64,000 nucleotides of DNA from Rebecca billardiae RCC1528 (GCA_965240325.2 OZ251238.1:1116001-1180000); one strand, 5' to 3'. Positions 1-64,000 are shown, counted from the stretch's first letter. Translations and numbers: made by a program. The notes: a model not told the origin generated them from the sequence alone.

Positions 1-449
1 CTCTCGCGCCTCGCATGAAGGCGGAGACGGCGGGGATCGTTGCTCGCGCGGCCTGCGCGATCCGCCGCCCCGCGGCAGAACCGGCTTCGTGCCGCTTCGA
101 CCGGCTTCGTGTTTTAAATATGCAGGCTTCAGACGAGAGAAAAATACCGTCCCTGATTCGTCTGTAGTGGTACTGGTCGAAGCTTGCAGCAGTGGCAGTG
201 GTGTGAGCGCGTTGATGTTGGTCCCCATGGCGGATGTCGTTGTTGTCGTCGTCCGGACGTCGTCAGGCCCACCAGGAAGTGCATGGGTACGAAATCAAAG
301 GCGAGTGAGCATGTTGGCGTCGGCCAGGCCGTCCCCTACTTGGTCAGCAGCTGGTGCGGATGATGTCGTCGCCTACTTGGTCAGTGGCAGGTCATGGTGG
401 ACGATGGTGTAGCCTGTTCTTGGTCAGCAGCTGGTGGGTGATGTTGTGG

Positions 450-910
450 CCGAAGTTAATAGTAGTTGGACTCGCCTGAGTTAGTAGTAGTTGGACTCGC
501 CGAAGTTGGTAGTAGTTGGACTCGCCGAAGTTAGTAGTAGTTGGACTCGCCTGAGTTAGTAGTAGTTGGACTCGCCGAAGTTAGTAGTAGTTGGACTCGC
601 CGAAGTTAGTAGTAGTTGGACTCGCCGAAGTTAGTAGTCGTAGTTGGACTCGCCGAAGTTAGTAGTAGTTGGACTCGCCGAAGTTAGTAGTAGTTGGACT
701 CGCCGAAGTTAGTAGTAGTTGGACTCGCCGAAGTTAGTAGTAGTAGTTGGACTCACCGAGGTTAGTAGTAGTTGGACTCGCCGAAGTTAGTAGTAGTTGG
801 ACTCGCCGAAGTTAGTAGTAGCTTTGGACTCGCCGAAGTTAGTAGTAGTTGGACTCGCCGAAGTTTGTAGTAGTTGGACTCGCCGAAGTTAGTAGTAGTT
901 GGACTCGCCG
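450..910. repeat. Tandem array of a 25-bp unit (GCCGAAGTTAGTAGTAGTTGGACTC), about 18 copies with small indels
   Basis: Directly visible head-to-tail copies with variants (gcctgag, extra TAG); no unique spacers. Confidence 0.95.
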
Positions 911-989
911 TCGGGGACTGGTTCCGGTACTTGTGGGGGATGGCCGTGTCTCTGCTGGGCCTGGTGGTTCTGGTTGAGCTCGTCCTCCT

Positions 990-1018
<29 letters not shown>
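990..1018. repeat. Poly-C run (poly-G on the minus strand), about 29 nt
   Basis: Directly visible; lies between the retroelement ORF stop and the tandem array. Confidence 0.9.
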
Positions 1019-1020
<2 letters not shown>

Positions 1021-3088
1021 CGCTTGGGCAGTTCCCCCACCCTCCCCAGCAGGGGCCTCTGGCCAGCCTGAGTTCTGCCTGCGGGCCCGTGGCCTCAGTG
1101 GGCCTGACCTGGCAGTGCCCTTGGGACTGTGGTCCTGTAATGGCCTCTCCAGTGAGAGATGACCCTGGTCTGTCCGAGTGCGCCCGCTGCCAGCCTGGTG
1201 GCCACTTGGGGCCAGGGTAGCACCTCAATGTGCAGCGGGTCGTGCCGGTTGTACTGGGGGGAGCCTGGGCTGTGGAAGACCTGGACCATACGAAGAGGGG
1301 CGCCGGTGTGAGGGTCTCTGGTGACCAGGACGACTGTGGTGTTCGCCCCTGCTGCCACACAGGGGAGGAGTGCATCTGCCAACGGGGTGCCAGCCTCTCG
1401 AACCGTGCCCAGGGTGGCAGCCGCTGCTGCTGCCCTCTGTGCGCTCCCATCGGGCTCGAGGTGGGCCGGCTGGAGGGCCACTGCGGCCGCCAGGACCCCC
1501 TGGTGCTGCGCACTCAGGGACAGGGCGTGCTGTACGGTGGCTTGCCTCAGTGCCTGGGCGCTCCTGGTTGCCCCTGCTGGGTCTTCGCGGGCCCCTGCGC
1601 GGGTGACGCCCAGTACCGCAAGGAACCCGCAGTTGGCACCAGTGCCATCGACGTCAGCATCCTGCAGTTCAGCTGCTGCATAGTAGGCATTGAGGGCCTG
1701 TTGGCCAGGTTCCTGCTGGGCCAGTGGGCCAGGGGGTGGAGGGGCCCTGCTGCCGGCCGGGGGCTGGCGCCCCCCTGCTGGGCCCTCCTGGCTGCTTGAT
1801 GGGGGTCGGGGGCCCTGTGTTCGGTCAGGGGAGGGTGTGAGTCTTGGGCCGCTGGCGGACGATCCCTGGGTCTGCCCATCTCTGGGGCTCGCTCCCCCTG
1901 TGAGGCGGCCGCGGCGGAGAGCGGTGAGGAAGTGCGCGAGGTCGTACCAGCGCTGGCGGCCCTCCGTCCCAGCTGTAGCTAGCTCGAGGCGCTTGTGGTG
2001 GATGTGGGTGGTGACGCTGACGATGGTAGAGTGTAAGCTTCCCACCTTGTAGCTGCCGTCCCGCCCGGCTGGCTGGCCATCCTGCTCGTCTGACTGGTCT
2101 GCATCGGCAGAGGCGCTGTTACTGTCTCCCCCGTCCCGCGCGGTCCGCCAGGGGTACTGTTTTGCGCTCTCCTGGGCGGCTGCCACTACTGCCTTGGGGA
2201 TCTGGCCCGCATAGTAGTGCCGGTGGGCTGTAGCCTGCTCTGCCAGGTCTTGCCTGTCTTGCATCGGCATCCTGCCGCCAGTGCGCTTGTCAAGCATCCG
2301 GATGATGCTATGCTGTGCCATGCTCCTGGCGTCGGCGTGGGGGCAGTCACAGAAGACGTGCGTGGCAGAGTCCGGCCCAGGGGCGTCCGATCCTGCCTCG
2401 AGGCAGAACAGACAGTCGGTGCCCAGCGTGCAGTCCGGCCATTGCTGGCTATATGGGACTGCATCCAATCCTGGGTTGGCCCCTGCAGCATCTTGATTAT
2501 ACTCCAGCGCCCCGACGCAGCACCTGAGGACGAACTTGGTGAGGCGCTCTGGCTTGGTGAACTGGTTCCGCAGCGAGAGGGTGGATTCCTGGGTGTGTAG
2601 GGAGTCGTCCCCCATCTTGATGGCGTACTTGGCGCTCCTGCGCTGCCTCTCTGCCGCCTGTTCGGGGGACTCGTCGTTGCCAGGGGTGGGATCCAGGCGC
2701 GCCTCCAGGGCTGCTCTGCGGGCGCGCTCTATTACCAGCCTCCTGACAGGGAGGGGCCCCGACTGCAGGAGAGCCCCTGCAGTGTCCACCAGCCCATATG
2801 CTGCAGGGAGCCAGACGTTCTTTCCTAGCATGTGTGATGGGTCCATGCCATCTACAGCCACTCGCTTGGCTGCCCAGTCCGCACACAGGTTGCATACAGT
2901 GCGGTCCACGTCTTCGGAGGAAGGTTCGGTGCCCACGAAGGCCCTGGTGGCTCTGGGCTCAAGCCTCATGGCAAATAAAAGCTTTTCCGTCGGCCAATTC
3001 CGTTTGTTCGGTCCTGGGCGCGCCAATTGAAAGCGCAAGCAGGGCGGACACGTCAGCCAGCCGCCATCGCAGCCGGGCGTGGTGGGAC

Positions 3089-3817
3089 ATGGACGGCAGC
3101 TACGAGCTCGTGCGTAGCCGCGACGGCACATCCTGGGTGCTTCCATCGGGCCAGGAGAGCTCAGTCGCAGATGATGCCAGTGCCGAGGCCATGACCACGC
3201 TTGACACTCTCATGAGGAGCGTGCAAACTGAGGACGCGAGCGCAGCCTCGTCAGTCGCGTCGCTCGACCAGCCGCCGGCCATGGCTGAGGCGGAGGGTGA
3301 GCATGCGGCAAGGGCGGCACACGGAGAGTCGGCTTCAGGCCACACGCGTCGCCGTGTCCTGGCCATCGCCGTCGGTGTGTTGGCCGTCGCCTGGCTCGCC
3401 ATGCGCAGCAGTGGCCAGGTTAGTGCACTCAACGATGGGCAGTATGCATCGCCGGCGGCAATGTTCGTCGGTGGCAACGCCTCTGCGCTCGACGTCGCAT
3501 CGGTGGACCCACGGCCCTCCCGGCGCAGCACCGACACGGCACCGCCACCTTCTCCCTCGCTGCTCACATGGCTCAGCACCGACACAGCACCGCCACCTTC
3601 ACCCTCGCTGCGCACATGGCTTGAGAAGGTGGCCACGCCGTGCACACTCTCCAAGATGGGCCTCTCCCTCGGGCTGGGGACGATTGGCCTCGCGGTTGGG
3701 GTGCCGTACGTGCCTGGCGTGACTGACAACCTGATCATGGGTGTGATCGCATCGGCCCTGCCTTTCTGGGCGTCCGCGCCCTGCGCGGACGACGTTCGTC
3801 CCAAACGGGGCGACTGA
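3089..3817 (+). CDS. Hypothetical membrane protein (about 242 aa) with an internal duplicated STDTAPPPSPSLxTWL motif
   Basis: ATG at 3089 inside ORF 2798..3817; hydrophobic segments VLAIAVGVLAVAWLAM and LSLGLGTIGLAVGV; 48-bp duplication near 3527-3622. Confidence 0.55.
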   Translation: MDGSYELVRSRDGTSWVLPSGQESSVADDASAEAMTTLDTLMRSVQTEDASAASSVASLDQPPAMAEAEGEHAARAAHGESASGHTRRRVLAIAVGVLAVAWLAMRSSGQVSALNDGQYASPAAMFVGGNASALDVASVDPRPSRRSTDTAPPPSPSLLTWLSTDTAPPPSPSLRTWLEKVATPCTLSKMGLSLGLGTIGLAVGVPYVPGVTDNLIMGVIASALPFWASAPCADDVRPKRGD

Positions 3818-4737
3818 TCATCCTGGCTGAGATATTGATGCATCCCCCGCCGCGAGCGGAGTCGCAGCCCGCTTACGACGCCATTCGCGAGCACCTGAGT
3901 CGTACCGTCTGAAGCACAGCCTCGTCGCCTGCGACGTTTGCGCTCCGGCGACACAGGCGTCACTGTGGGTCCGTGCGGCGGGGGCCGCATGATCCGCACA
4001 GCGGCCACGCCGCACAGCGACCCTCTCATCCGGGACGAGTTCGGCCATGCCATACTGTCCATGATGCTGCCCTCCTCAAGCATGCCGCGCTCGGACTCTC
4101 CGCCGGCGCATGCGACCATGACCGCGCAGCCCATCGGCTCCGAGTCACGTCAAATCAGCGCATCGTCTTCCGGTAATCACGGATTCCGCGCATATTCGCG
4201 GTGATGCGGCTGATACTGCTACTACTATACTCGGCTCATCTTTATCTAATGCATGGTAGTGTCTGGACTCTGGTGAGTGAGGTGAGTCGGACTACTCGGA
4301 GTCTCTGACTTCAGTCATCGCCGCATCGGAGTAATCAGCAGTGAGCGGCAGGCCGGCAGGGCGCGGCGCGGATTGGGCCAATCATCGATGGCGACGATGC
4401 TGCGGGCAAGCGCGGCCCGGCCGCTGGTCTGCATCTGATGGCGGCGCCGGCGCCATGCCTCACGGGCCACGGCCTCAGCCCCGGCAGCCTCGGACGACGC
4501 GATGCCGGCACTGCCTCGGTACCACGACGTGGCGGCACTGCCTCGGTACCACGGGGCGTGGTACCACGTGGACGATCACCATGGCACCGTCGAGCTATAC
4601 AGAGCGGTTGAGGTAGACGCTCCAGCCATCTCGCACCATGTCATGACAACGTGAAGATGGGGCCAACGACAAATGCCAGGGTGAAGCACAGCCAAGCTTG
4701 CGTCGCCGCCGATGGCGCGTGGCTCGCGCGCCGTCGC

Positions 4738-5238
4738 CTACTGCGCATCAAGGAAGGCCTGGTGCGCATCCATGTAGGCTGGGAGGCCCGACGCCGCCTT
4801 CCCCAGGATATAGATGATCGCCACGCCCCACGTGACCGTCAGCACAATCTGCTTGACCGGAAGCGACGAGTAGTTTGGCTTGCGGCCGGTGCGCTTCGCC
4901 TCGAGCTCGTTGAACGTCCAGCTGTTCGGGTCCGCGAGGTAGAAGTCCATGTTGCCCTGCGCCTCCATGCGGCTGCACTTCGCCTTCGCCTGGTAGTTCT
5001 GCACGCTCTTCTCGTACTTGTCCGGATCAGTGATCCGCTGGAAGAACGGCACAGGGCCGTGACGAAGCAGGCTGCCCACAGGACCATAACCCTCCTCGTC
5101 GCTGGACGAGGCTGCGCGCACGAGCGCGCGGGGAGAGGCGACCAACGGGCGAGCAGCGAGCGGAGTTGCCCGGCTGGAGCCCAGGTTCGTCGCCACGCGC
5201 ACGTGCGCGGCGAGCGCAATCACGACGACGCCGATCAT
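4738..5238 (-). CDS. Small probable plastid membrane protein of unknown function (166 aa)
   Basis: Hydrophobic N-terminus then R/S/A-rich transit-like stretch; globular core (GYGPVGSLLRHGPVPFF...EAQGNMDFY..DPNSW); one C-terminal TM helix. Confidence 0.75.
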   Translation of the reverse strand: MIGVVVIALAAHVRVATNLGSSRATPLAARPLVASPRALVRAASSSDEEGYGPVGSLLRHGPVPFFQRITDPDKYEKSVQNYQAKAKCSRMEAQGNMDFYLADPNSWTFNELEAKRTGRKPNYSSLPVKQIVLTVTWGVAIIYILGKAASGLPAYMDAHQAFLDAQ

Positions 5239-5520
5239 ATCGATGGACGAGTTGCGAGCGCACCGATTCCCGCGCCCGGGTCCGCCGCCGCGGGGCCGGC
5301 GCGCAGAGCACAGCGGGCGGTCCGGATGATTTCCGCAATTTCAGAAATTCCGCAGCTCGCCGCTCGCGAATTCCGCTCGCCGCAGCGGCGGCTCTGCGGC
5401 GGCAGAGCCTGCGGCGGCAGCCGAATATCTGGTTGCTGAGCAACCGCACTGTGCGCTTATTTTTTTGGTTGGGCACTGCCGAGTGTGCGCACGACGTGAA
5501 GACGACTTCGTGAACTGCAA

Positions 5521-6858
5521 TCACGCGCGCGCCGCACCGGCGAGGCTGCTGTCGTTGCGATGTGCAATGACGCCAGCCAGGGCCCACTGAGCCTCTCGTA
5601 TCGGCGGCGGCGTCACGTTGGGATCGCGTCGGAGTGGTTTGCCTGCACTACTGACGCCGCGCGCCCGGCGGCGGGCCGGCGACTGCGAGGCCTCGGGCCT
5701 GGCACCAGGCAGCTGCTGCTGGCGCTTCTGGTAGTTGGCCAGTGCGCTGCGGCACTTGATGGCGGGCGTATGGCTGACGCAGTCGTCGACGAGCTCGAGC
5801 GGCGGCTGCCCCATCTTGCAGCAGTGCAGCTGCATCCACTGCGTCAGCTGCTTCTGCTTGAGCGCTGCCGAGCTCGAGCCGTGCCAGAGCGGCCGGTCGA
5901 GCGGCGCGCCCGCAGCGCCGTGCACGAAGCGCTGCACCCGTGCGTGCACCTCCGCGTCCGTCGGCCGTCTGGAGAAGTCGACCTCGAGCAGCCGATCCGG
6001 CGGGACGACGCACCGAACCAGCTGCGCGTGCAGCCCGTACAGGGCGACGGTGTGCGCGCGCGACACGTGCTGCATGCGCAGGTTGCACGGCCGATCGACC
6101 GGCGCGCGCATGTTGCACTTGACCGCGCCGTTGCAGTGCAGCCTGCGCGCGTCCACCCACGACGCGGGCTCGCGCAGCGTGAGCAGCGCCGACACGCGCG
6201 GCAGCGCGCGGTACAGGTCGAGGAAGTACTCTGCCGACGGGCTGTCCACGATGGCGTCCGGCCGGATCTGCCAGGTCGCCGCCTTGGCCCAGTCGACACG
6301 ATCGAGCGATTGAAAGCACACGCGCCGGCCACCCGCGGAGTCGCCGAGGAGGCGGGCGCCCTCCGGGTCTGCCCTCCGCGCGAGGCGCTCGGCGTGCACC
6401 AGCTGGTCGCGCCACGCATGCGTCATCTTCGAGTGGCGACTCGTCTTCGCGCTGAAGTCCGGCTGTGCTGGCGACAGGATGTCCGATGCATGGAACACAG
6501 TGAGGCCGGCGCGCGCGAGCAGCTGCGCGATCGTGCGAGTACCGCTCGAGCCAAAGCCCGCGCCGACGAGCAGGAGCTTGGTGCTCGCCTTCCGCGGGAG
6601 CCGGGTCGCGTTCATGCGGCGATCCAGGCCTGCCGCGAGCGCGCGGCCGTGCTCGAACAATACTGGCGCATCGCCGAACTGCTGCTGCAGCTGCTCGGCG
6701 TATTGCAGCACGCACGTGCGGAATCGAGCGTCGCCGTGGGGGTCGACTAGGTCCGCGGGCGTGTCGCCCGCGTCCAGCCCGCGCCCTGCAGCGCCGCGAT
6801 CGACGAGCACGCCCGCAAGCACGAGTAGAGGTCCTCGCCAGGGGCCATGCGCCGCCAT
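5521..6858 (-). CDS. Secretory-pathway sulfotransferase-family P-loop protein (Sulfotransfer_4-like)
   Basis: Signal peptide; VGAGFGSSGTRTIAQLL PAPS-loop-like motif; DAIVDSP..YFLDLY and LLTLREPASW motifs typical of this family. Confidence 0.75.
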   Translation of the reverse strand: MAAHGPWRGPLLVLAGVLVDRGAAGRGLDAGDTPADLVDPHGDARFRTCVLQYAEQLQQQFGDAPVLFEHGRALAAGLDRRMNATRLPRKASTKLLLVGAGFGSSGTRTIAQLLARAGLTVFHASDILSPAQPDFSAKTSRHSKMTHAWRDQLVHAERLARRADPEGARLLGDSAGGRRVCFQSLDRVDWAKAATWQIRPDAIVDSPSAEYFLDLYRALPRVSALLTLREPASWVDARRLHCNGAVKCNMRAPVDRPCNLRMQHVSRAHTVALYGLHAQLVRCVVPPDRLLEVDFSRRPTDAEVHARVQRFVHGAAGAPLDRPLWHGSSSAALKQKQLTQWMQLHCCKMGQPPLELVDDCVSHTPAIKCRSALANYQKRQQQLPGARPEASQSPARRRARGVSSAGKPLRRDPNVTPPPIREAQWALAGVIAHRNDSSLAGAARA

Positions 6859-6865
6859 CGTTGGT

Positions 6866-6915
6866 AATCTCGCCTGCCTGAGCTGTGTGCGTCCCTTATT
6901 CTTAGTAAACTGTAC
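6866..6915 (+). mobile_element. Single arm of small palindromic MITE family (AATCTCGCCTGCCTGAGCTGTGTGCGTC...AGTAAACTGTA)
   Basis: Same sequence recurs reverse-complemented at 21661-21706 and 21922-21960 and as both arms at 53622-53730. Confidence 0.8.
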
Positions 6916-7014
6916 CTGTATGCTGAACGTAAAGTACTATTGAACGTACTACAATATGTAAAGGTCGTATGGGGGTAAACGCTGCTTTGAATCTTTGATG
7001 ATGTGACGACAACG

Positions 7015-8526
7015 ATGGCGGCGATGGCCTTCGCTTTGCTGTTGCTGCTCGCGCTCTCGGTTGCGCCAGCGGAGGAGTTCGGGAGCGTCACGGGAGCGAG
7101 CGGACGCGGGCCCGTTCCGCCTGTGCTGGCGTACCACACGGCCGTCGGCGACGTCGTGCGCGTCGGCTTCCCAAGCTCGCTCGCGAGCGCCGGCGGGACG
7201 ACAGCGTGCGCTCGGAACGGCGTGCGATGGGGCCCCGTCGCCTCGCCTCGCCGCCGGCTGATCCTGATGCCCACGTTCCCCGCGCACTTCTCCGAGGCGA
7301 TCGGTGCGCTCACCTCGCTCCTCACCTTCGCCGCCGACCCGGAGGAGCTGTCCATGCGGCTCGTGACCGGCTCTATTGAGGAGAGTCGAAGTCTGCGCGA
7401 GCGCATTGAGCGCACCGCGTTCCGCACGTGCGCTGCGCCCGGGGTGGCAAGTGGCACCGACGGCGCGCACGCCCTCGACGTGGGCATCCTCGACATCCTC
7501 TCCATCGGCCGCGCGTACAACGTCAGCGTCGTGCCGTACCAATCCAACTTCTCGATGGAGGACAAGTCGGGCGTCCGAGGCGGCGCGCCGCACCGGAACA
7601 AGTACCTCTGGCAATTCATCAAGAAGCTGTACGGCGCGCGCTTCTTCGGCGCGGAGCAGACGCTCGTGCTCGACTCCGAGTCGCGCGCGCTCCGACCCTT
7701 CTCCGCGCGCGCCGTGTGGGACTCGTACTTCGCGCCGGGCGCCTTCCCGAACGTGCCGCTCACGATCGACCGGCGCGAGTGCCGCGCGTGCATGCACTTT
7801 CTGGGTGGGCGCGCGGCCGTGCACGCGCCCAAGGGGCCGCAGCCGTGCGCCGGCGGGTTCCAGTGGTTCTGGCGGCGCGACATCGTCGCCGGGCTCTTCG
7901 CGCGCGTCGAGGCGCTGCACCGCCGCCCACTGTACGAGGTGGCGTCCGAGCTCTTCCAAGGGCAGCGCTGCTTCGAAGTATTTCTGTATGCGCAGTATGT
8001 CTTCAACAATCGGCCGCTGCGAGCGCAGCACCGCTTTGTGCCCTCGGCAGCGTGGTTCGAGGGGCACAAGCTCTCGGCGCAGACCATGCACATCAATATA
8101 CTCTCGCGCGGGCTCATGCGCAAGAAGACGGGCTGGGGCAAGGACGTGCTCAAGCTCGCGCAGCTCGTCGACGATGAGCGGTTGACAGTGGCGCGCGTTC
8201 CCGTGTGGGGCATCTGGGTCGCCAGAGGGCTGGCGAAGGGCAAGGCGCGCGCGATCCTCGAGATGACGCGGCGCGTGGCGTGCGTGGTGGCCCTCTCGCG
8301 CTGGCTCGTCTTCTCCGCGAGCGACACGCTCTCGAAGGAGTGGGGCACGCTTCTGCACCAAGTCGTGCACAACACCTCGGCGCACTGCATGGCGGCAGTG
8401 CCGACTCCTTTCGGCGTGATGCTCAGGCAGGCCAAGAGCGAGCGCGCGGCTGCAGCTGCTAGGGGCGGCCAGGGCCCCGCTGAACCAATGGTCCGGCTGG
8501 CAGCAGCCTCGCTTGCGGTGGCGTGA
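7015..8526 (+). CDS. Secreted protein, possible GT-A-like glycosyltransferase
   Basis: Signal peptide MAAMAFALLLLLALSVAPA; YLWQFIKKLYG followed by LVLDSE (DxD-like); host-like codon usage; function tentative. Confidence 0.6.
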   Translation: MAAMAFALLLLLALSVAPAEEFGSVTGASGRGPVPPVLAYHTAVGDVVRVGFPSSLASAGGTTACARNGVRWGPVASPRRRLILMPTFPAHFSEAIGALTSLLTFAADPEELSMRLVTGSIEESRSLRERIERTAFRTCAAPGVASGTDGAHALDVGILDILSIGRAYNVSVVPYQSNFSMEDKSGVRGGAPHRNKYLWQFIKKLYGARFFGAEQTLVLDSESRALRPFSARAVWDSYFAPGAFPNVPLTIDRRECRACMHFLGGRAAVHAPKGPQPCAGGFQWFWRRDIVAGLFARVEALHRRPLYEVASELFQGQRCFEVFLYAQYVFNNRPLRAQHRFVPSAAWFEGHKLSAQTMHINILSRGLMRKKTGWGKDVLKLAQLVDDERLTVARVPVWGIWVARGLAKGKARAILEMTRRVACVVALSRWLVFSASDTLSKEWGTLLHQVVHNTSAHCMAAVPTPFGVMLRQAKSERAAAAARGGQGPAEPMVRLAAASLAVA

Positions 8527-8973
8527 TGACTCACGCGACGAGCTGACGCGGCGCACGGGCGCCGTCGCCGAGCCGCCGAGTGTCGGACGCGGCGGACCGG
8601 CGGTCGCCCTTATCGTCCCCTGACGAGAAGGTTACATCTGCACACCTATAACTTGACTGCTATAGACGCTGACTACGATAGTAGCACCTAGTACGATGCG
8701 GAGGATAATCAGATTCGTCACAGACACAGTGGCGGAGACAACTCGGATCGATCTCACTCTGCTGATGCGGGCCTGATGCCTGATGCTCAAGCTAGCTAGT
8801 AGCTATATGCTATATATATATATATATGGTATGTACACACCCACACACTGCACCTCCTACTGATGATGCAAGAATACTGCTGCTGCTACTGCTACAAATT
8901 TTGAGGCACTGTCAGGCTGCAACGACGCGGCGCGCAGCCTGCGATGAGCTTGCGCTCGCCTCATCCGAGCGCC

Positions 8974-10675
8974 TCATGGCGACCCGCTGCTCGCTGCGCC
9001 GCTCGCCGACTCGCCGAGGCCCTGTCCGAGGCCCTGGATCGCCTGCACAGGCGGCATGCGCTCCTGCTGCTGCAAGATGTACGAGCCGGCGTAATGCGGA
9101 TCCTCCAAGAAGTCGGTCAGCTCGTACCAGAGCTGCAGCGACGAGAGGACGAGCGGGTTGGACGGCACGGACGCGGCCCGCTGCTCGGGCAGCTCCTCGG
9201 CGAGCACGCCCTCGACACCGATCAGCTCGGGGCCGAGCTTGCCAGGCACGCCACAGCTGTTGCGCACCTTGCAGAAGGTCGACGGGTCGAGGCCGGCCTC
9301 CTCGGCCAGCCTGTAGATCGACGGGAGCGCCTCCTTGGGCACGTCCGGTGTGCGCGCGTACACAAAAGCGCCCTCATATTTATTCTGCACAGTGCGCCTG
9401 CGGAGCGTGGGCAGCGCGCGGGCCGCGGCGGTCGCGGGTGAGAGCGGGGCCTCGGGGGCGCCGGCGCGGCACACGCCCAGCCGGAGCTCCTCCGCGCGGC
9501 ACCGGCGCACCCAGGCAGGCCAGAGGCCAGCCGGGCGGGTGCGCCCGAGGGCATGCGGCGCGCCGCCGCAACGCGCGCGAGCGCGACGACGCACCCGTTG
9601 TAGTAGACAAATTTGAAGTCTGGCTCGTCGCGAGCGTTCTCGCCTATCAAGTACCTGCACGCGGGGGGGACGCGGGCGCGTCGAGCGCGGCGGGCACGCA
9701 CGTGTGTCAGGCGATCACCAGACGCGCTGTGCGCCGTTCACTGCTGGCGGCGGTGCGCGCGCGACCCGAGCGGTCGAGAGGGTGCGGTGCGCGCGCGCAC
9801 CAGTTCTCCCAGAAGCTAAGGCCGAACATGCTGCCCTGCGTGTGCGCCGTGCGCTTCGAGCCCGGCTCGTCGAACACCAGCGTCTCCTGCAGGTGCTTGT
9901 GGTTGTGGCTCGCGCGCAGCAGCTTGGCAGGCCGAGGCATGTCAAAGTCCACGTCAACAACCATCTTACCGTCCGCGCCCGGACCGTCGGAGACGCCGTG
10001 CACGCGCGCGGCCTTCTCGGCGGGCGTGAATTTGTTCTGCTGGCAGTCGTAGCAGTCGTACATCGAGTTCCACCCCATCACCTTGTACCACTTGCCCTCA
10101 AGCGATTTGGGGCTGAACGCGTGGACGACAGGCTTGGGCGGCTCCGGCACCTCATCCGGAGCGTCGGGCCCGGCGGGGAGGATGGCCGCCTTGATGCACG
10201 AGTGGTCCTCAATGGAGCACTTGATCAGGCCGTCCACGTCCGCGTTGCCGAAGCGCGCGAAGCAGCCCGAGATGCAGCCGGTGTCGCCGAGGCAGCGCGC
10301 GGTGCACACGAGCCCCTTCATGCACTCCGCGTTCTCGATGCATGCCTGCGTCTGCGCACCGCAGCTCGACTGGAAGCATTGCTTGTCGATCAGGGATGAG
10401 TCAAACTTGCCGCCGCACTGCTCCGCCAGCTCGTTCTCAGCCGTCGCGACCATCGGCAGCACCGCGAGCGCCGCAAACGCGAGCGAGTGCGCCGCTGCTG
10501 TGCGCGCACGCTCGAGCCACGCCGGCGCGGGTGCAGCCGCGACGACGGCGGCACGGCCGGGCCGGCGCATGGCGCACGCGCGGGACGAGCCCACCCGCAC
10601 GCTCCCGGCGCCGCCCGCGCTCTGCACCAGCGTCAGCACCACGACGAGCGCCGCGGCAAGCGAGCGTCGGAACAT
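8974..10675 (-). CDS. VDL: Violaxanthin de-epoxidase-like protein, plastid-targeted; exons 10675-9801, 9654-9595, 9397-8974
   Basis: Signal+transit presequence, Cys-rich N-domain (C..C...C..C..CTARCLGDTGCISGCFARFG), lipocalin GKWYKVMGWNSMYDCYDCQ; GT-AG introns restore FWENW/YLIG...YYNG/RTVQNKYEGAFVY. Confidence 0.85.
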
Positions 10676-11825
10676 GTTCGCAGGCCGACCGCGCGTCTCG
10701 ACCGGCGCAGCGGCCCAGTAGTCCGCGTGGAGATTCCCGACTCATCGGCAAATTAGGACGTTTATTTTGCTACGCTGAGATTCGTCACGAGATTCCCAGA
10801 GCGGTTTTCTAACTGGGCCACTTTGCTAGATGAGGCGAGCACTGAATAGGCGGGGTGGGTATAGTTCGTTCGCGCCCGCCCGCGGCGCTAATAATATAGG
10901 CCAGGGTGCGCGCGGACTCGATCCCTGCCGGTTCACCTTCTAAAAGTCATGTTCCGAGGTCAGTAAAAGTGTTTCTGGCGATAGTGCCAAATGTTCTGGC
11001 GTGGTACTATCATAGTACGAGTAATGTTGTTTAAGCTGATCAATCGACGGCTGACGCCGTCGAGGGCACCGCGCGAGATGTGCACTGCACAGCGCCTTCG
11101 GCGCTTTGAGCTTGTTGTTCCGGCCGGGGCAATGGCACAATGGCTTCCGCCGGGTGAACCGGGAGGAGAAGGGCTAGTTGCTATGCGGCAAAAGGCGATG
11201 ACACGGACGCGCGCCGTGGGTGCAGAGCGCTGGGCACTTGTGCTTGCGGCCGGCTTACACTGCTCACAGCAGCTCATCTGCGCCTCTCGCTGAGTGATTG
11301 ATGGCTGTGCATCGTGCTCCTTGATGCACGCTCCGAGCCGTTGGCGTGCATGCGCCGCGCAAGGCATCCTTTCAGATGAGCCGATACAGCACAGCCGCCG
11401 CAAGAGGTATGGCGCCACATCTGTCCGCTTGTATATGCACGCTCAACCGATGTCCGCCGCTGCGCCCGCGCCCCCGGGCGGTGGCGCGCAACTCCGGGCC
11501 GGTGATGTGAATGCAGCCGCATGCTGCCACCCGATACTGATCGGAGCATCCGCCGCCAGGGCAGGATGCTGCCCAGAAGTACAGCGGCGTGGACGTCGTG
11601 CTATCTGACGACGACTCATGATCGCAGCCCTCTGACGACGTCGACCTCGCACGGCCCTTCGCGCGGCTCGCACCCTCACGAGCCGAGATCGTTGTCCACC
11701 GCGGCGGGCTCGGCCGGACGTGACACTTTACCGCCGCCACTTGGATATAAAGCTGATCAGCGCACCAATTCGGCAATTCCCCGATTCGTGCGCGCTCGCC
11801 GCGCGGCCGCTCGCTCGCCGGCACG

Positions 11826-14800
11826 ATGGCCTGGAAGGCGACGGAGGCGGACAAGCTGCCCTCGATCGGCTCGGGCATGCTCAGCGTGCTGCGGCCGGCG
11901 CAGCGCAGCTGGGCGGATGCGGCGCCCCGCTCGTACGAGCGCCATGCCGACGAGGACGGCCCGCGCGCCTCCGTGTGCTCGTGGCCGCTCAATGCGCTGC
12001 GTAAGGTGGGGAGCGTGGCAGATTCGATCTGGATGAACCGGCACTTCCAGCGCAGCCAGACGGCGGCGACGCTCGTCTCGGCGGGGCTCTACGTCGCGGA
12101 GACGTACTACTCCCCAGCCTCCGACCTGCCCCGAGCCGTCGTCGCCCTCGACGTCTTCATCTCGCTCGTCTTTCTCGTTGACTTTGTGCTCGGCCTCTGG
12201 GCGATGCGCCGCCGGCCGTGCACGAACAACTTCACGCAGCGGCTCGCGCTGGACATCCTCGCAATCGCGCCGGGCGCGCTCGTGCTCTACCGCAACAACC
12301 TGCACCGCGTCCCCTTCATGCACGTGCTCAAGGTGCGCTGCGGCGACACGCGCGTTCACGCGCGCGCGCGTGCGCGCGGCGCAGCTGAGCGTCTCGCCGA
12401 CGGCGCGCGTGCGCGCGCGCGCACCCGGCCGCGGGCGCGAAGGTGGCGCGTATCTTGCGGCTCATCCAACAGGCCGGCGCGCTCGACATGGACCACTTCG
12501 AGGACCGCACCAACCGGCCGCAGTACTCGCGCGCCGTGCGCAGGCGCGTCACGTTCTTTTTAGTTTCTCTCTTTATTCTGCTCTTCGTGAGCGCTTCGCT
12601 CGTGCTCACGCTCGAGCGCGGCGTGACGGTGGACACGGAGACGAGCGAGTGGCTGATCGAGGCGGAGATCCTCGACGACGCCACGGACGCCAAAGAGTAC
12701 TCGGCGTTCAACGGACACGTGTGCGCCCGGCGCCGAGCGCGGCCGCGGCGGGGCGCGGGCGGCGTGCCTAGCGCGCAAGCTGGAGAGAGAGAGAGCGAGA
12801 CAGGCAGTCCGGGTGTGCCGGTGCCGTGCGCTTGGGCGTGTGTGCCACAGAGCGCGAAGAGCTGCGCAGGCGATGGCGCCCGCCGCCCACTCCTCACGCG
12901 CACTGTGGGTGCGTGCCCTGCGCCGGCCCGCCGCGCGCGCGCCTCTGCACCCCACTGGCCGCGCTCGGCCTGCGCAGGTGTGGCAGTTTCACGAGGCGCT
13001 TTATTTTATCGTCGTGACGTACTCGACCGTGGGCTACGGTGCGTTCGCGCCCTCCGCGGCGGAGGCGAGGCTCGGCGGCGCGCGCGCGCCGTGCGCCGCG
13101 CCACGCGCGCTGCGGCGCGCACACGCGCGCCGCGGTGTGTTGCGCCGCGCCGTGCCGCAGGGCTGACACGCCGTGCGGCGCGGGCGCGCGCGCGGGCTCG
13201 CGCCGTGCCCTGGCCGCGCAGGCGACATCACGCCCAACTGCTCGTCTGCACAGATGCTGATGCTCACGCTGATCATCACCGCGTTCGTGATCGTCCCGTA
13301 TCAGGTGCGAGCGCTGCCGGCCTGCCGTGTGCGCGCGTGCTGCGCCCACGCGCGGCTGCGCGCGCGTGCGGATGCGCGTGTGCGCGCGCGCCGTACTGCG
13401 GCTATGCCGAGCGCGGATGCGCGTGCGCGTGCGCGTGCGCACACGCGCGGCCGTGCACCCCGCCGGCCATCGTGGCTCTCTGGTGGAGGCGCGCGCGCGC
13501 GCTGTCGGCCAGCTGGGGGCGACATCCCGCGCCGCGCGCCGCTGCGGCTTTCTGACCTAGCCTGCGTGCCTGTGCGCGCGCACTCGCCCGCGCGCCTGTG
13601 CCCGCGCGCCGGCTCGACCGCCCGCGCGCGCGCGACCGCCCGGCTCCCGCCTTCAGGTGAACAAGCTTGCGGACGCAGTCGGGCAGTACCAGCGCGCGTC
13701 GGAGTTCTCCGAGATCAAGCCGCCACCCGCCGAGTCTTCGCTCATCCTGATCTGTGGCTCTGGCTCGATCCGGGCGCTCCGCCTCCGGACTCTGCTGGAC
13801 GAGCTGTTCCACCCGGACCACATGCCTGAGAACTCAAACCTGATCGCGGTGGTGATGTCGCCCGCGGACCCGAACAGGGAGACGCGCGTGCTGCTGGACA
13901 GGTGTGCGCGGCGCGCGGCGGGCGCAGCGTGCACGAGCGCGAGTGCGCGCCACAAGGCCGCGGCACGCGCCATCGCGGCAACCGCCGTGTCGCGCGGGCC
14001 CCGTGCGCTCACGCCGCGCTCGCGCCGCTCCCGCCGGCCCGGCGCGGGCGCAGGTACGCCGGCCGCGTGCAGATGCTCGTGGGCTCGGCGCTCTCCGAGA
14101 CGGACCTGCTGCGCGCGCGCGCGCACGAGGCGGAGGCGGTGTTCATCCTGGTGGACACGAATGCGCATGATCAGTTCGCGCGCGACGAGGACTCAGCGGC
14201 CGTGCTGCGCGCGCTCACCGTGCGGCACGTCGCGCCGAGCGCGCACCTGTTCGTCCAGCTGCTCAGGCCGCACGACCAGGAGTGGCTGAGCGCGTCGCTC
14301 CCCTCCTCGATCTCGTCGATCGTGTGTGCGGAGCAGCTGACGATGTCGCTGCTCGCGCATAACTCGATCTGTCCCGGCGTGTCCACGCTCATCTCGAATC
14401 TGGCGTGGTCGCACTCGCCCGGACTCCGGCCGGAGGCGCCGGTGCCGCAGCATCTCGGGAAGGGCGGGCGGACGCCATGGTGGCGGGTGAGCTCGCACCA
14501 CCGCGCGGCGGACGCGCGCGCGCGCGCCGCCGCCGCCGCGGCGCGCCGCCGGCCGGATGCGGTCGCAGTGGAGGAGGATGCGGCCCGCGCGCGCCGGCGG
14601 AAGGCCAAAGGCGTCCCACAGACCTTCTCACTGGAAGACCTCTCGCGCATCGCCGTGGCGACGCACGACCTGCGCGGCGGCGCGGGCGAGTGCGCGGCGG
14701 GCGCCGCCGCCGCCGCCGCCGCGCAGCCCGGCGGGCGCTGGTCGGCGCAGGCGGCCGCGGCCGCGGCCGCGTCGAGCGCCGACGCGGCCGTGCAGAATGC

Positions 14801-17800
14801 AGCGCCCGGCGCGAGCGGCGGCTTGAACGGCGGCGCGGACGGCGGCGCGGGCGGCTCGGGCTCATTCCACGGCGGCGGCGCGAGCGGCGCGGCGCACGGC
14901 CGCGCGCACTCCGTGCCCGCGACGGTGCCGGACTCCGTGCTCTGGCAGGTCGAGTATTCGTACGGCGCGTCACACGAGCTGTATGCTGTCACGCTCGCGC
15001 CGTCCTTCCCGCCGATGTCGTTCCGAGAGGCGGCGCACCTGATCTACGCGCGGTTCGGCCACGTGCTCGTGGCGCTGGACGACCTGGGCTCGGCCGCGCC
15101 GGCGCCGGCGGTGACGCAGCCGCTCGGCGGGGCCGACGCGCCGCCGCCGCCGCCGGCAGACGGCGCGCTTGGCGCGGAGCCGTGGGGAGCGCCGCCGGCG
15201 CGCGGCGCGGCGTGCGCGGACTCAGCGGCCGCGGTGCCCGCCGATGGCTCGCAGTACCCGCTGGCCTCGCGCCGCCCTGCGAGCGTGATGGTGCTCGACG
15301 GCTGCGCGCCGCCGCTCGCCGTGACTGTCGTCTCGGAGGGCGACGAGCCCGATGCCAGCCCACCCAGGCCGCTGCCCGCGACGGCGCGCGCCGCACCGCC
15401 CTCGCCGCCGCCGACGCCAAGCAGCGCCGACGTCGCCACCTCGCTCGGCGCGGCTGTCGCCTCCTCCGTGGACATGTCCATCTGGTCGGAGGCGCCGCCG
15501 CCGCCCCCGGGCGCGCCCGCGGCAGCGGGTGCCGACGGCGGCGCCGTTGGCGGCGGCGGCGCGGGCGCCGCCCCGGGCGCGGCGCCCGCGACTGCCGCGG
15601 CGGCGGCTGCCGCTGGCATCGGCCTACCTGTCGATCCCGAGATTGTCGATCCCGAGATCGCGCTGGAGATGGCGGAGATGGCGGACACGGTCGATGTGCC
15701 CGGCGCGGTTGCGCATGGCGTCGAGCCCGCCGCGGTGAACGTCACGGTCGTCGGCAGCCGCGGCGGTGGCGGCGGCGTTGCGGCGGAGATGGTGGTGACC
15801 GCCGCCGCCGAGTGCCGTCTGACGACCGGCGCGGCGGCAGCGGCGCCGCCGGCACTGCGCGCGCGCGGCAGCTGCGGCAGCTACGGCAGCAGCACGACGG
15901 GGTCGGCGCGGCGCGTCTCGCTGCCGGCCATCCCGAGCTCTGACACGCTGCCGCTGAGCGCGCCACTCGGCAGAGCCAGCCTCGGCGGCAGCGGCGGCTT
16001 GGCCGAGGAGGGCGCGGCCGGCCGAGACGCGTCGCCCGCAGCCGGCGCCGGCGCGGGTCGGCAGCTGTCAAAGTCTTCGTCGCCGCTGCCGCCGCCGCGC
16101 CTCTGCGCGGGCGGCAGCGGGCGGCACAGCTGCGCCGGCTGCAGCGCCGGCGCGCGCTCGCCGAGCGCGTGCGCGCGCCGCCGCCCGTCCGAGCCCTCGC
16201 TCAACGCCGCCGTCGCCGCGGCCGTGTTTTGCGCGAAGCTCTCGACCGCGGCGGCGGGCTCGGCGGCGGGCGGCGGCGCCGGCGGTCCGCCCAGCCTCAG
16301 GCGCGCATGCTCGGGCAGCCGGCGCATGCGGCGGGAGAAGTCCTTCTCCTCCGTCGCGCTCCCGCCGACGCAGGTGCGCGGTGCGATGCTGGTCTACGTC
16401 GTCGCCATGTCCGAATGGCGCGCCGATGAGCTGGAGGAATGGGTGCCAACGGGAGGCGAGGTGATGGCGACGCGCACGCGGCTCGCCGAGCGCGAGCAAG
16501 AGGCGGCGGCGCGCGCGGAAGCGGCCGCGCGCGCGGAGGAGGCGGCGCGCGCCGAGGCGGCCGCGCGCGCCGCGGAGCAGCTCGCTGCCGAGCACGCGGC
16601 CGAGGCGGCGGCCGCTTGGGCGGGCTCCGCGCCGGGCGGCCAGGCGCCGCCCTCTGCACTCGGCGACGGCGACGGCGGTGGCCTGAGCGGTGCCGTGGCT
16701 TCGCTCCCGCTGACTGCCGAGGTGTTGAGGGCTCGCGAGCACTTGGACGGCGGCGGCCATCGATCGGCGCACCACCACCACCACCACCATCATGGCAGCG
16801 GCGGCGGGCACGGCGCGCACGGCGCGCACGGCGGTGCCGGGCACGGCGGCGGCGCGCACCATCACCACCACCACCACGGCACGCACCAATCGCACGCGCA
16901 CGGCGGCGCCGGCGCCGGCGGCGCGACGCGCGCGCTGGGGGCTCTGCTGGACATGGCCGCGGCCGACGCGGCGCGCGCGGCGCAGCAGCCGCACGCCGGC
17001 GCGGAGGGGGACTCCGGGCGGTGCGGCGCGCTGAGTGTCCACTCCGCTAGCAGCGTTGAGCAGCACTCGGCGCAGCAGCCGCCACCGAGCATCATCTCCG
17101 AGCTGATCTCAGAGGGGACCTGGGGAGCCTTCACGCCCTCAGGCCCGGGCTCCGTGGCGCCGAGCGCGCAGGGGACGGAGGGCGGCGACACTGAGGTGGA
17201 CCCGCACCGCGCGCCCGCGCCCTCGTCCGTGCGCACCGCGCCGTCTGTCGGGCCGAGGCCCGCCGCCGCGGAGGCCGCGGCCTGGTCCGAGCTATCTGAG
17301 GCGGCGGCGGCGGCGCAGCGCTCGCTGGTTCAGGCGGCCGAGGCGGCGCGCCAGCTTCTTGCTCTCGACGCCGTCGACGCCGAGCACGCCGCTGAGGTGC
17401 TGGACGGGCTCTCGCCGTCGCTTGGCGTGCTGTGCGCCGCGGCGGACGACGGCGCGGGCGCGCGCGCCGCCGGCCGCGCGCTGCCGCCGCCGCTGCCCGT
17501 CACCGAGCCGTCGGCATGGGAGGCGATGACAGACGCCGTCGCGTCGTTGCGCGCCGACGCGCAGACGGCGATGGCGCACCGCAAGCTGCCCGCCGGCGCC
17601 GACGGGCCGGCCGCCGCGCCGAGCTCGCTGCCAGCCGCGAAGCAGCACGTCGTCGTGTGCGGCGCGTTGTCGGCCCTCGGCCCGCTGATGCGGGCTTACC
17701 GCTCGCTCCCGGGAAGCTACCAGTTGGTCTTCTTACACCACGACCGCCGCGCGTTTGCCGAATACGTGAAGCGACTGCCTATTGAGCTACGCACTCGCCC

Positions 17801-19101
17801 GCCCCGCTTCATCGAGGGGCGGCCGAGCTGCTACGCCGATCTCGTGCGGGCGGGCGCGCTGAGCGCCGCCGCGACAGTGTTCCTCGCCGGCCGGCGCCGC
17901 GCGCACCCGCACGCTGAGCCGAGTAGCTACGGCCCCGTGGGTGTCTCGATGGCGGGTCGCGCGTCCGCGTCGGCGGTGCTTTGGGACGAGCGGCTCTTCG
18001 ACGCGTCGGCCGTGACGGCGGGCCGCGCGCTGCACCTGCTGCCGACGCACTGGGTGGTGCGCGCGCGCGCGCGGGTGTGGCCACGCCGAGCGCGGCTCGA
18101 CCGCCGCGGCTGCCCTGCCGCTGGCGCCCACGCCGCCACCGCCGCCGCCGCTCACTCGCTCTCTCTCACTCGCGCGCGCGGCGCGCCGCGCGACGGGGTC
18201 GCAGGTAGAGCTCACCTCCGAGTTCTCGACGCGGCTTCTCAAGACCGCCGCGGCGACGGCGGTCGCGGCGACGAGCGCGCCGCTCGCCGACCCGACCATG
18301 CCCGATCCGCACGGCGCGCACGCGCGCTTCGCCCGGCGGCGGCGCGGCTCGGGCGACGTTTGGGCGGACGCGGAGGGGTTCGGGGAGCACGCGGACGCGG
18401 CGGGCGGCTCGGCGCACGGCGGCCACCACCGCCCGCCGCACAGCCCCAACGCTCCGGCGCGCGTGCCACACCCCACCGCGGGCCAGGCCCACCACGGCGC
18501 GCGCGCGCAGCCCCACTGGTGGCCACTGTTCGCTGCAGGACGCGTCTACTACTCGTCCGTGCTCGACAGCCTGCTCGCGCAGGCCTTTTTCAACCCGGGG
18601 ATGCTCCGCCTGCTCAACCAGATGCTCAAGCCCACCCCCGCCGCCGCCGGCGCGAGCAGCGGCTCGGAGGGCGTCGTCCGCGGGCACATCGTGCAGCTGC
18701 CGATACCGGCCGGGTACTCCGGGTCCGCTTACGGCGAGCTATTCGAGGCCATGCTCGCGGAGGGCAGGGTGTGCCTGGGGCTGTACCGCGAGGCGGGGCA
18801 CCAGGGCTGCCCTCTGCCGTACGTCTACACCAACCCGACGCCCGAGTCCGTCGTCAACGCCGGCGACCGCATCTTCGCCCTCGATGCCAACTTTGCCGTC
18901 GGCGTGGCCAACGTGGCCGGGCCGGCGCCGGGCCGCATCGCCGCAGGGCTGCCGGGTGTGCCAGCGCACGCGCCGCCGCCCGGCGCGTGCGGAGGCGCAG
19001 CCGGCGGCGCGGCGGCGCAGCCGCTGGCAGGGAGCAGCTGGCCGGGTGGTGGGGCGCCGCGATACTGCGCGTCCCACCCGGCTCACCAGCCGCTCCTGTA
19101 G
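11826..19101 (+). CDS. BK/Slo-type (RCK-domain) potassium channel, about 2000 aa; exons 11826-12332, 12443-12718, 12978-13038, 13222-13304, 13657-13901, 14054-18056, 18205-19101
   Basis: Spliced S4 HVLKVARILRLI; pore ALYFIVVTYSTVGYG/DITP; RCK1 (GSALSETDLLRA, LLAHNSICPGVSTLISNL); RCK2 (HVVVCG, PLFAAGRVY, CLGLYR, YVYTNP). Confidence 0.9.
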
Positions 19102-21032
19102 GCACGCGCAGGACTCTGGCCCGCGTGCCGCGTGGCCCGCGTACCCTGACCGAGACAGCAGGCGCAGCCCTGTTACACGGCATCAAGTCCATCAATGATC
19201 AAGCCGTATAGTAACCGTAGGTCAGTATTAGTTGAGCACTTACATCAAGGCCAAAGCAGCCTGCGCCACATTACACTTAACTCACTAGCTACAGGCAATC
19301 GCGGGCAATAAGAAGTCAGAGATCTCACGACGGCTAGCCTCGGTTTCTTAGCCGTTCGGTAGCCCGAGCGCCTACGGAGTCTCAGTTTGAGCAGACAACT
19401 ATATATATATATATAGTGGTAATAACGGGGCCGCATCCGCGGCGGAGACGCCACGAGCACGCGGACACCAGACGGCGCCGCTGGCGGGCTGGCTCAGGCT
19501 GAGCCCCAGTGAACTGTGCTGACTCGTCGGAGACCGACGGTGGGACTGAGACTCAGAGATCGATCTGTCAAAAACTCTGTTCGCCGCCTGGCTCAGGCGA
19601 AGATCGGGGGCGGCGGGGCGGGCCGGGGACATCCCGCAGCGCGCCACGCTCGCCAGTAAGAGGTGGACGTCGTCGGGAGTGAGCGCGCCGCCGGTGCGGG
19701 CAGCTGACTGAATCGCAGACACTTGCGTGACGCGTCCATCGGGTCGGGGGCAGACACGGGGAGCGGCGGGCGCGGGGCAGGTTCGCGCCGGCGTGCGCGA
19801 GCGAGTGGGAGTCCATCGCCCGGGAGGCACGCCGGTCGTTATCCCCGGCCGCACGCAGGCGCCATCCCCGCACTGCCGCCCCACACGGCGGAGCAGGCTG
19901 CTAGTAGTTCGATGCCGCCGCCGCATTGGCTGGCAAACGCGCCGTACCCGGCCCAGTAGGCCTCGAGCTTCTCGCTCTCGAGTGGGGGGTCCCAGCAGAC
20001 GGTATTGGTGTCCATACCATGGGCCGACTCGTCGTCGACGGCGGCCAGACCAGCCTGCGGCTGCAGCACAGGCGAGCACAGCTGCGTCGGCGGCGTGTGG
20101 TAGCCCGATTTCCGAGGTGCGAGGGTGCGCTGGCGCTTTGTGCCGAGCTCGGGGCTCGGCTCGGCGGTGTCCTCAGACGTGTTTGATGAGCTCACGTTGT
20201 CATCCGCGACCGCTCCGGGTCGCATGTCGCGTACGGCCGGCATCTCGCGGCGACGAAGGGCTTAGCGGCGTCCAGGGACGAGCGCGACGTCGATGCGTCG
20301 CAATGCAAGGCACGCCCTCAGCAAAGGTTGGGGTGCCGCAATGTTCAGTGTGTGGAGGGTACTGCCGATTGGCGTTGGCAGAGTTTGGGTGTGTGCTTGA
20401 CGCCGCAATCGGCGGACGCAAAGTGGGTATATGTCTGAGCGACCTCTTTTAGACACGTCAACTCATCAACGCATCGCACCGTGATTTCCTAAAAAGTTTC
20501 ATCGATGACCAACGAATCGCAGCCTGACCTACCCAACTGTGAGTTTCAGCCCGTCTCGCTTTCAGGGTGTCCAGGGACAGCGGTATGCTCAGAATCCCAA
20601 CCACTTCAGGGCCAAATTGTCCTAGGACTTCTTGTCTGAGTACCACCCCGCTCAACAAGTCAGTGATGTGGAGATCCCCAGCACCACTCTCAGGCCGTCA
20701 GAGTACCGTGGTGTGTCCTTGATTTGTGGTTGAAGCAGTACTCAGAATCCCAACAGTCCGCGCTTATGATACTTAAAAGGCGGTTCCTCGCGCTCATCAA
20801 CCGCTCACCAACTTGAGTACCTGACGTGATTCACTCGATGAATATTCGTCGCCATTGATCTGCAAATGCAGGCACGATGATTAATAAGCAAAAAGTGGCG
20901 CCGGCGGGGTAATTCCACGTTTGGGAAGAGCTTGAACCGGGCGCGCGGTTACCGACTGACGGAAATTAGCAGTGGCAAAATGATGAGTGAAAATGATTTG
21001 AAGGCCGTCAAGTGTCAGAATGATACAGTTTA

Positions 21033-21658
21033 TTACCGATTTCAGGCACCCGTGGAAGTCAATCACGATTCACTTTGACCCTCTTCGATCGTGCCGATTA
21101 GATCGATCGAGATCGATCGTGTTTGTGGATCACGAGTTCGATCGCGAATCGATCTGCCGATCCGAACCCGATCACAACTCACGTTCAATCGACATCGATC
21201 GGCAAAGCGGGTGCGTTCGATCGTGATCGATCATCTACTCCGATTCACAAACGATCGTGATCGATCGCAATCGATCACGAAGAAGCAAATCGATGGCTCG
21301 CCTTTTGTGATGACTGATACCAGCTAAATCGGTCGCAATTTTGTAAGTGATACATAGGCGTCATGATGAGGTATCGATCGATTCGTTGAATGTGTTTCGT
21401 AAATCGATCGTTTCGATCTCAAACGCGATCGATCCCAATCAATCGAGGTTCGCCGATCGATCGAGATCAAATCAGAATCACGAGCTGTTCAACTCAGTTC
21501 GGATCGAGATTGGATCGGCGAACTGATCTGGCCAATCACAATCGATCACAACCCACCCACTTCGATCGCGATCGATTCGGATGAAGGACCAAAGCAGAAC
21601 TGATCCGACTTGATTCTGACTTCGACGATTGACTTCCACGGGTGCCTGAAATCGGTAA
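21033..21658. mobile_element. 626-bp non-autonomous DNA transposon (MITE) with perfect 32-bp TIRs and TA target-site duplication
   Basis: TTACCGATTTCAGGCACCCGTGGAAGTCAATC at 21033-21064 is the exact reverse complement of 21627-21658; TA on both sides; no credible ORF inside. Confidence 0.9.
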
Positions 21659-21960
21659 TACTAAGAATAATAAGAGACGCACACAGCTCTGACTGGCAGG
21701 CGAGATACAGTTTACTAAGAACAAGCGGTCCTTGTTCCTTGTTCGCCGCATGATCGGCAATGCCAATGTAATATATGACGATGTAGTATGTTATGCCCAC
21801 TGCTACGCAGTCACCAGATCGGCGACGTCGTCGACAGTTGGGATACCTCCAAGTGGAGGCCCGAGTGGTTGCAGCCCACTGTGCCACCAGGGTACTTGCG
21901 GCTGCGACGTGTTTGCAGCACAAGAATAAGAGACGCACACAGCTCAGGCAGGCGAGATTG
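21659..21960 (-). mobile_element. Cluster of arms of the small palindromic MITE family
   Basis: TAAGAGACGCACACAGCTC...GGCAGGCGAGAT at 21661-21706 and 21922-21960, plus ACAGTTTACTAAGAA at about 21707-21721. Confidence 0.75.
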
Positions 21961-22981
21961 GGAAAAGAAATAAATCGACCCGCCTCCGGCGGACTCACCA
22001 CCATCCGGCTACCATCCCCGACGCCAGGCATGCTTCGCTTTAGCGTGCGCAATCGGCTCAGGCAGTCAGGCGACGATCTCAGGTCTCAGGAGTCAGGACA
22101 CTGGACAGCCGGAGACTCAGCGACGGTGCAGGCTGGAGCTAGCTAGTAGCTGACCCGCGGGCCGCATGACGGTCCACTCGGTCGGAGTGGCTATTATGAG
22201 TGGCTGCGGCGCTGCGACGCCAGCGCTTCCCGAACCGTTGCGGACCCTCGTCCATGCGCACCATGCGTTGCGCAGCGTGTTCTGGCGTTTGTTCGCGTCG
22301 GAGGAATGAAGTGCTGCGCCGTGCCGAGAATGCAAAGCCGCCAAAGCGTGGGCTGTCACGCGCAGTCCGAGGACCCCCGGTCTAGTCGTCGTCATTGTTT
22401 TCAGTGTGCCGTGCAACCGCTCACGACCAACCCATGCGCGCCCAAGTGCCGAGCCCGAGCCCGAGCCGCACGGCGCATGCGCGGGCACGCCGTCTCGGAT
22501 CGCGCCTTCGCGCGGCACACCGCGCTGTCGTCGAGCTGTCCTGCGAGGCCGGGCCGGCAGGCACGCGCATTCGCGATGGCAGGAGTGAAGCGCACGGCAC
22601 TGGAGCCAGCCACGCATTTGTGTGCGACGACCGCATCAGCCGACACCCCAAGGAGTGCCGCCGCTTGTCAACGCAAAATGCCAACGCGCGCGCGGCGCGT
22701 CGCTGCACGCTGGCGCCGAGCCCCCGGGCGCTCGGTCTTCGAAGCCGCACGCAGCCGAGCGCTCTTCTGAAACACCCACTGATATCGACCTCTCCAAGCT
22801 GCCTTTCGCTCCCACACCGGCACCGGTCGCTCCCTCGCCCTGCACGACAGCCCTTCTCATCACTGTTGTCATTGACCGAGTTGGGCGGGACGGTAGGTCA
22901 GACCGCCATCGTGCGGCGTCGCCGACCGAGGCGAGCGGTTGGCGCGCTCACCGACGTCGCCCGCGGGCGCACACGCGCGCC

Positions 22982-24291
22982 ATGCGGGCGCTTGCGATCG
23001 GCTTCCTCGGCGTGCTGATCCCGGTCATCACCCTCTTGCTCGCGGCGAAAGCATTCGCCCCGCCCGTCCGGGTGGAGCAGGCCTCCGTCCTGCAGCGCGT
23101 CGAGCTGCTCGAGCGGCGCGTGGGCGCGCTTGAGAACCGCGGAGCAGGCGGCGCGCTCCCGCTCGCCGGGTCGGCGCCGTCGGCCGCGGCGGCGTCCACG
23201 CCAGCGGCGGCTCCGGCGCGCCTCGCATCCGCGCCGGCAAGCGTGCCCGAGGACGCCCCGGCCGGCGAGCTCCAAACAGGCGACACAGTGCTCCCCGAAT
23301 CCATCGCAGAAACTGGCTCGTCGATCGAATCGATCGAGGCCCTGTACCGGCGGTATGGCGCGGACGTCAAGCGGCTGAAGCGGACGGTGATGACGTGGGC
23401 GAACAAGACGGACCTGCACCAGGGCGTCGAGGACGTCGAGGCCGAGATCATGTACATGCGCATCCGCGCGCTCCGGCCGGCGCGCGTCGCCGAGCTCGGC
23501 TTTGGCCAGGGTCTCGCCTCCACCTATATGCTCCAGGTGTGCGCTCGCGCGCGCGAACGGCGCGCGCAGCGCGCGCACGGGTGGCGAAGCGGGTGGTGCG
23601 CGGCCCGGCGCGAGCCACGCGCGGCCCACACCATCCCGCCCGTCCCCGCGCCCGCCCGCCGTAGGCGCTCGAGGACAACGGCGGCGCCGGGCGGCTGTAC
23701 ACCTTCGACATTAAGGACCAGTGGGACCGCGCGCGAACGATGCCGGAGGCGCTGGTGCACAGGTGGACGCTCACGCTGGGCGACGGCAGGAAGACGCTCG
23801 ACCGGTTCGCGCCGTACGCGTACGTCCACTCCGACGCCGAGCACTCCACCACCTTCGCGCAGTGGCTCGCCGTGTGGCTCGGCAAGAAGCAGCAGCGGCT
23901 CGCGCCCTCGGGGCAGGGCGCGAGCACGCTCGTCTCCTTCCACGATGTTTACAAGTGGCTGCCCAAGACGGCAGAGGGGCGGTGCCTCATGCGGATGAAG
24001 CGGGGGAACGGGATCACGGCGGAGGGCGCGATCATGCTCAAGTTCGCCCGCTCGCGCGCCACGCACCCGCCGCAGGACTCCTTCTCCGTCGCGCCCAGCC
24101 ACTTCCCGGACAACTGGGCGCGCGTGCAGGCCGCGCGACACGCGGTCGGGCTGGACGACGACTGGGTGTGCGACGCCGCCAAGTACTCCGATCCGAAGCA
24201 CTTCAAGAAGAGCTGGGGCCAGATGACGGCCGAGTGCAAGCGCATGCAGCGCGAGCGGCCGAACAACCCGAGCATCTTCTTCTCCGTCTGA
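22982..24291 (+). CDS. Type II membrane class I SAM-dependent methyltransferase (Methyltransf_24-like); intron 23537-23664
   Basis: N-terminal TM anchor and coiled stem; VAELGFGQGLASTYMLQ/ALEDNGGAGRLYTFDI and YVHSDAEHS motifs joined in frame by a GT-AG intron. Confidence 0.75.
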
Positions 24292-25147
24292 CTTTGTCGA
24301 GTCACATCATGACTCACATCTGCTGAGTGCAACATTGGTGTCTGGACTGTCTGGTGATACTGATCGTCACACAGCTACTTATGAATACGACTGTTAAATC
24401 TGAACGATCGACGACGACATCATCATCATCATCGTCATCGCGCCATCATCGATCGCGGTCGCGCGCGTACTATAACTATTAGTACTCGCTCACCCGGTCC
24501 GCGCACTAGGCGGGGTCCATGACAGCAGCCCATTGATTTGTGATTTTCTTCAACCATGCGATTTAGGTGTCTGACGAGCGTGGCGCTTGCGGAGTCACTT
24601 ACAAATATGTCCCAGAGCCCAGCCCAGCCGTTGGAAGCACTCAAAACCGACTCCGCGCGCCGTTGCGCGGTCGTGCGCGCACGCCAGCTGCGCCACTGTG
24701 TCACATACAGATTCAGCCAAACGTCAAGGACTTGTTATGGCGGCTAAATGACGGTATGTCGTCGGACTTACTTATTCATAACCGTTGCAACCCGCCCCAA
24801 CAAAATTAAGGTGGAATTGCGCTAAATTTTAGTAGGCATGATGAGTGCGCGTAGCGGTCGGTGAAAAACTACTCCAAGATCGAGCATTTTACCCATTTAA
24901 TTAGAGATCCCCTACCCACACATACGCACAGGCTTACCCGTTTATATATAATACGGGTGCACTCTCCTATATATATTCATATTGGTGCCTATATGCGGGT
25001 ACCGTGTTCAATATTGAGACTGGGTCATCCGAATAGGCGGCCGCCGCCGCGGAGCGACAGTCACTGCGGCTGCTCATGCCACTCGAACAGTGCCGCAGCA
25101 AGCCCGCACGGGCCTGATGCGGGCGGCGGGCTGCGTGCCGAGGCACA

Positions 25148-26650
25148 CTAGCAAGACCACCTCTGAGCATGCCACCATCCCAACACTCGCAGGAGAGCCC
25201 TCCGGCTCCGCCGTCGAGGCTTGCGTGCGCAGACTGGCAGTCGATTGCCGCCGCCAAGCTTGCCGCGGTCCGTTCGGCGACTTCCAAGCCCGTACTCTGT
25301 GTCACCGGCATCGTCGCCGTTCGTCGTACCCCGGCCCACGCGAGGCTGCCACCGGTTCACCACTACTGCGACGGACTGCGCACGCTTCGCCACGCGCTCG
25401 CCCCGAAGCTCCGCCGCTCTCCTCTCGCGCTTGAGCTCGGCGCCGTCGGCAGCCATGGCCGCCCGCTCGGCCGCAGCGCGATCTGTGCCACAGCACGCGC
25501 TGCGCTCGGCTTCGTCGGCGCGCAAGCTGGCGCGCGCAGCGTCGGCGACGGCGCGCGCGGTCGCCTTGCGCGACGAGTCCAGCTCCACCTGCTGCTCCGA
25601 GATGATCGCGTGCTCAGCAGGAGTCACGCGCTGCTCGTGCAGCGGCACCGTCACGCGGCCTGATGCGGAAATGCGCGGCGCGTCAGCGTCGGGGTGCGAG
25701 TCGAGGTCGCGGAAGGGGCAGCTGACGTGGGCGGCGCCCAGCAACTGGTCGTCGGTGTCCAGCTCCGCCAACCTCTCCGCCGCCGACGCGCCCAGCTTCA
25801 GGCTCAGGATGCGCTCCACGTCCTGGCGCTTGCCCTTCGACCACCTGTGCACGGTCATCAGCCAGTTGCCGATCATCTCGAGCCGCGGCGAGTCGTGGCG
25901 CGCCGAGATGCCGTGCACGTCCGCGCAGGCGTGCGCGACCTTCTTGGGCTTCCTCATCCCACCGTCGCCCGCGGTCTGGGCGTACGCCGCGGTGAACACT
26001 CTGACCAACTGCTTGCGCTTCCTCAAGTTCTTCTCGAGCATGAGGTCCACGAGCGTGCGGAGGAGGTCGAGGAGCACGAAGTTGAGCACCGATGCGTACC
26101 GCGGGTGCGTGCCGGCCACGAAGCGGCAGCCAAAAGTGTGCATCACGTGAATGGCGCGCGCCGCCGCCGCCGTCTCCTCGACCTGCTCCACGCGGACGTT
26201 GATGTCTGGCGGCAGCTCGAGCCTTGACTGCTGCACGCCATCGTGGCCGTCCGCGGAGGAGGTGAGCCCCTCTGCGGTGCTGGCGGGGACCTCGGGCGGG
26301 TCGCACATGTCCATGGACACGCGCACATCATCATCCGCCACGCCCTGGACCTCGTCATGCCCGGCGCGGCGGCCCGCAAGTTGGTCGGCGTCGAGCGCTC
26401 CTTGCGGCCGAGGCGTCGGGGGAGAGTCTGAGCACGAGAGCGCGGTGTCGGGTGAGCGAGAAGGCTGCGTCGAGTCGTTGTCGATGTCCACCCCACCGCG
26501 TAGGTCATGTTCGTCTCCGCGTAGGTCGCCAGCACGTGCTGCTAGGACTCGCTCCTTGGTCGCGAGCAGCACACGTTGAGCACGCAGATGCAAATTATGA
26601 AGCACGAGCTTCGGTTGAACCACGACTCCCAGCGAGAGCCCGGTCCGCAC
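25148..26650 (-). CDS. Hypothetical protein, start uncertain (possibly ATG near 26313)
   Basis: 500-codon ORF with host-like codon usage, a globular middle part and a coiled-coil-like C-terminus; no recognised motif. Confidence 0.45.
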   Translation of the reverse strand: MRTGLSLGVVVQPKLVLHNLHLRAQRVLLATKERVLAARAGDLRGDEHDLRGGVDIDNDSTQPSRSPDTALSCSDSPPTPRPQGALDADQLAGRRAGHDEVQGVADDDVRVSMDMCDPPEVPASTAEGLTSSADGHDGVQQSRLELPPDINVRVEQVEETAAAARAIHVMHTFGCRFVAGTHPRYASVLNFVLLDLLRTLVDLMLEKNLRKRKQLVRVFTAAYAQTAGDGGMRKPKKVAHACADVHGISARHDSPRLEMIGNWLMTVHRWSKGKRQDVERILSLKLGASAAERLAELDTDDQLLGAAHVSCPFRDLDSHPDADAPRISASGRVTVPLHEQRVTPAEHAIISEQQVELDSSRKATARAVADAARASLRADEAERSACCGTDRAAAERAAMAADGAELKRERRAAELRGERVAKRAQSVAVVVNRWQPRVGRGTTNGDDAGDTEYGLGSRRTDRGKLGGGNRLPVCARKPRRRSRRALLRVLGWWHAQRWSC

Positions 26651-27084
26651 GAGTCATGGCTACCCGTCCGCAGCCGCCCAGCCGCTTGACGAGGCGCCTG
26701 CACCGAGGTGGGTGCGCCCAATGGCGAGCGGACGGCCGTCGATGAGGGCCATCAGCCTCGCCGACCCCGTTCAGAGCTCCGCTCCCGCGCCGGGGCCAGC
26801 CGAGCGCGGATTTGGAATCTGCCGATCGCGAAAACCCGCCGAACAAGTTCTGAATGGAAAAGAAAAGAAAATCAAAACTCAATTTAATCTGATGGACCCC
26901 CTACGCGCACGCGCGAGACTAGTGGCTCCGCGCCCTCGTCAGCAGAGGCCCAGCCGCGCTGCGCCAGCCGCGCCGGCGCGGGCAGTCAGTCCGTATCGGC
27001 GATCAATGGCGGATCATATGCTCGCATCATCACTCACAGACAGGCGCATGCTGCTCGTCGCTCGACCCGCCGCCCGCGTCATCG

Positions 27085-30000
27085 TCACTTGCGCCGCCAC
27101 GCGGGCGCCTTTGCAGGCGTGATCGACTCGCCATTCTTGCGGCGCGAGAAGAGCGCCGCCAGCTCGTCCGAGACAAGGTCGTCGCCCGAGGGCTGGCGGT
27201 CGGAGGCGCCCAAGCCGCGGCGCGGCGCCTGCGACGGCACCATGGACTGCGTCTGCCGAAGCGATCGCACGCTCGCCACGGTCGCGGCGGTCGCGGCGAG
27301 GCTGCCGAGGACGGGTGCCGGCGGCGGCGGCGGCAGCGGCGCCGCGGCGCCGCGCGAGGCGGCTGGCTCGTCCTCGTCGTCCTCGTCGCCATCGTCGCCC
27401 AGGATGTCGCGCAGGCTGTCGTCGTCGATGGAGAAGGAGAAGTCGTGCTGCTCGGCCGCGCCCGCACTACTCTCCCGCCGCACCTCGCGCGGCGGCGTGT
27501 CGCCAAAGCCGTCGCCGCTGCCGTCGCCGCCGCCACACATCGCCTCCTCGCGCGAGCGCGCCTTGCTCAGCAGCGAGCGGTTGAACTGCGCCGCGGGCGG
27601 CTCGGCCGGCGCGAGGAGCATGTGCCCCGCCGAGATGCTGATGCTCGCCACGGCCTCGTTGATGTTCGCCGGCCTCGCGCCCTCCGCGCCCGGCTGCGTG
27701 CCGAGCGGTCCGGGCGACGGCGGCAGCTGCGGGAGGTCCAGCGTCAGCGGCTCGTGCGCCGGTACCGGAACGGACGCGGTCCGGGGGCGGAGTCCGGGCG
27801 TGCCGCCGGTGTTGAGCCCGCTCCCCTGCCGCCGGAGCACCGCCTTCTCCGCCGCCTGCTTGCCCACCGCCGCGGCGAGGTGCTTGCCCAGCCCGGGCTG
27901 GCGCATCGAGCGTGGCGAGAAAACGGACGCCGGGTCCGCCGCCGAGCGCTCGAGGCGCGCACCGACAGCGGGACGGCCCCACTGCCGCGACGGGTTGGTG
28001 CGCGGCGAGGGCAGGCCGTTGCGCGTCGAGCGGCCTGGCGTGCGCGGGCCGCTACCACCGCCACTGTTCCGCCCGCCTGCAGCCCGACGCCGCGCGCGCA
28101 AGGCGTGAGGGGTGGGGGCGACGGGTGAGCGTGCGATGAAACGGTGTGTGCCGCGCATGCAATCGTGCGCGTGCGTGCACGCCGAGCGCCGCGCGCGCGA
28201 CACGGGCACGCACCGGACTGGCGGCGAGTCTTGCTCACGCCACCGGACGTCTTGGCGATCGCGTTGATGGCGTTCGCCGCGTGCTGCCCGGGGCCCAGCG
28301 CGTGGTTTGCGAAGCGCCTCGGCCGCTGGATGCCATGCGCGCCGCCAACGTCTGTATGCCGTTTGCGTGCCTCCTCCAGCCGGCGAGCCTCCTGCGCGGG
28401 TGGGACCGGGGCCGCAGGCGGAGAGACGCGCGCGCAAGTGAGTGACGCGTCGCAACGGCGGGCAGCGCGCAGTGCGTGTGTGCGTGCGTGCGCGCGCTGG
28501 TCGCGCGTGCGCGCGCTGGTCGCGCGTGCGTGCACGCATGCACGCGCGCGCGCAGGCACACGCGCGCGCGCGCGGGTTCGGCGGGAACGAGGGCGGCGCG
28601 GCGGGTCGAGCCGCGCGGCACGCACCCGCGCCTTGGTCTCCGCCTCCTTCTGGATCTCGATGCGCGCGCTGACGAACGCCTGGATCGCCGTCTGCAGCGC
28701 GCCGAGCGCCTCGCCGAGCGACTCCTCCGACTCGGCGAAGTAGCGCGCGCACTCGCTCTGCTCTGTCTCGAGCTGCTTCAGCATGGCTGCCACCGACTCG
28801 CGCTTGAGCGCAGCCGCCGCCCGGAACGCCGCGACCATGTCGGGGAAGGCGTCGTCGTCGAGGGCGAACGAGCCGCTGACCGCGCCGTTCGTGCCGCCGC
28901 CCTCGATGTTCTTCGCCGCGCTCTCCACCTTGTCCACGCTCGCGCCGAGCTCGCCGGCGGCCTTGCGCAGCTCGTCGGCCGAGTGCGTGAGCACGCACGC
29001 GACCGCCGCGCCGTCGCCCTCGAGCGTGGGCAGCACGCCGGCGTGGTGCTGCATCATGTGCCGCGCGACGTAGTGCATCAGCGTCGGCGTCGCGTCCTTC
29101 GCGTCCGCCTCCGCGTTCGGCTTGATCAGCAGCACCTTGTTGAGCGCCTCAAGCCGGAACCCGGCCGCGCCCGCGCGCATCGAGCCGGCGTTGAGCGTGT
29201 TGCCGACCTGCAGGACGGTCGCGAGCAGCGCGCGCACGCTGTCCGACGCGCGCAGCTCGCCGAGGGCCTCGCGCGCGCGCTCGGCGTTCGCGAGCAGCTC
29301 GTCGGCGCGCTCGCCGAACCGGCGAACCTCCACCACCGCCTTGAGCCTCGGCTCCAAATTGGGGAATTTGGCCAATTCGAGGAAAATCGCCTCGGGCTCG
29401 GTCAGCTCGGCGACGAGGTGCTCGGGCAGCGGCGAGTTCGAGCCCGGCTTGACGCCGAACTTGGCCTCGGCCTCCTCGAGCTCGGCCGCGCTCGGCTTGA
29501 TCTTGAGCAGCGCGTCGCACGTCTCCGCCGTCAGCTCCTCCTGGTCCAGCGTGAGTAGCAGCCGGGTAATCGAGCCACCCGGCCGGAGGCCGTGCTTCTT
29601 GGTGGTGATGTTGATGTTGAGCTGGCGGCGCGCGTCCAGCATGTGGTGGCCGCCGCCGCCGTGCGCGGAAGGGCGCTCGGCGAGCGTGGTGCGCCGCGCC
29701 TCCGCCTGCTTCGCCGCGAACAGCCGCTTGAGCATCCGCGCGTCCAGCGGCTTCGGCGTGTACACGGGCGGCGGCAGCGGCGACGGCGGCACCTCGGCAT
29801 CCTCAGGCACCGGCCTCGCACCGAGCGGCTTGCCGGCGGTGGCAGCCAGCTGCTCCTGCTTGGCCGCCGCCATCTCGGTCGCCGCCTCGATCATGGACCA
29901 CACGCAGCTCGGGTGTAGCTGCGTCTTCGCCACCTTGCGCCAGTGCAGCTGCTTGAGCGCCGGCGCCTGCGCCGAGCTGGTCGCGAGCACCGCGCTGCCG

Positions 30001-30112
30001 GCGCCGCCGAGCGAGGGCGGCGGCGGCGGCGGCGGCACGGAAGGCGCACCTGGCGCTGGCGGCGGCGGCGGCGGCGGCGGCGGCATGCTGCCGCTGTTGG
30101 TGGCACGCGGCG

Positions 30113-30144
<32 letters not shown>

Positions 30145-33100
30145 GGCGGTGGTGCGGCGGGCGTCTCTGCAGCAGCCAGCTGCCGCGGCGGCGGTGGCGG
30201 CGGCGGTGGCGGCGGAGGCGGCGGCGGCGGAGCGGCCACGGGCTTGGGCGGCGGCGCGACGCCCTCGGCAGTCATCGTCGCCTCCGACGCTCCGGCGCTG
30301 ACTCCGGCGTGCACTGGCGCGGGCGGGGCGGGTGCGCCGTCCTCCGCCGACATTGGCACCGCGTCCACACCCGACTCGGCCGCCGACGCCTCCGCAGCGG
30401 CCGCGACCGGCGGCGGGTCCACCGCCATCGCTTCTGCGCCTTCGTGCGCGCCGCTGCCGCCCTCCACGTCGGCATCGCGCGAATCATCCTGCAGTGCGGC
30501 CGCGCTCGCGGCCGTGTCGGCGGCGGCCTGTCGCGCGAGCCGCGCCGAGGTGGGCTTGAGCACGGGCGCCGCCTCCTCCACATCCATGCCCACGACGCTC
30601 TCGCCCTCGTGCGCCGCGCTCGCCATCGCCTCGGGCTCATCGGCCGAGGCACCCGCCGCCGCCTCGTCGGCAACACCGCCTGCCGTCGCCGCATCGGCCG
30701 CGCCGTCGCCGTCGCCCGCGGCCAGCTCGCAACCGCCGTCGGCAACCGAGCCGGCGGCCGCGGCGGCTGCGTGGGGCTCGGGGTCGTCCGCGTCCACGAC
30801 GGCATGCGCGGCGGCCTCCTCGGCCACCTCCGCGGCACCGCCGCCGTCGGCAGCAGCAGACTCGTCAGCGGAGGGGACACTGTGGGATGTGTCGCCCGCT
30901 GCCGCCTCGGCGCGCGCCGCGGCGGGCGGCGACGGCGGCGCAGGTGGCGCCATCGGCGCAAGCTCCGAGGCGTGCAGCACGGCAGCTGGCTCGGTCTGTG
31001 CGTCGACGGGCAGGGGCTGCGCCTGCTGCACAGGGACCTCCTCCTCCTCCTCCTCCTCCGAGTCCGCCATTGCTGCCAGCCGCGCGGCGGCCTCCGGAGT
31101 GCACGCCGGCATTGCGGCGAGCCGCGAGCGCGCGCCAACGACGTCAGATGGCGACGGCGCAGGCGCGGGGCTGCTTGTCACGGCCAGCTCGGCGGCACTC
31201 GGCGGCGGCGGCGGCGGTGCGCGCGCGGCGGGCACGAGGGTGTCCGTGCCCGGAGTCGCAGCCATCGGCTCGGCCGCCTCGGCGGGCGACGGCGCCGCCT
31301 CGGCAAAGCCTACAACCACCTCGCGAACGTCGTCACTGCTGTCAGCCGCCGCCGCCTCCGAACCCTCCGAACCCGCCTCAGCATCAACGCCGCTGCCCTC
31401 CGCAGGGAGCTCGCGCACGGGCGTGCGCTTCGCCAGCGCCGAGAGCTCGTCCAGGTCGAAGAGCGCGTGTGGCGCGCCGAGCGTCGCGGAGGGCTCGGCC
31501 ACCGAGGCGGCAGGCGAGACACGCCCGCCTGCCGCAGCCTCTGCAGCCTGCGGCTCCGCCACCGCACCGGTGGGAGTGACAGCCGGCTCAGCTCCGGCTG
31601 GCTCCGGCGCCTCGACAACCTGAATCTCGGGCCGCGAGTGCGGCGTGGGCTCGGCGGGATCGGCACGAGGATCCGGCGCGGCACCACCACTCGCTGCGCT
31701 CTCGCCCGGCTCGGCCTTCTCCTCGGCCCCGCCATCGGCGGCGGCGGCATCGGCGGCGCCGCGCGCGGCGGCGGCGGCCGCGACCGAGATTGCAATCTCG
31801 CCGATGGCATCTGCGCCGTCGCTGCCGAGAGCGGCGGCTGGCTTGGACGGGGTCCTCGACGCCGGGCGCGGCGGCGGCGGCGGTGGCACGGCCGACTTGA
31901 CCGCCTCCCGCGGCGTCGACTGCGCCTTCAGCCCATCAGCCGCCATCGCCGCCGCGCGGCCCGTGCTCGGGGCGAGCCGACCCGCAGGGGAGAGACCCGG
32001 GGAGAGACCCGTGGGGGCGAGGCCGGCCGGGGAGAATGATGGGGAGGACCCGAGCTTGGCGCCGTCCTCGCACGCGCGCCGCTCGGCGACGGCGGCCTGC
32101 GCGAGGGCGAAGGAGCCGCGCGTGGCGCTGCCCTTCCGCTGCGTCACATTGACGGACTCCCCCTTTGACGGCGTCCCAACCGGCTCCGGCTCCGCCGCCG
32201 GCTGCCCCGGAGCCGCGGCTGTGGGCGACGGCTGCGGCTGCCGCTGCGGGCTCGGAGACGGCTTCGGCTGCTGCGGGCTCGGCGTCGGCTCGGTCGGAGG
32301 CTTGGTCGGGCGCAGGACGTCCTTGGGATGCGGCGGCGGCGGCGGCGGCGGCAGGCCGGGCGACGGCGACGCCCGCACCGCGGGCTTCTCCGAGCTCGGC
32401 GTGCGCTGCTCTGCGCGCGCACCGGCGCCGGAGGCGGGCGTGCGCGCAGCGTGCGGCGTGTGCGCCTGCGTCGGTGTCCCCGTGGCGACGGCGCGCGCGA
32501 GCGCGGCCGCGGGCGGCGGCGGAGGCCCAGCGCTGCGCGGAGCAGAAGGTGGCGCCACCGGGCTCTCCACGGGCGTCCGTGACGTCGAGCCGCTGCCCTC
32601 GCGCGCTGCGCTGCGCGGCGGCGGCGGCGGCGTGGCGGCGGGCGCGTGCTGCGGCGGCGTCGGCGGCGTCTGTGGGACCGCCGCGGGCCCGGCAGGCGGC
32701 GCCGGCGAGGCCGCAGCGCCAGACGGCGCGCCCAAGGCGGCGCCCTCCAGCAGCGCCCCGGGCGGTGGCGGCGGCGGCGGCAGCCGCGCCTTCTTCTTCG
32801 GCGAGGTGAGCGCCTGCTCGACCTCGTGCGCCGCCGCGAGCGCGACGCCTGCGCTCTCCTCCGGCGCGGCGGCGGCGTGCGGCGCGTCGGTCTGGATGGG
32901 CTTGCGCTTCGAGCCCGTCGGCGGGCCGGTGTGCTGGCTCGCGTCTTGCGCGGCGGCCGAGCTGACGTCGACCGGCGGTGGTGGCGGCATGTCGTTGGCC
33001 GCGGCCGCACCCGGCGGCTTTGCGCCGCCTCCGAGTGAGAACCGAGGCAGCTGGATGTTGAAGGACGGCATCGAGGGCAGGTGCGGCAGGGCAGAGGGCG

Positions 33101-33326
33101 CGGGCGCGCGCGCGCCGTTCTCCTTCTCCGCGTGCCCCGCGCCGTCCAGGTCGTCGTGCGAGGTGCTGCTCTCGCGAGCGGTACGATACGACTCGGCCGC
33201 GGAGGCATGCGAGCCGTCCTTCGAGATTGGCGGCACGGACGCGTCCGCGCCGCTCGGCTTGGCGCCGGCATTGCGCATGGTGAAGGGCGTGCCCTTCGTC
33301 GCCTTGGAGATCCAATCCATGTTCAT
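27085..33326 (-). CDS. Formin (FH1+FH2); introns 28625-28392 and 28213-28077
   Basis: Poly-Pro FH1 followed by LKQLHWRKV, LDARRQLNINI, LLATVLQVGNTLNAGSMRAGAAGFRLEALNKV, TLMHYV (FH2); long disordered N-terminus. Confidence 0.9.
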
Positions 33327-33794
33327 CGCGACTCGCGCGTGCGCCCTCGGCTGCTCGAGCCGGCGGGCGGCGTGTGCGTGCGGGTCGCGGCAGCCGTCAG
33401 CGCGCGTGTTGGGCGTGACGGTGCGGTGAGGAAAGTTGCGGAGTTTCACGTTTCAAGTCGGGCGCAAGGCGCCGAGCGTTACAGCCGACAAAAGCCACTC
33501 CGCCGCGCCGAGCGCGAGCCCGCGCGCATCACAGGCGGACCGTTCATCCAAATTTCGCGTATCTGCGAATAGGGATCGTCCGAAAATGACGGCCATTGGT
33601 CGATCTCCTCTATTGATCTCAACTTCTCCCAGCCGCGGCCTCCACAAGGCAACAGCCTCGCTGCTTGCAGGGGACCTTTTTAGGCATCAGCAGGGCGGCG
33701 CCCATCCCCTGCTGCAGCCCAACGAACGCGCGGGCGGCGGCGGCGGCGCGCTGCGGGTGCGGAGGCGCGGGCGACAGGTCCGTGCGCCTCGCAA

Positions 33795-35606
33795 ATGAGC
33801 GAGGAGATCGACCGGCACGTCACGCGCAAGTATGACGTGCAGCAGAAACTAGGGAAAGGGGTACGCGCGCGACGCCCCGAGGCGGCCGCGGCGACCGGGG
33901 CGCCCCTGCGGCGCGGCGGCTGAGCGAGTGAGCGCACCGGGCGCGCGCGCGTGCAGGCGTATGGGATCGTGTGGAAGGCGGTGGACAGACGCACGGGCGA
34001 GGTGGTCGCGCTGAAGAAGATCTTCGACGCGTTTCAGGTGCGCGCGACGCGGGCGGCGGGCGGCACGCGAGCGCCGCAACACGCGCGCACCGCGGCGCGC
34101 GGCGGCAGGGCTCGGCGCGTGCGCTCGGCGGGCCGGGCTCGCCTGAGTCGCCAGCTGGCCCCACGCCGCTCTCAGCGCGCCCGCTCGCTCACGCGCCTCG
34201 GCCTCCCGGCGCACGCCGCGCGCCGCTCCCGGCCGCGCTCGCTCGCCCCCGCCACGCGACTCCGTGCCTATGACCCCGAACCACGCCGCGCGGAGCAGAA
34301 CTCGACGGACGCGCAGCGCACGTTCCGCGAGGTGATCTTCCTGCAGGAGGTGTACGGGCACGACAACATCATCAAGCTGCACAACGTGCTCAAGGCCGAC
34401 AACGACCGCGACCTCTACCTTGTCTTTGAGTTCATGGAGACAGACCTCCACGCCGTGATCCGGGCGGCCATCCTGGAGGACATTCACAAGCAGTACGTGA
34501 TGTACCAGCTGTTCAAGTCGCTCAAGTACATGCACTCGGCGGAGCTGCTGCACCGCGACCTGAAGCCGTCGAACATGCTGCTCAACTCGGACTGCCTCAT
34601 GAAGGTCGCCGACTTTGGCCTCGCGCGCTCGCTCGCGCGCGACGACTCGAGCGTCGCTGACGCGGTGTTGACAGACTATGTGGCGACGAGGTGGTACCGG
34701 TGCGTGCCGCGCGGGTCCGCGTGCGCGGGCGTGCGGGCGGGCTGCTGCAGGGGGCAGTGCGCGTGCGTGCGCGCGCCGCCTCGGCTCGCGGGGCCCGGGG
34801 GCCGCGCGCCGCGCGCTGAGCCGTCCCACCCTCCGCCACCCTCGCGCGCGCGTGCATGTGCCCGCTCCGTGCGCGCAGGGCGCCCGAAATACTCCTCGGC
34901 TCGACCAAGTACACCAAAGGGGTGGACATGTGGTCGGCAGGCTGCATCTTTGGCGAGCTGCTCGGCGGCAAGCCCATGTTCCCCGGCACGAGCACGATGA
35001 ACCAGGTCGAGAGAATCGTCGACGTCGTGGGCGTACCCGACGCCGCGGACGTTGAGGCGATCAACTCGGCGTATGCCAAGACGATGATCGACTCGCTAGC
35101 CACGGGGAAGCGGCGAAGCAAGCGGCTCGCCGACATGTACCCGAAAGCGTCGCCGGACGCGCTCGACCTGCTCAAGCGGCTGCTGCAGTTCAACCCCAAA
35201 AAGCGCATCAGCGCCGTCGAGGCGCTCAGGCATCCGTGCGCGCGCCGCGCCGCGCCACACGCGCTCGTGCGCTCCTGCGTGCGCGCGCCGACGGCCGCGG
35301 CCGAAGCAGCAGCATGCCATGCATGCCCAGCGGCCGGCCGCGCGCCGCGCGGCCCAGGCCACGCGCACGCCCTGCTCACTGCCCCGCCCCGACGGCCGCC
35401 GCCGCGCGCGCAGGTACGTGGCGCAGTTCCATCACCCGCAGTCTGAGATCAGCGCGACGCGCGCGGTCGCCGTCTCGCTCGACGACAACGCAAAGCGGTC
35501 AACGTCCGTGTACCGCGACCAGCTGTACGCGGAGGTCGCGCGGATGAAGAAGGAGGGGCGGATGGATGCGCACGGCGGCAAGCATAAGGCGGTCGAGGCG
35601 AGGTGA
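33795..35606 (+). CDS. MAPK15: MAP kinase, ERK7/8 (MAPK15) subfamily; introns 33861-33956, 34038-34298, 34700-34878, 35236-35413
   Basis: Spliced LGKG/AYGIVWKA, KKIFDAFQ/NSTDAQRTFRE, HRDLKPSN, DFGLARS, TDY activation loop, YR/APEILLGS. Confidence 0.92.
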
Positions 35607-36206
35607 GCCACGGGCTGAGGTCGCGCCGGCTCGGCCCGCGCCCGCGCCCGATGATACGGCCTCAGCGACATTGAGCATTGCCATTGGCGTCCGCCCGTGC
35701 CGATCCGCGCCAGACGCCAGACGGCCAGTCCGCAACGGTGTGACGGACTGGCGGTGCGTCATGATTCGTCCAGCGATCGCTGCGGCGAATGAACTTCATT
35801 TTAACGATTAATTCGTCTCAGAGTGCTGACGAGGCAGTAGCCAGTATGTAGTATTATAAGCCGATCAGCGGGCCACTGCCAGGCACTCGTCAAGAACATG
35901 CGTGGGGCCGTTGACAGTGACAGCCATCGTCATGATGGCGGGAGCTCTGCCGGCTGCCGCTCTTGTCGCGACATGATCAGGCGAGTTGAGAGACTTTGAT
36001 GAGAGTGGACGAACGGTGCGCAAAGCGCTTTCCTTGCCGTTGGCCGCAGCCCCCCCGGCCCGGCCGTGACCGTGAGGACGAGGAGGACCAGTCCCGTCTT
36101 TGCGCCGCACGCCTAGTCTCACGGCCGCGGACACGTCCTGCCCCGCGCCGTCGGCGCCGTTGCCGTCGCCTCCTGACCCGCGCCGTCGGCGCAGTAGCCG
36201 ACGCCA

Positions 36207-38339
36207 ATGTTCAGCGTGAGCTCGCTGCATCTCTCGCGTGGGACGGTGCGCCCAGGCTACGGCCTGCGCGTCACCGTGCGCTGCCAGGACAACGCGGAGG
36301 AAGGCCAGCTGCCGCATCGGCTGCGCGCGCTGCGCATCGACGCCGCGGGCGGTGCGCTCGAGCGCGCGCCCGCTCGCATCCGGCTGGCGATGCAGCTCAT
36401 GATGCCGTACGCCGTGAGGCGGGTCGACGGGCTCGGCCCTTCGTCGGCCTTGCCGCGCGCGCGCGCGCACGGCGAGCGCGCCGAGCTTGAGCTCTCCTTC
36501 ATTCTCGGCGCGAAGCATCTGCCGTGCAGCATGGCGGACTCTGCGCTCGCGGAGATGGAGCCGGACTCGCCGTTTCTCGTGGAGCTGCTCTGCGCTGGCA
36601 CGGGCGAGGAGGACGGCGGAGCGACGGCGGGGAGCCAGCTCTTCGCCCGCGCGGCGACCACGGCGGGTCTGATCCGCGCATCCGTTGCCAGCGAGGGCCG
36701 CGCGTGCGCGCTCGCGCCGAGCACGCCTGCGCTGCTGCGGCTGGCGGCACGTCGGGACGGCTGGCGCGCGCGCTCGTCACGCTGGCTGGGCCGGCTTTGG
36801 TACGCGTGGCTGTGGGCACGGTGGTGTGCGCTGCCCGTCGCCTTCACCGCGCTGTGCTGGGCTGTCGTCCTGCCACCGTGGGAGCACCGGCTGACGACGC
36901 TGGCGCGCGCGCGCGGCCGCGGGCTGCTGCACGCCGCGCCGCGCGCCGCCGTCGGCGCCGACGCGGCCGGCTCTGCGGATGGCGGTGAAGGCGGCGGCGG
37001 GCTGCGCGGCTCGACGCTCGCGCACGTGCTGCCGCCCGTCCCCACCTCCATGCTCGCGGCCTTCGAGCTGGGCAAGCTGGCCGAGCAGCTGACAAACGCG
37101 CGCACGCCCACGGACCAGGCTGCCCTGCTGGCCGCCGCCGCGCCCCTCGTTGGTCGCGCGCCGGGCGAGGTGGCGGGCGGGCCGGCCGCGAGCCTGAGCG
37201 CCGCTGAGCTCTCGGCGGTGGGCGCGCGGCTGGCCGAGCTCGAGGCGCACGTGGGCGTGCTCGCGCGCGTGCGCGGCGCATTCACCTTTATCAACCTGTG
37301 CTGGCTGCTCGCCATTTGTGGCATCGCCGTGTCTGTCGGCCCCACGGCGTGGCACCTGCTGCGGCCGTTCCGCCGCTGGCTGCGGCGTGTCGCGCGCTGG
37401 CTCGTGCGCAACGTGCTCGAGCCCGTCGTGGAGCGCGCGCACCGCTGGGGCGTGCTCGAGGCGCTCGCGTGGGCGGGCGTGGCCGCGCTCGTCGTTGACG
37501 CCGCCACGGCCTTCTCGCGCGAGACCGGCCTCTATGTGGCGCTGTGTGGGGTCGCGCTCGCGGCCGGGCCGTGCTGCTCCTATTCGACGGTGGCTGCGCT
37601 GTGGAGTCGGGGCGGGCCGCTCAGCGTGCCGCTGGGCCCCGCGGGGCGCGAGCTGATCACGCGGCTGCTGAGCGGCTGGCTCTGCTGCACGCTCGCGCCG
37701 CTCGCGCTGCGCTTCGACTCCAGGCTCCTAGGCTACCTGACCGTTTTTGCCGCGTTCTCATTGATTGGCTTCTCGGCGACGTGCCGCGGGCTGTGCTGGG
37801 TCGTCGGCTTCTCGTCGCAGCGCGCGATGGAGCGCGTGGCCGCGACGAGCGCTCTGCTGCTGAGCGCGTTCGTCGGCGCGCGCGAGCTGGGCGTGGGGCT
37901 GCTGGGCGTACCGGCGGCGCAGGCGCAACGGCTCGCGGCACCGTTTGCGTCCGCCGTCGCCGTCGTCGGCGCGCTAACTCTTCACCTTGCGCTTCTGATC
38001 ATCTCGAGCCGTTACTACCGCGACGAGCGTCGTGACGAGGACTCGTCGCTCGCGCGGCGCGGCGGCAGGTGGCCATCGCCGTACGCGCGGCGCAACGCCC
38101 TCGCCGCCGGCGCCATTGCGCTCGGCGTGCTCAGCGGCGCGCTGAGTGGCTCGGCGGGTCTATGCAACACGAGTGTCGTGTTCGGCGTGCTCTGGCTCGT
38201 CGAGAAGTACACGGAGCTGCACCTGGAGAACGGGTGGCACGGGTGGACGCTCGTGTTCGCCCTCTCGCTCGGCGTGTACCGCGCGAGCCTGTGGCTGCAC
38301 GACCACCCGCTCTTCGTGGCAAGCCTGTTCGAGCCGTGA
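36207..38339 (+). CDS. Intronless multi-pass membrane protein of unknown function (710 aa)
   Basis: Long ORF with about 10 or more hydrophobic helices in the C-terminal half and a soluble N-terminal region. Confidence 0.7.
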   Translation: MFSVSSLHLSRGTVRPGYGLRVTVRCQDNAEEGQLPHRLRALRIDAAGGALERAPARIRLAMQLMMPYAVRRVDGLGPSSALPRARAHGERAELELSFILGAKHLPCSMADSALAEMEPDSPFLVELLCAGTGEEDGGATAGSQLFARAATTAGLIRASVASEGRACALAPSTPALLRLAARRDGWRARSSRWLGRLWYAWLWARWCALPVAFTALCWAVVLPPWEHRLTTLARARGRGLLHAAPRAAVGADAAGSADGGEGGGGLRGSTLAHVLPPVPTSMLAAFELGKLAEQLTNARTPTDQAALLAAAAPLVGRAPGEVAGGPAASLSAAELSAVGARLAELEAHVGVLARVRGAFTFINLCWLLAICGIAVSVGPTAWHLLRPFRRWLRRVARWLVRNVLEPVVERAHRWGVLEALAWAGVAALVVDAATAFSRETGLYVALCGVALAAGPCCSYSTVAALWSRGGPLSVPLGPAGRELITRLLSGWLCCTLAPLALRFDSRLLGYLTVFAAFSLIGFSATCRGLCWVVGFSSQRAMERVAATSALLLSAFVGARELGVGLLGVPAAQAQRLAAPFASAVAVVGALTLHLALLIISSRYYRDERRDEDSSLARRGGRWPSPYARRNALAAGAIALGVLSGALSGSAGLCNTSVVFGVLWLVEKYTELHLENGWHGWTLVFALSLGVYRASLWLHDHPLFVASLFEP

Positions 38340-38715
38340 GGGGCTGAGGGCATGCCAACATCGGAGTCCAGACCCCTTCTAGGATTGAAGACACCGGCAC
38401 CGCCGAGCCTCCAGTCTCCCTTGCGGGGGCCACCATCGTGGTCGCGCGCGATTCTCGCGAGATCACCGTTACGACCTGCGAGCTCGCGCAAAATCCTCGA
38501 CAGCCGATGCCGTTTTCTGTCCGAGGACTTCGACCGTGCCGCCCGAGCGGTCGTCAAGACCAATAACGACAGTCAGACTTCAGATTCAGAGTCCGGCCTC
38601 GCAGATTCCGATGATTGCGCGAAAGCTCGATATGAGCGCTCCAGACCTGCGAAACTCGCTGTGGCTCCCGAGGAGCGAGAAGGCGCACCCGGCCCTCGGC
38701 ATCGGGCCACGCGCA

Positions 38716-40916
38716 ATGTTCGCCGCACGGGCGACCCCACGCGCGGTGAGTGGAGGCCGCGGCGCGCGTGCCGATCGCCCAGACCCGCCTCTGCGCCTCT
38801 GCGCCAGAGTCCACGCGCCGCACCGACCCGTGCTTCCGGCCCCGTGCGCGCGCGCGCGCGCGCACGCGCGCGCATCGGGCGATGCGCGCAGGCCGCTCGG
38901 CGAGCGCTGCGTGTGTTCAGCTCACAGCCCGAGGTGAAGAGGCGGGACGGCACAGTTGCGGCGCTCTCGAAGACGCGCGGATTCATCGAGTACGAGCGCA
39001 ACCCTGAGCCGTACCGCCCGCCCGCCGAGCGGCTGCAGGACTGGGCTGAGATCAACCTGCAAGCGCCGTCCGCGGATCGCGAGGAGCTGAAGCGGCAGAC
39101 GGCTCGGTGCATGGACTGCGGCACGCCATTCTGCCAGACGAACACGGGCTGCCCCATCCACAACCTCATCCCCGAGTTCAACTCGCTCGTGTACGAGGGC
39201 CGCTGGAAGGACGCGTACCACAACCTCGCGAGCACGAACAACTTTCCCGAGTTCACCGGCCGCGTGTGTCCTGCGCCGTGCGAGGGCGCGTGCGTGGCGG
39301 GGCTGATCGACTCGGCGGTGACGATCAAGAACGTCGAGTACGCGATCATCGAAAAGGCCTTCCGCGAGGGCTGGGTCGTCCCGCAGCCGCCGCCGAGCCG
39401 CTCGGGCAAGACAGTCGCGGTGATTGGCTCGGGGCCGGCGGGGCTTGCGGCGGCGGACATGCTGAACCGCAAGGGGCACACCGTGACGGTGTACGAGCGC
39501 GACGAGAAGGCGGGCGGCCTGCTGATGTACGGCATCCCGAACATGAAGCTCGAGAAGGACAAGGTCCAGCGGAGGTGCCGCGCACGCGCCGCGCCGCCCC
39601 GCCCGCCGCCGCGGCGAGCGCCGCCCCGCGCCTCCGCCCACGCAGCGCGCGCTCACCGGCGGCCGCGCCCGCCGCGCCGCGCCGCGCAGGCTGGACCTGC
39701 TCGAGGCTGAGGGCATTCAGTTCAAATGCGGCGTGGAGGTGGGCATCGACATGAGCGCCGCCGAGATCAAGGCGCAGCACGACGCCGTCCTGCTCACCAC
39801 CGGCTCGACGCTGCCCAACGACCTGCGGATCCCCGGCCGCGAGCTTGACGGTGTGCACTTTGCAATGGACTTTTTGCGAAAGAATCAGTACTGGCTGTTC
39901 ACCGACCGCGAGGGGAAGCTCAAGTCGAAGTGGACGGGCGAGAAGATCGACGCGAAGGGCAAGCACGTCGTCGTGATCGGCGGCGGCGACACCGGCACCG
40001 ACTGCATCGCCACCTCGCTCCGCCACCACTGCGAGTCGATGGTCAACTTTGAGCTGTTCCCGCGCCCGCCCGACCAGCGCGCGCAGCACAACCCGTGGCC
40101 GGCGTGGCCGCGCATCTACCGCACGGACTACGGGCACGAGGAGGCCGCGCACGTCCAGGGCAACGACCCACGGTGCGTGCGCGTGCGCGCGCGCGCGCGC
40201 GCGGCCGCGGCCGCGGCCGCGGCCGGGCGGCCGCCTGGGGCCGCGGTCGCGCCGCGGGGGCAGCGGCGCGCGCGCGCGCGGGGCGCGGTGCGCGCGAGTG
40301 CTCACGCTTTGCCCGCCTCCGCGCGCGCTGCTGCCGCCGCTGCTTCGGCTACCGCCGCCGCCGCCGCCGCCGCCGCCGCCTGCGTCGACGTCGTCCGCGC
40401 AGCGAGTTCTCGATCCTCTCGAAGGAGTTCATCGGCGACGAGTCGGGCAAGCTCAAGGCGATCAAGACCGTCAACATCCGCGTCGAGGGCGGCCGCTTGG
40501 TCGAAATCGAAGGCACGGAGAAAGAATGGCCGTGTGACCTGTGCATCCTGGCGATGGGCTTCAAGAGCCCGGAGGGCACGGTGCCGTCGCAGCTCTCGCT
40601 CGAGCTGGACCAGCGCAACAACGTCAAGGCCAAGTACGGCGAGTACGCCACGTCGGCGGAGGGCATCTTTGCCGCGGGCGACTGCCGACGCGGCCAGGTG
40701 CGTGCGTCCGCGCGCCGCGTGCGACCACGGGGGCACGCGAGCGCTGCTGCGCGTGGTGGCAGCCGCGCGCGCGCCGGACGCCCGCGCTCACGCGCCGCGT
40801 GCGCCTTGCGCCGTGACCGCCGCCGCCGCCAATGCCGCCAGTCGCTCGTCGTGTGGGCCATCAACGAGGGCCGCGAGTCTGCGGAGAAGGTGCACCGCTA
40901 CCTTGCAGCCAAGTAA
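38716..40916 (+). CDS. gltD: Glutamate synthase NAD(P)H small (beta) subunit with mitochondrial-type presequence; introns 38746-38891, 39575-39689, 40173-40402, 40698-40841
   Basis: [77 protein letters not shown]. Confidence 0.93.
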
Positions 40917-41546
40917 GCGCTCCCCCATCACGCGCGGCTGCCTGCCGCCACACGGCCGCACGGTGCGCGGCGCGCGACTGCAGGCGGCGCGCGCGCCCGC
41001 GCCCGCCGGCCGAGCTCGCTCGCGCACGCCGGCGGCGGCGAGCGGCGAGCGCTGATCATCGGCGCTGCTGCTGCGGGCCGCCGCCGCCGTGCCGGCCGTC
41101 CCCGTGTGCAGGGACGAGTCGGTCGCCGAGTCGCACATGCGCAAGATGTACTCAAGCCTGCGCGGCGGGTACGACGAGACCGCCAACTCCAAGGGCAAGC
41201 GGCGCAGCAAGTCGAAGAGGCACATGTGACGGGGCTCGTGTGCCCGAGCGAAGGAGGGGTGCCCCGATGGTGACGGGGGTGACCGATGGCGTGCGCGCGC
41301 GCAGCGCCGTTGGTCCAGGACCTGCAGGACCAGACTCGGAGCCCGTCGGAGGGAGGGCCGGCAGCTGGCACTGGCAGCCGCCGCTTGAATTGATCGCGAG
41401 CTGATGACGCGGACTGAGGCACGACGGCGGACGGGATCGGATCGCCTTGGCTCAGATTGATGCTATATATATACGTGTACGTAGTCGCGTCATCATGCCA
41501 AGCTCTATAGGCCTCTAGCAGTAGACATATCATCGGTGCGGCGCTG

Positions 41547-43151
41547 CTACCGCCGCCGCGGCCTGCTCATGCTGCTCGCTGCAGAGTCGCTGCCATCGTG
41601 AGTATCGTGACGATTCATCTCGCGCACGAACGCGGACAGCCCGCGCATCGCCTCGCCCAGGTCTTGCACGACGCTGAGCCGCACGCCGTGACGCGCGCAC
41701 AGCTCGGCATAGCGCGCGTAGATGCGCGGATAGTGGCACGAGCACACCATCGGCAGCGTGTGGTGCAGGCTCTGCGAGTTGAGGCCGGCGGAGAGCGCGG
41801 TCCACACGCGCGAGCCGACCGAGTAGTCAAGCGCCGTCTCCGCCTGGCGCGCCCACCAGCAGCTCGCGCTGAGCGGCTGCGCGGACGGGTCGGCGGCGCC
41901 CGGCGCGCCCGGCTCCGCGCACGGCGGCACCTGGCACTCGCTCTGGATGTGCGAGACCTGCGTCATCACCGTCCAGATGATCGACATGCCCACGAACGGC
42001 CACGCGCTCAGGAACAGCGCACGCGCGGGCGCGGACGCGCCGAAAGCGACGAGAGGGTAGAGCAGTGCGACGAGCGAGGGCGCGACGGAGAGCGCGAGCT
42101 GCGCCTGGCTCACGCTGGACGGCACGGGCGTGATGTTCTCGCCGAAGTTCGGCGTCTGCCAGCCGCACAGCGCGCGCAGCGGCTGCAGCAGCGAGGTGCC
42201 GAGGGTACTCAGGCAGCCCTTGAGAACAAACTGCCCGTAACCCCTCGTGCCGAGGAACGCCGCGGCATCCTCGGCCTTGGCGGCGGTGGGCTGCGCGCCC
42301 GCGCGCGCGCCGTCCTCGGCCCCCACCGGCCGCGAGAGCCGGACGGGCGCGAACAGGTGCACGTCCACGTCCAGCCGCTCGTCATTCGTGAACTGGTGGT
42401 GCGAGGTGAGGTGCTCCGGAATCCAGCAGAAAACATTAAACATCAGCGGGTGCGCGGTGAACTGGAGCGCGTAGTTGAGCCACGGGCGCGTGGAGAGGTT
42501 GCTGTGCGTGGCCTCGTGGCACGTGAGCGCGGCGAGCAGCCACTGCGCCAGCGGCAGCGCGCACGCCGCCGCGACCGAGCCGTGCGCCCAGCCGAGCCAG
42601 CATGCGCCCGCGAGCGCCGCCGCCGCGCCGATCTGCGCCCAGTGCGCCGCGGTCGCCTTGGTGGACTCGACCGTGGGGAATTCCTCGTCGACGAGGCGCT
42701 GCAGGTCGCGCGTGAACGCGCTCGGCCGCAGCACGGGCGCGGGCGGCACGCCGTCCTCCGCCGCCGGCGCGCCCGCCAGCGCGGTCTCGCGCTCAAAAAC
42801 GAAAGGTCGCTCAATGCCCGCCACGCCGTCGGCCGGCTCGATCCGGGGGAGCTTGGCGAGGACGGCGTGGCTCGTGCTGGAGGAGCGCAGGTGGATCGAG
42901 TGGAACAGCGCGGTCACGTCCTTGCCGCGCGAGTACTCGAGCAGCCACGCGCCGCCCGGGTGGCGGCTCGCCCACTCGCCCACGTCGTACCACTCGCCAT
43001 CGATGCGGACGGGCAGCGGCGTGTGGCCCTCGCGAGACGCGGCGCGAGCGTGCAGCGCGGGGCGACGTGCGACGGGTGGGGCGCCTGTGCTGAGCGCCGC
43101 GCCGCCTGTGGCGAGAGTCGCCAGCGCGAGCCACGCGCGAGGGGAGGCCAT
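41547..43151 (-). CDS. Front-end fatty acid desaturase with N-terminal cytochrome b5 domain
   Basis: HPGG heme motif; His boxes HEATH, HLTSHH and QSLHH (Q-type third box); signal+transit-like N-terminus. Confidence 0.88.
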   Translation of the reverse strand: MASPRAWLALATLATGGAALSTGAPPVARRPALHARAASREGHTPLPVRIDGEWYDVGEWASRHPGGAWLLEYSRGKDVTALFHSIHLRSSSTSHAVLAKLPRIEPADGVAGIERPFVFERETALAGAPAAEDGVPPAPVLRPSAFTRDLQRLVDEEFPTVESTKATAAHWAQIGAAAALAGACWLGWAHGSVAAACALPLAQWLLAALTCHEATHSNLSTRPWLNYALQFTAHPLMFNVFCWIPEHLTSHHQFTNDERLDVDVHLFAPVRLSRPVGAEDGARAGAQPTAAKAEDAAAFLGTRGYGQFVLKGCLSTLGTSLLQPLRALCGWQTPNFGENITPVPSSVSQAQLALSVAPSLVALLYPLVAFGASAPARALFLSAWPFVGMSIIWTVMTQVSHIQSECQVPPCAEPGAPGAADPSAQPLSASCWWARQAETALDYSVGSRVWTALSAGLNSQSLHHTLPMVCSCHYPRIYARYAELCARHGVRLSVVQDLGEAMRGLSAFVREMNRHDTHDGSDSAASSMSRPRRR

Positions 43152-43279
43152 GACGTCGTGACCGAAGATGCGACGCCCGTGCCCGAATCCGCGCAGTCGC
43201 GCGCAGTTTCGTCAGCAGAAAACAATTGTGTTCAGCAATTCTGCTCACGCAAACGAGAAGGAACTCGCAGGCGATCAGC

Positions 43280-43990
43280 ATGCCCGCATCGTACCAACGG
43301 CAGGTCGACCGTCAGCCCGGCCCGCCCGCCGTAGTCGGCGTGGTGCAGCCGCACGCACTCGGGCCCGAGCACCAGCTCCTCGTCGGCCGGAAGGGCGAGA
43401 AGGTCCTCGAGCACAAGGCCGCGGCCTCCGACGCCATCGCCGTGCTCTCCGGCTTTGTGCTCGCGTTTGCGTTGCAGCAACTTCTTGAAGTCGATGTGTC
43501 CGAGTATGCGTCTCGCGCGCTCGGCTCGGCGCACACGCTCGCGATGTGCATCAGCGCGGCGAGCGGGATGCACTGCGTGCTCTGCCTCACCTTCCTCTCC
43601 GCCAAGCTGCGCCGTCTGATCGGCCGCTCCGTCCTTCGCTTCGGCGAGCCGGACGTCACGGCGGCGGCGCTGAGCGTGCTCTATGGGCAGGACGGCCTCT
43701 CGCAAATGCTGGCCGAGCGCGAGGTTACCGACCGATGGATCCCGTACCGCTTCCACGCGCAGGCGTGGTACTCAGGCAACGGCACGCAGCCGGCTGGCGC
43801 CGCCCATTTCCAGTCGGCGCTGCTAGCGTTCCCCCTCCAGCTGCTCTCATTTACGGCGGCTGTGCTCGTGCAGCTGTGGGACCGCACGGACGCTTGGGCG
43901 GCGGCGATCGCGACCGTAGTCCTCACACTCGTGCCCATCGCGACGCTGGCCCAGCTCTACAGGACTGGCGCGGTGCTCGACCTAGTGTAG
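43280..43990 (+). CDS. Small four-TM membrane protein of unknown function
   Basis: ATG at 43280 in ORF 43226..43990; two pairs of hydrophobic helices. Confidence 0.65.
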   Translation: MPASYQRQVDRQPGPPAVVGVVQPHALGPEHQLLVGRKGEKVLEHKAAASDAIAVLSGFVLAFALQQLLEVDVSEYASRALGSAHTLAMCISAASGMHCVLCLTFLSAKLRRLIGRSVLRFGEPDVTAAALSVLYGQDGLSQMLAEREVTDRWIPYRFHAQAWYSGNGTQPAGAAHFQSALLAFPLQLLSFTAAVLVQLWDRTDAWAAAIATVVLTLVPIATLAQLYRTGAVLDLV

Positions 43991-44400
43991 CGTCGCGGAC
44001 CATGATGATCCGCGACGAGCGCGGAGGCGGACCGGGCGGCGCAGACCGCGGCGGATTGGCGTCGGCGGCCCGGCGGACGGCGCCACGGCGGACCGGCGGT
44101 GACGGCGGATACCGCGGACAATATCATCCGTCCGCGGCCCGATCGGCCGCCGAGTAGTCCCCGCCGACGAGCACTGCTCACGGACTGTCGGACACCGGAG
44201 TGTCAGGCTCTGGCTCCGGTTGATGCGACCCCTGCCAGTCCGGTCCGATAGAATTAGACGAAACCGGGCGTACCGAAAATAAGGATCTTCGCATTCCTGC
44301 GGCCGAATGAACGCCCGAAGTGTCCCACAGGGCCCCAAGTAGGGTTGCTATGGATGGCCAATAAGTGCCCAGGGTGTGAAACTCGTCAGTTTGTGACTAC

Positions 44401-44567
44401 TTCAGACTCTATAAGACGTACTCTATTTTCATAGCTAGCTATTTACCCAGTCCGGTGACACATTTCCAATAGCTACGGGTGCATCCGGATCGCTTGACCC
44501 GGACCGTGTTCTGGCCAGAGTCTGAAATGGGTAAATACATAGTAAAAATAGAGTCTGAACTATAGAG
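44401..44567. repeat. Degenerate AT-rich inverted repeat (possible old foldback MITE)
   Basis: TTCAGACTCTAT (44401) pairs with ATAGAGTCTGAA (44548); TATTTACCCA (44440) pairs with TGGGTAAATA (44528). Confidence 0.55.
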
Positions 44568-45439
44568 GATTTAAAAGTGCTTATGTTGGCCCAATATCGC
44601 TCGTCTGAAGTCATCATCTAGGCATCCATTGAGGTCCTCCTGTGCAGTTTTCACGAGTGACTTCATGAAGGAGCTCACAGACAGTGCCCGTCTCTGGCAG
44701 GGGTCAACCGAAGCCTCAAGCCAGAGCCATCAGCCATCGTCATGATCATCACTCTCCGGGCATTGACGTTCACTGGCCCATGCTGCCAGTGCCACTCACG
44801 TCAGTATTGAGTATAGTCGTCACGGATTGTAAAATAACGGCGGCGACGGTATAGTCAGCCGCGAACTCGTATAGATCATCAGCATCAGATTCAGACTAAA
44901 TCAGATGAGTACTCTGAGTAGTCCGACGATCTGAGTACGTCCATAATGGACGAATGGTACCGTCGCCATGCGACTGCTGCGCAGTATAACTACTATATAT
45001 ATATATGTATGTCAATATATATATATATATATACTCTACTATTGTGCTTGTCCGATGCTGCCACGTCGTTAAATATATACTACACTCAATCTCATTCAAT
45101 GATTTAACGACACAGGTAGGACGACGCGGGTCTCCTGATTCGTCGGCGGCAGTGCCCGATTACTCAGAAGTAACCGAAGTAGCAGCTTGAGGCTGCTTTA
45201 GCGCAAGCTTGTAAGTAGGCTCCGCTTACGCCTAGCTACGAGTCGGCTACGACGGCTAATATACCACTATCAGTATAGCTGCCGTGTCTAAGTGAGTTGA
45301 GCAGCACGGCATCAGCAGCGCGCATACGGCGCGCGCCTTTACATACGGCGACAGCCACAGGCGGTCTGAGACTACAGAGTACAGACTCACGCACCGGAAG
45401 CCTTAGCCCGTGGCCCCGTGCTGTCTGCTGACGGACCGC

Positions 45440-45620
<181 letters not shown>

Positions 45621-45897
45621 CAGCAGTTATATCGTCATCAATTATAGCAGGCGCAGCCGGCGCAGCAGTACTAAGTCTGTGGCTTAAGTAAGTTCGTACT
45701 AGCAGCAGCAGCAGTCAAATAATACACAGCACCGGACGCTCCCCATGCTGAGGCATGCTCGGGCACCATCGATCATGAGTCTGCTGATGACTACGACGGA
45801 GCCCGCGGGGCGCGGCCGGCCGCCCGCGGCCCGGTGCCGCGGGTGCGCGTTGCAGCGCGCGGCGCGGCGGGCGCCTCATGCCCTCATGCTGCCAGGC

Positions 45898-47919
45898 TCA
45901 GACGAAGAGGAGGCGCTTCCACCTGCAGTACAGGATGATGAGGACGAAGACGACGGCCGAGGCCGCCGCGCCCGTGGACACCACCGTCCAGAAGTACTCC
46001 GGCCCGGGCGCGTCCTTCCCCTCCGGCAGCTCGTCGTCGGGCACGAACTGGATATTCATGCCGAACACGGCGCCGACCGCCGCGTACACGCCGATGCACA
46101 GCGCGCCAATGGTGAGCAGCAGCTCGAGCTGGATGAGCTGGTTGCGGTGCGCGTCGAGCTCGATGTTGACGTAGTCCTCCGCGTTCTCCATGTACTCCCG
46201 CAGCTCGTCCAGCTTCTTCGCCGCGCCGTCGAGCTGCTCGAAGTACGTCTCGACCATGTTCTCGAGGACTTCCACCGCCTCGCGGTCGAGCAGCTCGTAC
46301 GAAGATTTGCGAAGCATCTCGGCGGGGCTGAGCATGGGCGAGGCGCGCGCGGAGTTGAGCGAGGTGCGCGAGGTGGAGGTGCGCGGGCCGAGGCCGCCGC
46401 CGCCGCCGCTGCCCCCGTCCATCTCGAGCTCCTTCTCCATCTGCGCCTTCCGCTTGCGCGTGAGGCACATGTCGAGCAGCTCCATGTCGTTGTCGAGAAG
46501 CTTCTCGAGCTCGTCGTGCACATTCTCAACCTTCTTGTCCAGCCGCGCGAGGGCGGTCTTCATCTTGCGCGCGGTCTCGAGGTGGAGGCGCGAGACGCCG
46601 TGGGTCAGCCGGTCGAAGATCGGCGTGGCGGCGAGCACCAGCGCGTCCACCTCCGAGCACAGCTTGTCGATCACCTCGACGAGGCACGTCTCGAGCGCGC
46701 GCAGCTCAAACGGGACGGGTGTCTCCGGCTCCGCGATCGGGAGCGGCGGCGGCGGCGGCGGCTCGGGGACGCTCGCGGGCGCGGCGGCGGCGGCGGCGGC
46801 GGCGGGCTCGGTCGCCGGGATGCCGGCGGCCGCGGCGCTCCCCACGCTGCCGCCTATCATGCCGCCGGCGGCGGCGCCGGCGACGCCGGCGGCGGCGCCG
46901 GCGACGCCGGCGACACGGCCAATCAGCGGCTGTGAGCCCGCGCGCCCCGGCTTGCGCAGTCTGAATCCCGGCCCGGAGCTGCCGCCCTTGTCGGGCTTGT
47001 CGGGCTTGTCGGGCTTGTCGTGCGGCGGCTTGGGCTGGGCGCCGTGCTTCGAGTCGTGCCCGTGCGCGCCGCCCTTCTTCTGCTGCAGCGCCGGCGGCAG
47101 CTGCGGGATGATACCGTCGATGCCGCGGCCGGACGGCGTCGTGCGCGGCTTGGGAGCGTAGCCGTCGGTCGTGCGCGAGTGGAGCGCCTGCAGCATCGCC
47201 TGCACGGCGAGGGGCATGGGCTTGTTCGCCTCGGCGGGGTTGGGCCCGCGGCGCATGCGCGACTCCAGCTTCGACGAGAAGTTGAGGAACGACGGCGTGT
47301 CGTGCATCAGGATCAGCATGAAGTCGGCCGTGATGATCGCCTTCACATACTCCATGTTGACAACGAGCGCGCGCTCGCGGATCATGATGGACGACGGGTA
47401 CGCGAGCGTGGGGTCCATCACGCGCAGGTCGCGCGGGGGCACGCCGGTGAGCCGGCGAACCTGGTGCTTGTCGATCACCGCCTCTCGCCGCCCGCCAAAG
47501 TCGTCGAAGCAGATCCACGACATCGGGCGCGACTTGGCGCGGCGCGAGTGCACGGTCGGCAGCAGCGCGGTGTTCTCCTTGAACACGTCGAAGTCGGCGG
47601 GCGGGGGCGCGGCGAAGTTGGCGCCGCGCATGCTCTCTTCCGCGTGAGGCGCGTCCCGCCCCGTGCCGCCGCGCGACTCCATCGCCTCCTCGTACTCAAC
47701 ATACTCACGTTGCTCCGTGTAATCCGCATAGGATGCTGCGTACGATCTGTCCGAGCTGCCGTCCTCGTCGTCCGGCCGGGGGTCGCGGCCCGGCGAGGGC
47801 GGCACGTGCGGGGAGATATCCACGAGCGCCAGCCCGCCGGACGCGGAGGGGTGCTGCTCGCCCCCCTCCATCGCCTCGTCCTGTACCCGGTCGTACGAAG
47901 CCGACTTTCCGATCTCCAT
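45898..47919 (-). CDS. MRS2: MRS2/CorA-family magnesium transporter
   Basis: RDLRVMDP..YPSSIMIRERALVVNMEYVKAIITAD, PFELRALE, EDYVNIELDAHRNQLIQLEL, GMN motif (AVFGMN) between two C-terminal TMs. Confidence 0.92.
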   Translation of the reverse strand: MEIGKSASYDRVQDEAMEGGEQHPSASGGLALVDISPHVPPSPGRDPRPDDEDGSSDRSYAASYADYTEQREYVEYEEAMESRGGTGRDAPHAEESMRGANFAAPPPADFDVFKENTALLPTVHSRRAKSRPMSWICFDDFGGRREAVIDKHQVRRLTGVPPRDLRVMDPTLAYPSSIMIRERALVVNMEYVKAIITADFMLILMHDTPSFLNFSSKLESRMRRGPNPAEANKPMPLAVQAMLQALHSRTTDGYAPKPRTTPSGRGIDGIIPQLPPALQQKKGGAHGHDSKHGAQPKPPHDKPDKPDKPDKGGSSGPGFRLRKPGRAGSQPLIGRVAGVAGAAAGVAGAAAGGMIGGSVGSAAAAGIPATEPAAAAAAAAPASVPEPPPPPPLPIAEPETPVPFELRALETCLVEVIDKLCSEVDALVLAATPIFDRLTHGVSRLHLETARKMKTALARLDKKVENVHDELEKLLDNDMELLDMCLTRKRKAQMEKELEMDGGSGGGGGLGPRTSTSRTSLNSARASPMLSPAEMLRKSSYELLDREAVEVLENMVETYFEQLDGAAKKLDELREYMENAEDYVNIELDAHRNQLIQLELLLTIGALCIGVYAAVGAVFGMNIQFVPDDELPEGKDAPGPEYFWTVVSTGAAASAVVFVLIILYCRWKRLLFV

Positions 47920-48249
47920 GCGGGAGTCCGCCGCCACACCCGGTGCAAAGCGAAAGAAAGGGATCGGGAACCCGCCGCCGCCGCCTCTCGCCCTTATTAT
48001 TACCAGCGGAGGTGGACGGTTACCTCGGATGATATCACCCCTCGAGACGCGGGCCAATTAGCGGCCATACGGAATAGTCAAGAGGCCGCCGAGTCTCAAT
48101 AGTCAAAAGACAGCTGCTTGAGCCAAGATGGCGGACGGGCCGTCTTCGCCGCCAACGCGAGAGCTGCGCTTGTCCCTGGCGCGCGCACGACCCACCCCCA
48201 CCTCTCAGCGACACGCGCGCCGCCTGCGGGAAAGCCCCGCCGACCAGCT

Positions 48250-51200
48250 TCACGCCCACTCGATCGGGATGCCCGCGCGCTTGAGCGCCGCCCACCAGCG
48301 GATCTTCTCGTACCAGCCGAGCACCTCGTCCCACCCGGGCTGCATGCGCTCTGCACGGTCGGTCGCGGCATCGGCGCGGCGCACGGGGCGTGGGCGCGCG
48401 CATGTTCGAGCCGTGGCCAACCGTCGCACGGGCGGCACGCGCGTGCGACCGCGAGGCGCGCGCGCGCGCGCGCGCACCGGGCAGCTCGTCCGGCGAGGCC
48501 TTGCCCAGCAGCTTGGCGGCGAGATCCTTGCTGCGCATGTTCTCCTCCGCGACCGGGTCCAGCCCGAGCTGTCGCGCCGCGGGGGCGGCGAGGCGAGGGC
48601 GGCGCACGGCGCGTCAGCAGCGCGGCGCACCGCTCGCGCTCGCGCGCGCGCGCAGAGTCCGCTTTCGCGCGCGCGCGCTCGCGCGCGCTCGTGCGCGCGC
48701 CGCTGCGGCCGCACCAGCGCGGCGGCATCCTCCATGCGCTCCCACTGGTCCTTGTTCGGGAGGATGCGCTCGCCGCCCGCCTCGTCGATGAGCCTGCGCA
48801 CGTCGACGGGCTTGCCCATCAGCAGCGCGGTGAGCACGTGGCCGAGCACCGTCGCCTTCTGCACCGGCTTCCCCTTGGTGAGCTCGCCGCGCGTCGCGAT
48901 GATGTCGACCGACTGACGGCCGTCGTGCCAAAGCGCGTAGTAGTCAAGCGGCGTCTTGGTCTTCCGGGCGAGGGCGGGCGGCCAGGGCCGCGGGCTGCGC
49001 CACGGGCCGCGCGGGAGCGAGAGCGAGCGCCAAGGCAGCTGCCGCTTCGAGCGCCACTCGCCCGCGGCGGCCGCCCCGCCGTCCACGGCCGCCCCGGCGC
49101 CGCCGGCGCCGGCGCCGGCGCCGCGGCCCGAAGCCGCGGCCGCGGCCGCCGCCTCGGCGCGCAGCAGCTCGGCGAGCGCGTCGACGCCCTTGACGCGCAC
49201 GCCGAGCTCCTTGAGCGCGGCCGGGCTGGTCGGGCACGCGTACGCGATGTTCTTCGCCAGGTGCTCCGGCAGCACCGCGTGCGGCGAGAGCTGCAGCTCG
49301 ACGGCGGTGCGCGCGCGCCACGCGAGAATCTTCTCCAAGGTTTGCTCGAGCGCGTCGGCGCGCGCGTCCATCCCGCGCTCGCGCCACCCTTTGATCCGGC
49401 GGGACCACTCGAGCTGCGCGGTGAGCACCGGGCCGGCCTGCGCGGCGAGCTGGTCCTCGGGCACCGTCTCCACGTCGATGCCGAAGCCGCGCAGCTCGCT
49501 CTCCAGCCTCGCGCGCTCGGCGCGCTCTCGCTCCTCCGCGTCGCGCACGGCGCGCGGCTTTGGCAGCAGCACCCGCTCGCACGCGCTCGCGGACGACGCG
49601 GCCGCGAGCTTCGCGCCGGCGGGCGTGGTCTTCCACGTGTCGAAGGCGCCGTACGCGGAGCGCTTGCTCAGCCGCTGCACGAGCCCCGCGCCCGCCAGCG
49701 CGGGCAGCACCTCCTTGAAGAAGTCGTCCTTCGCCAGCTCGCGCGGCAGCGCGGCGCGCGCGCGCGCGTACGCGCTCGCTGGCTTGGCGGCCGCGGCCGC
49801 GGAGGCGCGCTTCAGCACGTTGGTGATGGCGGCGCCGCCGTTGGAGGGCGTGGCGCCCGCGGCGTGCAGGCAGAGGCAGAGCGCGCGCGCGACCGCCGTG
49901 CCGTCCCACTCGCCCTCCGCGCCGCCGCGCGCGCCCAGCTCGCACGCGTCACACATGCCGCAGCCGCCGCTCCCGAACGGCGGGTTTGATTCTCCGAAGA
50001 AGTTGAGCACCGCAGCGCGCCGGCACGCGCGCTCGTCCTCCGCGATGGCGCGGAGCGCGTCGGTGGAGGCGGCGACGGCGGCGACGGCGTTGGGCGTCAT
50101 CCCCTGCGTGTAGAAGTCCGACGCGTACCGCGTGAAGTCGCTGTTCTGCCAGAACAGCACGCCGCGCGCCGGCAGCCCGTCGCGCCCCGCGCGGCCGACC
50201 ATCTGCCAGTATTCCTCGACCGTCTTCGGAGCGTCCCAGTTGACCACGCAGCGGATGTCCGCCTTGTCGATGCCCATGCCGAAGGCGGAGGTGGCGACGA
50301 CGACCTGCGCGGCGCCGGTGAGGAACGCCGCGCGCGCGCGCTCGCGCTCCGGCTGCGACAGCTTGCCGTGGTACAGCACGACGCGCCCCGCGCCGCCGCC
50401 CGCGCCTGCCGTCGCGCCCAGCGTCGTGCCGAGAGCGCTCGCCACCTCCTGCACCGCGTTGCGCGTGCCGCAGTACACGATGACGGAGCCGCCCTTCGCG
50501 GCGCGCACGAGCTTGACCACGTCGGCCACCGTCTTCCCGAACGCGCCGCGCCGCTCCATCCTCAGCGCCAGGTTGCTCCGGTCCGCCGACGAGAGCGAGA
50601 CGACGGGCGAGCGCAGCCGCAGCGAGGCGAGCACGTCCGTGCGCACGCGAGCGGTCGCGGTCGCGGTGAGCGCGACGACGGGCACGTCGGGCAGCGCGTC
50701 GCGCACGGCGCCGAGCTCGCGGTAGTCCTTGCGGAACGACTGCCCCCACTCCGAGACGCAGTGCGCCTCGTCGATCGCCACGACGCACAGCCCGCGCCGC
50801 GCGTGCAAGCCCTGCAGCCGGCCTAGTGTGCCGCCTACCGTCAGCTTCTCGGGCGTCACGTAGACGACCAGGTACCCGCCCTCGTCGAGGGCGCGGCGCT
50901 CGACGGTCGGGTCGGACTGGGCGGAGCCGAGGAACGCGGCGATGTCGTGCCCGACCGACGAGCCGATCGTCGCGTTCAGCTTGCGCACCTGGTCCGCCAT
51001 CAGCGAGATCAGAGGCGAGACCACGACCGCCACGCGCCCCGTGTGCAGCGCCGGCAGCTGGTACACGAGCGACTTGCCCGCGCCCGTCGCCCAGAAGCAC
51101 GCGACGTCGCGACGCGCGTGCACGACGGCCGAGATCACCTCGAGCTGCCGCTCGCGGAACGTGTCGTGACCGAACGAGCGGCGCAGCGTCTCGCGCAGCG

Positions 51201-51552
51201 CGCGCTCCTCGTCGTCGCTCGGAGGCTCCGGCGACGAGTACGAGTCCGGCTGCGAGCCCGGACGAGGCGGGGCGGCGGGCGTGGGCGAGGTGAAGGGCTT
51301 GGTCGGCACTGGCGGCGGCGGCGCGGCGGGCATGCTCGAGGCTGCCGGCGCCGGCGGCATGGAGGGCACGGCGCACGACGCGGGCGCGAGCGGCGGCCCG
51401 GCCGCGGCCGGCGGCGGAGGCGCGGCCGGAAGCGTGCCGGCGGCGGCGGAGGGCGGCGCGGCCGGGACGGGCGGCGGCGCGGTGATCGCCTCCAGGTCGA
51501 TCTCGCACAGCGCCGCGTCGAACTCCGGGTCGTAGAACTCGTCGTGATCCAT
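48250..51552 (-). CDS. RecQ-family (WRN-like) DNA helicase with Zn-binding, HRDC-like and C-terminal HTH regions; introns 48714-48569 and 48477-48351
   Basis: [74 protein letters not shown]...CGMCDAC. Confidence 0.92.
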
Positions 51553-51775
51553 CTCGCCCGCGCGACGCGGCTGGCTCCCGCGCGCAAGGCGAGTGGGCTC
51601 TGCGACGCGGGGGCCCGCGCGCGCCAGCCAAAAGTTGAAAGGCTCACCGCGCCAACGGCCTTCGTGAGCTGGAGAGCCGGACACACCGACACACGAGTTG
51701 GACGCCCGACGACGTGAGGGAAGATTCAAGATTTGTTGGTGGTGAGTCGTGCGGTGAGTCAACGGCAGCGAAAGC

Positions 51776-52189
51776 ATGGAGTCGCCGCAGGAGTCGCCGC
51801 AGCTGTGGGGGGTGGTGCGACAGATCCTGACGCAGATCGGCTCGCTGGAGACGAGCACGCTGCAGCAGCCGGCGCACGAGCTACAGCAGCTGCTCGCCAT
51901 GCACGAGCGGCTGGGCCCGTGCGAGGGCGCCCTCGATGCATCGCTGGCCATGCACACGCGCGAGCGCGACGTGTACGCGGACAAAATGCAGAGGATCGCG
52001 CGACGGCTCGCGGCCGAGGGCGCCGCGGCGGTCGGCGACCAGTCGCACGAGATGCTCAGCCGCATCGTCCTCACCGCCCGAGACCAGCTCGAGAACGCAC
52101 GCCAGGCCGCCGCCGAAGCCGCGGAGGCTGCAGCCCATGCAGCTGAGCAGCACGCCGATGAATCGGGATCGGGCGCGTCGCCGCGATGA
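51776..52189 (+). CDS. Small helical/coiled-coil hypothetical protein (137 aa)
   Basis: ATG-initiated ORF with host-like codon bias, divergent from the RecQ gene. Confidence 0.55.
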
Positions 52190-53621
52190 TGACGGATGAG
52201 TGTGCATCATCGTGGCCGCCAATGGCTTGCCGAACGGCACCATGACGACAGCATAGGTCGAAGCCATTGCTGCGAACAGGCCACAACACCGGGCTGTACC
52301 GTTGTCGTTGCACACCGATCGCTGGCGGCCACTTCCTTCTAATCGGGCCAGAACTGTTTGTACACTTCACGCCGAGACGGGTGATGGGCCTGGCGTGCGG
52401 GGCCCCAACAGCGCGTGACAGCTCTGGCACCCCGACAGCTACCGCGGCTAGACTGGCGGTAGCACTGGCCCGATATCATTCCAAGGGCGGCTGATGCCGG
52501 CATATATATATATGATGCTGATCGTGATGATGACTTAAATTGACTTATTGACTGATCATGGGCCACATTCAGATGCCATGAGACGCCGAGACGGCAGCAG
52601 CGTGGGCTCATGACCCGGATTATGAACCGGACTAATTATACTGTGTACGGCGGCCACCGCGTGCGTTTGATGGCGCGAATTTCGTCGCCTTCGGATGCGC
52701 CGCCTGAGTCACGCCCTGAGGCTACTGAGTCCTCGGCTCACCGGACGCTCACTTCGTCGTGAGCACTAATAAACTATCCGTATGGCGTATCCATTAACGA
52801 CCGTAACAGACAGCAGCGGCAGGCGCTTCTGAGTTCTGACGACTGCTAAGCCGCTGCTGAGCCTGAGGGCGATCGAGATTCGAGGCGGGCGGCCAGGGGC
52901 CCAGGCGGCTGACGCCGCTGAGCCGGACGGCCCGCGCGCGGCCCGGCGGTCCGACCGCCCGCGGGCCCGGCCCCGGCCCCGGGCGCGGGCGCGGTCGCGG
53001 GCCGCCTGCGCCCGCATCGGCTGACGCGGTAGCCTGGCAGTGCCAGTGGGTGGCCCCGCCCGGCTGCCGCGCAGCCCACTGTGACTGACACCGGCGTGGG
53101 CGTGGGCCAGAGTCAGCACCGTCAGGCCTCACAGGGCCCGAGCCGAGTCGGACCGGTGAGTCCCGGGTCGGCTCCGGGACGACGCCGGGCCACCACGGCA
53201 CAAGGCACACTGATTCTATCTACCGTGTCCGTTGGCGTTGATTGACGATCAGGACTGACAGGAGCCGATACGATCGATATCATCCTGGTGGCATATCATA
53301 TATAGTCGGCCGCGCTGCAGCCGTTCGGCCGCTTCGGGGGCACGCCTCCAGGGCCCTGCGAATAAATGATTAATAAATCTGAATCGTCGTCGTCATCGGT
53401 CGACGTCGGCGTCGTTGCCGCTCAGTGCCGCTGTCGCATCGCGCACGCAATCGCATCAGTCGTCGCCGCCGGTCCACCGTCGGATCCGCGTGTCTAAGAC
53501 TCAGTATATATAGCTTACAGTGAGTACTAGGCATAGCTGTCGTCAGTGTGACACATCACTCAGTATCAGCGCGGATTCAGTTAATTATATTATGCTGCCA
53601 GTTTCAAGTTGGCGGCGGCGT

Positions 53622-53730
53622 CAATCTCGCCTGCCTGAGCTGTGTCTGTGTGCGCGTCTCTTACCCTTAGCTAGTCTTAGTACACTGTCGCGTACAGTTT
53701 ACTCACAGCTCAGGCAGGCAGGCGAGATTG
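53622..53730. mobile_element. Small palindromic MITE-like element (109 bp), both arms present
   Basis: CAATCTCGCCTGCCTGAGCTGTG ... CACAGCTCAGGCAGGCAGGCGAGATTG; centre AGTACACTGT/ACAGTTTACT also pairs. Confidence 0.8.
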
Positions 53731-53826
53731 ACGTCAATCACGCCTTAACCAAGTGTGCACGTTAAAACATAGTAAACTGTACGTACGCGTCGTTACAAAG
53801 AAAACGTCGCACCCCTGCCCACCGCG

Positions 53827-54942
53827 ATGCCGGCACCCCGTGCGATGGCGCTTCTGGTCCGTCTCGTCCTCTTCGCGACGGCTACGAGCGCCAAGGAGTG
53901 GCACGTGCTCGGGATCGACCAACTCTACCAGACGGTCCGCGCCGTGCAGAGCGGCGACGTGATCTTGCTCGACAACATGTACGAGTTCCGCCAGTACGTC
54001 TGGATCGTGCGGGAGCCGCTCGTCGTGGCCGCGGACAACGTCACGATCCGTCCTGGGGATACGGCGCGTGCGTGGATGATCGCGCAAGGCGGCAGCTGGG
54101 CGTTCGCCTTCCGCGACGCGCGCAACATCACGCTGGAGAACATCCGGTTCACGTGCAACATGGCCACGCCATCAGGCTCAGTCATGCACGGCTCGGTCGC
54201 CACCGCGCACAACGCGTCGGTCACGCTCCGCGGCTGCAGCGTCGAGAACTGCGGCATGCCCGAGCACGCGGCCATCGAGCTCTCCGAAGGCGAGCTGCAC
54301 ATTGTCGACTCGACCTTCCGCAACTGCGCCACGGAGACGCTCGGCGGTGCGATCTTCGCGCAGGGCTTTCAGGCCACCGTCTCGGTGAGCGGCTCGACGT
54401 TTAACAACAACGTGGCCTCGTTGGGCGGGGCGGCCATCGGCGCCAGGGTGCGTTTCCCGAACATCAGGCTGTATGAGGGCAACCGCTTCGTCAACAACTC
54501 TGCCGTCAGCAAGCACGGCCAGAAAGCCGGCAAGGGCGGCGCACTGCACATCTGGAGCAACGACGGCCTAGGCTTGCTCCACTTCTTCGCCGGCCAGACT
54601 TTCGCCGACAACAAGGCCGACGATTGCTGCCCGGCGATATGGAATCGGCCCAATTTCATGTGTGGAAGCAACGGTGAGATCATCAATCATTTGACCGATC
54701 TGGGCTCGGATGAGGCGGCCTCGCGCTTCTACGCGCGCGAGTGCATGCCCTCGTCGCTGCTTCGCATGGACGCTTTGGCGGGCGGGCTGGGCGCAGTGCC
54801 GGCGCGCGCAGGCCTCGCTGGCGTGCTGGCGCTGGCGGTTGTCGCAATCGCCCTCATCTCGGCGGCGCGCGCGCAAGCACGCGCTGTGCGCAACTCGATG
54901 GCGAGTGACGCTGCAAAGAGAGCGCCGACGCTCCTGCTGTGA
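53827..54942 (+). CDS. Surface protein with right-handed beta-helix (pectin-lyase-like / Pmp-type GGAI and FxNN repeats)
   Basis: Signal peptide; FRNC..LGGAIF, FNNNVASLGGAAI, FVNNSA..GKGGALHI, FADNKA; C-terminal TM anchor. Confidence 0.78.
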   Translation: MPAPRAMALLVRLVLFATATSAKEWHVLGIDQLYQTVRAVQSGDVILLDNMYEFRQYVWIVREPLVVAADNVTIRPGDTARAWMIAQGGSWAFAFRDARNITLENIRFTCNMATPSGSVMHGSVATAHNASVTLRGCSVENCGMPEHAAIELSEGELHIVDSTFRNCATETLGGAIFAQGFQATVSVSGSTFNNNVASLGGAAIGARVRFPNIRLYEGNRFVNNSAVSKHGQKAGKGGALHIWSNDGLGLLHFFAGQTFADNKADDCCPAIWNRPNFMCGSNGEIINHLTDLGSDEAASRFYARECMPSSLLRMDALAGGLGAVPARAGLAGVLALAVVAIALISAARAQARAVRNSMASDAAKRAPTLLL

Positions 54943-55494
54943 GAACTGAGAAGGCGCAGTCTGCATGAGCGCGAACCAAGCGGCCGGCGACCTGACAGTG
55001 ACGCGTGCGGGCGGGGTACGATCCCGCGTGATCTGGTCCTGGACAAGGCCGCTCGCGCGCGGACGGGCCTGCTGCGCGCAGCGCCCGTGGCCTTGGACGT
55101 CTGAGGCCTGATGCAGTCTGCATGGTCCGCGACAGGCGCCAGCGGTCTACTAGAATGATGAGCGCGTATTATAATTATATCAGTGCCCGAGCAGTAAGTA
55201 ATAATAATAAAGCATATTAATATATATATGCCAATATGGTACATTCGACGTGATGCATGAGTATATCATATCGATCCGCATCAAATCGGGCGCGCGCGCC
55301 GGCCGGACTAGCTTATACCTTATTATAGTCCGTCTCAGACAGTCGCGCTGACGATGATGGCGTGCGCACGGCGCACAGCCACGCCGGCAGCCCGGCACTG
55401 GGCCTGGCCGAGGCGCTCAGCCTCGCCGCAGCGCCAGCTGCCCGTGACTGAGCTGGGCAGACAGTGCCAGGCCTAGGCAGTAGCGCACCGGCAC

Positions 55495-56383
55495 TCACGC
55501 CGCCGCCTCGGCCCTCGCCTGCTCGGCGTCCCACGCGACAACGCTCTCATACGCAAGCTTGCCCCCGAAGATATCGAGCGCCGAGCCGATCGTCACGTCC
55601 ACCTTGCCGCCGCCGAGCGCCCGCACGCGCTCCACGTCGTCCAGGTCGCGGCAGCCGCCCGCGTACGTGACAGGGATCGGCGACCACTCGCCGAGGCAGT
55701 GGACGAGGTCCTCCTCGATGCCGCAGCCCATGCCCTCCACGTCGACCCCGTGCACGAGGAACTCCGCGCACGAGCGCGCGAGCTCCTCCAGCGCTTCGCG
55801 TGTGACCGCCGTGTCCGTGAACCGCTGCCACTTGTCCATCACTACGTGGAACGGGCCGCTCGGGTCTTCGGGCCGGCGGCGGCAGCTGAGGTCGAGGACG
55901 ATGTGCTCGCGGCCTGGCGCGCGTGGAGAGCGGGGGTGGGGTGTGAGAGGCCGGCGGCGCCTCGCCGGGCGCACCGGCCCGCCGGCTCCGACAGCGGCGC
56001 GCGCGCGCACCGACGGCTGCGACCAGCTCCGCAAGTCGCTCCCTGTTCAGCTTGCCGTCCACGAAGACCCACGAGGTGACGATGACGTGCGACGCGCCCG
56101 CGTCGATGTACCTCTTCGCATTGCCCGCGTTCACCCCGCCGCCCACCTGCAGCCCGCCCGGGTACGCTGCGAGCGCCGAGAGCGCCGCCTCCTCGTTGCC
56201 CGGGCCAAGCATGATGACGTGGCCGCCGACCAGCTTGTCGCGCTGGTACATGCTCGCAAACTCCGCGGCGGACTTGGTCGTCTCGAAGTTGGTGCGCAGC
56301 TGCGACGGGTCAGTGCTCAGTGTCGAGCCGACGATCTGCTTCACCGCGCCGGCATGCAGGTCGATGCACGGCCGGAAGCGCAT
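55495..56383 (-). CDS. HIS6: Phosphoribosylformimino-AICAR-P isomerase (His6/HISN3 type); intron 56010-55914
   Basis: [75 protein letters not shown]. Confidence 0.95.
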
Positions 56384-56741
56384 GGCCACGTCGATGCGGC
56401 TGGACGCGGCGCTCGGCGCTCCGGCCTTCGCCGCTCGGTCAGCTTTTTTTGGCTGGCACGATGGCGGACGCCTTGAGCCTACGTGCAGCCTGCCTTGTGG
56501 CAATGTCAGCGGTGGGCCATGACAACGACGAGAAGGAGCGCGGCACGAGACACCTCCTTGTCACGCAGGTAGCTTACGAGTACGTTCGTACACACACGAC
56601 GAGCGGTTTCTCACCGCGCCGGCGGCCGAGCAGCGGACGCGCGGGCCGGGCACCCGTGACAATGCCAGTTCGGACGACGTCATTGGCACTGCCATTGCGG
56701 CGTCTTCGAGAAGCCCGCGTCGCCGCGCGGCACGCCCGATG

Positions 56742-59700
56742 CTATTCGGAGCTCTCCCCAGCCGAGGCGCCGTTGAGGTCGTTACGGTCGCGCACCTCGG
56801 AAAGCTGCCGGGAGCACATAGCGCCGCGGCGCGCGCGCGGGGTGGATCGGCGCGTCGTCATCGCGTCGTCGGCATGCGCGCGCGTGGCGCAGGCAAAGTT
56901 GGCGGGCGCCGCGCGGCCGCGCCGCGCGCGCACCTCGAGCGTCCGCCTGTTGTTCAGCTCCTCCAGCTCGATGAAGTACTCGTCCAGTCCCGGCGTCTTA
57001 GCGGACGACTCGAACTCGAGCATCGTTCGCAGCCGGAGGAAGAGCCATTCGTTGAACGCTCGCTCGTTCACTTCTTCGAACGTGGAGTTGAGGACGGCGA
57101 TGAGGAGGTTGAGGAGGACGAAGACGGTGAGGGCGGTGTTCGACCAGAAGAGGCCGAAGCCGAGCACCCGGCGCACGCCGCTCAGCGGCTCGAGGAACTC
57201 AAAGTCAATTTCGCCCAGCACCCACAGCACCATCTGCGTCACGATCTCGAGATAGCTTTCGGCGGGCACCTCGCCGTCTGCGACCGCGGGTGAGGAGTTG
57301 TACAGGACGTAGATGGCGTTGGCGAAGCCGAGGAGGACGAAGGCGTACACGCCGAAGAACTGCACGATGTTGCGGATCATCCCGCCCACCGTCACGAGCA
57401 GCGGGCCCAGAGGGCGGTACAGCGACACGTACTGCAACATGCGCAGCGCGAGCGCAAGCTGCAGGAACGACGACAACGGCACGAGCGCGTCCGCGACCGC
57501 GGCGGCGGCGGCGGCGTCGGCCGGGCTCTGCTGCGCGGCGAGCAGCGAGATCGCCGTCGTCGGGATCAGCACGCTCGGCACGGCGATCAGCGTGAACGCG
57601 TCCACCACGTTCCTGCCGAACGGGCAGCCGAGCGAAGCGCGCGAGCGCGCGCGGTGGCGCGGCGCGGCGTCGAGAGCGCGGCCGCAGCGCGCATGAGCGG
57701 CGCGGCGCGCCACCGGGCGCGCGCGGTGGCGGGCGCACCAGAAGGACGCGTAGTGCCTGATCAGGTTCCACCGCGAGTCCACGCGCAGCTCGTCCACCTC
57801 GACGCGCAGGAAGAAGAGCCAGCTGTACAGCCCGCCGCCTGCGAGCGCGTAGTAGCCGGCGCGCACCGCCGCGGCCGCGGCCGTCTCGGGCAGCCACCGA
57901 GCACCGAGCCGCGCGGCCACGTCCGCAGAGCCGGGCTCGAGCACGGGCGCGATGGAGTGCGTGAAGCAGCAGAGCACCATCAGCCCGTACAGCAGCACGC
58001 GCTCCTGGTACACGTACCGCGCGAACCACTTCCACTTGCGCTGCGCGCGCGCGGCGGCGCGGCGCGGCGCGCGGCGCGCGCGCGCGCGTGCGCGTGTCGG
58101 CGCGCGCGGTGCGCGCGCGCGCAGCGCGCAGAGTGGCGTCGCGCCCAACCTCAAGCAGCGTGCGCATGATCGGCACGTTGAGCAGCTCCTTCCGCTCGCA
58201 CGCCACCACCAGCTGCTCGAGCGTGCACGCCTCGCCCGCGCCGTCTGCGAACGTGAGCGCAGAGCTCCCGTTGGTCGGCAGGACGACACCGTCGAAGGAG
58301 TAGCTGCGCGCGCCGTGCGCGCGCGCGGCCCAGGCAGGTGGGCAGGGGGCGCGGGCGTGCGCAGCCGCGGCAGGCGGGCGGGTGCGGATGGGGGAAGGGC
58401 GGGGGCAGGGTCGGTCGGGGCGCGGCACGGCGGCGCGGCGCGCAAGCGGGCACGGGCGCGCACGCGCGCGGCGCGCGCGGCGCCACGCACCGGTAGAGGT
58501 CATACCCGTACCAGTAGTACTCAAAATTGGCCTTCTGCTGTAGCAACGTCACGGCAATCGCCGGCAGGCGCTCGACTGCGAGCGAGAGCGGCGAGCGGCC
58601 GTGGTCGTTGCGCGCGAAGCCGTCGACGCCGCGGCCGAGGAGGAACTTGGCGCACTCGAGGTCGCGCGACGCGCCGAGCAGCACGTGCAGCGCGTTGTTC
58701 CCCTCCGCGTCCGTCGCGTGCAGCAGCGAGGGCGGCGCGTGCGCCTCGAGGAAGCGGATCACCTTCAAGTTGCCATTGAACGCGGCCGCGTGCACAAGCG
58801 TCCAGCGCGGCTCTGACTGCAGCAGCCAGAACGAGGTGGCGGCGAGGTCGGCGCCGTGCTCGTGGAGCAGCGCGAGCGCGTCGACGTCGCCCTCGAAGCA
58901 CGCGTGCACCGCCGGGCGCGGCCAGTACTCACGTGGGTAGTTCGGGTCCGCCACGCCCTTGCTCAGCGCCTCCCGGATGAGTGCATAGCGCTCCGAGTCG
59001 GACACGCCAACCATGAAGGGCTCCAGACTGCCCTCGTCCGGGCGGACGAGGAGCGCGAGGGGCGAGCGGCACCAGCCCTCGAAGAAGCGGAGGCCGCCGA
59101 CCTGCCGCGCGGGCGGGAAGACGAAGTCCCAGCTGAAGTCCATGTGCGAGCGCACCTCCTTCACGTTGCCCGCGCGGATCGCCTCGAGCAGCGCCGCCTT
59201 CTTGGAAGTGAGCGTGTCGCCCAAGTAGTCGGCCGGGAAGCGCCGGCCGTTACCCACGTATAGCAGCTTGAAGTAACGGTATTGGCGCGACTGCGCCTCG
59301 AGCACGCCCGCCGCGGAGACGAACACGTCCGGCTCGCCCGCGCCGCGCACGAGGTACTCCTCGATCTCGCGCACCTCCGCCGCCTCCGCCTCGGTGAGAG
59401 AGCGGCCGTCGCGCCGCAGCAGCGCGGAGGGCTCACCCTCCCGGGCGCGCGCGCCGGCCGCGGCCGCGCGCGCGCCGCGCAGCAGCAGGCCGCGCCACCG
59501 CCGCCAGCCGGCGGCCGAGCCGCCGTCTGCGCCGCGCGCCGCGCCGCGCGCCGCGCCACCGCGCCCGCCGCGCGCCGCGCGCCGCTTCGCCGCCGCCGCC
59601 TCCGCCACCGCCGCGTGCTGCTGCTCCGCCGTCTCCAGCAATTCCAGACCAGCGAGCACTTGGATTAATTCCATCTGCTCGGCGACTGCGAGCCGCGAGT

Positions 59701-59816
59701 AGGCGGGCGGCGCGGGCACGCCGTCGTCGGCGCTCGAGCCCGGCGCGCGCGCGTCGGACCACGGGAGCAGCCGCTGCGCGCGCGTGCGCGGCTTGCCCTC
59801 CGCGCCGCCGCCATCC

Positions 59817-59859
<43 letters not shown>

Positions 59860-60817
59860 CATCTGAGACGTAAGTTGCCGTCAGAAGCAGCTGGCGCAGC
59901 TCGGAGGGCGAGAGCCGCGAGTCGAGGTCGAGGTCGGCGGAGGCGATGAGCATCCGCGCGTCGTCGATCGTCGGCACGTCCTCCGCCGCCGCCGCCGCCG
60001 CCGCCTCGCTACTGCCGCCGCCGCCGCCGTCCGCGTCGCGCCGCGCGGCCTCGGACATCGCGGAGCGGATCTCCGGCGGCGCGCAGCGCTGCAGCACGCC
60101 GAGGAGCTCCTGCGCGGAGATCGTGTCGTCCATGTCGTCGTCGCACACGTCGAACATCTCGCGCCACGTCAGCCCGCGCGCAGCCGCCAGCCGCCCCACG
60201 CGCGCGAGCGCGCGCAGCGCAGCCGGCCGCACGCGCTCGCGCGCGCGCTCGGTGAGCGCGCAGTCGCGCGCGGCAAAGGCGTCGGCCTCGACGTCGGCGG
60301 CGAGCTGCTTGAACGCCGGGAAGCGGATGAGCTGGTCGTCGTCGAGCATGTGCCGCAGCACCGACGCCTCGGGCGGCACGAAGCTCTCGCTCACCGTCGA
60401 GCGCAGCCGGTCGACCGCGGTGACGAGGCCGGCGAGACCGAGCGCGTCCGAGTTGGTCGTCGGATCCCGGCAGGAGTCAAAGATGGCGCGGAGGCGGCGC
60501 TCGCGCTGGAGGCGCAGGACGGTGCGCCTCGCGCCCGAGAGCACGCCAAGCACCGACGACGGCGCCGCGAGCTGCGCACGCTCGGCCGCCGCGCCGACGC
60601 CCGCCGAGCCCGCGGCGGGCGCATCGGCGCGCGGCGGACCGTCCATCGCGCGCGCGCGCGCGCGCCGCGGGCCGAGCGCCGGTCGCCTCACGCGCGCGAC
60701 TGGCCGGCCGGCGTGCGCGCGCGCCGCCGGCGGGAGCGCCAGCGCGCGCACGCCGACGGGCGCCGTGAGCGCCGCGACGAGCGCGGCGAGCGCGAGCGCT
60801 GCGCGGCGCGTCGGCAT
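56742..60817 (-). CDS. TRP-family cation channel with EF-hands and ankyrin repeats; introns 58490-58304, 58149-58041, 57738-57613 and probably 56933-56805
   Basis: EF loops DDDMDDTISAQE and DLDLDSRLSPSE; four ankyrin-like repeats; spliced LLE/RKWKWF, FW/NVVD, LGPLLVTVGGMIRNIVQF, LGEIDF pore, VLLNLLIAVLNSTFEEV...NEWLFLRLRTMLEFE (S6 + TRP helix). Confidence 0.88.
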
Positions 60818-60971
60818 GGCCGGCACCCCCGCTCCCGGCTTTCCCGCTCGCGTCGTCGGCGCTCGGGCGCGATGGCGGACGCGCGCGAGCGGACGGTCGG
60901 GCGGGTGGTGAAAAGTGAAAACACGCCAACGCCCGCCGTCGCGTCTCCCCTCGCCGCGCGTCCGCCGCCCG

Positions 60972-62249
60972 ATGACGCGAAGCGTCGGCGCCATCCCCGC
61001 GCTCGTGGCGCTCGCGGCGCTCCTCTCCTGCCTGCCCGCGGGCCCCGCGCTCGCCACCGCCGCGGACGCCGCGCGTCCCCCGCCGATGCCCTCCGCAAAG
61101 CCGGCGGCGCGCGCGCCACACGCCCGCGGCCCCTTCCGTCGGTTCCTCCTTGGCTCGCTGCCGGCGATCGGGTACGCCGGGCTCGCGGGCAGCAGCCTCG
61201 CCGCGGGCGTGCTGCTCGCGCCCGTGCTCTCGAGCTCGGGCAGCGTCGCGCTCATCGGCACGTGCGTCGTCGCGCCCGCCGCCTCTCTGGCCGTGCAGCT
61301 TCTTGGCGCGTCGGGCGGCAGCGTCGCGCGCCGCATGGGCGGCGTGCCCGCGGACGCGCGGCTCGTGGAGCTGGCGCACGAGGCGGCGGCGGCGGTGGGC
61401 GTGCCCAGCCCGGCGGAGGTGTACCTGCTGCCCGCGCGCGAGCCCAACGCCTTCGCCGCCGGCCGGCCCGGCCGCACCGCCGTCGCGGTCACGAAGGGCC
61501 TCGTGGAGAGCCTCTCAGAGCGCGAGCTCCAGGCAGTTCTGGCGCACGAGATGGGGCACCTGAAGCGGCGCGACGTGGGGCGCAACATGCACGTGGCCGT
61601 CGCGCTCGCCGGCCTCGGCGGGCTCTGGCGCGCCGGACGGCGCGTCTCGCACTCCGCGCGGCAGGGCGCGCAGCAGGCGGCGGCCGCGGCCGCCGAGGCG
61701 GCCGCGGCCGTCGAGCGCGCGAAGGCAGGAGGGCTGGGGCGGAGGGCGCAGGCGGAGGCGGAGCGCGCGGCGGCGGAGCTGGAGGAGCGCGCGGCGGCGG
61801 CGGCGCGCAACGCGGACGGCCTGCGCGCGCTCGGGTACGCGCTCTGCCTCGTCGGCGCCGCCACGCAGGCGGTCGGCCAACTGCTAGGCCTCGGCGCGAG
61901 CCGCGCGGCCGAACTCGAGGCGGATGCGGAGGCGGCGCGCGCGTTCGGCGCGGAGGCGATGGCGTCGGCGCTGGGCAAGATCGAGGGGCGCGGCGCGGAG
62001 TACGACGACCTGCGCGCGACGGGGCTGGGCGCGAGCCTCGCGCACTGCATGCTGAGCAACGGCCCGCGCGCGCGCCGCCGCGCCGCGCCGCGCGCCGACG
62101 GCGAGGGCGCGCCGGCGCCGCGCAGCGACGGCGGCGGCGGGAGCGGCGGCGGCGGGCTCGGCGGTTGGCTGGAGCGCGCGCAGCGGCTGACGCGGACGCA
62201 CCCGCCCTTCGAGGTGCGCATCGCGTCGCTGCGCGCGGCCGGGCGCTGA
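60972..62249 (+). CDS. M48-family (HtpX-like) membrane zinc metalloprotease
   Basis: EPNAFAAG, AVAVTKGLV, ELQAVLAHEMGH (HExxH), ELEAD, THPPFEVRI; N-terminal signal peptide. Confidence 0.88.
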   Translation: MTRSVGAIPALVALAALLSCLPAGPALATAADAARPPPMPSAKPAARAPHARGPFRRFLLGSLPAIGYAGLAGSSLAAGVLLAPVLSSSGSVALIGTCVVAPAASLAVQLLGASGGSVARRMGGVPADARLVELAHEAAAAVGVPSPAEVYLLPAREPNAFAAGRPGRTAVAVTKGLVESLSERELQAVLAHEMGHLKRRDVGRNMHVAVALAGLGGLWRAGRRVSHSARQGAQQAAAAAAEAAAAVERAKAGGLGRRAQAEAERAAAELEERAAAAARNADGLRALGYALCLVGAATQAVGQLLGLGASRAAELEADAEAARAFGAEAMASALGKIEGRGAEYDDLRATGLGASLAHCMLSNGPRARRRAAPRADGEGAPAPRSDGGGGSGGGGLGGWLERAQRLTRTHPPFEVRIASLRAAGR

Positions 62250-63047
62250 CGGCGCGCAGCCGCCGCGCGCGCGCGCGCGCATCAGCGCTTGCCGAGCCTG
62301 CCGACGGCCGTGTACTACCCGGTCTGCCGTGCTGCCAGGGTGTGCTTGGCCCCCGCGGTGCGCCCGGCCAGGTTCGGGCTACTTCCAGTATTGCCTACTG
62401 CCATCAGCAGTGTCATGACAGACATGAGCTGCCACCCGTCGCGCCAATTACTGAAACATATACGGTCAGACGAATTCGTGATGAAATAATATTCACAGCA
62501 ACGATTTCTTTTTTAAAGCGGCCGTTAAGGAAACTCCAACAAATTGATTTTCGGCCGTTAACGGCTGAATCTGGTGGTCCGGGCCAAATCCCGAGAGCGT
62601 TCGTCCGCTCGGCGTCGCACGGACGCCGTCGGAGGGCTTGGCGGCCGACGTTCGACTCGCGGTGCGCGCGTGCGCCGTGCGTGCGCGTGTGGCGGCGTCC
62701 ACGTCGCCGCTGCGCCACCGGTGCTCTAATCGCGAGTGTTCCCCAACCTATCCCCCGCCTGCCCCGCACCCGCTCCGCGTCCCGACGCGCCACGCCGATC
62801 TACTTTGCTAGGTCTGTTCGTGACACGGTGCGAATTCGCGCCCGCCCGCACGCCGCCGCGCGCGGGGATGCAGGAAGTGTATGGAGGGGCGCGGAGTTGT
62901 TATTCAGGCGGCGGGTTACTCGTGATGCACGCACATGCGCAGCGGGAACGCTTACTTTTGCATGGGTGACCGGGAATTTGCATCAGACTAACTTGCGGCG
63001 GCTACGGCCGGCCCGGCCGCGCCGCACCGCGCTCGCCGCGCGCAGCA

Positions 63048-64000
63048 ATGACGACGGCTGTGCTCACCGTGGGCAAGGGCAAGCGTTCCTGCGCGAAGCC
63101 TAGGAAGTCCAAGCTGTATCGCAAAGGTGCCTAACGCATCGGGCGCCAGGTCTCTGCCGCATCTGCGCGGCTGCGCATGGCCGCGGCGCTGCCGCACGAG
63201 ATGCTCAAGCTGTCAGCGCGCGCGAGGCGGGGAGCGAGGTGGACCACTCGATCATGCCGAACGAGAACTACCCGGCGGAGGTCAAGCGCAGCGTCAACAG
63301 CCTCGTCGCCATCAAGGCCGAGCGGAAGAAGAACAACCTGCTGCGTGTAGCCAAGCTGCTGCTCTTCAAGTGAGACGCGCTCGGGCTTGCCTGCCTTCAC
63401 TCGCTCGACGACGAGGGCGTCGTGCACTAGGCGCGCGAGAAGGACCGCACACTGCGCATCGTGGGCTCGCGCCAGCCCGAGAGATCTCGACGTGGCTCAA
63501 CCTGGGCATGCGCCACCCGATCCCGCCGCCGGTGGCTGGCTCACGTGAGAGCGCGCTGCGCAATCGCGAGCACGCGGGCGCGGGCGTGATGATGATCGGC
63601 AGCGAGTCGGCGGCGCGGCCGTGGGCGCAGGCCGTGGGCGCCGTGCTGGACCGCTTGGAGCGCTACGGCAAGTCCGCGCGCCCGCGCGGGCAGCCGCATG
63701 TCCTCCTCCTCTCGGCGGACACGGGCCAAACGCAGCGCACTCGCGCTCGGCCACGATCGCCATCGTGCGCAACGATGAGGGTGTTGCGCTCGCGTCGTCG
63801 GAGGCGATCGCCATCTCGGAGCGGCCGGACTCGGACATGCCCGAGCTATGGAGTGCGCACGCCGACGGGATCAATGACGTGCTCCGGAGCGGCCGGCTCC
63901 CACCGCGACCGGCGCCGCCAGCTGCCGCCGCTGCACGTGGCCAGCGCGGCAGGGCGGCGCGGCTGGCGGCGCGGCAGGCGGCGCGGCCGGCGACGCGGCC
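63048..64000 (+). CDS. Probable 5' part of a multi-exon gene running off the window
   Basis: ATG at about 63048 with Lys-rich exon ending at a GT donor; coding-like stretch MPNENYPAEVKRSVNSL near 63254-63370; open coding-like frame in the last 300 bp; exon structure unresolved. Confidence 0.3.

What the first reader, a model, noticed from the sequence alone, without database searches (positions are those of the whole stretch)
56742..60817. TRP channel with EF-hands, ankyrins and a plastid-type bipartite presequence
Seen: after splicing, one polypeptide reads signal peptide (MPTRRAALALAALVAALTAPVGVRA), an Arg/Ala/Pro-rich acid-free transit-like stretch (LALPPAARAHAGRPVARVRRPALGPRRARARA), two canonical EF-hand loops plus two degenerate ones, ankyrin repeats, and a 6-TM TRPV/TRPA-like pore with TRP helix. 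Known: TRP channels normally have cytosolic N-termini without cleavable signal peptides, and signal+transit presequences route proteins into complex plastids. Inference: this may be a Ca2+-sensing cation channel of a plastid membrane, an architecture and location I do not recognise as described.
Basis: partly seen in the sequence, partly recalled or inferred. Interest (0 to 1): 0.85.

Follow-up and report, generated by a model that had tools for sequence, protein, structure and literature searches.

The report
Algal TRP channel with plastid-type presequence
This is an intact gene for a calcium-sensor-bearing TRP-type cation channel that starts with a signal peptide plus transit-like stretch, seen across most of its algal relatives, so it is a candidate for a TRP channel inside a complex plastid, but its location has not been tested.

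Summary
On the minus strand, five GT-AG exons (60817-58491, 58303-58150, 58040-57739, 57612-56934, 56804-56742) give one 1174-aa protein. In order it has a hydrophobic signal-like N-terminus, a 32-aa acid-free Arg/Ala/Pro stretch, EF-hand-like sites, ankyrin repeats, six TM helices with a pore loop, and a TRP helix. Homologues confirm every splice junction.

The EF-hand + ankyrin + TRP architecture is a conserved, undescribed family. It occurs in a pelagophyte genome, in Emiliania huxleyi (without detectable EF-hands), and in many marine metagenome and metatranscriptome contigs.

The new result concerns the presequence. Its sequence is not conserved, but its type recurs: 11 of 15 family N-termini pass a lenient post-hoc rule, against 5 of 85 other TRP/ankyrin proteins and 20 of 498 six-frame ATG-ORFs of this window. 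The window protein meets the published ASAFind criteria by hand (L at +1, uncharged first three residues, no acidic residue in the first 15).

Plastid routing is therefore the best reading, at about 0.5. It remains in silico only: no RNA run was listed, no predictor could be run, and no localisation exists. In this protein the EF-hands are partly degenerate. Precedents exist: Chlamydomonas TRP2 is predicted chloroplastic, and a diatom EF-hand K+ channel is plastid-predicted. I class it as a new variant of a known kind.

The parts
56742..60817 (-). Whole CDS: 5 exons (60817-58491, 58303-58150, 58040-57739, 57612-56934, 56804-56742), 1174 aa
   Evidence: GT-AG splice model in frame. All junctions match homologues. 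GC3 is 0.93-0.95 along the exons, while the introns are flat.
60743..60817 (-). Signal-peptide-like segment, aa 1-25: n-region MPTRR, an 18-aa uncharged A/L/V h-region, and VRA before the putative cleavage site
   Evidence: Sequence. Mean Kyte-Doolittle hydropathy 2.73 over the best 9-aa window. It is the first ATG downstream of the divergent neighbour, with G at -3. GC3 0.95 against GC2 0.75.
60647..60742 (-). Transit-peptide-like stretch, aa 26-57: starts L-A-L, has 9 Arg and no Asp/Glu
   Evidence: It meets the ASAFind +1 L, uncharged first three and acid-free first 15 criteria (PMC12136025).
60290..60493 (-). Degenerate EF-hand-like pair, aa 109-176; the region is conserved in relatives P0185 and P0186
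   Evidence: BLASTP to the EF1-EF2 pair of P0024: 28% identity, E 0.026. Relatives at 44-46% identity.
59900..60142 (-). EF-hand pair with consensus loops at aa 226-237 and 295-306, split by a Gly/Ala low-complexity insert (aa 261-282)
   Evidence: Pfam EF-hand_1 at 21.5 bits (below cut-off). EF-hand_7 spans aa 218-310. The first loop is conserved in L005; the second is not.
59804..59863 (-). (GGC)n run that encodes a poly-Gly tract, aa 319-338
   Evidence: Sequence; coordinates.
58303..59305 (-). Conserved linker plus ankyrin-repeat domain, aa 505-776 (runs over intron 1)
   Evidence: Pfam Ank families 5.8e-11 to 3.4e-8 for Ank, Ank_2, Ank_4 and Ank_5. It is 46-58% identical to about 33 homologues.
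57801..57998 (-). Transmembrane helices S1 and S2 (exon 3)
   Evidence: Hydrophobic segments aligned with homologues; coordinates.
57078..57608 (-). S3 to S6 with pore helix and filter LWVLGEID (exon 4)
   Evidence: Ion_trans 2.4e-11. TRPC4 2.4e-11. Closest relatives are 73-79% identical over this part.
57012..57053 (-). TRP helix (NEWLFLRLRTMLEF)
   Evidence: Aligned to the TRPC4 TRP box EWKFAR. E-W-L and R are nearly invariant in the family.
60818..60974 (.). 157-bp intergenic spacer shared with the divergent M48 peptidase gene; no ATG in any frame on the minus strand
   Evidence: Sequence. M48 gene identified.

Best explanation
This is an expressed-looking, intact nuclear gene of a GC-rich alga, pelagophyte-like by its relatives. 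It encodes a TRP channel of the ankyrin-bearing TRPC/TRPV/TRPA type, with an EF-hand domain fused to its N-terminus. Shown: the domain order, the splice model, and that this architecture defines a conserved family. Inferred: the first 25 residues act as an ER signal peptide cleaved after VRA. The next ~32 acid-free, Arg-rich residues, which start with Leu, would then act as a transit peptide, so together they form a bipartite plastid-targeting sequence. The precursor would enter the ER-continuous outermost plastid membrane, cross the inner membranes, and insert from the stromal side into the inner envelope or thylakoid membrane (or stop at an intermediate membrane). This would leave the EF-hand/ankyrin domain in the stroma, the topological equivalent of the cytosolic face of ordinary TRP channels. 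There it would form a tetrameric cation channel. The acidic pore residues (GEID) suggest Ca2+ permeability, and Ca2+ binding to the EF-hand domain would modulate gating. Which plastid membrane it occupies, its ion selectivity, and Ca2+ binding by this partly degenerate EF domain are all untested.
For: The architecture and splice model are supported.

The family keeps EF-hand + Ank + Ion_trans in single ORFs and transcripts.

Signal-like N-termini followed by [small]|L/F/W and an acid-free basic stretch recur despite no sequence conservation:
- window: VRA|LALPP
- P0186: ASM|LAPLAP, followed by 43 acid-free residues
- P0024 (Pelagophyceae sp. CCMP2097): ALA|LAPLQG
- P0017: TSG|FFFAG
- P0027: SAG|WFAPP
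- L011: TLA|LTPKPP
- L010: VAA|LVPW

The lenient rule passes 11 of 15 family members, against 5 of 85 other TRP/ankyrin proteins and 20 of 498 six-frame ORFs of this window. The strict rule passes 5 of 498.

N-termini are complete by an upstream in-frame stop in P0006, P0016 and P0186. P0185 has no downstream ATG before the conserved domain, and P0186 has only M23, which lies inside the presequence.

Residues 1-58 are acid-free, against 13.5% D+E in the rest of exon 1. The coding-type GC3 signal starts at 60817. No ATG lies between the neighbouring gene and 60817.

The ASAFind criteria (+1 F/Y/W/L, first 3 uncharged, first 15 acid-free) are met by hand.

In the AF2 model of homologue P0016, residues 1-70 are disordered while the EF, ANK and TM parts fold.

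A cleaved signal peptide without onward plastid import would put EF-hand and ankyrin domains in the ER lumen. That topology is not known for TRP channels (established knowledge).

Bipartite presequences of the same style occur on multi-pass membrane proteins predicted to be plastid transporters in Phaeodactylum, for example J43171 AWS|LASP.
Against: There is no transcript evidence: none was listed. SignalP, TargetP, ASAFind and HECTAR were not available, so the cleavage site is my own reading, and the enrichment rule was written after seeing the sequences.

The +1 residue is Leu in most members rather than the canonical Phe. Leu next to Ala is common in any hydrophobic segment.

Some members fit poorly: P0033 (E. 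huxleyi) has acidic residues within 6 aa of the junction, P0016 has a weak h-region, and P0003 has none.

No tool named the organism, so the presence of a complex plastid is inferred from relatives.

Surveys of stramenopile TRP channels treat them as plasma-membrane channels (PMC11085791). No plastid proteome or transporter atlas that I read lists a TRP.
Confidence: 0.5

Rival explanations
1. The hydrophobic N-terminus is an uncleaved membrane anchor, an extra seventh helix with its N-terminus outside. The EF-hand/ankyrin domain then stays in the cytosol, and the channel sits in the plasma membrane or an endomembrane with ordinary TRP topology.
For: The hydrophobic segment is 18-19 uncharged residues long. 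The many Arg residues just after it could hold the following domain on the cytosolic side under the positive-inside rule (established knowledge). This would keep the normal TRP orientation, and stramenopile TRPs are assumed to be plasma-membrane channels.
Against: The segment is Ala-rich and short for an anchor. The N-flank is itself positive (MPTRR; MEPRRR in P0186), as in cleaved signal peptides. In several relatives the segment is only 9-13 residues long (P0006, P0027, P0185), too short to span a membrane. A -3/-1 small-residue site followed by L/F/W recurs. The AF2 model of a homologue does not pack the N-terminus against the channel; residues 1-70 are below pLDDT 50.
Confidence: 0.15
2. 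Only the signal peptide is functional. The protein stays in the secretory system (ER, vacuole or cell surface) with its EF-hand/ankyrin domain in the lumen or outside the cell, and the Arg-rich stretch is compositional filler.
For: The signal-like N-terminus is conserved. The genome is about 70-80% GC here, which favours Ala, Arg, Pro and Gly in any poorly constrained segment. Lumenal EF-hand proteins exist (established knowledge).
Against: The acid-free basic stretch also occurs in lower-GC relatives: P0017 at GC 0.55 and L011 at 0.58. The rest of exon 1 is 13.5% acidic under the same composition. Ankyrin domains and the gating face of a TRP channel in the lumen are not known.
Confidence: 0.13
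3. Translation starts at the second Met (M58, 60646). The upstream 57 codons are 5' UTR that happens to be open in a GC-rich genome, so this is an ordinary TRP channel with a cytosolic N-terminus.
For: Long spurious ORFs are common here: the frame stays open up to 62221. No RNA data were available to place the transcript start.
Against: 60817 is the first ATG after the divergent neighbour, and no upstream ATG exists in any frame. GC3 is 0.95 against GC2 0.75 in codons 1-56, like the rest of the CDS and unlike the flanking spacer or the introns. In P0185 the presequence-bearing ATG is the only candidate before the conserved domain; in P0186 the only other one (M23) lies inside the presequence. 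The pattern occurs in only 1-4% of random ATG-ORFs of the window.
Confidence: 0.1
4. The presequence is a mitochondrial or dual targeting peptide, and the channel sits in a mitochondrial membrane.
For: The N-terminus is rich in Arg, Ala and Leu and free of acidic residues. Some relatives (P0005 MLASAVALMANSRMPRRTRSVARH, P0185) look as much like mitochondrial presequences as signal peptides.
Against: The window protein, P0186, P0024 and P0017 have long uncharged hydrophobic cores typical of signal peptides rather than amphipathic helices with regularly spaced Arg.
Confidence: 0.07

Closest known systems
Animal group-1 TRP channels with N-terminal ankyrin repeats (TRPC4/5, TRPV3/5, Nanchung-Inactive, TRPA1)
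   Same: Six TM helices, a pore loop between S5 and S6, a TRP helix with a conserved E-W..R motif, and ankyrin repeats before the membrane domain. Sequence hits reach 2.4e-11. The fold of a family member matches at Foldseek E about 1e-10 over 540-750 columns.
   Different: Only 14-18% identity. It has an N-terminal EF-hand domain of up to four hands, whereas calmodulin is a separate subunit in TRPV and Nanchung-Inactive. It has an N-terminal signal-plus-transit-like presequence. It belongs to none of the animal subfamilies.
Chlamydomonas reinhardtii TRP2 (Cre16.g655950), predicted chloroplast TRP channel (Christensen et al. 2020, as reviewed in PMC8318260)
   Same: A TRP-family channel of an alga proposed, by prediction only, to sit in the plastid and to shape plastid Ca2+ signalling.
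   Different: It is from a green alga with a primary plastid, so a simple transit peptide suffices rather than signal plus transit. No relationship to this family was tested here, because no tool gave access to the sequence. No EF-hand/ankyrin N-terminal architecture is reported in the review.
Phaeodactylum Phatr3_J43171, plastid-predicted ion channel with EF-hand motif (PMC9546453)
   Same: An ochrophyte channel with EF-hands and a bipartite presequence of the same style (…GAWS|LASP… followed by an acid-free basic stretch). It has a sporadic distribution in photosynthetic stramenopiles and haptophytes.
   Different: It is a two-pore K+ channel (TVGYGD / TIGFGD filters) with C-terminal EF-hands. 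It is not a TRP channel and is unrelated in sequence.
Ochrophyte Tic20 with N-terminal EF-hand domain (PMC5462543; PMC6720183)
   Same: A precedent for an EF-hand domain fused N-terminally to a multi-pass plastid envelope protein in the same algal group.
   Different: It is a protein-import component, not a channel of the TRP family.
Yeast vacuolar TRP channel YVC1/TRPY1
   Same: Precomputed Pfam hits to YVC1_C (PF23317) on most family members. Both are organellar, Ca2+-modulated TRP channels.
   Different: YVC1 has no ankyrin repeats, EF-hands or presequence. The hit did not appear in my own Pfam scans.

Membership tests
TRP channel superfamily (ankyrin-bearing group 1 type) | Six-TM voltage-gated-like fold with a pore loop between S5 and S6 | tested here: met
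   Ion_trans 2.4e-11 and PKD_channel 3.4e-7 on exon 4. Six hydrophobic helices align with homologues. The homologue model matches TRPV/TRPC/TRPA structures.
TRP channel superfamily (ankyrin-bearing group 1 type) | TRP helix / TRP box immediately after S6 | tested here: met
   NEWLFLRLR aligns with the TRPC4 TRP box EWKFAR. E934, W935, L936 and R939 are nearly invariant in the family.
TRP channel superfamily (ankyrin-bearing group 1 type) | N-terminal ankyrin repeat domain | tested here: met
   Ank_4 5.8e-11, Ank_2 2.2e-10 and Ank 3.4e-8, all above the curated cut-offs.
TRP channel superfamily (ankyrin-bearing group 1 type) | Tetrameric cation-conducting channel | not testable with these tools
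   Needs electrophysiology or cryo-EM.
EF-hand Ca2+-binding domain | Helix-loop-helix with a 12-residue DxDxDx6E loop, in pairs, scoring above the family threshold | tested here: inconclusive
   Two loops fit the consensus (aa 226-237, 295-306). However, EF-hand_1 scores 21.5 bits against a 25.4 cut-off, and EF-hand_7 scores 17.2 against 30. Homologues pass clearly at 1e-12 to 1e-20. The second loop is not conserved in the nearest relative.
Bipartite plastid-targeting sequence of algae with red complex plastids (ASAFAP type) | N-terminal ER signal peptide with a -3/-1 small-residue cleavage site | tested here: inconclusive
   By hand the n-region MPTRR, an 18-aa h-region and V-R-A before the site all fit. 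SignalP was not available.
Bipartite plastid-targeting sequence of algae with red complex plastids (ASAFAP type) | F, Y, W or L at +1 of the transit peptide | tested here: met
   Leu at +1 for the VRA|LAL site. The criterion is taken from PMC12136025. L, F or W also occupies +1 in most relatives. This is conditional on my choice of cleavage site.
Bipartite plastid-targeting sequence of algae with red complex plastids (ASAFAP type) | First 3 transit-peptide residues uncharged, first 15 nearly free of acidic residues, net positive charge | tested here: met
   LALPPAARAHAGRPV: no D/E, 2 Arg and 1 His. The whole stretch aa 26-57 has 9 Arg and 0 D/E.
Bipartite plastid-targeting sequence of algae with red complex plastids (ASAFAP type) | Host organism has a four-membrane red-derived plastid, and the presequence drives import | not testable with these tools
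   No tool named the organism. The nearest named relatives are Pelagophyceae sp. CCMP2097 and E. huxleyi. Import needs GFP fusion or proteomics.
YVC1/TRPY-type fungal vacuolar TRP | Match to the YVC1_C domain | tested here: inconclusive
   Precomputed PF23317 hits on homologues, but no such hit in my own scans of the window exons or of four homologues.

The most novel reading that the evidence does not exclude
A whole family of EF-hand-ankyrin-TRP channels resides in a membrane of the complex plastid of pelagophytes, haptophytes and related marine algae. If so, TRP channels were recruited as plastid Ca2+/cation channels, and these would be concrete candidates for the unidentified route of stromal Ca2+ fluxes in secondary plastids.
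Probability: 0.45. Interest if true: 0.8.

Novelty: new variant of a known kind. Interest (0 to 1): 0.62.

Why it matters
The channels that move Ca2+ and other cations across plastid membranes are poorly known. In algae with four-membrane plastids, which carry out a large share of marine photosynthesis, they are essentially unknown. TRP channels are regarded as plasma-membrane, ciliary or vacuolar sensors with cytosolic N-termini.

A conserved TRP family with its own EF-hand sensor and a plastid-type presequence would give a testable molecular candidate for Ca2+-regulated ion flux in these plastids. It would also be a second, independent case of a plastid TRP, after the predicted Chlamydomonas TRP2. 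The family is abundant in ocean metagenomes and metatranscriptomes, so its expression could be followed in the field.

If localisation fails, the gene is still a new TRP subfamily with fused EF-hands.

Tried and rejected
1. A whole-exon-1 word search found nothing, because low-complexity Ala/Gly words swamped the candidates. Restricting the search to the ankyrin part and to aa 88-262 worked.

2. RNA evidence: no run could be listed for 56600-61100, so read laying was never used. None was listed, which is not proof that none exists.

3. Organism identity: an exact look-up of the neighbouring M48 protein found no record, and cluster look-ups gave no organism names.

4. Phatr3_J43171, the 'ion channel with EF-hand' among predicted diatom plastid transporters, looked like a possible orthologue. 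Its sequence shows a two-pore K+ channel, so I rejected it.

5. Pfam's pair model and BLASTP show that the correspondence of EF sites between this protein and distant homologues is ambiguous, so I make no claim about which hands were lost.

6. 'Short' family members without EF-hands or presequence (P0007, P0013, P0018) seemed to argue against conservation. Their contigs show that the gene caller chose a downstream ATG or split the gene.

7. The N-terminus of the contig of the closest relative (L009, 73-77% identical in the membrane part) could not be read, because the contig starts inside exon 1.

8. The earlier scan notes nearby concern other genes and did not bear on this one.
Full report
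**Observation**

The window is about 70% GC overall and 75-80% GC around the finding. I read the minus strand of 56400-61400. From the ATG at 60817, an open frame runs 775 codons to a GT at 58490. Four GT-AG introns (58490-58304, 58149-58041, 57738-57613, 56933-56805) then join exons 58303-58150, 58040-57739, 57612-56934 and 56804-56742. The result is one 3525-nt CDS of 1174 aa ending at TAG 56744-56742.

Introns 3 and 4 are 126 and 129 nt long, multiples of three, and free of stops, so splicing could not be assumed. Homologues settle it:
- P0005, P0017 and P0049 read …SVW|NALD… across junction 3.
- P0041 and P0054 read …NNRRTVE(I/L)S… across junction 4.
- Junctions 1 and 2 (YDLYR|YSFDG, TLLE|RKWKW) match every full-length homologue.

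GC3 is 0.93-0.95 in all exon segments, with GC2 much lower. The introns and the upstream spacer are flat. The gene is therefore real and intact.

**Domains**

Pfam finds ankyrin repeats at aa 638-764 of exon 1 (Ank_4 5.8e-11, Ank_2 2.2e-10) and Ion_trans (2.4e-11) plus PKD_channel (3.4e-7) on exon 4. Against PDB sequences, exon 4 hits TRPC4 (2.4e-11), TRPC5/6/3, TRPV3 and a TRPM2-like channel. Its NEWLFLR aligns with the TRP box EWKFAR.

I built an AlphaFold model of the intronless homologue P0016 from a 20-sequence family alignment (mean pLDDT 72.6). It matches Nanchung-Inactive, TRPV5/3/4, TRPC4/5 and TRPA1 at Foldseek E about 1e-10 over 540-750 columns. Identity is 14-18% and TM-scores are modest. 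This is a TRP channel of the ankyrin-bearing kind, outside the animal subfamilies.

- Loop DDDMDDTISAQE (aa 226-237) scores 21.5 bits, below Pfam's 25.4 cut-off.
- The pair model EF-hand_7 spans aa 218-310, pairing that loop with DLDLDSRLSPSE (aa 295-306) across a Gly/Ala insert.
- An upstream pair (aa 109-176) is degenerate.
- In the nearest relative with this region (L005), the first loop is kept (DDDVDDAISAKE) but the second is not.

Distant homologues have clear EF-hand pairs at 1e-12 to 1e-20.

**Family**

The ankyrin part finds about 33 proteins at 46-58% identity. Many carry EF-hand + Ank + Ion_trans. The two with organism names are Pelagophyceae sp. CCMP2097 (P0024, assembly GCA_026770575.1) and Emiliania huxleyi (P0033), whose model shows no EF-hand. 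The rest come from marine metagenomes and metatranscriptomes.

An exhaustive search with exon 4 gave 12 representatives below 1e-30 and 36 below 1e-10. Fragments 73-79% identical come from closer relatives, and beyond these the hits are generic TRP channels. The whole architecture lies in single ORFs or transcripts in L001, L002 and L003, so the EF-hand region is not a separate gene.

I found no paper that describes this family. Surveys of diatom and brown-algal channels treat TRPs as plasma-membrane sensors.

**Presequence**

The quoted strings are present. Residues 1-25 consist of MPTRR, an 18-residue uncharged Ala/Leu/Val core, and V-R-A. Residues 26-57 start L-A-L and contain 9 Arg and no Asp or Glu. 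The first 58 residues are the longest acid-free run outside the membrane domain, although the rest of exon 1 is 13.5% D+E under the same base composition.

60817 is the first ATG downstream of the divergent M48 peptidase gene, whose own ATG is at 60975. The 157-bp spacer holds no ATG in any frame, and position -3 is G. Codons 1-56 already show the coding signature, with GC3 0.95 against GC2 0.75.

The pattern is rare among ATG-initiated open stretches in the six frames of this window: 5 of 498 by a strict rule and 20 of 498 by a lenient one. It is therefore not a by-product of GC richness.

**Conservation of the presequence type**

This is the main new result. The last protein search recovered N-terminal fragments of two closer relatives (44-46% identical over aa 88-262):
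- P0186 begins MEPRRRSAGAAWSVLLLAVPASM|LAPLAP…, followed by 43 acid-free Ser/Arg/Pro-rich residues.
- P0185 begins (MVRPRTGW)MLSALLACPVSTLRGA|LPGRRLSFQ….

P0185 has no other in-frame ATG before the conserved domain. P0186 has only M23, which lies inside the presequence.

More distant members show the same pattern:
- P0024: …CCATAALA|LAPLQG
- P0017: MRPVFFFFLVVVVRTSG|FFFAG
- P0027/28: MIVACASAG|WFAPP
- P0006: MFSLAIINAVSALRA|SWKAP

Upstream in-frame stops confirm complete N-termini for P0006, P0016 and P0186.

Three 'short' members seemed to lack both EF-hands and a presequence, but they are gene-calling artefacts:
- The L010 ORF is open upstream, and its first ATG gives MSAIVALLLSTPVAA|LVPW.
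- L012 has MLLAPRCVLWLHAGTAAA|LSLS upstream.
- L011 carries an overlapping EF-hand ORF that starts MIAAALYTITLA|LTPKPP.

I applied one lenient rule to all sets: an uncharged hydrophobic 9-mer near the start, then [AGSCTM] followed by [FWYL], then 15 residues with no acid and at least one base. I wrote the rule after seeing the sequences, so the contrast is indicative rather than a calibrated test.

The published ASAFind criteria are F/Y/W/L at +1, uncharged first three residues, and a first 15 almost devoid of acidic residues. Periplastidial proteins lack the +1 residue and carry mixed charges (PMC12136025). The window protein meets these criteria if cleavage is after VRA.

**Interpretation**

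A conserved cleavable signal peptide on a TRP channel would place the EF-hand/ankyrin gating domain in the ER lumen unless the protein travels on. Import through the remaining plastid membranes, with insertion from the stromal side, restores the usual orientation, with the stroma in place of the cytosol. Bipartite presequences of the same style sit on multi-pass membrane proteins predicted as diatom plastid transporters, for example J43171 …GAWS|LASP….

I therefore take plastid routing as the best single explanation, at about 0.5. The rivals are:
- an uncleaved N-terminal anchor with normal topology (0.15);
- a signal peptide only, with the N-terminal domain in the lumen (0.13);
- initiation at M58 (0.10);
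- mitochondrial targeting (0.07).

Which plastid membrane, the ion selectivity (pore LWVLGEID; the Glu after Gly is specific to this clade), and Ca2+ binding by this partly degenerate EF domain are all inferred.

**Limits**

No RNA run was listed, so transcript start and splicing rest on homology and composition. No targeting predictor was available. No tool named the organism: the exact look-up of the neighbouring protein found no record, and cluster look-ups gave no names. Some members fit poorly, namely P0033, P0016 and P0003.

**Novelty**

Three precedents exist:
- Chlamydomonas TRP2 is predicted to be chloroplastic and is linked to low-CO2 acclimation (PMC8318260).
- Phaeodactylum J43171 is a plastid-predicted channel with EF-hands, but its sequence shows a two-pore K+ channel.
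- Ochrophyte Tic20 carries an N-terminal EF-hand (PMC5462543).

None of these is a TRP with fused EF-hands and a signal-plus-transit presequence. I class the finding as a new variant of a known kind, with moderately high interest that depends on a localisation experiment.

Noticed in passing
window 60975-62249 (+): A divergent neighbour gene encodes a Peptidase_M48 protein (Pfam 1.6e-30). Its own N-terminus is hydrophobic and signal-like (MTRSVGAIPALVALAALLSCLPAGPALA…), followed by a Pro/Ala/Arg-rich stretch. The two start codons are only 157 bp apart, which suggests a shared bidirectional promoter. No exact copy of this protein is on record in the assembly collection.
   Followed up: partly
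window 57613-57738 and 56805-56933 (-): Introns 3 and 4 are 126 and 129 nt long, multiples of three, and stop-free. Database proteins of close relatives (P0045, P0061, P0200, P0042) read straight through the equivalent introns, so public predictions for this family contain retained-intron artefacts.
   Followed up: yes
L004:5001-6214 and L005:253-1965: In a close relative an extra intron (about 180 nt) interrupts the first consensus EF-hand right after …LTWREMFDM. The window gene has no intron there, which indicates intron gain or loss within the clade.
   Followed up: partly
window 59804-59863 and 59972-60037 (-): A (GGC)n microsatellite encodes a run of 14 Gly, and a Gly/Ala insert splits the EF-hand pair. 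These coding low-complexity expansions are absent from distant homologues and may vary in length between strains.
   Followed up: no
window ~55500-56383 (-) and L004:152-1261: A spliced His_biosynth (HisA/His6-like) gene lies just downstream of the channel gene. In a relative's contig a His_biosynth gene lies about 4 kb from the channel's 5' end, which suggests partial, rearranged synteny.
   Followed up: no
window 20001-22000 and 44001-46000: Two patches drop to about 52-53% GC in an otherwise 63-80% GC window.
   Followed up: no
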